From NCBI RefSeq assembly GCF_009914755.1, contig NC_060928.1: a stretch of 64,000 nt of DNA. The stretch is one strand, 5' to 3'. Both the position numbers and the translations under genes were made by a program. This document shows, one piece after another, positions 1 to 64,000 of the stretch; the stretch's first letter is position 1, and each line of letters starts with the position of its first letter. Source of the DNA: the human T2T-CHM13v2.0 reference genome, Homo sapiens. Below the pieces are notes generated by a model. It made no database searches. It worked only from the letters and a program-made list of their open reading frames with translations, and had not been told where the DNA came from.

Positions 1-1856
1 TCTTTATATAGTAAAATAACTTCATTGCAGTACAGAATCATTTCTTTGTCCCAAGGACGGATTTTTCTATGAAACACCTAGTCACAAGAGGTTAATATCT
101 GTGTTTCTCTGTTGATGGTCAGAGCCCTGTGAAAGAGGCAAATAGGGAATGCAATGCAGGACAGGCAGTAGTCTTGATAAAAATGAATAAATAAAAGCAC
201 ACACAAAACAATTCCTTTTTCCAGCCTTTACATTTGCTAAATTGTCAGCTGTATTCTCCATATACTAGTCTTTAACTCATTAATCTTCAAACACATTAAT
301 TACCACTGCTTTGGCTGACTCCTTGGGATATTTACACACTGTAAACAGTTCTGGTATTCTTGGCAAATCCACACTGTCAAGGACCCCTTGGGGTCAAGTG
401 CATTGCTTTTCCTTACCAAAGAATTTATTCTTTTGAAAAACATGAACATGACCATTTCCCTTATGTTATTTTCTTGTGTATGACAAAAATAAAGATACAT
501 ACCTCTTGGGGAAAATTAATTGAAGTATCTTCCGTCCATTCAGCATTCTATGATAGGCAAGATATGGGCCTCTTTTTTATACCAACAAGAGAGACTTATT
601 ATCTCTCAGGAAGAAAAACCCTTTGGATTTAGTTATTCCTCTAATTAATATTGCATCTGCAAGGCACATGTCTACATTTTGCCACCATTGCAAGCACTTC
701 AGTCCTCAACATATCGAAAACAACTCTACCACCTCTGGCTATATTGAGGAGGTTTCTTCCATGTCAAGGCATCTAAAGCTCATCTTGTATACTTATGGGC
801 AAGCAGCCTGAAAGTAGAAGTGCAGGGGATGATAACATGGTCCATATTTGTTAACAGAAACCTCCTTCTGGTGAATGAGAGAAGCCTGATCCCATGGAAG
901 TATGGTTTCAATTTTTCATTGAAATTACAATCAAACAAATTGCCAGCACACATTTTTCTCTGTCAGATGTTTCCCTTATGACAGATTTGGAGTACCTTGG
1001 GCCAGCTTATAAACCTTGTCCTCTGCCAGTGTTGCTACAGACTCTTCTCTTTGTTTTCAAATAAATTTCACTTTTTTCTCCAACTGGTGGATACATTGGA
1101 TACACAGTAGTACCTGACAGGAAAATGTCTCTTCAACATGCACTTTTTGCAGGACTCTGATGGAAAGGATGACACATTACTGGCTCTTCTTTAGCTCTCT
1201 GTGGGGAACTCAGTATGACAAAAATCACAAAAACCAACAGCCTGTAATTTCCTGATTTTCTCGCACATATTAAAATTGTATTTATCAAGGTTGACTCTTG
1301 GCTGCCAGTTGAACTAGCTCTCCTGGAAGGAATGGCTTTTAGAGCGTTGCTTTGGGACCAAGGGATCCTAAGAACACTGTTGGACAAAGTAGTCTTGGGA
1401 ATGATTGCACTGTTTTCAGACTCATGAAACCACAAGCTTCTCAGGAGAACTGAGCCCAAGTTGAAAATCATTCACCTCCTTTTCTTTCAGCAAGCACTGT
1501 CCGAGGGAACAAGCAAAGGATAATAGAGACCAGTTGTTTTGATCTCTGGTCCCACTACTATATCCCTAATGGGTGAGAATCTACATCAAACAAACTATAA
1601 TGACCCTGGGAATTGACCATATTTTTGTTTTCAGCCCATCTCCAAGCAAAGGTGTGATGGAATTGATTTGGTGTAAAGCTTTGGCCATGTGAATGTGTTG
1701 GCAACTGCCAAATGTTACCATCTGGACCAAATCGTTTCTTTCTGTATCTTTGCAGGTGTTATTTTCCAAGGTGACTGCTTCTACTTTCATTAGAGAGGAG
1801 TTGGGTTCTAAAAACAGAAATAGTTTAACGACCATTAAATTTTTATTTTACTACAG

Positions 1857-1929
1857 GAGAATCGTTCTATTTAAGTACTTAATACTGCATAAAAAAGACC
1901 CATAAGAAGAGAAAGAAGTGAGATACAAG
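1857..1929 (+). other. Candidate non-coding exon (73 nt)
   Basis: Acceptor tttttattttactacAG at 1855-56, donor AAG|gtaata at 1929/1930; stops in all three frames. Splice signals only. Confidence 0.2.
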
Positions 1930-2149
1930 GTAATATGCTTTTGTGAAGGAAACACTAGAAAGGGAGTAACAAGGCCTGGACTCAGTCTGGGCTTTGCTCC
2001 TGCAATAACGTGTGACTGAAGAAAGACATTCTTCAATGTCATATTCCTTCTCCTATATAAATTATGTCTTATCAGCATAATATCGCCATTGAAATTCAGG
2101 CATGGAAGGGACCTTGGGGTATTAGTATCTCTACCTATTTTGGTAGTAT

Positions 2150-2600
2150 TTTGGGAATCAATGAATATTAAAACTATTTTTGTATTTATTTGACCTTGAC
2201 TATTACTATGTACCCACTATGTAGGAAGCATTGGGAGATAGAAAACTACAAAGATAAAAAATATATACCTTTTCCTCTTAAGCCCATCATCTTATATGGA
2301 GATGCTTTCCTTCATGCAGGTATTCAAGAGACATTTATTTACATACTGTGGTAGATGTTGGGAGTACAAAATGAAAAGACAGTTTTTACCAGACATCAAG
2401 GATCTTTTTTATTTATTGGAGAAATAGATGAATAAATAGTTTACAACTGTGATAAATGCTTGGTGAAATATGGTGAGAGTGGTACCAGGGGAGGTTTCTA
2501 AGATGAAAGGGTAATTGGTTTGTTTTATATACAAATAATGCAAGGGGTGAATGAAAGTGTGCTATGTGTGGTCTGAAGCTTAGGAGAGAAGGACACATGC
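2150..2600 (-). mobile_element. Degraded L2 LINE fragment(s)
   Basis: Resembles the L2 3' end in reverse (tttatt...tactatgtacc, ttcatgcaggtattcaa...catttatt); highly diverged. Confidence 0.35.
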
Positions 2601-2802
2601 CACATGGCATTCAGGGAGAAATGTTTCTCAAGGACCTGAAGCACCATATTACATAAGTTATAAATGGAAGAATTTTGTTAGTATTCATTGATTTTTAAGT
2701 TTCTCTTGGATATCCATGGAGAAGAGCTGTCAAAGTCTTGCTCAAAGCCACCCTTCTTAGTCTTATGTCAAGTCTCTAAAATAGTACACAGAAAGAACAT
2801 CA

Positions 2803-3243
2803 CTACCAGTGCCGCCACCACAAAAAGCAACCACAAATGCCATAACTGCCTTTACTATTACCACTACTGTCACACTGCCACTCTCATAACTGCCACCATA
2901 ATAACCACCATGACCACCACTACCACCAATGTTACCACAATCACCAACTATCGCCATTACCATCACCGCCCCAAACAACCACTAATATGTTGCCACCATT
3001 ACCACCACTGTCACCACTCCACCACTACCATCATTTTTACATAACCCTTCCATTACGATTGCCACTACCACCACCATCACCACAGTCATTAGTACTACCA
3101 TATTGCCATTGCAGCCAGCAACAACCACTAACACTGCTGCCACTACTAACCAACATCACTGTCACTACTGTGACCTCAATCACCATTATCATCATCACCA
3201 CTGACACCATTACCAGCGCTACCACCAACAGTCTCATTCTCAT
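2803..3243. repeat. Degenerate (CAC/CAT/ACT)n trinucleotide low-complexity tract
   Basis: ~440 bp of accaccactaccatcacc-type triplets; source of the Thr/His/Pro/Val-rich ORFs. Confidence 0.9.
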
Positions 3244-4027
3244 TCCTGAAATATGTTCCTAAACCTTCTCAAGCATTTTAGTAGTCATATTGGTCCCAGG
3301 TCAGAGTTCTCACATGTGTAAAATGAGTGATATTGGTAGCTATTGTTAATGTCAACTAAAGGGGCACTTTAATAAAAGCCCCTTTCCAAATGTTTAAGGA
3401 GAATTCTCCAGGTTCACAAAGAAAAATTAAATTTTAAATAGTTTCTTCCCCAATGGAACAAACAACAATAACACATACTGATACCTTTATTTAAAATATA
3501 TTGCCACTTGGGTCCTCAATATGTAAAGAGTTATTTGAAATTTCTTCCTGGGAGGAACAGAGAAGTTAAGATGGCATGATACGCAACTATGATGATGATC
3601 TTGTATTACTCCAGTTCTTAGTTTTACCCTATGTAGCTTATTCTTTCTAAAGAGTTTGCAGTTGAGGCTGAAAATACGAATAAGGCTACTTATAAGAATG
3701 TCAGAGTTCTGTGGTTAAAAGTATATCATCTTTTCTGTTAGTTTTTATATATTTGAAAGTTATGAAAGCAGCTAGAGTCAGATAGAAGTGTACCCAGGAC
3801 AGAGTTGATAGTGGAGCCAAAGAATAAAAAAACAAAAATGAACAGGGCTAGTGTTTTCCAAAACTTCTTCATATGGTTGAATCTCAGGCAATTGTGTTTT
3901 AAATTACATTTAGAGCATTTTTTCCAGGAGAAGAATAATAATAGAATTTGTATGCAATATAAAGATCATGATCACAGGCATCTATGGAGGAAAAGCTGTT
4001 GAACGATCAATTCTTTCCAACTTTTAA

Positions 4028-4830
<803 letters not shown>

Positions 4831-5685
4831 GAGAATATCACAGTAGGTAAATATTAGATTCCAAAAGTATATGAAAAAACAGCTGAGGAATGTGAAACAT
4901 AGAGAAAATTCTATTTGTTAGCAGTTCTCCCCCTACTCCTGTGACCTGAAAAAAATTCAATACTTTCTGAAGCATTTGGATCCACTTAGCTAGTGGAATA
5001 CCAGCATTTCATGGGAATATATGTAACTAGAACAACTAGTTAGGAGCCAACATGGCCATATCTGGTTTTGGAACAAAGTTTAACATGGAATTACGCCTAT
5101 GACTACACCAGAGTTTGGACTGAAGGTGTTACAAGAGTTGCAGTAAGGATGGTAGAATGATAGTGTGGTTGTAAGCATATTTTAGAGGATTTGTGCATGT
5201 GTGTTCCCTGTTATGTGCCTTCTACTCTCTTGGGATTCAGATCTGCTATGCACATGCAAAATTAAAGAAAGATATTTATAATGTGTTTTTAGGATGTATT
5301 AGAGGATAATGACAGAGTCCTGGTCTTGTACATGTTTTATTCTTTCTGTAGCTACAGAAGCATTGAAGAAGAGAAAGTACTACTGGTAGAAAACAAATAT
5401 AGAACTTCATGTTAGAGAAGCAGGACCCTAACTAATGAGCTCTGACAGTCTGATTTTTAATAGCGTATTTGTAGATATTTGACACTAAGTAGCTACGCTT
5501 CCACTTATCCTAAAAAGAACTATCACTTCTCTGACAGAATGATAGAGTAGAATTCTTTGTAAAAAATAAATAATTTTATGTACAGTTGTTTTTCAAGATT
5601 ATTTCAAAACACTTCCTTTTCTTAAAAATGAGTAGTAAATATTTTCTTATTTAGTTAAAATCCTGTTTCTCTTTATTTTTTAAAG

Positions 5686-5775
5686 CTGTCGTGTCATGAG
5701 AGAGCCACAATTCTTCAAACATATTTAACTGCTGGAGAGAATGGCTCAGAATCCCAGGTATCAGCTTCAGCACAC
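5686..5775 (+). other. Candidate internal exon (90 nt)
   Basis: Acceptor tgtttctctttattttttaaAG at 5684-85, donor CAC|gtaagt at 5775/5776; unique sequence; frame 0 open (LSCHERATILQTYLTAGENGSESQVSASAH), peptide not recognised. Confidence 0.4.
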
Positions 5776-6439
5776 GTAAGTTCCCTGGAACAAAACTTCA
5801 AATCCCCAAAGTTTTCTTTTCAACTTGCCAAAGGTTGGTCAAGAAATCCACCAAATTTCTCTAGGGCTATTTCTCTCTCTCTCTTTCTCTCTCTCTATCC
5901 CCCTACTCCCCAGGTTTATCATTATCATGTGTTAACATTAAGGTACAAACTGAAGCAGGCTATTTTTGAGGCCAGTATTGGCAATATATCCAGTACACTC
6001 AAGGGCCTGAAAAGTTAATAAACTTTTGCTGTAATACAAGAAGGCAAAGGACAGTAATTTGGGGCTCAAAAGAGAGTTGTTGCTGATTATATTAAAGCTT
6101 TTACTTTGTGCTCTAAAACAAAATGAATGAAATGCAAATTCAAATTGGATAGGCTTTTAAAATACAGTTTGGAAACATGACAGTCACTTTGAATAGCCAG
6201 TTGATTTTTCCTCTTGACATGTAAACTAAAATATTCTGTCAGTTATTTTTAAAAGAGTGGTAATAAAAAAACTAGTGTTGACTATATGGCACTATTTCAG
6301 CCAATTTATGTCAAGATAAAACAAAAATGGCACATAATATATTTATCCCTGTTTCAGCTGTTGACAGTTTATTTCTGTTAGTTATTTTTTTATTAGGAAA
6401 TTTAGTTCCCGGTACATGAGTTTTAGTAAAATTTAATAA

Positions 6440-6620
6440 AATGTAATATTCATCTATTGTGCTAAGCACTGTGCTATATGCTTTATGTGTACTACAGCAC
6501 TTTTCATAATAATATTATTGATATTATCAAATATATTTTATTGATGAAGAAATAGAGGCCCAAATAAGGTGAATAAATTTCCTTGGGGTCAACAGCTAAT
6601 TAGTGGTAGATTTGCAATTT
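6440..6620 (-). mobile_element. MIR
   Basis: gatgaagaaatagaggccc...aaggtgaataaatttccttggggtcaacagctaattagtgg resembles the reversed MIR core. Confidence 0.6.
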
Positions 6621-7714
6621 ATAGATTTGAGATTTGGGGTAGGTTTTAGGTTTATAATCATATTTCTCTGATACCATTGGCCTTGATATATTCATTATGT
6701 TATGTATCAAGCAAAAACTCTGGTACCTTTTCTAAAGTTTAACACAGGAAAAAAGTGTTTTTACACATTTTTAATAGGGAGTTAAATAAAAACTCCAAAT
6801 TGAATCTTTTTTATAATTCCATTTTATTATCAGATTGTGAAATTTAAAAATTCCTCACCTAAGATCTGGCTGGTAAGAGTCTAATAGCATGTCATTTAAA
6901 GAAATAATTCTATAGGGTTAAGAAAAAACGCTAGCCATTAATTCTAACCTGATTCAGAGAAAGAATGTAAGCCCTGAGCCCTGAAGGAATAACTTTTCTG
7001 TTTATAGAATTTGATCATAAGAAATTTTAAACTCATATACAACTTTTGTAGAAAATGAGACAATTTTTTCTCTTCTTTTTTCTAACTAAAATCACACTTT
7101 TTAATTTTTTAAGAACAGGAAATTTGGAAAGTGATTAATTCATAATATGGTCTAATCATTTTACAGAATGTGGAAGGAAAATGTAGGCAAAGGAGAAGGT
7201 ACACCATTACAACTTTTGTCACAGGATGGGGCAGGGAAGGGTGAGAAGAGTCCAGTTTGTTCATCCAGCTGTGTCCAGACATATATTTGCTCTATGAAAT
7301 GCATCTTGAAAAATTAGCCTTGAGATCCTCTAAAACTTACCTTACTTGTCATAGAAGATAGAGTATGTAAGAGCAGTTGTTATATCTAGAGGTAGATGTG
7401 GAAAATCCTTTATGAAGGAAATTCTACTTATTTTTGATACTTTGGTTCTAATTTTCCTCAATTCATATACTTATTCATTAAACAATCATTTTGTGAACTG
7501 GTAATACAAACATGAGCAATAAAGACTCTTCTTCCTGTAAGAGTTCACAGTCCAGTAGGAGATTATTTATTTATCTGTTTATCTATCTATCTCTGTCTGT
7601 CTGTATTTTTATTGAAAAACAAATTTACCATCTCCATAAGTTCAGAGAGTAAAGAAGAAGGATTGTCTACCTAGCTCTTTCTGGAGAAAGGTGGAGGCAA
7701 GGGAAGGTTGCAAA

Positions 7715-8795
<1,081 letters not shown>

Positions 8796-8796
8796 A

Positions 8797-8881
8797 GGGA
8801 TTACCCCGATCTTAAAACAGAAAGTGCTGCACCCCAGGAAATCCCTTAGTCTTAGCCAAACTGAGATGGTTGGTCAGTCTA
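8797..8881. mobile_element. MER81-like hAT-Blackjack fragment
   Basis: gaaagtgctgcaccccaggaaatcccttagtc...ggttggtcagtcta resembles the recalled MER81 end. Confidence 0.55.
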
Positions 8882-8941
8882 GGTGTTGCTGATTTGGTGG
8901 TAGAGAAACAGTGACTATTAGTAGCAAGATAGTGCTTTTTA

Positions 8942-9372
<431 letters not shown>

Positions 9373-9916
9373 TTATGACACAATATCACAACTGGTATAT
9401 TGTTGATATGGATCTAATCCACTGATCTTATTTAAATTTGACCAGTTTTACTTGTATTCATTTGTGTGTGTGTGTGCATTTAATTTTATATAATTTTATC
9501 ACATGTGTAGGTTCATGTATCCCTCACCACTATCAAGATACAGAACCATTCCGCCATTACTAGGATTCCTCCTGTTGGCTGTTGTTTAATAACTCTACCT
9601 GCTTTGCTCTCATCCTTTCCTGACCCCTTTCTTCTCTCACCCCTACCCAATTCTGTCCGTAAACCCTAGCAACCATTAATATACGCTCCTTTTCTAAAAT
9701 TTTATCATTTCAAAATATATATATGCATATATAAATGTATATGCATAAATACATGTATGTGTATTTGAAATTATACAGTATATAATCTTTTGGGTTTATT
9801 TTTTATTGCTCAGCATAAACTCTGAAGATTCATCTAAGTTGTTGCAAGTATCACTAGTTCATTCTTTTCTAGTACTGAGTAATATTACATGGTATCGATG
9901 TACCATAGTTTGTTGA

Positions 9917-10265
<349 letters not shown>

Positions 10266-11710
10266 TCTACTTTTTAGCTATTAAAAATAAAACTGCAATG
10301 AACATTCATGTATAGATTTTCTGTGTGAATATAACTTTTCATTTATCTGCAATAAATGCCCAAGAGTGAAATTTCTGGTTTATATAGTAAGTACACATTT
10401 TATTTCATAAGAAATTGCTTAACCTTTTAAGAGTGACTGCACCATTTTACATTCCCATTCATACATATGAACAATGTATGAGTGAGTGATCCAGTTTCTC
10501 TGCATCCTTGCCAGTGTTTAGTCTTGTCAGTAATTTTTATTTTAGCTATTCTCATAGGTGTGTAGTGGTATTTCATTGTAGTTTTAATTTGGATTTTCCT
10601 AATGGCTAATCATGATGAACATTTTTTCATATACTTATTTATCATCTATATATCCTCCTTGGTGAAATGCCAGTTTATATCTCTTGCCCATTTTCTAGTT
10701 GGATTGTCAATTTTTTTTCTTTTACAATTGAGTGTTCAGAATTCTTTGTATATTCTGGATACTATTCTTTTGTCAGACATGTGGTTTGCAAATATTTTCT
10801 TCCAGTCTGTAGCTTGTATTTTCATCTTATTTTTATGGTCTTTTACAAGACTGACGTTTTTAATTTTGATGAGACCTCATTAACAAGTTTTCCTTTTTGG
10901 ATTGTCCTTTTGGTGTAAAGTCTAAAAACTTCTTGCTTGACCCTGGATCCTGAAGATTTTTTCATGCTTTTTTTTGACAAGTTTTATAGTTTAACTTTTA
11001 AATATAAGAGCATTATATACTTTCAATTAATTTTTTTATAGGTGTGAGGTTTAGGTTAGGTTCATTTTTCTGCCTATCAATTGCTCCAGCACCATTTGTT
11101 GAAAAGACTTTTTTCACCTTTGAATTATTTTTGTACCATTGTAAAAAAAAATTTGTGTGGATCTGGGTTCTCTGTTCTGTTCTGTTGATCTACATGTTTA
11201 TCCAACCGTTAATACTGCACTGTCATTCTTAACTGTAGCTATATGGAAAGCCTCAATGTCAGAGTGTTCCCTCCCACTTTTTTCCTTGTCATGATTGAGA
11301 ACAAGCTTGGCTGTGTGTGCCAAAACCTTGCTGGGACTTTGATAGGAATTACATTAAGCCTATAGATCAATTTGGGGAAGAATTGACATCTTTATTATGT
11401 GAGCCTTCAAATCCATGAATATGGTATATCTCTTCATTTATTTAGTACTTTTTTGATTTTTTACATTAGTGTTTTGTAATTTTCAGCATATAATTTTTAC
11501 AGGTTTGTTCAGTGTATACTTTAGTATTTCATTTAGTATTTCATTTCTTTGGAATGATTGGAAATAGTATTCTGTTTTAAATTTTGATTTTCTTCTTTTC
11601 AATGTTAATTCATTAACAGAAATATACACTTTGTGTGTGTGTGTGTTGATCTTGTATTCAGCAACCTTGCTAAATGAATTTTTTTTTTCTGTAAAGCTTT
11701 TGGGGTTTGC

Positions 11711-12261
11711 TTTTTTTTAAAAAAAATTTATTTTTTAAAAGTTAATATGTGCATTTCAGGAAACTGAAAAACACAAGAGGCAAAGAACAAAGTCCTCTAT
11801 GATAACAAGTGGTTTACAGTTTGACATGTCCTTCTATGTCCTGTGTGTATGTAGACAAAATATCCTATTTTATGGGATTGAGATCATACAGTATGTATCA
11901 TGCTTTTTCACACATCATGAATATTTACCAATTTGAAATCCCAAAGCTATATGAGTATTTCGATAGCCAAAAATACACTACACCAACTCACCAACTACAC
12001 CTATTTTAGAAAAAAATGTAATCCTGCCTTCCCTGGGCCAAAATTTCATGGATGACAAAAATGACAACATGCCTCTAGATAAAAGCGTTGGCAGAGTTCT
12101 GATTTAAATACTGCATTCCCTTAATGCTCAATTTAAAATGAGACATAAACTGTAATCCAAGAACTTTGGGATGCTGAGGCAGGTGGCTTAACTTGAGGCC
12201 AGGAGTTTGAGACCAACCTGGCCAACATGGAGAAACCCTGTTTCGATTAAAAAAAAAAAAA

Positions 12262-12314
<53 letters not shown>

Positions 12315-12750
12315 GAAACATACAGCAACAGAATACATTAAGTATAATGTTTCTAAGAGAATTCATTAGCAGATCTGTACCATTAAAATATTAGCAAGGT
12401 GTGTTGTCATTGAATTACTTAACCTATTCCCATAGCACAGCCAAAAGAATTGCACATACATCAATGGCTATTGTCAAAATGTAAATATATATACATCTGT
12501 ATACATTTCTCCCTTTATACGTCCTTGTGCCCTTCTGCTGCCAACCTAGTGAGCAAGTCTTGCTATACACTGCTCAGAGGTGGTTTAACAATTTCATGTC
12601 CAAGGTGCATCTTTTCTATCAATTATAACAAAAATATATTTATAAATTGCTAATTCACTAGCTCTACTTTTTAACCTACATTGTCACCTCAGGACATTTA
12701 TAAAGCTTAGATGTTGCAAAATAATGAGCTTTGTCCACAATAAACACAGG
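11711..12750 (-). pseudogene. NORAD: Processed retrocopy of lncRNA NORAD, non-inverted 3'-terminal segment
   Basis: Minus strand reads CCTTGGACATGAAATTGTTAAACCACCTCTGAGCAGTGTATAG...TTTAAATTGAGCATTAAGGGAATGCAG...ATGCACATATTAACTTTTAAAAAATAAA, matching my recollection of the NORAD 3' end. AATAAA at 11727-32, A-tract at 11711-18. The symbol names the parent gene, not this locus. Confidence 0.85.
12150..12311 (+). mobile_element. 5'-truncated Alu left monomer (FLAM_C/AluJ-like) with tail turned into (TA)n(TG)n(TA)n, inserted in the retrocopy
   Basis: ctgtaatcc...ggccaggagtttgagacc...A-run; TSD aatgagacata (12137-47) / aatgaaacata (12312-22). Confidence 0.85.
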
Positions 12751-13837
12751 TTTACTCAACACTACTTTGTATACAGTGGACAAACTGAAGTCCTTATTTA
12801 AAACATTTAGTCTTTCCAGATGTTTAGAAGTGCACAAAATTGTTAAAAATAGAGGTAGTGAATAACACACTTTGCAGATATCCTTTTGATTCACATGAAA
12901 TGTTGTCTTTTAAAAATTAATCAAACCACTTCTCTGATCAGTACACATATTTATGCTGGTTCAAGGAGGAAGGAGGAGTAGAAAGTGCAAAGAGTTTTAT
13001 ACCAGTGTGTTTATGGCAAGGCACAAGTGACCATTGGCCCTTATGTCTGCATTTCCTTTTACAGTGCTGTGTATATAGCGTATATAAGCAAACAAACAAG
13101 TCCTAATTTACAACATCTAGTCTTTCTAGATGTTAGAGATGTTGTCAGTGTGTGACAAAAGGAGAGTCAGTAAAGTAATACATGGGAGTACACTTTGTGT
13201 TAAAATTCACAGGGAAGACGGTTATTAAAAACACAGAAGTGTAATTGTTAAAATCCCCTCTAAGTACTACAGATGCTTATACCTGTCCACTGGGTTGATA
13301 AAGTAGAAAGGGGAAGGGTTTTAGGCCATAATGTTTATTTTTAGAAAACACTTTCAAATTATAACCTGTGTTATATGTATGCATCATTTATTCAATGCTA
13401 CTGTGTATAGAGTGGAAAACTTATGTCCTATTTGAAACATCTAGTATTTCTAGGAAGTATGCAGGGAGAAGGGTTCTATGCCCGTCATTTACACTAGTTC
13501 AGTTGGTCTAATCATCACTCTATATGTGGATTTTTGTTAATATTGTTGAGTATTAAAGGATAAACAAGTCCTAATGCTCAAAGTATGTTAAAAGTAGAGT
13601 AGTAAAACAATCCCTTTATGAATGTTCTTTTGTTAATTTTTAGTGAGAACTGTCTTCTGGGAGTGACCTTTGTTAATCCACTTTTTGGAGCTAGGCATAG
13701 TCCTATACTTAGTCACTGGGATGGTGGAAGAGGGACAAGAGGAAGGGTAAAGGGAAGGGCTATTTGCTAGTATCTCTGTATCTAGAAGATAGTTTTAGAT
13801 GGTAGCCATAGGTCTATATGAGCATTTTTAGTAGAGT
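12751..13837 (+). pseudogene. NORAD: Processed retrocopy of NORAD, inverted upstream segment with repeat units
   Basis: Recurring TGTATAnA...GTCCT...AACATCTAGTCTTTCTAGATGTT module (gtcct anchors at 12790, 13100, 13425, 13568); GGATGGTGGAAGAGGGACAAGAGGAAGGG...TTTGCTAGTATCTC matches recalled NORAD sequence. Confidence 0.85.
13070..13077 (+). promoter_or_regulatory. PUMILIO response element (UGUANAUA) retained in the NORAD retrocopy
   Basis: TGTATATA followed by a degenerate second site CGTATATA (13079-86) and a perfect 9-bp hairpin at 13112-13134; relevant only if transcribed. Confidence 0.55.
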
Positions 13838-14266
13838 TCTTGAGATTTTCTATGTAAACAGTTAAGTCATGTGCAAATTGAGACAGTTTTTTCTTTTATT
13901 CATTATCTTGCCTTACCGTGGTGGCTAGAATTTGCAGTATTATGTTGAATAAGAGTGGTGAAACAGAGATCCTTCCTTTGTACCTGACCTTAGGGAAAAA
14001 ACATTCAATCTTTCACCATTAAGTATGACCTAGCATTTTTTAGATTCTCTTTATCAAGTTGAGAGAAAATCCCTCTATTCTTGACTTGGCTGGCAGTTTT
14101 TATGATTAATGGGTGTTGGATTCTATCAAATGCCTTTTCTGCATATAATAACGTTATATAATTATATGATCTTTTGAATTTACCTTGTTGTAACCAGGTT
14201 ACAGTGATTAATTTTTGAATGTTGAACCAGCCTCGCATACCTGGAATAAATCCCGTTTGGTGATAG

Positions 14267-14803
<537 letters not shown>

Positions 14804-16214
14804 TAATTCTTCCTATACATTTTCAGATTTACTTTGCTGATAATTTGTTTTAATGTGTAAGTTCACAAGAGATATTGATCAATAACTTTTTTTTTATGTT
14901 TTTTGGTCTGCTTTTTGTACATAGTAACACTGTCCTTGTAAAATGAGTTGGGAAGTGTTCTCTCTTCTGTCTTCAGGAAGAGATTGTATAAAATTGGTGT
15001 TAATTTTTCTCTAAATGTTTGACAGAATCTCTAGTGAAACCATCTGGAATAAAAGTTACTTTCTTGGGAGCTTTTTAATTACAAATTCAATTTATTATCT
15101 AATGTTTATAAAACTAGTCAGATTATGTATTTCATGTTGGTTGAGTTTTAGTAATTTGTGGTTTTCAATAAATTAGTTCATTTCTTCTAAGTAGTCAAAT
15201 GTATGAGCATAAAATCATTCTTGGCATTCCCATATTATTCATTTAATAGTTGCAAGATTTGTAATAACATCACTCATTTCATTTTTAATATTGGTAATTT
15301 GAATCTTATCTTTTTTATTTTGTCAGTCTTGCTACAGGTTTATCAATTTTTTGATCCTTTTTAAAGAACCAGCTCTTAGTTTTATTGATTACCTCTAGTT
15401 TTACCTATTTTCAATTATATTTATTTCTGCTCTTATCTATAAAATTTCTTTTCCACTGTTTGTTTCAGCTTTACATTGCTCTTTCTTTTCTAGTTTTTTT
15501 GAAGTGAAACTTAGATTATTAAATTGTGACCTTTGTTTGTTTTCAATGTACGTATTTAGTGCTATAAGTAGCTCCCTCAGTACTGGCTTAGCTGCATCTC
15601 ACATACTTTGATATGTTGTATTTTCATTTTTATTCAATGCTATGCATTAAAAAATTTCCTTTGACAATTTCTCTTTGACCGATGAATCATTTAGAGGTAT
15701 GTTGTTTAATTTCTGCATGTTTGGAGATTTTCCTGTTGACCTTCATTTTTTCATCTTTTGTGTGATTCCATTATGGTCAAAGGTGACATTCCATATTACT
15801 TAAATTCTTTTGAATTTGTTGTGGTTTGTTTTATGGCCCAGGAGATGTGGTCTGAGTCAAAGGTCCAAAAGAGCATAATGGATGCATTAGGGATGTGTGT
15901 GTGGGTGAGGTGTGCGTGTGAAGGTGGTGGGAGGTGGGGAGGTTAGCATGTTTTAGAAAAGGGAATCAAGCTGTCAAAGATGATTCAGGGACAGACAGTT
16001 AAGTGAAAGTCACATACTCAAAATCACAGCTAGTAAGTAGTTGAGATTAAAAGGCAGCCTTTCTCACTCTACATGCATTGCTTTTTTCTCATTGCCTCTC
16101 CAAATATATGAACAATAAGTAAACAGAGATATGAAGCATGATTAAAAAATTAAAATATGTGGTAAAATTTAAAAGAAATTTAATTAAATTTAGCAAGGCT
16201 ACTGTTTTGTCCAA

Positions 16215-16690
16215 ACAACCCCATATCCTTCTTTGGTCATTAAAGTAGTGCTAGATACTATAACAGAATAACCCGGAGATCTCAGTGACTTAATACAATT
16301 ATTTCTCCCTTTTTCATATAAAGTTCAATAAGAGATGGTGGTTATAGAGGGTGGATTCTGCTCCACACAAAATTAGAGGGAGCAAATATTCAGGGACCCA
16401 GGTTGAGGGAGACTTGTTTAACTCATGTTTTCCAAGGCCTTTCTGGGTGTCATCTCCTATTGGTAAATTAAGGAAAAGAGAGTGTGTGATCATTTGGCCA
16501 ACCCTACAAATTATACACATTATTTTATCCACATTTAGTTTATTTTATCCACATTTATCCACATCTGACCAACTAAATTAGTCAGATGATACACAAATGC
16601 AAAGGAAAATGGAAAATGTATCCTAGTTTTCTAAATATGCAAAAGGGGAAATGATTTAGTAAACAGTTTTTCAGTTTCTGCCACACATGA
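16215..16690 (-). mobile_element. Old MLT1 (MaLR) LTR remnant
   Basis: ctataacagaataacccggagatctcagtgacttaatacaa and related MLT1-like segments; diverged. Confidence 0.45.
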
Positions 16691-16800
16691 TGTATCTATC
16701 AGGACCTCTTTACATAATTTACATATGTCACAGTCATTTATAAGCAATTGTTGCCATATTTTTTGATTTTGTAGATTGGGCAGAAAATGTTGTCAGACTC

Positions 16801-19061
16801 TGTATTAGTTCATTCTCCTACTGCTATGAAGAAATACCTGAGACTGGGTAATTTATAGAAAAGAGGTTTAATTGACTCACAGTTCCACATGTCTGGGGAG
16901 GCCTCAGAAAACTGAAAACCATGCTGGAAGGCAACTCTTCAGAGGAGAGAGAATGGGTGACACCAGGGGAAATGCCAGATGCTTATAAAACCATCAGATC
17001 TGTGAGAACTCATTCACTATCATGAGAACAGCATGGGGGAAACGGCCCCCATGATCCAATTACCTCCACCTGGTCCTGCCCTTGATACATGGGGATTATT
17101 ACAATTCAAGGTGAGATTTGGGTGGGGACACAGAGCCAAACCATATCATTCCATCCCTGGTCCCTCCCAAACCTCCTGTCTTCACATTCCAAAACACAAT
17201 CATGCCCTTTCAACAGTCCCCCAAAGTCTTAAATCATTTCAATATTAATGCAACAGTCCAAATTCAAAGTCTCATCTGAGAACAGGCAAGTCCCTTTCAC
17301 TTAGGAGCCTGTAAAATCGAAAGCAAGTTAGTTACTTCCTAGATACAATGGAGGTACAGGCATTGGGTAAATACACCTGTTCAAAATGGGAGAAATTGGC
17401 CAAAACAAAGGGGCTGCAGGCCCCATGCAAGTCTGAGATCTAATAGGGCAGTCATTAAGCCTTAAAGTTCCAAAATGATCTCTTTTGACTTCGTATCTCA
17501 CATCCATATCACCCTGATGAAAGTGGTGGGCTCCCATGGCCTTGGGCAGCTCTGCTTTGCAGGGTACAGTCCCCCTCCCAGTTGCTTTCACAGGCTGGCA
17601 TGAGTGCCTGTGGCTTTTCCAGGTGCACCATGCCAGCTGTCAGTGGATGTGCCATTCTGGGGTCTGGAGGATAGTGGCCCTCTTCTCACAACTCCACTAG
17701 GCAGTGCACCAGTGGGAACTCTGTGTGGGGGATCTGACCCCACATTTCCCTTCTGCCCTGTCCTAGCAGATGTTCTCCATGAGGGCTCCACCCCTGCAAC
17801 AAACTTCTGCCTGGACCTCCAGGCATTTCCATACATCCTCTGAAATCTAGGTGGAGGTTCCCAAACCTCAGTTCTTTACTTCTGTACACCTGCAGGCCAA
17901 ACACCACATGGAAGCTGCCAAGGCTTGGGGCTTGCACATTTTGAAACAATGGCCTGAGCTGTACCTTAGCCCCTTTTAGCTAGGGCTGGAACTGAAGCAG
18001 CTGGGAGGCAGATCACCTTGTCCCAAGGCTGCACAGAGCAGGGGGAACGTGGACCCACCCCAGGAAACAATTTTTCCCTAATAGGCCTCCAGGCCTGTGG
18101 TGGGAGGGGCTGCCATGAAGGTCTCTGACATGCCTTGGAGATGTTTTCCCCACTGTCTTGATGATTAACATTCAACTCCTTATTATTTATGCAAGGTTCT
18201 GCAACTGGCTTGAATTTCTCCCCAGAAAATGGGTTTTCTTTTCTATATCATTGTCAGCCTGCAAATTTTCCAAACTTTTATGCTCTGCTTCGTCTTGAAC
18301 ACTTTGCTGCTTAGAAATTTGTTCCGCCAGATACCTTAAATAATCTCTCTCAAGTTCAATGTTCCACAAATCTCCAGTGCAGGGGCACAATGCTGCCAGT
18401 CTCTTTGTTAAAGCATAGCAAGAGTCACCTTTACTCCAGTTCCCAGAAAGTTCCTCATCTCCATCTGAGACCACCTAAGCCTGAACTTTATTGTCCATAT
18501 TACTATCAGCATTTTGTTCATGGGCATTCAGCAAGTCTCTAGGAAGTTCCAAACTTTCCCACAACTTCCTGTCTTCTTCTGAGCCCTCCAAACTGTTCCA
18601 ACCTCTGCCTGCCGCCCAGTACCAAGGTCACTTCCACATTTTTCGGTACCTTTATAGCAGCACCCCACTCTCTGTGGTATCAATTTACTGTATTAGTTCA
18701 TTCTCATGCTGCTGCAAAGAAATACCTGAGACTGAGTGATTTATAAAGAAAAGAGGTTTAATTGACTCACAGTTCGACATGGGTGGGGAAGCCTCAGGGA
18801 ACTGAAAATTATAGTGGAAGACACCTCTTCACAGGGAGGCAGGAGAGAGAGTGAGTACAAGCAGGGGAAATGCTAGACACTTACAAAACCATCAGATCTT
18901 GTGAGAACTCACTCACTATCATGAAAACAGCATGGGGGAAACTGCCCCATGATTCAATTACTGCCACCTGGTCTCTCCCTTGACACACAGGGATTATGGA
19001 GATTATGGGGATTATAATTCAAGGTGAGATTTGTGTGGAGACACAGAGCCAAACCATATCG
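16801..19061 (-). mobile_element. Full-length THE1C (ERVL-MaLR): LTR 16801-17148, internal 17149-18688, LTR 18689-19061
   Basis: Two direct LTRs tgtattagttcattctc...gacacagagccaaaccatatc around ~1.5 kb THE1 internal sequence (NWSKGDSCY, NIELERD); TSD gactc/cactc. Confidence 0.93.
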
Positions 19062-20857
19062 CACTCCTAATGGCTATGGATCAGACTATCTACTGTTACA
19101 AATAAAAGGTTTTTTTTTTCAGTCATTGGCCATGCTGAAAACATTAAGTGATTTCCAACTCATAATTAATAGGGCAAATTTTCATTCAGGGACACATGCA
19201 ACAGCTTTCTTAGCTGTATGTTTACTTTTCTTCTGTGATAATATATCCAGATACAGCAAGTGAGAAAGGATGCTGAAAGTCTTTTTCAATGAAAATGATT
19301 TGGAACTATTAAATAAGAACAATGTTTTCCAAAATGTTTCTTGTAGAACACTAGTCCTTGAATATACTCCAAAGGAAAACATATAGTTATTTACCCATAA
19401 AAGTTTACCAAGGAATGATACTCAAATATCTCTCTTGAGTATTTACAATACATGAGAACATATTAAATATTCTAAATAATTCTGCCATAAAGAATTTTGG
19501 TTTTAACCTCAGCTTTTCTAATACTTGTCATAGATTTCTGGGTTTTAATACCACATGCTATTGTGTTACATCTGTGAGAAATGAAATTCCACTTGACTGT
19601 CATTACAATTGAACTTCCTAGTTTTGAATGCCACTTTCTATACTGAAAAATTAGTAAGAAAGTATTTTTCATATGAGTAATATTGTTTTGTAGGGCTTTA
19701 AGAATACATAGAATAAAATACATTTAGTCATGTTTTCCCTTTTTATTCTTATTCCCTACTGCAGTTATTAGCAAACTTAGCACCAACAGGGTGAACATTA
19801 ATTTGTATAGTTTTTCCTTCCTCTCCCTTAAAAATATATTGCATTATGTAAACTTCAGTTTATTTTCTCCTTAGGCTACCAAATTCACTTCATAAGTTTT
19901 GGAAGTCCTTTTTTCCACTACCAATATTTCTATATTTTTTCATAGAAACATTTCCTCACTCTGGTGAGGAAGAATAATCTCAGAAGAACAATCTTAGGCC
20001 CTTTCTTTTACCTTCAGTTTCTCCATTTTGTTTTTATTTTTCTCTTCTGCATTTTGAACCTGAACCAGAGATAAAATATAAGAAAGAATTTGAGGTTGAT
20101 GTCAGAAGCATTTCCAACAGGGCTAAGGAAGTATTTTTTTGGAAGGTGAGTGTGATTTATAATACCATGCAGGAGTAGTGGATATGCCACATGATGTCAT
20201 TCCTTTGTTTTTGTTTTCTAACTTGAAGAAAAATTTGTGATTTTTTACATTGGCATAGAAAATAAAAATAGAGCATTGACTAATATTTAAAAAATGATCC
20301 TGCTTACTTGATATGCTATCATCTTTTATTATGCTTTGCTTATAAGCAAAATTATTTCCTACTGTAGTTTTGCAATATAATATTGTAAAAGTATATTTGC
20401 CAAACACAATATTTGGAGTAAGTTAAAATTTATTATCTGTTTCATTAAATACTTTTACTGCTCTTGCCTTTTCTCCCTTCTCTCTTTTCTGGCATAACTA
20501 CCAGTAACTGTAAAGATATGTGAGCTGATATTTACAAAATGGCAGGCACCTTTTCCTGAGGACTGTCAATCAGTACCATTTGTGCGGATGAACCATTGCC
20601 AACTTCCATACACTAGGTTATTTTAAAAATAATGCTTAATTAAAAAAATCTAGTTGATGGTGATGGAATATTCTTTATTCTGGGTAAACTTTGTAAGTTT
20701 GGATTAAGACCACAAGATATCAAAACATTTGTGGGACCATATTGTGCTATTAGTTTGGCCCTCAAGAAATCAGAAGGTAACTCTGGTGTTCCAGGAACTA
20801 TTCAACCTGAGAATCTTAGTGTACTTAACTTTAATGAAGTAAGTTAAGTTATCTGAG

Positions 20858-21062
20858 GCTGTGCTTTCATTAGGTAGCTACTAGCCACAGGTGGCTATTG
20901 AAATTAAAATTAATTAAAATAAACAAAATTAAGTAGTTTCTCATTCACACTAGCCACATTTCAAGTGCTCAGTAGTCACATATTACTAGTGGCTACTGTG
21001 CTGAACAGTATAGATTGTCGGATATTTCCAGCATTGTTGTAAGTTATAATGAAAAGGGCTAA
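20858..21062 (-). mobile_element. MER3 (hAT-Charlie)
   Basis: gtagctactagccacaggtggctatt...cactagccacatttcaagtgctcagtagtcaca. Confidence 0.8.
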
Positions 21063-21332
21063 TTCAGAGGGCATTATTATTTCCAGTTCATATATAAAGG
21101 ACAAAAAGCTAGAATTGCACCCTTGATTATCAGTCACTTCAATTTATTTGGAACAGTCTTAATTACTCAGATACGAGATACTTTCCTGAACAGTTGTATA
21201 ACCTACTGGAAAAAATATTGGATTGGAAGATAGGATAAGTGGAGTTTGTTCCAACCATAAACTCGTGTTGATGAGAAAATAATTTGACTTATTTAAGTTA
21301 CTTTTACCTGTGGAAAACCAAACTATGAGACA

Positions 21333-21875
21333 TGTGCAGAAAAGAGTTAACATAGCAAGCCTGACTACTATCCTTAGAAAGGGTACTTACAAAATTGGCC
21401 CTTGCCTGGCATCTGAAAACTTGGATTTCAAAAGAATTCCCACCATTTCCTCATGAGAGTGTCTCACTGTGCCAAAAATGCTTGTACGAACAATATGGTT
21501 TGTGCTGAACTCCTCCTTCCCTACTGGGAGTCTGGAATGTGTGTATGTGCCAGGCAGAGGGTGCTTACGTGACTAGCCCCAAACAAAAACCTTGGTGCTG
21601 AGTCTCTAACAAGCTTCCCTGGTAGATATTTCACACTTGTCACAACTTATTATGGGGGACTTAAGCATGTACTGTGTGGTTCCAATGGGAGACGATTCTA
21701 GAATCTCACTCCTGGTTTCCCCCAGACTTCACCCCACGTGACTTTTCTCTTTGCTGATTTTTCAGTGTATCTTTTCGTTGTAATAAATCATAGCCATGAA
21801 TATGACTATATACCGAAGTCCATGAGTCTTTCTAGCGAATCACCAATCCCAGGGGTGGTCTTGACCCTCAACACA
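21333..21875 (+). mobile_element. MER68 solo LTR (ERVL)
   Basis: Starts TGTGCAGAAAAGAGTTAACATAGC; aataaa near 21782; ends with CA. Confidence 0.75.
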
Positions 21876-22999
21876 CCTCATAATTATGTTGAAAGGGTAA
21901 TATGAAGTCTAAAGTTTAAGAATAAGTTTGAATTCCAAACACAGTGCCATACGCTTGTCAGTTATTATTAACAATTGTACTGAATCTGGCAAGGAAGAAA
22001 AATCAGACAAAATATTTATTCAAAAATACACAAAATAAGATTGTTTAAAATAAAACTGAAAAGCTATATACTCCTGAATAAATTATATCTAACATTTTAA
22101 GACATAATTGTGGTGTTATTTTATTTACATTAACTGGGGACACTGAATCGTAACACTATATTAGGATTTGGGAAGATATGACTTAGAGAAAAACAGAGGA
22201 CATCATGCCCTTCTTGGACTTTTAAGTATCTACAGAAACACTTCCAAAGCAGTCTGGAAATGTGAGCTCAAGAGGCTAAGACAAGAATTTCAGTGAAACA
22301 GAATAGCACTCATCCTTCCTTGGATCAAGTTTAAAGAAGCTGCAAAGTCCTCCTCACACAAGTCTCTGGATATGTATCTGTCTTTCTGCAACAGGTTTAA
22401 GAGACTCAAGACCTCAGAGCTGACATATCTGGGTGTTTCTTGACAGAGACTGAGAAATATGGCCTTGGCTTCCTGTGGTGGGAGTGAAAGCAGAGCTCTC
22501 TCTCCTTTTATTTTAAAAGTCAAATTTATAAAGTATCTTGTTGTAGTGAATGCTTTCCTGGCTCAAATATCATAATCTTTACCTAAACATGAGAATTTTT
22601 ATCTTTGCTGTGCAACTCATTCATATCCAAATTCCAAATGTCAACTCACCCTCTTCTCTGATTTCCACCACCCATTTTTTACAACATGGCTCCAGGGAGG
22701 ATATATCCTTGGTTTCCTGCAATGATGTCTGATGAAGGTACTTGTGCCTTTTTTCTTCCCTGTCCCACCCCATTCTTTCTTTTATACCTTTCTTTTTCCA
22801 TTTCCTAAGGTTCTTATTCAGATGACCAATTTCAAAGGTTTGGACCAAAACCTCCCCAGGCGTCAGAGCTTTTGGGGGCCTAAGTTTGAGTACAAATTGT
22901 TTCTAGGGGATACCCAAAGGTTGTCTTTATGACCACAGTGACTTTAAAAAATATATCAAAGAGAAAAACAGAACAAGTATCAGACTTCATGCAGTACAA

Positions 23000-23560
23000 A
23001 ATAGCATGAGGAATAAGACTGCAGATATATGGAACCAGATTGCTTGAGTTTGAATTCTATCTTCTCTGCTTATTTCTGTTTCATCTTAGGCAATTTACTT
23101 AACCACCCTGTGCCTTGATTTACTCACCTATTAAATGCAATAGCAACAGTATCTATTAATACCATGCCCCCCCTTTTTTAATAAAGACAGTGTCTCACTC
23201 TGTCACTCAGGCTGGAGGGAGTCAATGGCATAATCATAGTTCACTGCAGCCTTGGTTGCCTGGGTTCAAGTAATCCTCCCACCTCAGCCTTCCAAGTAGC
23301 TAGGACTACAGGCATTTGCCACCATGCCTGGCTATTTTTTAAAAATTTTTTTATAGATGGAGTCTCACTATGTTGCCAAGGCTGGTCTAGACTCTTGGCC
23401 TAAAGTGACCCTCCCATCTTGGCCTCCCAAAATAATGGGATTACAAGCATGGTCCACCAAGCCTGCCCATCACCTATCTTATTGAGATATTGTGAAGATT
23501 AAATCAGTTAACTTATGTGAATTGCATAGAACACTTAGTAGGTGCTATATAAATATGGTG
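23000..23560 (+). mobile_element. MIR split by an AluJ
   Basis: ccagattgcttgagtttgaatt...cttaggcaatttacttaacc, resuming as cacctatcttattgagatattgtgaagattaaat. Confidence 0.7.
23174..23468 (-). mobile_element. AluJ
   Basis: atcatagttcactgcagcc, aatcctcccacctcagcc, ctcactatgttgcc. Confidence 0.9.
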
Positions 23561-24283
23561 ACCACTTAATTGATCACCCAACCTGGGATGCATTTGAATA
23601 TAAAAAGGGGCATTATTAATAATTATACCAGAACAAGTATAATGGTAAGTGCTCAGCATTATTATTTTTAAATTTTACTTGAAAGAAAACTTATTTTTAA
23701 GTAGCAAAATTCTCTACAAATGGAAAACTCTTTAATATAAACTTTCCTGCTAATAAAAGCACAGAATATAGGAGAAAAAAAATGAATGTACCCCTGTGTT
23801 ATAGGACTTGGGAAAAATGAATTCAGTTGGGTCACAGGAGCACATGCACAGTGAGCTGTCATCTTTGAGATTGGGGAGGGAATACTTATTGAGGACAAGA
23901 GTATCTTTTTACATTCGTTCAAAGTGCAGAGGTGGTGGGGGCAGAAAACCTTATTTGAAGGTGAAGTTAAGTTAAATTCATTACAGGCCAGTCAGTTATT
24001 AAAAGCACTAATGACAGCAAAGCAAGCATAAAGCACCTCCAACAATTTGCCAAGCATTCTTGCCTTGCTGCCTTTCGGTAAAGGTTTCTCTAAAATGATT
24101 TTAAAACTATCGAGATGTATATGACAACTAAGTGATCTCACTTGTCACTTGGTCAATATCGTTTCCTTCCAGAGTAGTTCAACCTCAGATGTCATTTATG
24201 TGTACTTTGTTCTGATTATCATTCAACAGTGACAGCAAATATTTTTCTCTTCTTTCTCTCTAATCCTCTTTTCTGGCTTACAG

Positions 24284-24381
24284 ATCTTTTCTTGGCCCTT
24301 GACAGAAGAAGCAGAGTAACTTTTCTTAGGTGGCATAATTCTTCAAAATGTGTTCATTTTGAAGAACAGGGGTGATGGATG
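24284..24381 (+). other. Candidate exon (98 nt)
   Basis: Long polypyrimidine tract with ctaat branch-like motif, AG at 24282-83, weaker donor ATG|gtaata. Confidence 0.25.
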
Positions 24382-24989
24382 GTAATACACAGGCAGGGAT
24401 CAACAGTCCCAGAACTGAAGGAAGAGTTGACAAATGTATCAAAGATGCCTAATCAAAATGTGTCCACATTCTGCTAAATAAATTCTGGTTGAGCAGAACT
24501 AACAAAATCTATGTTTTCTTATTGTTAATATTTTTTGTATTGAATATGAGATGATATACAGAAGGAAACAAAACAAAATTGATGACAAACTAGCAGTTTG
24601 AATTTTGCTAATGTTTGAAGATGAGTAATTGCCAAATGGGGAGTTTGAGTCTCAGAAAACAGTAGAGAAAAAATAGCTTTTTGAGATTTCAAAAACCAAA
24701 TATTAAAAAAAATTAACTGAAAAACTCAAAATGTTGATGCTCACTTATTAACATTTCATAAGTTAAAAATTTTGATGTTATTGGATAATCAAATGCATTT
24801 GTATCTATAAACCACAATTTGTCATAGCACAGATTCAGTTCTACTCCAGGTCAAATCATGCCCCATTCTTAGCAAACAAAAACTACAGAAATTAGTAGTC
24901 TTATATAACACAGTTCACAACACTAATAATGTACCACAACTTGATGTTTTTAGTAACAGAGGATATGGCATATAATTTTTCACATGTGT

Positions 24990-25130
24990 TATAGGTATCT
25001 TTGTTTTTGATTCTCACAACAGCCCTATGAAGTAGGTGACATTGACTCTGAGGTACATGGAAGTGAATTTGCCTGAGTCTTAACAGCTAGTAAGTGAAGG
25101 AACAAAAGTTCAATCCCAGTGCTCATGTCC
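24990..25130 (-). mobile_element. MIR
   Basis: gattctcacaacagccctatgaagtagg...acagctagtaagtg. Confidence 0.6.
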
Positions 25131-26729
25131 ATAACTCTTGTTCAATACTGACCTTGGCACCAATTACCAGAAAGAGATTTGATTCTGGACATGTATCTTA
25201 GAGGAATGTTAAATGCTTAGTGATTTAATACATGGCACAACAAAAGCATTTAAAGGCAAGATGCCACAAAATCCTGCTTTTGTTGAATCAATTCACAGGT
25301 CTAACGTGGATTTAAAATAACTTGCGTGTGTTTATGAGTATTTATACATTATTTGTGTCAGCCAAAAAAAATGGAATGAAGTATTAAGTATCAGGACCAA
25401 AGCCAAGTCAATTGAAGATGTCAGAAATAACCAAAAGCTCAGAATGAATTACACCATTTGTTTAGGACACTCTTGGGTATTTATCAAGGATGTTTCCAAT
25501 CCAGCTCTCAAAGCAATAAACTCTAGGTAAGTCATCAAATAAATAAGTAAATGTAGCACTGTATAACCTTTATTCTGTATTGTCTAAGAAATGGTTTTCT
25601 TTCAGAGAAGCAAGCCTTTTACATTTGACACTAGACTGTAGTTTATTGCTTTAAAACTGAGCTGTTCAATTTAGGCTTATGATAAAAGGTGTACACTTAG
25701 ATAAGCAGACATTTAAGCTGATTAGATGGTCTAAAACAGTGGATTTAGAACCATTTCTACCATGCAATTACTCCTTAGCCCAGTGTCTCTCACAGATGAA
25801 AGCAGAGCTGCTCTGGATGAAGAGAGAAAGAGGTGGAGGCCCGGGATTGCAGCAGCTGGGTTGTCTATTGACCTGTGTACTTAGGTAGCCCCAAGGGTAC
25901 CAGCATTACATGTCTAGGGCTCCCCATACCACACTCTGAAAGCCACTGTTCTAATAGCCAAACCCAAGAAAATGTGTGAAAACAGAAACCAAATTTAAAT
26001 TACGAAGATTATAACATTTAAGGAGATCAAATTTTAAATGACTTTATTTAGGACTCTATTTTGCTGGATTTGTACATATTCCCAGATGGAAGCTCTGTGT
26101 TCCTAAAGATGGAATCAAATAATGTCCATGAAAAAAAACCTTGTTATATTAATCTTTTTTTGAAGAAATAATACTCCTATATTACTTAATAAACATTATT
26201 TAAGCTAATCTTCAATATTGCTGAGGTGTCAGATCTCCATCTGCATTTTATGGAAGATTAAACAAAGAGATTAACTGGAAAACCTGTGGAGATTAAGAGA
26301 TTAACTGGAACAAAGAGATTAACTGGAAACTCCACCTCTGACTTTCCATATGACTTTGAACTGTGAGACTTTTACAGCCTCCTAGGACGTGGGCTTCCTA
26401 AATATAATCATAGAAGATCATACATACTCTTTATTTAAAGGTGTGACTTCTTGTGCTTTTTTAAATAAAGAGATTATTTAAAATGAATTTAAATCAACTA
26501 GTGTATCAAACTTTTTAAAGTCTCAAAAGTTAATCAAATTGTGACTGTTTTTAATTTATATGAAAAGTATATGGAGATGGTGCAAATTTAGGGAAAAAGA
26601 AAGTCTTTCTTTGGTTGTAATGACTTACAGGGAGGACCACTGTATGATAGATCATTATAAATTAAAATTCTGTACTAGGGTGGTGTTATGGGACAGTGAG
26701 ATGTCCCATTGTCTCATAATTTTGGTTAA

Positions 26730-26960
26730 GATTCTGTAGTTGAGATCAAAAGACTAATATTCCACATTTTGAGTTTAGAGAGCTGCCACTTTTCAGTGGG
26801 GTGCTTGAGCAACCAACTTCTTCAGCTCAGTTTTCTCCCCTATAAAATAGTATTTACCTCATGAGTTTATTATGAGGGTAAAATGAATTAAAACAGTAAA
26901 GTGCTAAGAAAAAAATTTGGCATAAAATAGCTCAATGAAATTTAATTATGATTATTATTG
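26730..26960 (+). mobile_element. MIR
   Basis: ctcagttttctcccctataaaat...tacctcatgag...taaaatgaattaa...gtaaagtgct. Confidence 0.6.
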
Positions 26961-27254
26961 TTAACATTAGTTTTCTTGAGATTATTATGGACTTCTAACT
27001 GAGGAGACAACTATATTATAAGCTTGATGATGGCAGGGACTTGTGTGATATTTCCTGTGTTACCCCAATACTTAATGACATGCTTTTATAAAGTGTTGGT
27101 TTAATATATTTTTCTTGCAAATAAACAATTTTGGTATTTAATGAGTTTTAAGTTATAACAATTCATTTTTAAAATAGTGTATCATAAAACGGAATAGTTT
27201 TAAATATTATGTAACAGCCCAATTAACAAGGTTGATGATACATACACATGACAT

Positions 27255-27279
27255 ATGTATATATTTATATATACTCAAG

Positions 27280-27310
<31 letters not shown>

Positions 27311-27350
27311 CTTATACATACATACACACAAACACACACATACACACACA
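27255..27350. repeat. (TA)n and (CA)n microsatellite
   Basis: Seen directly. Confidence 0.9.
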
Positions 27351-27435
27351 CGGACTATACGCACACATAATCAGATAACAAATAGTAAATTCACGCTCTT
27401 CAAGCACACATGTCACATCTACAAAAGTTAATGTT

Positions 27436-27773
27436 GGCCGGATGCAGTGGCTCACCTTGTGGTCCCAGCATTTTGGGAGTCTGAAGTGGGAAGAATATTT
27501 GAGTCCAGGATTCAAGACCAGCCTGGTCAACCTAGTGAGACCTTCTCTTTACAAAAAACACACAATTAGCCAGATGTGGTGGCTTGCATTTGTAGTCTCA
27601 GCTACCTGGAAGGCTGAGGTGAGAGGATCACTTGGGCCTGGGAGACTGAGTCTGCAGTGAGCCTAGATCGTGCCACTGCACTACAGCCTGGGCAACAAAG
27701 CGGGACCATCTAAAAACAAAACCAAGCAACCAAACAAAGAAAAACAAAAAACAAAAAACAACACAACAAAAAA
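27436..27773 (+). mobile_element. AluJ with (AAAC)-type tail
   Basis: ggccggatgcagtggctca...gagaggatcacttgggcctggg...gcaacaaagcgggacc. Confidence 0.9.
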
Positions 27774-27774
27774 T

Positions 27775-30260
27775 AGTCTTGTAGTAGACTAAAATAAATT
27801 CTAGATGAATCCCAAATAATTAATAAAATAAAATTCTCAATTGCTTAGCATAATGTAATAAAATTGAAACTAACAAGAAAACAATAGTTAAAACTCCAAT
27901 ATGTTTAGAAAGTAAAAAGAAACTTCTAAATAATTGGTTACAGAAGAACTCAAGAGATCACAAAAAAAGTATGACAAATTGAAATTTATAAAGTACTTGA
28001 AGCATTTCTTAGGGAAGTTCATAAAGCAGTATAGTTTAGCAGTGCTCAAGTGAATTTATGTATATAAAATAAAATAAAATTAGAAGCTTGAAAGTAATAA
28101 GCCAAATTTTTTTCTACAGAACCAAACAAAGAAAAAAACAGCGAATCTGACAAAAGCAGGATGAAGAATAAAAGAGAAGAGAAGAAATTAAAGAAATAGG
28201 AAGCAGTTATGATGATTAACAAGACTAACAACTAGTTCAAAGAAAAGAAAGCACTAATAAATTAGACAAACATCTGGAAAACTGGTCAAGTGAAAGACAA
28301 AGAATGTAAAAGAAAATATTATGAGGAACATGGGGTCAAATAATAGATATCATCTCTTTTACCCTACAAGTCCAAAGAGAACATGATGATCAATTTTATG
28401 ACTGTGTTTAGACATATTGGATTATTTAAAATAAAATTTACCAAAATCGATGTAAGAAAAAAATAGTGAATCTGAATAGATCAATAACTATTAAAACATT
28501 TAATTGGTAATTACAATTCTCACCCACTTACCTTCTCTCTACAAATACTCCAAGCCCAAAGAGTTCTACCAGGAAGTTTTGCAAGCCCCTTTAACTTACA
28601 GATAATTCTGACTTTATGCTATGTTCCCAGATGATAAAAGAAGTAAAGCTACTTAATCCATTTTTTTTTGAAGGTAGTGTAACTTTATAACCTTGATATC
28701 CAAACTTATAAGGAAAGCATAGTAAGAAAACAAAGGCTAATTTCATTTATAAATGCAGGTGCAAAATTAAAATACTCAATCTCTTTCTCTGGGTCAGTCT
28801 TGCTAGAGAATTTTAGGCAAATTGAATTCACCAGCAACGTTACCAAATGGTGTTTATTTTTGTATAGATCAATCGTTCCACAATAGAAAATATATTTAAG
28901 TATTAATCACATTAATAGACAAATGATGATAAAAATAATCGTCTCTATTATTGCAAGAAAAAGTCATCTTGATTAATGCAATGATATTCACTGTCCTTTT
29001 ATGATAAAAACAATTAACAAACTATTAGTGAACTAGAAATGAAAAGAAATATGATCTGTCTTCCTCAAAATCAGTGTCGTCACTGATACTATTCATGTTG
29101 TGTTGGTGGTTTTAATAATTATAATAAGAGAAGGAAAGGACATAAGAAATGTATAGATTAAACAGAAAAAGACAAAATTGTAATTTTCACATGATATGAT
29201 TTTCCGTGAAAAATGTACAAACGAATCTCCAGACAAATTATTCAAAATAATAAGAAAGTCTAGTGGTTCAGTCAAGATACAATTTATATATAAACTCCAT
29301 AATATTTCTATGTGAAAGTAATAAATACTTGAAAAATGTTATAGAAATTTTGAAAAAAGCATTTGCAATATAACAAAACATATAAGACACCTAGAAATAA
29401 ATCGAAAACAGGTATTCAAGTTCTACATGGTTAAATGTATAAGATAGTTTTGAAGCATATGAAAGGAGACTTGATTAAATGGAGATGTGCGCTAGGTCAG
29501 ATGTGGGAAGATTCAACATCATGAGGATTTCAACTCACCCAAATGTTTCTATAAATTTAATGTGATTCCAATAAAAATGTCATGTTTTTCATGGAATTTG
29601 AGAAAATGACTTAGAAATTCGGAGAAATTAAGTCCAAAAAGATCTGGGTTAATTTTGAAGAGGAAGAAGAAGGAGGAAGAAGGCACACTTGCCATACCAG
29701 TTACTAAGTCTTATTAATATACTTATACAATGTAAACTACTATGGTATTAGCTCAGGAAAGGGCAAGTACATGAGAAGGATGAATGAGAAAGCAAAAACT
29801 AACAAACAGGCAAAACCTCAAAGCCAAAAACCAGAAAACACAGAGACTTTAACTATATGGGATTTCAATTTATGAGAGAAGTGTCACTACAACATGCTGA
29901 AGAATAATAAATGGTGTTGAAATAACTGCAGATCCAAATGTGAAAATAATAGATACATGCATCTAGTTCTATTTGATTAAAGACCTTATGACTTTTTGAA
30001 GAATATGAAGAATATTCTCATTACATTGGAGTAGAGATGATATCTTACACAAGTAACATAAAAACAGAATATAACATAAAGTAAATTGATACACAGCTGT
30101 AAGTAATACTTATATATACAACAAAAGATACAATAAACAAGAATGAGAAATGATGTTTATCACATAGAGAACAATGGATTAATGTCTAGAATAGCTATAT
30201 AGAAATCCTACAAGTCAATAAAGAAAAGATAATGTAATTAAAAATGGGTATTGTGTATGG
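27775..30260 (+). mobile_element. Highly diverged L1 (L1ME-like) ORF2
   Basis: A-rich with recognisable L1 segments (gaatctgaatagatcaataac, ataaccttgatatccaaac, aaatttaatgtgattccaataaaaat, aataaatggtgttg). Confidence 0.7.
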
Positions 30261-30311
30261 GTACTTGCTTACTTTGTTGGATTAAATGTAAATGATCAAG
30301 CTCACATATTA

Positions 30312-30689
<378 letters not shown>

Positions 30690-31039
30690 GATAACGACAG
30701 TACATATCTCATGTAGCCTTTTTCAACACCAACTCAGGAGCTCACAGATATTTTTTTTCTGGAAGAGTCAGAAAAGTCAACTGTTGACCTTGAAGGAAAA
30801 ACGAGAATTGGAGTACCATTTTTGGGGACAGAACAACAATCTTTATATCTCCTCTGGGAGTGTTGAGCACAGGTAATACAAACAAACAATAAACAGAGTT
30901 ACAAGAGGCATTTGATTACATTCAGTCTAAGAATATGCATATTAAAATTTAACAGAAACATCTGAGCATATTTAAATTATAGCAATTTATTGCTGCCATT
31001 TTGGTTTATAGTCTCAGCCTGTTTGTCACATAAACTTCT

Positions 31040-31600
31040 CGGCCCCATAACAATTGGCAAAAGATATAAAGATGCAGTTCAGAAAAAAGGGAAGTCAAAT
31101 AGCTAGTCAATTTTGGAAAGTTTAGTAATGAATAAAATGCATGTTAAAATAATAATGAAATACAATTTTATACCCAATGATTAGCAACAATTTTAAAATC
31201 TGAAAATTTTAAATGTTTAAAATCAAAAATTATAAAGTGAATACTTCAAAATACAGGAACTCTCATCCAGTGCTGAGATGACTGTAAATTTTGGAAAGCA
31301 ATTTGACAACAATATTATTAAAAATGTACTCATCTGATAATTTAGCAATTACTTTTCTTAATATATATTCCAGAGAAACTGTTGGCACATGTATACAAGA
31401 GGACATTTTAAGGAACATTGATTTTAACAGTGAAGACTGGAAACAATCTAAATACATATCAACAGAAGAATGGTCAAATAAATTATGGCATATTTTATAA
31501 TGAAATAGATGATTATAATTAAAATAAAGGAGCTATAGCTATATGTAGTGACGTTGATAGATAAAAAGTCTAATGAGTAAAAAGTAAGAAGCACCTATAC
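31040..31600 (+). mobile_element. L1ME-like 3' region
   Basis: ttttggaaagcaatttgacaa, ctggaaacaatctaaat...gaatggtcaaataaattatggcatatt. Confidence 0.65.
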
Positions 31601-31751
31601 ACTATGATGAAATATCCCTATATATTGGACCTGGTTATCTCTATCTCTATGGAGAGAAGGAATACAAATATGTATAGGAAGGATTTATACCAGAAATAAG
31701 ACAGATTTTCTGTGGATATGAAAGTAGTGAAATGTGACAAAGTAAGGATAC

Positions 31752-31965
31752 TATCTTAGTCCATTTCTGCTGCTATAACAGAATACCACAAACTGGGTAA
31801 TTTATAAAGAAAAGAGATCTATTTGGCTCATGGTTCTGGGAGCTGGGATGTCTAAGAGCATAGTACCAGTATCTGGTGAGGGTCATCCCATGGCGAAAGG
31901 GTGGAAAGACAAAGCCAGCTTTGACAGAGAGAGTAAATTGGGCCAAACTCTTAAACTTTATCACT
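31752..31965 (-). mobile_element. MST/MLT1A LTR fragment
   Basis: tatcttagtccatttctgctgctataacagaataccacaaactgggtaatttataaag. Confidence 0.75.
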
Positions 31966-32761
31966 AATGTGTTGTTTTCCAATAAGAAACAAACAATAAA
32001 CAAAAAGACCTACATCAAAAGAGCTGAAGTAAACATATTCAACTGTTAATATTTGTTAATTGTATATGTTGGGTATATGGGTATTTATTATGTTATTCTC
32101 TGTAATTTTCCATGTTCAGAACCACCAATGAAGATATATATATACAGAACAAGCCGTCAGCCTATATCTGTAAGTGAATGAACTGTAGAGTGAGTGCTCT
32201 ACTAGATAGGCCTGCCAACTATAAGCACAATTTTACACTATATTCTAGGCAGCCAATGTGTCTTCTTCCCCTGATATACTTTTAAGGAAGAAAATTACAT
32301 AAAGTGGCCAGTCCAACACAAAGAATGAGAAGTGCTGGTCCCAGGGTAGTTCTTTACTTAGCATATCATCACCATATAATTTTTCATATTTAAGTGTTAA
32401 ACAAAAAGACCATTTTGTATCAGGGTTAATCTGTGATGATAATTATATGACCTCATTATAATAAGTAAAATTGTTTTCTAATAAAGCTATAAAGAATGAA
32501 AATGTGGACCAAAATTAATTTAATATTCATAGATATCAAATCCTTACAGATTGTGAATAAATTTTGGGGTCAAGTACTATTCTTGAGCACTTACAGTATA
32601 ATTTAGGATGTTCAATTTTTTATGCTATGATATTCTCTCAATATTGTACATAGATTTCTATATTTGATAGGTTGATATCAATAAGCATTAAAATGAAATG
32701 TCCAAATCTAATAAATTACTACAGAATTTTCCCATCTTTCATGTTCTATTTAGTTTTTCAG

Positions 32762-32810
32762 GTCAAAGTAAAATCGAGAATAGAATATTCAAACCACATG
32801 GTGTCTTACA
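32762..32810 (+). other. Candidate micro-exon (49 nt)
   Basis: Acceptor ttctatttagtttttcAG at 32760-61, donor ACA|gtgagt at 32810/32811; frame 0 open (VKVKSRIEYSNHMVSY). Confidence 0.25.
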
Positions 32811-34019
32811 GTGAGTTGTGACAGTGGGACAATAGTTTATTTTAACATAAATCAAAAGGAACTGAAACAAAATCAATTTGCAATGCATTAATGGTCTTAT
32901 TATTGAATTGTTCCATGTTTCACAAAAAACATTTGATGTACTGAGCAATCCGTTGTGTAATAGAAAGTGTTTTCCAAATATCACAGTGTTTTAATTAAGA
33001 CTTTTTGTGTCTTTTCCTCTAAGTACATTAAAAGGAACTTTATGTACCCTCATTCTCTTTTGGATAGGGCTCTGTTATGTCGTGAATATGATTATTTTCA
33101 GCAGAACTAAGAGTAACATGCTTTGATGAGCGTAAATCTCAAAAGTTGAGTTCTTGAGAATTGTCTTCATAATGAAGATTTTGTCTACTTGAATCATGGC
33201 CAACAATCTCAACTTTGGAGAGCTGCTTATGGGATTTACCTAACACTTGTTGCTGTGTCATTAACAAGGCATCAACCCCTCTTAGGACAGCTCACGGGTG
33301 TCTTCTGTGCTGATGTGACATTTTATATGAGCAGATTTAGGGGGTGATAGAAGGGCACTTGCAACTTTAATTTTCCAGCCTTAAAGGACAACCTCATGAT
33401 ATCAGAGGCTAACTTATAGCCCAGAAGGTGATGACCTTCCTCTGTTAAAAGTTTAATGTGTCTCCTGCTACTTCTTAATTGTTCAGCTTTTATCTTATTT
33501 CAGTGATCATTCTTGGGGCTCGGATTTTCATGGAGTTAGTGATTTACTAGTCTCTGAGGTACTCAGTCCAAACTCCATGCCAAAAGCACTCAGAGGTGAA
33601 GAGAGGTGAAGGATAAGGATGACTGCCAGGAGAATAAAATTTGGTTGTCAATAAACAGGGAAACCTCCAAGTTGTTATTCTAAAGATTTAGATGGTGTTA
33701 AGGGCCACATGGAGCCCTGTCCTGTGTTAGTAATATAATGGGACCTGCTGTATTCTCTGAGATGTTTCTTTCATCTCAACTCCTTCAGCCAATATCAAAT
33801 TCTTTCTTCTTATGAAATAGGAACTCATTCACTGACTCATCTAAACCCTCAAGGAAACAAGTATAACGATTTCATTTTAGTCTTTCTTAGATTATGATCT
33901 TGGGTGAAATGAGAAAGAAGCACTGTTGGTAAAAATTTATACCTCACTACTATGAATATTTGCTAACTCTAAGAGGGAGCCAGAAACAAGGAGGGAGGTA
34001 AATACCCAAAGAAAAAAAC

Positions 34020-34185
34020 AAGAGTGAGGTAGAGAAACATGGAGGAGAGAGTGAATGGGAGAGAGAGAGTGAGAGAAGGAGTGGAGGAGTGGGGGTGAGA
34101 GAGAGAGAGAGAGAGAAGAAATAGATGAGGGAAGACAAAAAGAAAGAGAGAAAGAGAGATGAGAGAGAGGAGAAGAGAAAATGAG
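34020..34185. repeat. GA-rich low-complexity tract
   Basis: Seen directly; source of the Ser/Leu-rich minus-strand ORFs. Confidence 0.85.
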
Positions 34186-35619
34186 AACCTGAAAGACAGT
34201 TTGTGTTTGATCACACATGTGGACACATCTAAAAGATTCCATAACTTTGTTTTTCAGTTAAATTGGATGTTTTCATCTTCATTATGGTTTAAGTCAGGCA
34301 TTTTAAGTCTAAGTAGTCAGACCACTTCAGTTGTTTTAACACCCCACACTAAATGACTGAACAGCTAAAACTGCCCAATTGGGTCAACCATTTAGCAATC
34401 CCAGGGACTGAACAAGTGATTGATGTGGTATATGAGGCAGGCTCAAACTGTAATTTGTTACTTCAGAGAAAGAAAGCTAACAAATTCTTTTGGGAAACCC
34501 AAGAGGGATTGGATAAACTTGTGTTAAGTGATAGGACAATAATATTACATTACTGGATGGTTAGTCCTAAAGACAATCTTCCACATGTGAAAGGAAAAAT
34601 AGGCTCCAAAAGTTGGTCTGCCTAAATATATTGCCAACTCTGTCTTTCCAAAAGAGACAAGCAGCCTCCATGTGTTGGGCTTGAGGAAATTAATCCCATC
34701 CTCTGCTCCTCAGAATGGAAGCTGATTGAGAACTAGGCACAGGAGTCAGAAAATTGAAATGTCAACGTTATTGAAAGGAAACCTAGCTTGACAAATGTAG
34801 CTTGAATGTGGTCTCTTTGGACTTCCTAACCTTTTTTTCTATAGTTATATCTGAATTCACTTGAGGAGCAAGGCCTCCAAAGCAGTCCCTTATCAACCAG
34901 CAATGCCTCACCATGTCGAAACTGAAAGCCCAAGATTAAAGGTGCATAAGGGAAGAGGCCACCTGTGTGCAGTGACTTACTGTGGTAACCCTGACCACTG
35001 CAGAAATATGGATCAATGAATATCAGACTCTTCAACATGTCAAACAGACAAATCATTGCTCTTCCTGTGGAGAGGAACAAATGAGATCTTAAAGGAAACA
35101 GATGCTTTTAACCAACACTTCTGAGACAGCAGAAGCTCTATTTTATAGACCAGTAGGAAAAGAAACAGAGAGGGTGGCTTCTCCCAAACTACATACTGAA
35201 AGCACCCTTATTTTACTTACAATGTTGGTAAAAGAACCCACCTGAATATGGGAAATTGTAGCTAGTCTTGTGGGGTGCTAAGAGGTTCCAAGTTTATTAC
35301 AGAGAAGGATGTGAGACAATGGAGTGTGGGCAATGTAATGGGAATTCACATTTGTGGAGCACCAACTGTGTCAAATACCATGTTAGACTCTTACTATCAG
35401 CAATTGTGAGGTTATTCTCTAAGGGTAGGCAGCTCAGAAAAGAGAAGTAAGGCACAAGTCTAAGTCATTTGAGAGTCAAATAGGAATATTCTTCCATTAT
35501 ACTTCACTGTTACTCTAAATACTACTGCTACCTTTGGACTTATGGACAAAGCCTTCTAAAGAATAGCATCTTACTACCATTGCAAAGATGAGTAGTCCTG
35601 CAAAAAATGATTCATACTT

Positions 35620-36030
35620 GCAAAGTACTGGAAACAGTCCAAATGCTCATCAATGGACACATGAATAAAAAAGTGGTAGTTTCATAGAATAGAATACTAT
35701 TCAACAACCAAAAGGAAGGAACTACTGATAAATACAACAACATGGGAAAAACTCTAAAAAATTATGCTAAGTGAAAGAAGACAGTCACAAAAGCTCACAT
35801 TTTATCTTATGTTTACATTAACATAAAAAATTCAAAAAGACAAATCTACGGAGGCAAAAAGTTTGCCTGGGGCTGATTGTAGGGAGATAGAAATTGACTG
35901 CAAATGGGCATGAAGAAACTTTAGAAGCATGGAAAAGCTTCTAAAATTGGATATGGTGGTGGTTGTAAAATTCTATAATTTTAAAAATAATTGAATTGTA
36001 CACTTAAAATGGATAAATTTTATGGTGTAT
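35620..36030 (+). mobile_element. L1M (ME/MB-like) 3' end
   Basis: ctggaaacagtccaaatg...attatgctaagtgaaagaag...attgaattgtacacttaaaatggataaattttatgg. Confidence 0.75.
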
Positions 36031-36229
36031 ACGATTAACTTTCTTCCAATCAAAAAGGCAGAAGTCACTCTGAATTGGACAGTAGACAAAGGAATTGTGG
36101 GTGTGGTTTCCCTTTCCCTTGTTCATTCCTAAATTAGTAGCAACCACTTGGCTCCAGCAGGCCTTGCAGTACAATGCTTGACAAATGGTACCTTGGCGAA
36201 TATATCCAATAGTCCTCTGATGAAGACTG

Positions 36230-36655
36230 ATAGTGGCAAAGACTAATCAGCTGCTTACCAAACTCATCTCCTCTTTTCTCAGGCACAGAGAGAGACATAG
36301 TGTCCCAATCTCTCTTGCAGTTGGGGTGACCGTGAGACAGAGTACTGAGTTCACTGGTCAGAGAAATGGAGTCAGAAATGATTGTGCTGCTTCCATGCAC
36401 AGTCCATTAAAAGCTTTTCACACACGAGCCTCCTATTTATTGTTCCAGTCTGCAAGTTGGAAATCCATGCCCAGGGAGACCTCAGAACTAAGTGTTGAAA
36501 AATGGCAGAACCATAAGTTGAAGGAGCTTGGATTTCTGGGTCACTTCTTACGGGAGAGGCCCCAGTTATCAGAAATACCTTCAACAGACTTCACATGAAT
36601 TAGAAATGAATTTCTCTCATGTTGGAGTCATTTTGAAGCATGACTTTAACTAACA
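36230..36655 (+). mobile_element. Old MLT1 LTR
   Basis: cccaatctctcttgcagttggggtgacc, gttgaaaaatggcagaacca...gaaggagcttgg, gacttcacatgaattagaaatgaatttc. Confidence 0.55.
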
Positions 36656-36674
36656 TATTCTTTATCTCCTTTTT

Positions 36675-39600
36675 TAAAAAAACATTCTTCTTTTATTATA
36701 CTTTAAGTTCTGGCTAGATGTGCAGAACGTGCAGTTTTGTTACATAGATATACACGTGCCATGGTGGTTTGCTGCACCCATCAACCTGTCACCTATATTA
36801 GATATTTCTCCTAATGCTATCCCTCCCTTAGCCCCCCACCCCCTGACAGGCCCCAGTGTGTGATGTTCCCCTCCCTATGTCCATGTGTCCTCATTGTTCA
36901 ACTCCCACTTATGAGTGAGATCATGCAGTGTTTGGTTTTCTGTTCTTGCGATAGTTTGCTGAGAATCATGGTTTCCAGCTTCATCCATGTCCCTGCAGAG
37001 GACATGAACTCATCTTTTTATGGCTGCATAGTATCCCATGATGTATATGTGCCACATTGACTTCATCCAGTCTATTATTAATGGGCATTTGGGTTGGTTC
37101 CAAGTCTTTGCTATTGTGAACAGTGCTGCAATAAACATATGTGTGCATGTGTCTTTATAGTAGAATGATTTATAATCCTTTGGGTATATACCCAGTAATG
37201 GGATTGCTGGGTCAAATGGTATTTCTAGTTCTAGATCCTTGAGGAATTGCCACACTGTCTTCCACAATGGTTGAACTAATTTACACTCCCACCAACGTTG
37301 TATAAGTGTCACTATTTCTCCACATCCTCTCCAGCATCTGTTGTTTCCTTTTTAAAGATCACCATTCTAACTAGCATGAGGTGGTATCTCATTATGGTTT
37401 TAATTTGCATTTCTCTAATGACTAGTGATGATGAGCATTTCTACATATGTCTGTTAGCTGCATAAATATCTTCTTTTGAGACGTGTCTGTTGATATCCTT
37501 CGCCCACTTTTTGATGGGGTTTTTTTTTTCTTGTAAATTTGTTTAAGTTCTTTGTAGATTCTGGATATTAGCCCTTTGTCAGATGGATAGATTGCAAAAA
37601 TTTTCTCCCATTCTGTAGGTTGCCTGTTCACTCTGATGATAGTTTCTTTTGCTGTGCAGAAGCTCTTTAGTTTAGTTAGATCCCATTTGTCAATTTTGGG
37701 TTTTGTTGCCATTGCTTTTGGTGTTTTAGACATGAAGTCTTTGCCCATGCCTATGTCGTGAATGGTATTGCCCAGGTTTTCTTCTAGGATTTTTAAGGTC
37801 CTAGGTCTTACATTTAAGTCTTTGTTCCATCTTGAGTTGATTTTTGTGTAAGGTGTAAGGAAGGGGTCCAGTTTCAGTTTTCTGTGTATGGCTAGCCAGT
37901 TATCCCAATACCATTTATTAAATAGGGAATCTTTTCCCCATTGCTTGTGCATGTCAGATTTGTCAAAGATCAGATGGTTGTAGGTGTGTGGTGTTATTTC
38001 TGAGGCCTCTGTTCTGTTCCATTGGTCTATATATCTGTTTTGGTACCAGTACCATGCTGTTTTGGTTACTGTAGACTTTCCATATAGTTTGAAGTCAGGT
38101 AGTGTGATGCCTCCAGCTTTGTTCTTCTTGACCAGAATTTTCTTGGCTATGCAGGCTCTTTTTTGGTTCCATAAGAAATTTAAAGTAGTTTTTTCCAATT
38201 CTGTGAAGAAAGTCATTGGTAGCTTGATGGGGATAGCATTGAATCTATAAATTACTTTGGGCAGTATGGCCATTTTCATGATATGGATTCTTCCTATCCA
38301 TGAGCATGGAATGTTTTTCCATTTGTTTGTGTCCTCTCTTATTTCCTTGAGCAGTGGTTTATAGTTCTCCTTGAAGAGGTCCTTCATATCCCTTGTAAGT
38401 TGGATTCATAGGTATTTTATTCTTTGTAGCAATTGTGAATGGGAGTTCACTCATGATTTGGCTCTCTGTTTGTCTGTTGTTGGTGTATAGGAATGCTTGT
38501 ATTTTTGCACATTGATTTTGTATCCTGAGACTTTGCTGAAGTTGCTTATAAGCTTAAGGAGATTTTAGGCTGAGGCGAAGGGGCTTTCTAAATATATAAT
38601 AATGTCATCTGCAAACAGAGACAATTTGACTTCCTCTTTTCCTAATTGAATATCCTTTATTTCTTTCTCTTGCCTGATTGCCCTGGCCAGAAATTCCAAT
38701 ACGATGTTGAATAGGAGTGGTGAGAGAGGGCATCCTTTTCTTGTGCAGGTTTTCAAAGGGAATGCTTCCAGTTTTTGCCCATTCAATGTGATATTGGCTG
38801 TGAGTTTGTTATAAATAGCTCTTATGTTGAGATACATTCCGTCGATACCTAGTTTATGGAGAATTTTTAGCATGAATGGGTGTTGAATTTTGTTGAAGGC
38901 CTTTTCTGCATCTATTAAGATAATCATGTGGTTTTTGTCATTGGTTTTGTTTATGTGATTGATCATGCTTATTGATTTGCATATGTTGAACCAACCTTGT
39001 ATCCCAGGGATGAAGCTGACTTGATTGTGGTGGATAAGCTTTTTGATGTGCTGTTGGATTCAGTTTGCCAGTATTTTATTGAGGATATTCTCATCAATAT
39101 TCATCAGGGATATTGGCCTGAAATTTTTTGTTGTTGTTGTGTCTCTGACAGGTTTTGGAATCAGGATGATGCTGGCCTCATAAAATGAATTAGGGAGGAT
39201 TCCCTTTTTTTCTATTGTTTGGAATAATTTCAGAAGGAATGATACCAGCTCCTCTTTGTACCTCTGGTAGGATTTGGCTGTGAATCCATCTGGTCCTGGA
39301 CTTTTTTTTGGTTGGTAGGCTATTAATTACTGCCTCAATATCAGAACTTATTATTGGTTTATTCAGGGATTAGACTTCTTCCTGGTTTAGAATTGGTAGG
39401 GTGTATGTGTCCAGGAATTTATCCATTTCGTCTAGATTTTCTACTTTATTTGCATAGAGGTGTTTATAGTATTCTCTGATGGTAGTTTGTATTTCTGTGG
39501 GATCGGTGGTGATATCCCCTATATCATCTTTATTACAACTATTCGATTCTTCTCTCTTTCCTTCTTTATTTGTCTGTCTAGTGGTCTATTTTGTTGATCT

Positions 39601-42600
39601 TTTCAAAAAACCAACTCCTGGATTCATTAAATTTTGAAGGGTTCTTGTGTCTCCATTTCCTTCAGTTCTGCTCTGATCTTAGTTATTTCTTGTCTTCTGC
39701 TAGATTTTGAATTTGTTTGCTGTTACTTCTCTATTTTTCTTTAATTTTAATATTAGGATGTCAATTTTAGATCTTTCCTGCTTTCTCTTGTGGGCATTTA
39801 GTGCTATAAATTTCCCTCTACACACTGCTTTAAATGTGTCCCAGAGATTCTGGTACTTTGTGTCTTCGTTCTCATTGGTTTCAAAGAATATCTTTATTTC
39901 TGTCTTTATTTCGTTATTTACCCAGTAGTCATTCAGGAGTAGGTTGTTCAGTTTCCATGTAGTTGTGCAGTTTTGAGTGAGTTCCTTAATCCTGAGATCT
40001 AATTTGATTGCACTGTGGTCTGAGAGACTGTTATGATTTCTGTTCTTTTGCACTTGCTGAGGAGTGTTTTACTTCCAATTATATGGTCAATTTTAGAATA
40101 AGTGCAATGAGGTGCTAAGAAGAATGTATATTCTGTTCATTTGGGGTGGAGACTTCTGTAGATGTCTATTAGTTCCTCTTGGTCCAGAGCTGAGTTCAAG
40201 TCCTGAATATTTTTGTTAATTTTCTGTCTCGTTGATCTGTCTAATATTGACAGTGATGTGTTGAAGTCTCCCACTATTATTGTGTGGGCATCTAAGTTTC
40301 TTTGTAGGTCTCTAAGGACTTGCTTTATGAATCTGGGTGCTCCTGTATTGGGTGCATATATATTTGATATAGTTAGCTCTTTTTGCTGCATTGATCCCTT
40401 TACTATTATGTAATGCCCTTCTTTGTCTTTTCTGATCTTTGTTGGTTTAAAGTCTGTTTTAGCAGAGATTAGGATTGCAACTCCTGCTTTTATTTTTTTA
40501 TGTTATTTTATTTTATTTTTTTGCTTTCCATTTGCCTGGTAAATATTCCTCCATCCCTTTATTTTGAGCCTATATGTGTCTTTCCACGTGAGATGGGTCT
40601 CCTGAATACAGCACACCGATGGGTCTTAACTCTTCGTCCAATTTGCCAGTCTGTGTCTTTCAACTGGGGCATTTAGCCCATTTACATTTAAGGTTAATAT
40701 TGTTATGTGTGAATTTGATTCTGTCATTATGATGCTAGCTGGTTGTTTTGCCCATTAGTTGATTCAGTTTCTTCATAGTGTCAATATTCTTTACAATTTT
40801 GTATGTTTTTGTAGTGGCAGGTACCAGTTCCTATCCATGTTTAGTGCTTCCTTCAGGAACTCTTGTAAGGCAGGCCTGGTGCTGACAAAATCTCTCAGTA
40901 TTTGCTTGTCTGTAAAGGATTTTATTTCTCCTTCACTTATGAAGCTTAGTGTGGCTGGATATGAGATTCTGGGTTGAAAATTCTTTCCTTTAAGAACGTT
41001 GAATACTGGCCCCCAGTCTCTTCTGGCTTGTAGGGTTTCTGCTGATAGATCTGCTGTTAGTCTGATGGGCTTCCCTTTGTGGGTAAACCGACCTTTCTCT
41101 CTGGCTGCCCTTAACATTTTTTCCTTCATTTTAACCTTGGTGAATCTGACGATTATGTGTGTTGGGGTTGCTCTTCTCGAGGGGTATCTTTGTGGTATTC
41201 TCTGTATTTCCTGAATTTGAATGTTGGCCTGTCTTGCTGGGTTGGGGAAGTTCTCCTGGATAATATCCTGAAAAGTGTTTTCCAAATTGGTTTCATTCTC
41301 CTCATCGCTTTCAGGTACACCAATCAAATGTAGATTTGGTCTTTTCACATGGTCCCATATTTCTGGGGGCTTTGTTCATTCCTTTTTATTCTTGTTTCTC
41401 TAATCTTGTCTTCTCTCTTTATTTCATTAAGTTGATCTTCAATCACTGATATCCTTTCTTCTGCTTGATCGATTCAGCTATTGAAACTTGTGTATACTTC
41501 ACGAAGTTCTCGTGCTGTGTTTTTCAGCTCCATCAGGTCACTTTTGTTCTTCTCTACACTGGTTATTCTAGTTAGCAATTCGTCTGTAACCTTTTTTCAA
41601 GGTTCTTAGCTTCCTTGCACTGGGTTAGAACATGCTCCTTTAGCTCGGAGAAGTTTGTTATTACCTACCTTCTGAAGCCTACTCCTGTCAATTTGTCAAA
41701 CTCATTCTCCATCTAGTTTTGTTCCCTTGCTAGCAAGGAGTTGTGATTTTTTTGGAGGAGAAGAGACATTCTGGGTTTTGGAATTTTCAGCCTTTTTGTG
41801 CTGGTTTCTCCCCACCTTTGTGGATTTATCTACCTTTGGTCTTTGATGTTGGTGACCTTCAGATGGGGTCTTTGAGTGGATATGGTATTCCTTTCTGTTT
41901 GTTAGTTTTCCTTCTGACAGTCAGGCCCCTGTGCTGCCAGTCTGTTGGAGTTTGCTGGAGGTCCACTCCCGATCCTGTTTGCCTGGTTATCACCAGCAGA
42001 GGCTGCAGAACAGCAAAGATGGTTGCCTGATCTTTCCTTTGGAAGCTTCATCCCAGAGGGGCATCTGCCAGATGCCAGCCAGAGCTCTCTTGTATGAGGT
42101 GTCTGTTGGCCGCTACGGGGAGGTGTCTCCCAGTCAGGATACACGGGGGTCAGGGACCCACTTGAGGAGGCAGTCTGACCCTTAGCAGAGCTCAAACGCT
42201 GTGCTGGGAGGTCCACTGCTCTCTTCAGAGGTGTCAGGCAGGAACGTTTCAGTCTGCTAAAGCTTCATCCACAGTCGCCCCTTCCCCCAGGTGCTCTGTC
42301 CCAGGGAGATGGGGGTTTGTGTATAAGTCCCTGACTGGGGCTGCTGCCTTTTTTCTCCAGAGATGCCCTGACCAGAGAGGAGGAATCTAGAGAGGCAGTC
42401 TGGCCGCAGTGGCCTTGCTGAGCTGCAGTGGGCTCTGCCTAGTTTGAACTGCCCAGTGGCTTTGTTTACACTGTTAGTGTAAAACTGCCTACTCAAGCCT
42501 CAGTAATGGCGGATGTCCCTCCCCGCACCAAGCTGGAACATCTCGGTGGATCTCAGACTGCTGCTGTGCTGGCAGCAAGAATTTCAAGTCAGTGGGTCTT

Positions 42601-43163
42601 AGTTTGCTGGGCTCCGTGGGAGTGGGACCCACTGAGCCAGACCACGTGGCTCCCTAGCTTCAGCACCCCTTTCCAGAGGACTGAACAGTTCTGTCTTGCT
42701 GGCATTCCAGGCGCTACTGGGGTAGGGAAAAAAAAAACCGAACTCCTGCAGCTAGTTCGGTGTCTGCCCAAATGGCTGCCCAGTTTTGTGCTTGAAACCC
42801 AGGGCCCTGGTGGGGTTGGCACCAGAGGTAATCTCCTGGTTTGCAGGTTGTGAAGACGATGGGACAAGCACAATATTTGTGCCGGAGTTCCTCAGGCTCA
42901 GACCCTCATGGCTTCCTTTGGGTAGGGGGGTAAATTCCCCGACCCTTTGCGCTTCATGGGTGAGGCAATGCCCCAGGTGAGGTGATGCCCCACCCTGTTT
43001 CTGCTCGCCCTCCATGGGCTGCACCCACTATCCAACCAGTCCCAATGAGATGAACCAGGTACCTCAGTTGGAAATGCAGAAATCACCCGCCTTCTCTGTC
43101 GATCTCACTGGGAGCTGCAGACCGGAGCTGTTCCTATTCGGCCATCTTGCCAGCAATCCTCCC
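36675..43163 (-). mobile_element. Full-length (~6.5 kb) L1PA7-like element, inactive
   Basis: 5' end ggccatcttgccagcaatcc at ~43140-60; ORF1 fragment MKRPNL...; ORF2 fragments (YAPNTGAP, FADD, 321 aa C-terminal piece); 3' UTR; long imperfect TSD taacat..tttatctccttt at ~36651-73 and ~43167-91. Confidence 0.95.
43140..43149 (-). promoter_or_regulatory. L1 5' UTR YY1 site (CAAGATGGCC)
   Basis: Exact motif at the expected position near the L1 5' end. Confidence 0.7.
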
Positions 43164-43389
43164 ACTTAACATTTTTTTTTTTATCTCCTTTATAACAGAA
43201 GCATATGTTGAGATATAGGGAAGACCAATAAATTATATAAATTCAAGCATCAAGGAGGTGTCAAAGTCAAGACTTGTACCCCAAACCATCTAATGTTAGA
43301 GGTTGTGCTCTTATGCACTGTAATATATTGTTTCTCCTTTTAATTAGAATTGAGTGGTGTGTGAACAAACATCAATTATCCTGAATCCA

Positions 43390-44160
43390 AACATTTTCTG
43401 CCACTGTATGTTACCGTTCTTGTCCAAAGTCCCTCAACTGTTTCCTGCATTACTGCACTAACCTCTGGGCTTCTCTGCCTCCTGCTGTTGTTTTCCTGTA
43501 ATCTATTACTAATCAGCAGCCAGTATGATCCCATTAAAATGCAAAGTTGATCAAGTCCTTCCTTTGCTTAAAACCTTCTGAAGGGTTCCAAAGTCCCTCA
43601 GAGTAAGAACTATAGTCTTTACAACTATGGTCCATACAGTCCTTTGATCTGGTCTCCTCTCATCTCTCTCATTATCTCTCCTATCTCCACCTCTCTGCCC
43701 TCTGTATTGTTGCTCACTTTACGCCAACCATGTTGGCCTTTCAGCTATTTCTTTACATTCATCTTTGCTTCTGTCTAGAAATTTTCCTCCAGATAGTCAC
43801 ATGACTTGCTCCCTCATCTTTTTTAAGGATTTACTTAAATTTCCCCTTCTCTGCCAGGGCTTCTGTAATCATCCTATTAAAATCGTAACCCCTTCCCTGA
43901 TGCATTTCCAATTCCTATATCCTATTACATTTTTCTCAGTATCAGTTATATTGGACATATTATATAATTCACTCCAAATTATGTTGCTTATTTTTCGATT
44001 ACTTCTACTAGAATGGGAGTTACATGAGAGCAGACTTTTTTTTTAAACCCTTTAGACATTTTTGGACTCTTACCCCAGTATACAGAAAGGTGTTCAAAGC
44101 ATAGTATCTTCTGCTCCATAAGTACAAATGGAATGGATGAATGAATGAATGAATGAATGA
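43390..44160 (+). mobile_element. L2a 3' portion
   Basis: ttgcttaaaaccttc, ttcctccagatagtcacatgacttgctccctca; ends in (GAAT)n. Confidence 0.75.
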
Positions 44161-44192
44161 GCATCCTCCAAACTATAAGTAGAGGATTGAGT

Positions 44193-44543
<351 letters not shown>

Positions 44544-44914
44544 CTATACCAGGGGGAAATTCAGTCATCAGGACAGAGGACAGTCTCTATGAGCTGCTAA
44601 AACATTAATGGAAGTATATTAGTGTGCAGAATTTTGCATGTCAGTTCCTTTAGGGATAGTACTATAAATGATTAGGAATAAAAAAAAAATTAAGAAACCA
44701 TTTAGGTAGTGAAGGGAAGTGAAAACCTTCCATGACTCACTTAGCACCAAACCATCTTGCAAGGTGTAGGGGCTTGTGGGGAGGGCAGGTTAACCATAGA
44801 GCTGAGGTTTGCTGAGTAGGGTATTACTTACTTAGAACAGCAGGGTGGAGGCTGCACCTACAGTCAATTGCCTTCTTTCTTTCATCTTACCACAGGCAGT
44901 GCTCAGTCTCTCTT

Positions 44915-45560
44915 GAAAATAAATATGTATTTATCGACTCATCGCATATATTTCTTTAGCACCTATCTTTGGGAGGCACTTCTCTGAGTGCTGGGAATAC
45001 AGTTGCAGATGAGAAAAGGCCTTTTTTTGTGGAGCCTACATTCTGGTGGAGGGAGGGAGATAATAAATAAAACAAAAGAAATAAATAATAAATAAGATTT
45101 CAGATACTGATATGTGCTATAAAATAGAGGTGATTGGGTGAAGAGTGATTGGAAGAGGCTTGTGTGTGGGGAGCAGGAACAGGAAGCCTTTAACAACAGA
45201 ATGCTAGCAAGGGCTTCTCGAGAACATCACTTTGGAACCAGGAATGAAGAGAAAAGAAGAGGGAAGCCACATAAAGATCTAGAGGAAGAAATTTCAAACC
45301 AAAGGAGTGCAAGTTCAGTTACCCTGATATGGGAGTAAGCTTGGCAGAAGCAAGAAACAGAAAAAAAAACCCCACATTTCTGGAGTTAGGTGGGAACAGG
45401 GGAGGTGGGTGTGGAGACACTGTGAGGAACCAGAATGTAGAGAGTCTTTAGACATTGCAGGGAGAATATATTTCATTTTAATGGCCATAGGGATGCTTTG
45501 GAGTGTTGGAAGGTAGAATAACTGAAGAATATAATTTTTAAGGTGTTGCAAAGCAGAGTA
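44915..45560 (-). mobile_element. L2 fragment
   Basis: ttagcacctatc...gtgctgggaatacag...ggagcctacattctggtgg, and further L2-like segments. Confidence 0.6.
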
Positions 45561-45739
45561 TTGAAGGCTTCCTCTCATCTTAGCCTGATACTGTGTGCAG
45601 ATTCCCACACTTTGACTCAGAGAAGATAGGTTTCAGGAACCTATCCCAGGCCCTAAGTTTACTCATCAGTGGGGAGAAACTCTTATCACAACATTGAATT
45701 ATGGCAGGGTTACTGTAAAACCCTGGATCATACTTTTAA

Positions 45740-46105
<366 letters not shown>

Positions 46106-49080
46106 TAAATGTCTAGTTTTTAATAAATCTGCTTAAAGATTTCACAAAATAGAGCCAAATGGCTCAATTAACGTTCAACACTATATTAAATGGGCAAGTT
46201 ATTTCCTTTTAAAATGAAGCACTTTAATGATTTATAGAAAACAATAAAATGCACTTCACTTTGCAAAGTAGGTAGTCTGTGGTGAGGGAGGCAAGTCTAA
46301 TTGAAACAGAGTCATAGAGAAAAGGCTTGAGTTATCTGACTCAAAAAGCCTTGGTCTTGAGATAGATCACAAGGTAATGAAAACTAGGGAAGAACATTAA
46401 TAAAATAGCAAAGTAAGTTTCCAATGAATCAAATGACACTTGACTTTGAGGAAGTGGGAGGATGATCACTGTGATGAGAGCAGAATGGCAAAAGGAGTTG
46501 ACCACTCAATCTTATGGTCTCAAGGAAGCAATACTGCTTGGGATACTCTGAAGGCACATTTGATAGGTCTTATACAAGCAGCTTATCAGAAGTAGAAAAA
46601 TTACTTTGCAAAGCTCCAAGACTGAGATACCTTTGTATTTCTCCTAAAGAAATAGCACTATGGGAGAAGAGTGTGGAAGGATAATGAAAAATAAGTCCTG
46701 AGTATTACACACAAAAGTTGAATCAAAAAATATAAAGGGATACTGCTGCCCCAAATTAGAACAGGTATGGGGGTTGTGTTAGAAACACTATTGAGTTATC
46801 AGCAGAGCTACTGTAGTATAAATCTAAGTAGGCTTGTTCTCTGCATTGTTAGGGATGCAGCTTGCTCTTCTGTAACACTGTATTTATAGGACAGTTAGTA
46901 ATCTAATATTTATTAAGTCCTTGCCAACATGTGTCTCTTTTCTTCACCCTGTACATGTTATATCATGCCATATATCCCTTGTCTGGCACATGGTAAGTAT
47001 TCAGTAAATATTCGTTGAAATAAATATTAAAATAAGTTTAAAAAATGAGTTTGTCTTCTGCAGTTAGAAGTGCAAGAACAAAAGGTCATAATGCAGAAAA
47101 AAATTAACAAGCCATGATAAATGTTAGTTAACACGTTTACTCTGTGCTGGTGCTGGGGGAAGTGCAGGGAGTTGGAAAATGCATTGGTTTGAGAGAGTAT
47201 AAAATGGACAATTAATTTTGCTGATCCTCTACATTCAGAAAATAGAAATAAAGACAGGGACATTATAGGAGAAGTCAAAAGCATGAAGAAAGATAAAAAG
47301 TTTGGAAAGCTTATGATGTAAAGTGGATGTAAAGCATCCAATTTAACTGAAGAGTAGTGTCATAGCAGAGAGGTTGATACTGTAGGAAGAACAAGGACTG
47401 TGCATCACCTGAAGTCCTAACATTGCTGTCACTTTGGGAAAACAACTTAGTATTTATGATCATCAGTTTCCTCATCCTAAAAGAGTAATGTTGATTTTCT
47501 CTTTTCCTATGTTCTCCTAAACCAATAATAATAATTGCTTACATTTATTAAGGACTTACATATATTAGGCACAGTTTTAAGCACATTAATTCTGTAACTT
47601 TAAATACTGGGGCTAAGCACTCAACATTTACTCTTATTCAACCCTCACAGTCATTCTATGATGTAAGGATTGTAAGAATAAAATGTAATAACATAATATA
47701 ATGCTTGGCTTATAGTATGGCTGAGGAATAATGTACTTCTTTACCCTTCCCATCACATGTTTTGTAAGTAAACAGTGGGAGCTACACCTGGAAAGGAAAC
47801 TCAAGCCAAACTGCACAGGATCCTTGTTATTAATACTTTATTCAGCCAGCAGCTTTTGGTCTTTGAAGGTTTTGGAGCTAGAAAGTGACATGTTTATAGC
47901 TGTGATTTTCCTTTCAAACAACTGGGCCCTGTGGGTTGGATTTTGTTCTCATTGCTTCATCAACTTTTCTAGAAATGAAGATTTCAATTCAAGTTGCAAA
48001 TCTATCAGATATTCTTCTTTTAAAGGGATAAAACATTCCTCAGATGACTAGACGTTCTCAGTAGCATCTTTGAGATCTGCTTAGTAACATGTCAGCTCCA
48101 TTTGCTTTATCCTTTACTCACAGTGTTATCAACAGCTGAGTTTATTCCAAAAGCATTATTCTTGACTGTCTTTCTTACTACTCTGCCCAGAGGAATATTG
48201 GGTCATTCTTCTTTATCTGCTGCACAATCCATTCAGTTTAATAGTTGTATTTCTTTTTCTCCTACCTATCAAATTTCATCATAAATACCTCTTTAAACAG
48301 GTCTGCTATTTTTCTAGATGGTACCAATTAGCACTGATTTTTGCTGCTAGATGACTTTAGTCTCGTTTACAAAACAGAGACCACTGGATGGACATTTCAA
48401 AATATCTCAAAATGTCTCATGTGTCTCTTCCCAATCTCTTTTATTTCAACCTTTTATTATTTCCATGTGTACAGACTACCAATTAAAATAATAATAATAC
48501 AAAAATAGAAAAAAATACCATCATCCCAGGCTAAACCTCTTAATAAACCTAAGGCAGATTTAAGACTAAAATACTTACAGACTTCCAAACTGTTTTTTTT
48601 CTAAAGTATACTTCTTTAAAAATTTGTTTATTCTAATTATCAACTGTACAATTTCATCTAAGGATACTAATTTCAAGATTGAGACAAAATTTTTTAAAAA
48701 ATATTTAAAACTGTAGTAAGTCATAAGGCTGATGAAAATTCATAAAAATTTTTTTGGCAGTCTTAAGAATCACAATTTGGAGTCTGCAGATTAAATGTCT
48801 CTCAATGTAGCAATACTGAGAAACTACCAATGTAGCAAGATTGCCTTGAGGGCCCCTTATAAGAATAAAATGCCCTAATCTTCTTCCTCAAGATTTTTGC
48901 TGCTACACACATTTTGCTGCTACACACATTTTCCTGCTCAGGTCCCTATTCGAAGGAAATATTGTTACCATGGGGAACAGGTTCCCAGCTGCTGTTTCCA
49001 CAAGTGAGTCTCTGCTGGTAGGAGTGCATGTCTGGAAGATCTCAGATTTTGTTTTAGTATCCATACCTGGGAAGTAGTGA

Positions 49081-49398
<318 letters not shown>

Positions 49399-50108
49399 GG
49401 TAGTGAGTTTTTATGGGAAACTTTGAACTCTTTCATGCCCAGAGTGTTTGCTCACTTATTGTCTCACTCTGTTGTAAGCCCGATGGGGGCATGGCCTATT
49501 TTGTAACCCACAGCACATAATACTGCACCTGCCACATAATAGGTACTCAAGATAATATGTGGTTGTGTTGAGTTAAGGGATCCGTATTTTAACACAATGC
49601 TTCTGAAAATAACTGTGGAAAAAGTCCAGTTTTTTTCTGATTTTCTAATCTTTCTCAGTCTTAATCTTTTATAAAATACAACAAAACAAAATAATAAAAA
49701 TTAAATGTAAAGACAAAACAAAAAATGAGCTCCAATTTTTAAAGTATTAGATGAAACAAATAAAACATCTCTGTCAAATTACTACAAAAGTTTCTAAATG
49801 CCTTTTCTTACGTTCTGTACTTCTCTTGTTGAGAATGGGTAAAAGAAAGTTTATAAGCCAGGGGCTGTCAGAAAACCACAATTTGAATAGCACTTAGTCC
49901 ACCACTAACTAAACTTGGTAAATCTGTTTTAAACCCTTTGAGGTCTGTTTGTCACTTGTAAAATGGAGAGCTAGTCTGATTCCCCAGAGGCTGCTACCTA
50001 GAGGTGCCCTACTTCTTTCATGGCAAGTCCAATGAGTATGCCTTCTAAAGGAAGAGTATTGACAGAGATGAACTAATGTCAGCTTCAAGTGCTCCCTTTC
50101 ACCATCTC

Positions 50109-50468
50109 TGCTGTGGTTTGAATGTATCCCCCAAATCCCATGTGTTGAAAACCTAATCCTCAAATTTATATGTTGATGGTATTTGGAGGTAGGGCCTATG
50201 GGATGAAATGATCAGAAAGGTAGTCCCCATGACGGGTCTGATGGCTTTATAAGAAGGGGAAGAGAGACCTGAGATGGCGTGCTCATGCATTTTGCCACGT
50301 GATGCCCTCCAGCATGTTATGACAGAGTAAGAATGCCCTCACCAGTTGTGGAACTTGACCTTGAACTTCCAAGCCTTCAGAATTGAGAACTGTAAGAAAT
50401 ATATATATTCTTTCTAAATTACGCAGTCTGTGGTATTCTGTCACAACAACAGAAAACATACAAAGACA
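50109..50468 (+). mobile_element. MLT1A/MSTD-like solo LTR
   Basis: TG...CA ends with MaLR LTR motifs; perfect 5-bp TSD atctc at 50104-08 and 50469-73. Confidence 0.85.
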
Positions 50469-51284
50469 ATCTCATAATCTGAGATAGACCTATAAAAGTC
50501 TGGGACCAAGGCTTTGTTATTCTGGGACCAAGGCTACTATAACCAGGAAACTGCTGAAGTGATCTTTGAAACTGATAAACAATTTTATTATAATGGTTAT
50601 CTCCCCTTACCTTGAAATATTTTATATTCCCACTTCTACTTTTAATTTTATTCTTAGAATATCAGTAATATACCACATATTTCACTGTCTTCCCCCTCCC
50701 AAATGTAAGCTCTATCAGAATTAGAATTTTAATCTTTTTTGCTCATTACTATGAAAAACACCTAAAACTGTGCTTGACACATGGTAGACAGCAAATAAAT
50801 ACTTTTTGAGTAACAAAAATAAATATTTTTTGAGTAACAAATAAATGAATCTCAATGCATTGATATTTTCTCTTAGTGACTTAATGTGAGGTTTCTTGCA
50901 TGTTCATCACTTTCAGAATTTGGACTACTCTATTTTCCTTGAGTTTTACTATAGCTTTAGAGGAAAATTCAGTGTTTAATGTAATCCAGACATAGCTTTG
51001 AAACTTTTTAGCTTTACTATCTATAATTCCAGGCATATTTTTCCTTAATTTGTGAAGGGAGCTTTCAATGAATGTCAGATTCAAAGTTGTCTTTCCAAAG
51101 CATAGTTTGAATTCATTCCTAAACAAACAAACAAACAAAGATACACCAAATATATTTTTAATATAAAAAACATGATTTTAAAAAGATTTAGATAAATCAC
51201 AAGGAATCTTTCCATACTTTCTAAGAAAAAAATTTACCTTTAGACTGAAAAATGAGCATGAGCAATTTCATCCCTAAAGATATA

Positions 51285-51767
51285 CAGCAGTTCTCTGAAT
51301 CCATGGATTCTGCATTTGTAGATTCAATTAACTGTGCATTGAAAAGATTTGAAAAAAACAAAATCAACAAGAAATAACAATGCAACAATAAAAATATTAT
51401 AAATAAAAACAAATATAGAATAACAAGTATTTACATAGCATTTACATTGTATTGGATATTATAAATAATCTAGAGATGATTTAAAGTATAGGGAAGGATG
51501 TGCATAGGTTATATGCAAATACTATGCCATTTTATTTTACTTATTTATTTATGTATTTTCAAGATAAGGTCTCACTATGTTGCTCAAGCTGGTTTCAAAC
51601 TACTAGGCTTAAGCTATGCTCCTGCCTCTGCCTCCCAAGTAGCTGGGACTACAGTTCATGCCACTCTCCAGGCTCTATGCAATTTGATGTAAGTGACTTG
51701 AGAATCCCTGAATTTTGGTATTTGCAGGAGTCCTGGAACCAATCCCTTGTGGCTTCTGAAGGACAGC

Positions 51768-51769
<2 letters not shown>
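51285..51769. mobile_element. Tigger3a/MER7A-like TcMar element
   Basis: Starts TA-CAG; tttacatagcatttacattgtatt...aatctagagatgatttaaagtata...ggttatatgcaaatac; gtcctggaaccaatccc. Confidence 0.8.
51533..51674 (-). mobile_element. FLAM/FAM Alu monomer inside the Tigger3
   Basis: Single monomer; TSD ctatgccattt (51522-32) / ctatgcaattt (51675-85). Confidence 0.8.
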
Positions 51770-51771
<2 letters not shown>

Positions 51772-51802
<31 letters not shown>

Positions 51803-51875
51803 TTGTGTGTCTGTGTGTGTGTATATATATATGTTTTATACATATGTTATATATAATATACATATATATTGTATA
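51772..51875. repeat. (TG)n then (TA)n microsatellite
   Basis: Seen directly. Confidence 0.9.
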
Positions 51876-52700
51876 TTTTTCTCTTATGAGAAGAACTTAA
51901 ATATTGTAGTTAAGTATTATACAAGTGTTTTCAGACACTTGTTCTTTCTTAACCACAATTATAGCATGACACTATAGTACTGTCAGTAATAAAACCAAAC
52001 CAGATTTTATAGCCTCACATTTATAGTATGCTGGGAAAAGACCAAAATCTTTTTCTTTATGTCAAGCAGTCTTTTCTTTTCAGGAAACTCAAACAATGCA
52101 GCTAAATAACATACAAATTTGCCTTATGATGCTACCTACCGCAGAGAAAAAGGAATGTACATGTATTTAAGCATATAAAAATTGTTATATTTAGTTTTTT
52201 TGGCCACGTGAGCCTTAAGAATTAAAAAATAATTTAAAAGTTTTAATTTTTGTTTGTTCTCTCCTACTCCTACCTTGGCCAGGGAAGGCAACTTAAAAAC
52301 CATTTTTTCCTCTTATTATCTAACTCTTTCATTTCAGTATTCATTTTTAAAATACATTTTTCTGTTTTATTTAATCAGCTTTTTTACAAAAGAACAATTT
52401 GTCTTTTATTTTTGTTACAAGGTTTCAAAGTTAAACACTGTAAGGTAGTACATAGGCACTTTCCCTCTTCCAGTGTTTTGGCCTGAACTCAAGAAATAGA
52501 AAGTTTCACCTTTCCATAAGTGATGAAAAGTGAAGGTTTCACCTGTTCTTCTACTTTTTATCTCTGCTCACACTCTCAGTCGGACTTACTGAATTAATTG
52601 ATGAAATTAAGAGGGTCCTTACACTCGCTTGGCCTAAGTACACCTTCCCCTCTCCTCTTTGAGATCTGCTTGCCTTGAGGAAGTGTGCATTTTCCTCTAG

Positions 52701-52829
52701 GTCCCTCCAAAGGGTAAATGATCCTGGTTCAGGGCTGGAGACCCGGCACTTGCACTTCTGAGCCATATCTGAAGGCCCATAGGTCTGAGATCCTAGCTCC
52801 AGGAGCCTGACGGGTGTGACGGAATTCAG
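52701..52829 (+). other. Candidate non-coding exon (129 nt)
   Basis: Acceptor cattttcctctAG at 52699-700, consensus donor CAG|GTAAGT at 52829/52830; locally GC-richer unique sequence; stops in all frames. Confidence 0.35.
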
Positions 52830-53765
52830 GTAAGTGTTTCTGCTCTGTAGATCTAACTCTCCTTTGGAGGACCAATCCTGATCTGCAGATTTAGAGGGAA
52901 AGACTAAAAAACTGCTTAATTCTGGCCAGATAAAGCTGCATTCTCCAATCCAATATTACAGACCAATATTAAAATCAATGTTTTGAAAATGTCTAAATGA
53001 TACATGGTTTGACTAAATGTGTATCTGACCGATCACTGTGTCTATTCTCAGTCAATTCAGCACACAGAGAACACTAAGTTGGAATGAATGACTGTGTTTA
53101 TGTCAGAACAGTGGGTAGAATTTTGGTAGGTGAATATAAAGAAGGATGTGTTCCCGATGCAGACATGATGCCCACTTCTGCACTGTGGGTTTGTGAATAA
53201 TAAGTTCTTTATGGCCGGAGCTTAGGATGCCTTTTGGAGCTTTAACAGGAAAAAAATATTTGATAACATAGGCTGGTACCAAATGTTAGTTTGTTAATGT
53301 TGTATGCAAGAAAGAACCATGGGAGAGTTTTAGTCGATATGGTTAAACATCAAAAACAAAATATGATAGGAAAATTGTGAAGGATAGCATGGGGGATGGG
53401 CTATGAATAATAAGGGAAGAAAAACAGGAGGAAAAACTAAAGCAGCTAAAATGCCAGGTGAAGAAAAGTGTGCTTCTGAACTGAAACAGTCAGCACAGAG
53501 AGGAGGAGACAGGTCAGGGGTGTATTTTAGGGGTAGAATCAACAAAATTTAGCTATTGACTGAATGTGGAAAGCGAGGGAGAGAGAGAAGCCAAATTTGT
53601 TAGATTTTTAAATAACAGGAATTCAGAGAATAACATTTTTCAGAATTAAATTAAAGAATATTTCTATCTGTTTATGTTCCCTCTTTCCTTTTTTATCATT
53701 CCCTTTCTTTTCTCTTCATTCCCACCTCCTTCTCCCGCTCCTCTCTCCTTTTTTTTCTTAGTTTT

Positions 53766-56700
53766 TAAAAACTTTTATTTTAGGGGGTACATGTGAAGAT
53801 TTGTTACATAGGTAAACTCATGTCACAGGTTTAGTTGTATAGATTATTTTACCACCCAACTATTAAGCCCAGTAGCCAATAGTTATCTTTTCTTCTTCTC
53901 TCCCTTGTCCTACCCTCCATACTCAAGCAGACTCTAGTATTTGTTGTTCCCTTCTTTGTGTTCATAAGCTCTCATCATTTAGTACCCACTTATAAGTGAG
54001 AACATAGGGTATTTGGTTTTCTGTCCCTGTGTTAGTTTGCTAAGAATAGTAGCCTCCAGCTTCATGCAAGTTTTTGCAAAAGACATGATCTCATTCTTTT
54101 TTATGGCTGCATAGTATTCCATGGTGTATACGTACCACATTTTCTTCATCCAATCTGTCACTGATGGGCATTTAGGTTGATTCCATGTCTTTGCTATTGT
54201 GAACAGTGCTGGAATGAACGTTTGCATCCATGTGTCTTTATGGTAGAATACTTTGTATTTCTCTGGGTATATGCCCAGTAATGGGATTGCTAGGCCGAAT
54301 GGTAGTTCTGCTTTATTAAAATTGCAGTTTTTAAAACTGCAATTAGTTTTGCACCAACCGAATAGTTCTTTGAGGAACTGCCACACTGCTTTCCACAATG
54401 GCTGAACTAATTTACACTCCCACCAGCAGTGTACAAGGATTCCCTTTTCACTGCAACTTCGTCAGCATCTGCTATTTTTTGACTTTTTAATGATAGCCAT
54501 TCTGACTGGTGTGTGATGGTATCTCAATGTAGTTTTGATTTGCATTCTCTAATGATTAGTGATATTGAGCTTTTTTTTCACATGCTTGTTGGCTGCATGT
54601 ATATCTTCTTTTGAAAAGTTATCTGTTCATGTCTTCTGCTCACTTTTTAATGGGATTGTCTGCATTTCTTTTGAGAATTTGTTTAATTTCCTTATAGATA
54701 TTGGATGTTAGACCTTTGTTAGATGCATAGTTTGCAAAAATTTTCTCCCATTGTGTGAGATGCCTGTTTACTCTGTTGACAGTTTCTTTTTCTGTACAGA
54801 AGCTCTTTAGTTTAATTAGATCCCATTTGTCAATTTTTGCTTTTGTTGCAATTACTTTTGGTGTCTTTGTCATGGAATCTTTGCCTGCTCCTATGTCCAG
54901 GATGGTATTTCCTGGGTTGTCTTCTAGAATTTTTATAGCTTTGGGTTTTAGGTTTAAGTCTGTAATCCATCTTGAGTTGATTTTTGTTTATGGTGTAAGG
55001 AAGGGGTCCAGCTGCAATCGTCTGCATATGGCAAACCAGTTATCCCAGCACCATTTATTGAATAGGGAATCTTTGTCCCCATTGCTTGTTTTTGTCAGCT
55101 TTGCCAAAGATCAGATGGTTGTCGGTGTGTGGCCTTATTTCTGGGCTCTCTATTCTCTTCCATTGGTCTATGTGTCTGCTTTTGTACCAGTACCATGTTG
55201 TTTTCATTACTGTAGCCCTGTAGTATAGTTTGAAGTCAGTTAGTGTCTGATGTTTTCAGCTTTGTTCTTTTTGCTTAGGATTGCCTTGGCTATTAGTGCT
55301 CTTTTTTGGTTCCATATGAATTTTAAATAGTTTTTTTCTAGTTCTGTGAAGAATGTCATTGGTAGTTTGATAGAAATAGCATTGAATCTGTAAATTGCTT
55401 TAGGCAGTATGGCCATTTTAATAATATTGATTCTTTCTATCTATGAGCATGGCATGTTTTTCCATTTGTTTGTTTCATCTCTGATTTCTCTGACTAGTGG
55501 TTTGTAGTTCTCCTTGTAAGTATCTTTTGCCTCCTTAGTTGTATTCCTAGGTATTTTATTCTTTTTGTGGCAATTGTGAATGGGAGTTCATTACTGATTT
55601 GGTTCTCAGATTGGCTGTTCTTGGTGTATAAAAATGCTAGTGATTTTTGTACATAGATTTTGTATCCTGAAACTTTGCTGAAGTTGTTTATCGGCTTAAG
55701 GAGCTTTTGGGCTGAGAGTATAGGGTTTTCTAGATATAGGATCAAGTAATCTGCAAACAGGGCTAGTTTGACTTCCTCTCTTCTTATTTGGATGCCCTTT
55801 ATTTCTCTCCTTTGCCTAATTGCACTCTCCAGGACTTCCAATTGTATTAATATGTTGAATAGGAGTGGTGAAAGATGGCATCCTTGTCTTGTGCTGGTTT
55901 TCAAGGGGAATGCTTTCAGCTTTTCCCTATTCAGTATGATGTTGGCTGTGAGTCTGTCATATATGGCTGTTATTATTTTGAGGTATGTTCCTTCAATACC
56001 TAGTTTATTGAGAGTTTTCAATATGAAGCAGTGTTGAATTTTATCACAAGACTTTTCTGCATCTATTGAGGTAATCATATGGTTTTTGTCTTTTGTTCTG
56101 TTTATGTGATGAATCATATTTATTGATTTGTGTATGTTGAACTAACCTTGCATCCTGAGGATGAAGCCTGCTTGATGGTGGTGGGTTAGGTTTGATGTGC
56201 TGCTGGATTCAGTTTGCAAGTATTTTGTTGTGGATTTCTGCATCAATGTTTATCAAGGATACTGGCCTGAAGTTTGTTGTTGTTGTGTCTATCAGGTTTT
56301 GGTGTCAGGATGATGCTGGCCTCACAGAATGAGTTGGGAGAGGAATCCCTCATTTTCAATTTTTAAAAATAGTTTCAGTAGGAATCAATTTCTTCCTTTG
56401 TCAGTCTTGAAAGGCTGTATGTGTCTGGCAATTTATTCATATTTTCTATATTTTCTAGTTTGTGTTCATAGAGTTGTGTTCATAGTAGTTTCTGACGTTT
56501 ATTTTTATGTCTGTGGGGCCAATGGTAACATTCCCTTCATCATTTCTAGTTGTGTTTATTTGGATCTTCTCTCTTTTCTTCTTTATTAATCTAGCTAACA
56601 GCCTATCTTATTATTTTTTTTGAAAAAATGAATTCCTGGATTTGTTGATGTTTTGAATGGTTTTTTTGTGTCTCAATTTCCTTCAGTTCAGCTCTGATTT

Positions 56701-59015
56701 TGGTTATATTTTGTCTTCTGCTAGCTTTGGGGTTTATTTTTTTCTTGCTCCTTCAATTCTTTTAGTTGTGATATTAAGTTGTTAATTCAAGATCTTTCTA
56801 ACTTTTTGATGTGAGTGTTTAGTTCTATGAATTTCCCTCTTAACACTGCCTTAGCTATGTCCCAGAGATTCTGGTATGTTGTATCTTTGTTTTAATTAGT
56901 TTCAAAGAACTTCCTGATTTCTGCCTTAATTTCATTATTTGCCCAAAATTCATTCAGGAGCATGTTGTTTAATTTCCATGTAATGGTATGGATTTGAGTG
57001 ATTTTCACTGTGTTCACTTCTATTTTTATTGCACTGTGGTCTGAGAGAGTGTTTGGAATTACTTCGGTTCTTATACATTTGCTGAGGATTGTTTTATGTC
57101 CAGTATTCATTTTGACCTTGGAAAATCCGATGATTGTATATCTTGAGGATGATCTTCCATTGTAGAATCTTGTAGAAGGTCTCTGAATTTCCTGAATTTG
57201 ACTGTGGGCCTCTCTAGCAAGGTTGTGGAAGATTTTATGGATGATATTCTAAAATTCTGTTTTCCAAGTTGTTTGCTTTCTCCCTCTCCCTATCAGGGAT
57301 GCCAGTGATTCATAGATTTGGCCTCTTTACATAATTTCATACTTTTCAGAGGTTTTGTTCATTCCTTTTTATCCTTTTTTCTTTATTTTTATCTGACTTT
57401 TTTTCAGAAAGCCAGTATTTAAGTTCTTAGATTCTTTCCTCAGCTTGGTTTATTCTGCTGTTAATACTTGTGATTGCATTGTGAAATTCTTGTATTGTGT
57501 CATTCAGCTCTGTCAGACCCATTAGGTCTTTTTTACACCCACTATTTTGTCCTTCAGCTCCTGTATCATTTCATTGCAATTCTTACTTTCCTTCGACTGC
57601 GTTTTGTTTCAGAAGATTATCTCCTGAACCTTGATGATCTTCGTTTCTATCCATATTCTGAATTCTCTTTCTGACATTCCAGCCAGCTCAGCCCTGTTAA
57701 GAACTCTTGTTGCAAAACTGGTACAGTCATTTAGAGGACATATGACACTCTGGCCACTCGAGTTACTGGAGGTCTTGCATTGGTTCTTTTTCATCTCTCT
57801 GTGTGGGTGGTCCTTTAATTGTAATGTAGATTGAGTATAGTCAATAGACTTCTTTTTTGGATTTTTCACAGGCCAAGCCTTTGTGCAGGGTCTTTATTTG
57901 AAGCTGAGTTCTTCTCTTTGGTTTCAGAGGGGATTATATTAGTGGGTTATTATTGGTGTTGAAGCTTTAGGGTGTAATCTAGTAGGTAGCACTTAGGCAT
58001 ATTGGTCAGTTGGTAGACTCTTGCTCAGTTGTGTGGCTCCGCTGTTTCCTCACAGTTGCAGCTGTTCCCTCTAAATGCTCTGAGAGTGTGGATTCCTCTC
58101 CCTTTTGAGTGCTGGCTATAGATCAGGACTTGGCACTCCTGGGCTGCCCATTGCAGCTCTGGGGCGATCTCAGTGTTTATGTTCCTTTCCCAATTTGGAG
58201 AAAGCAGAAGAAGAAACCTTAGTAGTGGTTGTGGCCAAGGGTCTTTTGCTTGTCTTCTGGGTACTCCACCCCAGGGATACACAGGTCAGCAATTGCTCAG
58301 TGCAGTCAGCACAGGATGGAGGAACTGTTCTGTGGGTCAAGCTGGGGGTCCCCTGTCTGGTGACAAGCAGTGGAGGGTGGGAGGGACCTGTAAAGGACAG
58401 ACTAGCCTCCTCTTCTTAGGTTGACTGCACCTTGTTGGAGGTATGGATAAGGCACTTAGGGTCTTTACTCCTTCATTAATCTGAGGGTAGCAAGGGAATT
58501 TCTGAGGTAGTGGCAGAGAGGCTTTCATTTGCCCCTGGGGGCTCTGTCTAGGGAGGGAGTTGCAGAGCTTCTACTGGCTTGGTAGCCCTGCTGGGGGTAG
58601 GTGGGGGCTGGGCTGGAGGTCCAGTCCTGGAGAATCTGCCTGCTGAGGAGATATGGGAAAATGCACCTACCTAACAGTCTGGCCACTTTTCCATAGGGCT
58701 GCTGCAATATGCTGAGGGCCTACTCCAGTCCCTAGTCACCTCAAATGTTCCAGTATCTGGACGTATCAGCAGTGAAGGCTGAAAAACACAAAAGATAGTG
58801 GCCTGCCCCTCACTCTGGAAACACCTTCCGAGGGAGGCACAGACATGTTGCTGGCCTGAATGTGCCAGTAGGAGGTGGTTGAGACCCTAATTGGGAGGTC
58901 TTGCCCCATGAGGAGGAAAGAGATTCAAAAAGCAGTCTGGCCAGATTTTCGTAGAGCAGCTGTGCTGTGCTGGGAGTCCGCTTCAGGTCCCTGTTGCTTC
59001 AGATACTCCAAAGCC
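53766..59015 (-). mobile_element. L1PA13-like element: 3' UTR, ORF2, partial ORF1 and part of the 5' UTR
   Basis: 3' end gggggtacatgtgaagatttgttacataggtaaactc; ORF2 peptides ([19 protein letters not shown]); left TSD tttcttagtttt at 53754-65. Confidence 0.9.
54320..54364. mobile_element. Partial MADE1 (Hsmar1-derived MITE) inside L1 ORF2
   Basis: aattgcagttttt-aaaactgcaattagttttgcaccaaccgaata matches the mariner TIR; interrupts the L1 at ggtagttctgcttt|agttctttgagg. Confidence 0.8.
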
Positions 59016-62560
<3,545 letters not shown>

Positions 62561-62721
62561 GTTTCTTTTTTCCTTGGTTTTCATTTCTATGTTAGTCCCT
62601 TCGTTCAGTTGCAATGATGGTCTCAAATGGTAACAGTAGTAACTGCTGTAATGACGGTCTCAAGTAGTAACAATAATAACTGCTGAATGAAGGTCTCAAG
62701 TAGTTGTGGCAGTCAGCCACA
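62561..62721 (+). mobile_element. ERV solo LTR, 3' half
   Basis: Three ggtctcaa(g)tagtaac units; ends gtcagccaCA; right TSD aaatcc at 62722-27. Confidence 0.75.
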
Positions 62722-63952
62722 AAATCCCAAAGGCTGGAATGGCTAAGTTGCCCCAACAGCAAAGATGGTGGCCCACCCCGCCTTCTAGGAGCTTCGTCTC
62801 AGGGAGGTTTAAACTTCTGTCTGCTGGAGAACACTGGTGGGGGTAACTGGAGACCTCCATCAGGAGGTCTCACCCAGTGAGGAGGAATGGGATTGGAGAC
62901 CCACTTTAAAAAGCAGTTGGGCCACATTTTTGTAGAGCAACTGTGCTATACTGGGGGACTGTTTCCATTCCCAGTTGGCTTGGCTTCTCTGAAGCCCAAA
63001 GGCTGGAACAGGTAAATTGTCCAAACACCAAAGATGACAGCCGACCCCTTCTGCTGGGAGCTCTGTCCCAGGGAGGTCTGGAATCTCTGTCAGCCAGAAA
63101 ACATTGGCTGGGGTGGCTGGAGACCCTGGTTGGGAGATCCCACCCAGGGAGGAGGAACAGGATGGGGGACCTACTTAAAAAAAGCAGTCTGGCCACATTT
63201 TCATAGAGCATCTGTGCTGTACTAGAAGCTGCTTCTGCCCTCAGTCAGCTTGGGGTCTCCAAATCCTGAAGGCTGGAATGGCTAAGTTGCCCAAACAGCA
63301 AAGATGGCAGCTCACCCCTTCCACTGGGAGCTCTGTCTCATGGAGGCAAAATGCTGCTACCGGTGGCTGGCTGAAATTCCAAGCTAGCAGGTCTTATCCT
63401 GTGATGTGCCATGATAGTGGGGACTGCATACTGTTGCTGCAGCCCTCAGGACTCAGTCGCTTTTCTAGTGGTATGCACTGGGGTCTAAACTTCCACTTTG
63501 CCAGAGTTGCAGCTACTTTTGCTGGGAAGCTCGGAAAGCCTGGGTATCTAAGGACCCTGGGTCTCTGCGTGTGCCTGAGTGGCTGCTCTGCTGAGACTCC
63601 ATGTAGCTCTGTCTATCATACTAAAGGCCCTGATGGAGTGGGTTCACGAGGGGATCTCCTGACCCCAGGGTTGCAAAGATCTGTGGGAGAAGCCTGCCTT
63701 CCTGGGTTCACACATTCACTCACCACTTCCCTGGGAGGGGACGTTCCCCTGACTCTGTGTCACTCCTGGGTGGGCTGATGTTCTGCCTGGCTTTTCTCCA
63801 TTCTTCGTGGGTCAAGTTATTTTCTTGATTAGTCCAAATGCATGTACCTGGATGTTTCAGTTGAAGGTGCTGTATTTACTCACCCCCTCCATTCCTCTCC
63901 ATGGAGCCACACACATGAGCTGCTTCTAGTTGGCAATCTCGGCCACTCCCTC
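62722..63952 (-). mobile_element. L1PA13-like 5' UTR remainder and 5' end
   Basis: Continues ctccaaagcc|caaaggctgg from 59015; ends gcttctagttggcaatctcggccactccc; right TSD tttcttagtttt at 63953-64. Confidence 0.88.
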
Positions 63953-64000
63953 TTTCTTAGTTTTATATCAATCTAATCTATTGAGCTCATGATATTTAAT

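What the first reader, a model, noticed from the sequence alone, without database searches (positions are those of the whole stretch)
11711..13837. Retrocopy of the PUMILIO-decoy lncRNA NORAD hidden inside an old L1
Seen: ~2.1 kb of non-TE, ORF-less sequence splits an L1M exactly (gcaaccttgctaaa... / ...tcttgagattttctatg). It carries a minus-strand AATAAA plus A-tract and a recurring ~310-325 bp module. Known: NORAD (LINC00657) is a single-exon lncRNA built from repeated units with UGUANAUA PUMILIO elements and short hairpins, and it has many retrocopies (HCG11 is a transcribed relative). Inference, from recalled sequence: this is a 5'-truncated NORAD retrocopy that ORF and TE annotation would both miss.
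Basis: partly seen in the sequence, partly recalled or inferred. Interest (0 to 1): 0.8.

Follow-up and report, generated by a model that had tools for sequence, protein, structure and literature searches.

The report
Old inverted NORAD retrocopy inside L1
This stretch is an ancient, broken, reverse-transcribed copy of the last 2 kb of the lncRNA NORAD that landed inside an old LINE element; it is one of dozens of such dead copies in the human genome and is ordinary.

Summary
Window 11711-13837 aligns to the NORAD locus on contig C20 in four collinear blocks at 80-85% identity. Published NORAD qPCR primers identify that locus.

The copy holds about the last 2.4 kb of the present-day RNA. The 3' part, with AATAAA and a short A-run, lies on the minus strand (12749-11711). 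The upstream part lies inverted on the plus strand (12750-13837). The two breakpoints abut in NORAD coordinates, which is the signature of twin priming.

A decayed target-site duplication of up to 21 bp flanks the insert. Both copies align to one segment of intact relatives of the host LINE. A left-monomer Alu with its own 15-bp duplication later entered at 12146-12305.

Substitution distance to NORAD is K2P 0.14. The copy's own tree branch is 0.10 substitutions per site, roughly 45-85 Myr by recalled rates.

Only 1 of the 5 parental PUMILIO elements survives. The copy lies in an intron of LINC02173, so it is probably inert.

NORAD pseudogenes are reported in print as numerous. I counted 46 other NORAD-like loci, a lower bound. 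Interest is low.

The parts
11690..11710 (.). Left copy of the target-site duplication (TGTAAAGCTTTTGGGGTTTGC), part of the host LINE.
   Evidence: It aligns to the same segment of the intact LINE relatives L028 and L020 as 13830-13850 does. It is 14 of 21 identical to the right copy.
11711..11718 (-). Remnant of the poly(A) tail (A8 on the minus strand). Four of these A residues are also templated in the parent.
   Evidence: Homology to the NORAD locus ends at window 11715 = L013 2110. Other retrocopies carry A-runs at the same site or up to 11 nt downstream of it.
11715..12145 (-). NORAD 3' end in the direct orientation, with sense on the minus strand. It includes AATAAA at 11732-11727. It matches L013 2110-2533.
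   Evidence: blastn: 84.5% over 433 columns, E 9e-134.
12146..12305 (+). Later insertion: a 5'-truncated Alu left monomer, then A14, then (AT)n(TG)n. It is flanked by a 15-bp duplication of NORAD sequence (12131-12145 and 12306-12320, both equal to L013 2519-2533).
   Evidence: Searches show both neighbouring blocks covering L013 2519-2533. One search shows query positions 461-591 hitting unrelated loci at 79-88%. One search reports the AT and TG tracts.
12306..12749 (-). NORAD direct segment, continued. It matches L013 2519 to about 2945 (RNA about 4498-4924).
   Evidence: blastn: 80.0% over 471 columns, E 7e-116. The last 13 columns of that alignment (12750-12762) belong to the inverted block.
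12750..13454 (+). Inverted NORAD segment with sense on the plus strand. It matches L013 4488-3799 (RNA about 2955-3644). It holds two full repeat units and most of a third, with stem-loop motifs at 12804, 13114 and 13438. The one surviving inherited PUMILIO element is at 13070-13077.
   Evidence: blastn: 81.2% over 723 columns, E 0.
13452..13837 (+). Inverted NORAD segment, continued. It matches L013 3318-2946. Between this block and the previous one the copy lacks about 190 nt of NORAD sequence, and it also lacks the Alu that the parent gained later.
   Evidence: blastn: 83.5% over 387 columns, E 3e-114. The deletion and its AGG microhomology are shown.
13830..13850 (.). Right copy of the target-site duplication (AGTAGAGTTCTTGAGATTTTC). 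Its first 8 nt also match NORAD (AGTAAAGT), giving microhomology at the internal priming site.

Best explanation
A NORAD transcript was reverse-transcribed and inserted by the LINE-1 machinery (target-primed reverse transcription) into the reverse-transcriptase region of an older antisense LINE. I estimate this happened about 45-85 million years ago.

The proposed sequence of events is as follows. The plus strand was nicked after ...TTTTC. That end primed on the NORAD poly(A) and copied the last ~835 nt of the RNA. The second nick lay up to 21 bp away on the other strand. Its 3' end annealed inside the RNA at AGUAAAGU and copied a further ~1.25 kb upstream (~1.54 kb in present-day NORAD coordinates, which include an Alu the parent gained later). 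This is twin priming. The two cDNAs were then joined.

The result is a 5'-truncated copy whose upstream half is inverted, flanked by a target-site duplication. Afterwards it lost ~190 nt, acquired an Alu left monomer and a dinucleotide microsatellite, and decayed at a neutral rate.

It now lies in intron 2 of LINC02173 and most likely does nothing.

Shown here: homology, block order and orientation, abutting breakpoints, the duplication, the 3' end at the parental poly(A) site, equal divergence of the two blocks, and loss of PUMILIO elements. Inferred: the order of the priming events, the date, and the lack of function.
For: Homology to the NORAD locus comes in four blocks, 80-85% identical, with E-values of 1e-114 or lower. 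The parent is identified by published primers. It carries 15 TGTANATA elements on the sense strand, matching the 'at least 15' stated in PMC7976429.

The geometry fits twin priming as described in PMC12016303 (passages read). The poly(A)-bearing block covers L013 2110 to about 2945. The inverted block covers L013 2946-4488. Its 2946 end lies next to the far target-site duplication, and its 4488 end is joined to the direct block.

The two blocks are equally diverged: K2P 0.143 +/- 0.013 over 1042 sites and 0.137 +/- 0.014 over 822 sites.

The two copies of the duplication both align to one segment of intact LINE relatives.

The 3' end coincides with the site where the other retrocopies carry their A-tails.

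In a maximum-likelihood tree of 27 sequences and 2081 columns, the copy leaves the NORAD lineage before L036, L034, L054, HCG11 and the younger copies. Supports on those nodes are 92-100. Its terminal branch is 0.101.

Decay: of the 5 parental PUMILIO elements in the covered region (L013 4470, 4167, 4158, 3849, 2843), only the one at window 13070 is intact. About 2.5 would be expected from exp(-0.10 x 7) per element, so nothing suggests conservation.

The hub's annotation places the copy in the intron between the exons at 5686-5775 and 20069-20145.
Against: The poly(A) remnant is only 8 A, and 4 of them are templated in the parent.

The duplication is badly decayed, at 14 of 21 identical. Its left limit cannot be fixed, because 13830-13837 matches both NORAD and the LINE.

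The inferred nick site (TTTC/T) is T-rich, but it is not one of the three consensus forms listed in PMC12016303.

The date rests on substitution rates that I recalled rather than measured. No orthologous locus in another species could be examined.

Transcription and PUMILIO binding were not testable here, so 'inert' is an inference.
Confidence: 0.93

Rival explanations
1. Two independent NORAD retrocopies inserted next to each other in opposite orientation, rather than a single twin-primed event.
For: Retrocopies of NORAD are very numerous. I counted 46 other loci, so neighbouring insertions are conceivable.
Against: The two blocks meet in NORAD coordinates at L013 2945/2946, with at most a 14-nt overlap. 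Only one poly(A)/AATAAA end exists. Only one pair of duplications flanks the whole insert. The divergences are equal.
Confidence: 0.03
2. A DNA-level (segmental) duplication of NORAD or HCG11, followed by an inversion.
For: None that is specific. At least one old NORAD copy was itself duplicated at the DNA level: there are twin hits at C17:47303231 and C17:47520768.
Against: Homology stops exactly at the parental poly(A) site and at an internal point. Both flanks are the two halves of one LINE with a duplication. A later inversion would need one breakpoint exactly at the end of the insert.
Confidence: 0.01
3. The copy has been co-opted. The plus-strand NORAD-sense units (12750-13837) lie on the same strand as LINC02173 and might supply PUMILIO- or SAM68-binding modules to its primary transcript or to an unannotated isoform.
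For: The strand is the same as the host lncRNA (hub annotation). One inherited PUMILIO element (13070) and an intact 8-bp stem-loop (13114) survive.
Against: 4 of the 5 inherited PUMILIO elements are lost. The terminal branch (0.101) is like those of its neighbours of similar depth (0.078-0.093 for L036, L034, L033, L045). The position is intronic. About 190 nt of a unit has been deleted.
Confidence: 0.03

Closest known systems
NORAD pseudogenes and HCG11 (Tichon et al. 2016, PMC4947167; Kopp et al. 2019, PMC6407921)
   Same: This copy derives from the same parent RNA and carries the same ~300-nt units with PUMILIO elements and stem-loops. [quoted passage not shown]
   Different: It is much older and shorter than the four copies singled out in print (>90% over >4 kb). 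K2P is 0.14, against 0.062 for HCG11. It is 5'-truncated to ~2 kb. It predates the Alu now present in NORAD and HCG11. It is the only one of the 42 loci I charted whose blocks are inverted relative to each other. It is not annotated in the RefSeq table supplied.
Twin-primed (5'-inverted) L1 insertions and processed pseudogenes (Ostertag and Kazazian 2001, cited through PMC12016303)
   Same: A direct poly(A)-primed segment sits beside an inverted, internally primed upstream segment. The breakpoints abut, there is microhomology at the joints, and a target-site duplication flanks the whole. PMC12016303 reports 5' inversions in 3 of 23 processed pseudogenes.
   Different: The template is a single-exon lncRNA, not an mRNA or L1. 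The hallmarks are eroded by age: a short A-run and a duplication that is 67% identical.

Membership tests
NORAD-derived sequence | Significant collinear alignment to the NORAD transcript region | tested here: met
   There are four blocks, 80-85% identical, with E-values of 1e-114 or lower, covering 2014 alignment columns.
NORAD-derived sequence | The matched locus really is NORAD | tested here: met
   Both published NORAD primers match exactly and convergently only in the C20 loci. The reverse primer also matches L016, a retrocopy on C3. The HCG11 reverse primer matches only C6:26.39M. The inferred length is ~5333 nt, against the published 5339.
NORAD-derived sequence | ~300-nt repeated units with PUMILIO elements and a long stem-loop | tested here: met
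   The module spacing is 310 and 324 nt. Stem-loop-like motifs lie at 12804, 13114 and 13438 on the plus strand. The PUMILIO elements are mostly mutated.
L1-mediated processed retrocopy | 3' end at the parent's polyadenylation site, with the signal | tested here: met
   AATAAA aligns with the parental hexamer. Homology ends at L013 2110, where other copies carry A-tails.
L1-mediated processed retrocopy | Poly(A) tail | tested here: inconclusive
   Only A8 remains, and 4 of those are templated in the parent. This is expected to shrink with age.
L1-mediated processed retrocopy | Target-site duplication of 5-25 bp | tested here: met
   11690-11710 and 13830-13850 both align to the same segment of intact LINE relatives, and 14 of 21 positions are identical.
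L1-mediated processed retrocopy | Endonuclease consensus at the first nick (TTTT/A, TTTT/G, TTTC/A) | tested here: inconclusive
   The inferred site is TTTTC/T. It is T-rich but is not a listed form.
L1-mediated processed retrocopy | Absence of the parent's introns | not testable with these tools
   NORAD has a single exon (PMC7976429), so this criterion carries no information.
Twin-priming 5' inversion | An inverted block from further upstream in the RNA, with its 3'-most point next to the far duplication and abutting the start of the direct block | tested here: met
   The direct block ends at L013 ~2945. The inverted block runs from 2946 (at 13837) to 4488 (at 12750).
Twin-priming 5' inversion | Both blocks of one age | tested here: met
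   K2P is 0.143 +/- 0.013 for one block and 0.137 +/- 0.014 for the other.
Functional PUMILIO decoy (NORAD-like activity) | High density of intact UGUANAUA elements on the sense strand | tested here: not met
   1 of 5 inherited elements is intact. One more arose by chance at 12488-12495 on the minus strand.
Functional PUMILIO decoy (NORAD-like activity) | Abundant cytoplasmic transcript bound by PUM1/PUM2 | not testable with these tools
   No expression or CLIP data were available here. The copy is intronic in LINC02173 (hub annotation).

The most novel reading that the evidence does not exclude
The plus-strand NORAD-sense units (12750-13837) are transcribed as part of LINC02173 or of an unannotated isoform. 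They keep enough of the unit architecture (one PUMILIO element, an intact long stem-loop that the parent itself has lost) to bind PUMILIO or SAM68. That would make this a co-opted fragment rather than a dead copy.
Probability: 0.03. Interest if true: 0.4.

Novelty: new member of a known kind. Interest (0 to 1): 0.18.

Why it matters
Mostly as housekeeping. Copies like this are missed by both gene and repeat annotation. They can also capture multi-mapping RNA-seq or CLIP reads meant for NORAD. The NORAD literature already works around this problem (PMC6407921).

There is a secondary use. The dated series of retrocopies, with K2P from 0.026 to 0.29, is a fossil record of NORAD itself. Here it shows that the parent gained an Alu and lost one unit's long stem-loop after this copy was made.

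Tried and rejected
Rfam: no lncRNA family matched. The only hits were sub-threshold ones, mir-297 on the (TG)n(TA)n tract and mir-1285 on the Alu. I treat both as repeat artefacts.

Pfam on whole-flank translations failed because of stop codons. Six stop-free pieces gave only a weak RVT_1 match, E 0.0084 and below the cut-off. The LINE identity of the host therefore rests on that match, on its copy number, and on my own recognition of L1 ORF2-like peptides, which is recalled and not tested. The subfamily name L1M was not checked.

A first attempt to compare the unit-10 stem-loop across copies picked up paralogous units and was discarded. It was redone with the long orthologous alignments. In that output the rows with 73% identity or less (L061, L062, L058, L037, L063, L055) are paralogous or doubtful and were not used.

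Literature searches for a catalogue of NORAD retrocopies found none. The terms were 'NORAD, retrocop, lncRNA' (1 paper, irrelevant on reading its passages) and 'LINC00657, processed pseudogene' (6 papers, listings only). This does not show that none exists.

Tichon's numbering of the 12 units could not be checked, because figures are not held. My count, which places the window's units at about the 9th to 11th, is an inference.

Full report
**What is there**

The window is human chr4 (hub note). Its assembly could be searched. Using window 12330-13837 as a DNA query against that genome gave 136 matches. Using 11690-12340 gave 47. The matches cluster at dozens of loci, including C20:37.77 Mb and C6:26.39 Mb.

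I fetched C20:37764500-37773500 as L013 and C6:26388500-26397500 as L014.

**Identity of the parent**

A paper comparing NORAD and HCG11 (PMC7976429; passages read) prints qPCR primers for both. It describes NORAD as single-exon, 5,339 nt long, at 20q11.23, with at least 15 PUMILIO elements.

Both NORAD primers match exactly and convergently only in loci taken from C20 (L004, L013, L018). The reverse primer also matches one retrocopy, L016. The HCG11 reverse primer matches only the C6:26.39 Mb loci (L008, L014).

The strand of L013 that the primers define as sense carries 15 TGTANATA elements.

Three near-full-length copies start at one point (q158-160 in my locus coordinates). This gives a transcript of about 5333 nt.

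L013 is therefore NORAD, on the minus strand of C20, and L014 is HCG11.

**Anatomy of the window's copy**

| Window | L013 | Orientation | Identity |
|---|---|---|---|
| 11715-12145 | 2110-2533 | same strand | 84.5% |
| 12306 to about 12749 | 2519 to about 2945 | same strand | 80.0% |
| 12750-13454 | 4488-3799 | opposite strand | 81.2% |
| 13452-13837 | 3318-2946 | opposite strand | 83.5% |

NORAD is antisense to L013. The first two blocks are therefore NORAD-sense on the window's minus strand. They end in AATAAA (11732-11727) and a short A-run. The last two blocks are NORAD-sense on the plus strand.

In RNA coordinates the direct part is about 4498-5333 and the inverted part is about 2955-4497.

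**Mechanism**

The layout is what twin priming predicts (description in PMC12016303; passages read). The poly(A)-primed cDNA is direct. An internally primed cDNA from further upstream is inverted.

The most 3' point of the inverted block (L013 2946) lies next to the far target-site duplication. It abuts the start of the direct block (L013 ~2945). Because of a TTTACT microhomology at the joint, an overlap of up to 14 nt cannot be excluded.

The 8 nt at 13830-13837 match both NORAD (AGTAAAGT) and the host LINE. That fits annealing of the second primer by microhomology.

The two blocks have equal distances to the parent: K2P 0.143 +/- 0.013 and 0.137 +/- 0.014. This argues for one event.

Of the 42 loci I charted against NORAD (40 fetched loci, HCG11 and the window), only the window has its non-Alu blocks in opposite orientations.

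**Insertion site**

The left flank (11300-11710) belongs to a high-copy repeat. There were 2411 first-look candidates, and the 40 scored ones matched at 70-82%.

In uninterrupted relatives, the window's left and right flanks map to adjacent positions. In L023, the left flank aligns up to locus position 1501 and the right flank from 1492.

In L028 and L020, both 11690-11710 and 13830-13850 align to the same ~21 nt. This is a decayed target-site duplication, 14 of 21 identical. That is about what two neutral copies of this age should retain.

On the plus strand the left copy is followed directly by T8. The first nick therefore lay after ...TTTTC. That site is T-rich, but it is not one of the three consensus forms listed in PMC12016303.

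A minus-strand frame of the right flank gives a weak RVT_1 match, E 0.0084 and below the cut-off. I recognise L1 ORF2-like peptides in the frames, but that is recall, not a test.

**Later events**

- *Alu monomer.* Window 12146-12305 is a 5'-truncated Alu left monomer with A14, (AT)n and (TG)n. It is flanked by a 15-bp duplication of NORAD sequence, since both neighbouring blocks cover L013 2519-2533.
- *Parental Alu.* The copy lacks 480 nt of the present NORAD locus. Of these, 289 nt are a full-length Alu in the parent (q3821-4109) with its own duplication. That Alu is also absent from other old copies (L054, L036, L034, L033, L048) and present in young ones (L014, L031, L051).
- *Window-specific deletion.* The other ~190 nt are deleted only in the window, between AGG microhomologies.

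**Age**

The substitution distance to NORAD is K2P 0.140 (1864 sites, 150 transitions, 86 transversions) and 0.133 without CpG sites. HCG11 stands at 0.062. The 38 copies measured range from 0.026 to 0.289.

I built an IQ-TREE from 27 sequences with at least 700 sites, over 2081 columns. The other 13 projected copies, with fewer sites, were left out.

The tree is comb-shaped. The window's copy leaves the NORAD lineage before L036, L034, L054, HCG11 and the younger copies, with supports of 92-100. Its terminal branch is 0.101. The path from its node to present-day NORAD is 0.063. The order among still older copies is poorly supported (20-84).

With recalled neutral rates of 1.2-2.2e-9 per site per year, the branch corresponds to roughly 45-85 Myr. 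This is an inference. No other species' genome could be examined.

**Function**

The covered part of NORAD holds 5 PUMILIO elements. Only the one at 13070 is intact in the window. The other four each carry one substitution. One new consensus match arose by chance, at 12488-12495 on the minus strand.

About half of the elements would be expected to survive neutrally on a 0.10 branch, so nothing suggests conservation.

The terminal branch is like those of neighbouring copies (0.078-0.093).

The copy lies in the LINC02173 intron between the exons at 5686-5775 and 20069-20145, and outside the RefSeq enhancer intervals (hub annotation).

No ORF exceeds 87 aa.

I conclude that it is a dead retrocopy. 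Expression and CLIP data were not available.

**Comparison with what is known**

Tichon et al. 2016 (PMC4947167; passages read) state that NORAD has 12 units of ~300 nt. [quoted passage not shown]

Kopp et al. [quoted passage not shown]

From the tables I counted 46 NORAD-like loci besides the parent and the window. This is a lower bound, since only 40 candidates are scored per search.

I found no paper that lists this copy. Supplements were not opened.

**Verdict**

The object is a new, individually undescribed member of a well-known kind. It is of low interest apart from its neat twin-priming anatomy and its use as a dated snapshot of ancestral NORAD.

Noticed in passing
L013 3492-3780 (NORAD locus on C20; q3821-4109): Present-day human NORAD contains a full-length dimeric Alu with its own target-site duplication (AAAAGTGCACAA). 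It is present in HCG11 (L014), L031 and L051. It is absent from L054 and from all older retrocopies charted, so it dates a step in NORAD's history.
   Followed up: partly
window 13098-13134; L013 about 4091-4141: The long stem-loop of this NORAD unit (CATCTAGTCTTTCTAGATG) is intact in the window's copy and in other old retrocopies (L036, L045, L048, L047, L052, L056, L066). It is 9 nt shorter, with the stem destroyed, in present-day NORAD and in the young copies L031, L014, L051 and L054. The parent therefore lost it after this copy was made.
   Followed up: partly
window 12146-12305: An Alu left-monomer fragment followed by A14, (AT)9 and (TG)11.5. Rfam gives sub-threshold mir-1285 (24.6 bits against 56) and mir-297 (33.3 against 90) matches here. 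These look like repeat artefacts.
   Followed up: partly
G000 C17:47303231-47304487 and C17:47520768-47522020: Two old NORAD-like copies give identical scores and block layouts about 217 kb apart. A retrocopy seems to have been carried along in a later segmental duplication.
   Followed up: no
window 14276-14497: A long (CCTT)n / (TCTTTC)n simple repeat lies within the host LINE, just right of the insertion. It makes a spurious 188-aa open frame on both strands.
   Followed up: no
L032 (C14:46.34M), L050 (C3:124.57M), L041, L067, L069: Several young NORAD retrocopies (K2P 0.04-0.05) are strongly 5'-truncated, to the last 0.2-1.4 kb. L032 starts within 2 nt of the end of the parental Alu (q4111).
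   Followed up: no

What the first reader, a model, noticed from the sequence alone, without database searches (positions are those of the whole stretch)
12690..13845. Twin-priming 5' inversion, with internal priming by target microhomology
The minus segment begins (at 12750) with CCTGTGTTTATTGTGGACAAAG. The plus segment ends (13837) with GAGCATTTTTAGTAGAGT. In NORAD as I recall it these are contiguous (...TTTTAGTAAAGTG|CCTGTGTT...). This is the geometry of L1 ORF2p twin priming. The end tttttagtagagt also resembles the host L1 target sequence (tttttgtagatt), which suggests the second target strand primed at this U-rich site. Consequence: any transcript through the locus contains both sense and antisense NORAD sequence.
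Basis: partly seen in the sequence, partly recalled or inferred. Interest (0 to 1): 0.7.

Follow-up and report, generated by a model that had tools for sequence, protein, structure and literature searches.

The report
Twin-primed inverted NORAD retrocopy
This is an old, partial copy of the human RNA gene NORAD with its front part flipped, likely pasted in by the LINE-1 "twin priming" route; it is a clean but ordinary example of a well-described event, with no sign of function.

Summary
Confirmed. The window holds a decayed processed copy of the 3' part of a chromosome-20 locus that matches published features of NORAD. 11712-12750 (minus strand) runs from parent position p6058 to the poly(A) signal. 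12751-13837 (plus strand) is the upstream part p4514-6056, inverted, with an internal deletion. The two blocks abut in the parent with a 1-nt gap. The insert sits in an old L1 ORF2 and is flanked by a probable 21-27-nt target-site duplication (15 of 21 identical). The left duplicate, which RNA cannot have templated, matches the parent at the inversion point at 10 of 13 bases (4 of 5,038 parent positions do as well). That supports internal priming by the second target strand. The copy belongs to the old group that predates NORAD's Alu. None of 20 other fetched copies is inverted. 5'-inverted processed pseudogenes are well described (3 of 23, PMC12016303). The sense-plus-antisense consequence holds only for the unspliced LINC02173 intron, and the blocks form no long hairpin. 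The empty site could not be checked in an outgroup. New member of a known kind; low interest.

The parts
10485..11690 (-). Host L1 ORF2 remnant, left flank (about 12 nt shorter than paralog L041 just left of the duplication)
   Evidence: Collinear with paralog L041 at 67% over 1.3 kb; alignment with 24 paralogs
11691..11711 (.). Left copy of probable target-site duplication (core 21 nt; extends to about 11685 through a T-run)
   Evidence: 15 of 21 identical to 13831-13851, 5 of 6 mismatches transitions; same L1 columns
11712..11718 (-). Very short poly(A) remnant; up to 4 A may be templated by the NORAD 3' end
   Evidence: Sequence and 3'-end comparison with other copies
11727..11732 (-). NORAD AATAAA poly(A) signal
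   Evidence: Aligned to parent
11715..12147 (-). Non-inverted block, 3' part (p6892 to about p6469)
   Evidence: 84.5% BLAST identity
12150..12311 (+). Later Alu left arm plus A/TA/TG microsatellite tail, with its own 11-nt duplication (12137-12147 / 12312-12322)
   Evidence: Matches Alu arms; flanks read
12312..12750 (-). Non-inverted block, 5' part (about p6480 to p6058)
   Evidence: 80.5% BLAST identity; start fixed
12750..12750 (.). Inversion junction; one base (G) shared by both blocks, no inserted flank
12751..13453 (+). Inverted block, part 1 (p4514-p5202), about two NORAD repeat units
   Evidence: 81% BLAST identity; 310/324-nt spaced repeat D6
13454..13837 (+). Inverted block, part 2 (p5686-p6056), after an internal deletion with AG microhomology
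   Evidence: 83.7% BLAST identity; junction
13825..13837 (+). Microhomology between target DNA and NORAD p6044-6056: inferred internal priming site
   Evidence: Right copy 12 of 13, left copy 10 of 13 matches
13831..13851 (.). Right copy of probable target-site duplication; first nick would be at TTCT/AT after 13851
13838..15390 (-). Host L1 ORF2 remnant, right flank (reverse transcriptase region)
   Evidence: About 70% identity to many paralogs; weak Pfam RVT_1 hits E 0.034 and 0.037, below cut-off

Best explanation
This is a decayed processed copy of the 3' part of NORAD whose 5' part is inverted, most likely made in one step by L1 ORF2p twin priming. Shown: two oppositely oriented blocks that abut in the parent with a 1-nt gap, a poly(A) signal and short A-run at one end, host L1 sequence present twice around the insert, and a match between that host sequence and the parent at the inversion point. 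Inferred: ORF2p nicked the plus strand after 13851-equivalent (TTCT/AT) and primed on the poly(A) tail. A second nick 21-27 nt away freed the minus-strand 3' end, which paired over 7-13 nt with NORAD p6044-6056 and primed a second cDNA to p4514. The first cDNA stopped at p6058, next to the bound primer. The two cDNAs were joined through about 1 nt of homology. The event predates the Alu in NORAD. A roughly 197-nt internal deletion (timing unknown) and an Alu left arm followed or accompanied it. The copy is most likely neutral.
For: 1-nt gap between blocks; 46% of 287 5'-inverted L1s have the ends within 20 bp (PMC12016303). Outer inversion breakpoint coincides with the 5' end of the insert and no flank lies at the inner junction. 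Duplication 15 of 21; only 7 of 63,979 window 21-mers reach this, two being the copies themselves; 0 of 16 other copies' 3' ends and not the parent reach it, maximum 13. Both copies carry G at 11696/13836 where 22 of 24 paralog rows have T, and G is the NORAD base. Left copy matches p6044-6056 at 10 of 13, reached at 4 of 5,038 parent positions; first 7 nt match 6 of 7, reached at 5 of 5,038. All three segments diverge equally from the parent (0.124-0.131), as one event predicts. Only 28 of 605 5'-inverted L1s lack such microhomology (PMC2912911).
Against: No outgroup empty site was seen. The two duplicates are no more alike (15 of 21) than the right copy is to unrelated paralogs (9-17 of 21). 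The left copy's L1-profile score (8.0) is below all 20 gap-free paralog rows (9.9-26.4) and one control 3' end reaches 7.2. Part of the left copy could instead be the NORAD end plus decayed poly(A); the alignment score favours the duplication (51 vs 29) but that is not a formal test. The inferred nick TTCT/AT is not the canonical TTTT/AA. 21-27 nt exceeds the 14-16-bp peak, and 7-13 nt exceeds the usual 2-5-bp microhomology (PMC2912911). Much of the 13-nt match is a T-run: 3 of 24 paralogs also reach 10 of 13. The poly(A) tail is almost gone.
Confidence: 0.9

Rival explanations
1. An ordinary 5'-truncated NORAD copy was inserted first, and p4514-6056 was inverted later by a genomic rearrangement between the short inverted match in the flank and p6044-6056.
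For: Block order alone is identical under both models. The same short match could guide a DNA-level inversion. The inner junction reads AGTAAA on the minus strand, as the parent does at p6049-6054, where other copies predict AATAAA.
Against: A reciprocal inversion would keep a second copy of the 13-nt match at the inner junction; about 14 nt are missing there, so an extra deletion is needed. Twin priming needs one substitution. The outer break falls at the insertion's own 5' end.
Confidence: 0.05
2. Same twin-primed geometry, but no duplication: the left 21-mer is the NORAD end plus decayed poly(A), the target lost 12-30 nt, and the terminal 13 nt on the right are NORAD-derived with only a short T-run as microhomology.
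For: Other copies end in AAAACC(TG) before poly(A), resembling part of the left 21-mer. The left flank is about 12 nt short against L041. Low profile score of the left copy.
Against: 15 of 21 identity on the diagonal that abuts the T-run; the distal 14 nt alone give 10 of 14 (0.16% of window positions). No control 3' end reaches 15 of 21. Score 51 vs 29.
Confidence: 0.1
3. The inversion arose by a single reverse transcriptase switching template or folding back, with end-joining repair, and not by a second target primer.
For: The copy also has an internal deletion with 2-3 nt microhomology, showing that jumps or repair acted on it.
Against: It does not predict the target-RNA match at the outer junction or the near-zero gap. 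Fold-back would duplicate sequence, and none is duplicated.
Confidence: 0.04

Closest known systems
5'-inverted L1 insertions and processed pseudogenes made by twin priming (Ostertag and Kazazian 2001, seen only as cited in PMC2912911, PMC12016303, PMC12350158)
   Same: Inverted 5' block plus non-inverted 3' block, ends adjacent in the template, microhomology at the 5' junction, little at the inversion junction, target-site duplication, poly(A). Block lengths (about 1.09 kb and 0.85 kb) are near the germline medians of 751 and 571 bp.
   Different: Template is a lncRNA. Duplication (21-27 nt) and microhomology (7-13 nt) are at the long end. Nick site is non-canonical. There is an extra internal deletion and a nested Alu arm.
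NORAD pseudogene family, including HCG11 (PMC4947167, passages)
   Same: One of at least 38 loci besides the parent that match the NORAD 3' end (40 of 58 candidates scored). It groups with the old, Alu-less copies.
   Different: Only copy with an inverted block among 21 fetched. Partial, about 87% identical per site, 1 of 4 UGUANAUA sites kept in the sense block. HCG11 is near full length and expressed.

Membership tests
NORAD processed pseudogene | Derived from NORAD | tested here: met
   Parent L016 has a 5.3-kb unit with 17 overlapping UGURUAUA matches (paper: 17, stated as non-overlapping), internal repeats, and four near-full-length copies at 88-95% (paper: four above 90%). The name rests on this match and on recalled chromosome position; no call labelled the locus.
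NORAD processed pseudogene | Ends at the transcript 3' end with poly(A) signal and tail | tested here: met
   AATAAA at 11732-11727; homology stops where 17 other copies stop; tail only 7-8 A
NORAD processed pseudogene | Loss of introns | not testable with these tools
   Parent unit is collinear with its full-length copies, so there is no intron to lose
Twin-primed 5'-inverted insertion | Inverted 5' block, non-inverted poly(A)-bearing 3' block | tested here: met
Twin-primed 5'-inverted insertion | Start of inverted and end of non-inverted cDNA adjacent in template | tested here: met
   p6056 vs p6058
Twin-primed 5'-inverted insertion | Target-site duplication | tested here: met
   15 of 21, controls; decayed, so probable, not certain
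Twin-primed 5'-inverted insertion | Microhomology between target 3' end and internal RNA | tested here: met
   Left copy 10 of 13 (12 of 13 with G-U), 4 of 5,038 positions; depends on the duplication being real
Twin-primed 5'-inverted insertion | Microhomology at the inversion junction | tested here: inconclusive
   1 nt, or about 6 nt if a 3-nt loss is allowed
Twin-primed 5'-inverted insertion | L1 endonuclease site TTTT/AA at first nick | tested here: inconclusive
   Inferred TTCT/AT; paralogs read TTTTCT then A. Degenerate, on the expected strand.
Twin-primed 5'-inverted insertion | Inverted from the start (no uninverted ortholog; empty site in outgroup) | not testable with these tools
   No related genomes are held for this window

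The most novel reading that the evidence does not exclude
The LINC02173 pre-mRNA, or RNA released from its intron 2, carries about 0.85 kb of antisense NORAD (about 88% identical, longest exact run 31 nt) that pairs with the NORAD 3' end and dampens it, making a twin-priming inversion the birth of a natural antisense regulator of a conserved lncRNA.
Probability: 0.03. Interest if true: 0.45.

Novelty: new member of a known kind. Interest (0 to 1): 0.15.

Why it matters
It is a tidy fossil of twin priming on a lncRNA template. The first cDNA ends one base from the inferred primer-binding site, and the primer's sequence can be read independently from the other duplicate. It dates such an event to the old burst of NORAD copies. 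It is also a possible source of strand-confused read mapping for NORAD. It changes no model: 5' inversion is reported in 13% of polymorphic processed pseudogenes (3 of 23, PMC12016303).

Tried and rejected
Splicing as the cause of the internal deletion: the modern parent reads GT..AG at p5203-5685, but 8 old copies have A at p5203, there is no polypyrimidine tract, and no other examined junction shares it. G-quadruplex stalling at that break: the G-tract is weaker in old copies; left as speculation. Shared ancestry with L017 or L061 through an Alu at the same place: L017 has a full-length Alu with a different duplication; L061 has another Alu. A breakpoint hotspot at p5510-5860 across copies: partly BLAST mis-assignment among repeat units, so not claimed. 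Coding potential: 3 ORFs of 50-87 aa, none followed up. Rfam: only an Alu-derived SRP match elsewhere in the window. No further NORAD piece elsewhere in the window. The first microhomology count used parent positions that were 2 nt off and was redone. The original twin-priming paper was not held. Earlier scan findings were not available.

Full report
Observation. A search of the genome with 11700-13850 returned 167 matches from 40 scored of 1,867 candidates, among them a chromosome-20 locus. I fetched it as L016 with 19 other copies. 'p' positions are on its reverse complement.

Identity of the parent. L016 holds a 5.3-kb unit (about p1559-6900) with 17 overlapping UGURUAUA and 15 UGUANAUA matches on one strand and no UGURUAUA on the other. 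It has internal repeats, and four copies match it over 4 kb or more at 88-95%. PMC4947167 (passages) gives 17 such motifs (stated as non-overlapping), 12 units of about 300 nt, and four pseudogenes above 90%. No call names the locus; NORAD is concluded from this match and from recalled map position.

Anatomy. Minus block: 12750 to 11715 equals p6058 to about p6892, ending in AATAAA (11732-11727) and 7-8 A. It is split by an Alu left arm with its own 11-nt duplication. Plus block: 12751-13453 equals p4514-5202 and 13454-13837 equals p5686-6056. One parent base (p6057) is missing between the blocks. At the inner junction one G is shared and no flank is inserted. Both flanks are one old minus-strand L1 ORF2, collinear with paralog L041, with weak RVT_1 hits below cut-off in 2 of 9 frames.

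Target-site duplication. In an alignment with 24 paralogous L1 fragments, 11691-11711 and 13831-13851 fall in the same columns. They share 15 of 21 bases, and 5 of 6 differences are transitions. Seven of 63,979 window 21-mers reach 15, two being the copies; 0 of 16 other NORAD copies' 3' ends do (maximum 13). The distal 14 nt alone give 10 of 14 next to the T-run (0.16% of window positions, 5 of 1,197 in the local L1). Both copies have G where 22 of 24 paralog rows have T. Against this: unrelated paralogs match the right copy at 9-17 of 21; the left copy scores below all 20 gap-free paralog rows, with one control at 7.2 against 8.0; the inferred nick is TTCT/AT; the left flank is about 12 nt short. 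A no-duplication model scored 29 against 51 (informal). I rate the duplication probable.

Microhomology. The right 13-mer matches p6044-6056 at 12 of 13, but could be RNA-derived. The left duplicate cannot be. It matches at 10 of 13 (12 with G-U pairs), a level reached at 4 of 5,038 parent positions, and its first 7 nt match 6 of 7 (5 of 5,038). Three of 24 paralogs also reach 10 of 13, since a T-run supplies much of the match. The window lengths were chosen after seeing the data. The non-inverted block begins 1 nt past this site, as expected if the first cDNA stopped at the bound primer (inference).

Age. All three segments differ from the parent at 0.124-0.131 of sites. The copy is 0.10 from the majority of copies and has the old base at 21 of 25 informative sites that separate old copies from the parent lineage; 28 were examined, 3 were missing or other. 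In the tree it lies in the poorly resolved old group, outside the well-supported group of the parent and its younger copies; rows with 900 or fewer sites (L019, L033) were left out. Seven old copies lack the parent's Alu, so the true internal deletion is about 197 nt. With a recalled neutral rate near 2.2e-9 per site per year this is roughly 45 million years; the rate comes from no call.

Rarity and function. Of 21 fetched copies only this one has NORAD matches on both strands. In one search, 1 of 39 loci shows both strands over the last 1.19 kb, though inversions further 5' would be missed there. The insert lies in intron 2 of LINC02173 (hub table), so only pre-mRNA carries it. Best pairings between the blocks are 30-86 nt at 69-80%. 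The sense block keeps 1 of 4 UGUANAUA sites. No expression or conservation data were available.

Mechanism. Twin priming (0.9) explains the adjacent ends, the outer break at the insertion end, and the target-RNA match with one substitution. A later inversion (0.05) needs an extra deletion of about 14 nt at the inner junction. The no-duplication variant (0.1) overlaps with twin priming and only weakens the microhomology claim.

Comparison with print. PMC2912911 (parts 1-3 of 5 read): 30.9% of 2,068 recent L1s are 5'-inverted, 28 of 605 lack 5' microhomology, about 70% have 2-5 bp, duplications peak at 14-16 bp, and inverted mRNA retrocopies are known. PMC12016303 (passages and section 8): 3 of 23 processed pseudogenes inverted; 46% of 287 inverted L1s have ends within 20 bp. 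PMC12350158 (passages) and PMC6407921 (passages) confirm twin priming as a standard class and the many NORAD pseudogenes. Ostertag and Kazazian 2001 was not held. Searches for NORAD with LINC02173 and LINC02173 alone returned 0 papers; listings showed no title on this locus. Supplements were not read, and pseudogene tables there or in subscription journals may list it.

Verdict. The observation and the interpretation hold. It is a new member of a known kind. Interest 0.15.

Noticed in passing
window 12137-12322; L017:5755-6016; L061:652-952: Three NORAD copies carry apparently independent antisense Alu insertions within about 20 nt (p6463-6483), next to a TTTT/AA site: a local insertion hotspot.
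   Followed up: partly
L027:2743-2840: A roughly 100-nt piece of the NORAD 3' region (p6663-6761, 88%) sits inside the copy near p4840-4870, in the same orientation: a templated insertion or template switch.
   Followed up: partly
L026, L030, L031, L035: Several old NORAD copies have internal deletions of 0.6-3 kb; some apparent breakpoints are mis-assigned repeat units, and none examined shares the window's junction.
   Followed up: partly
L016 p5222-5507 (G000:C20, about 37768279-37767994): The Alu inside NORAD is present in 3 young copies (L018, L019, L022) and absent from 7 older ones, so the copies record when it entered the gene.
   Followed up: partly
L022 (G000:C6:26389500-26397000): Near-full-length copy at 90% over 4.7 kb, probably HCG11 (6p22.2 per the abstract of PMC13373682); it has a second Alu at p6130-6146.
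   Followed up: no
window 13850-13900: The insertion falls just after the host L1 reverse transcriptase motif read as FAHD in frame translation; the match to the catalytic motif is recalled.
   Followed up: no
window 14271-14530: Pyrimidine microsatellite expanded from an Alu tail inside the host L1.
   Followed up: no
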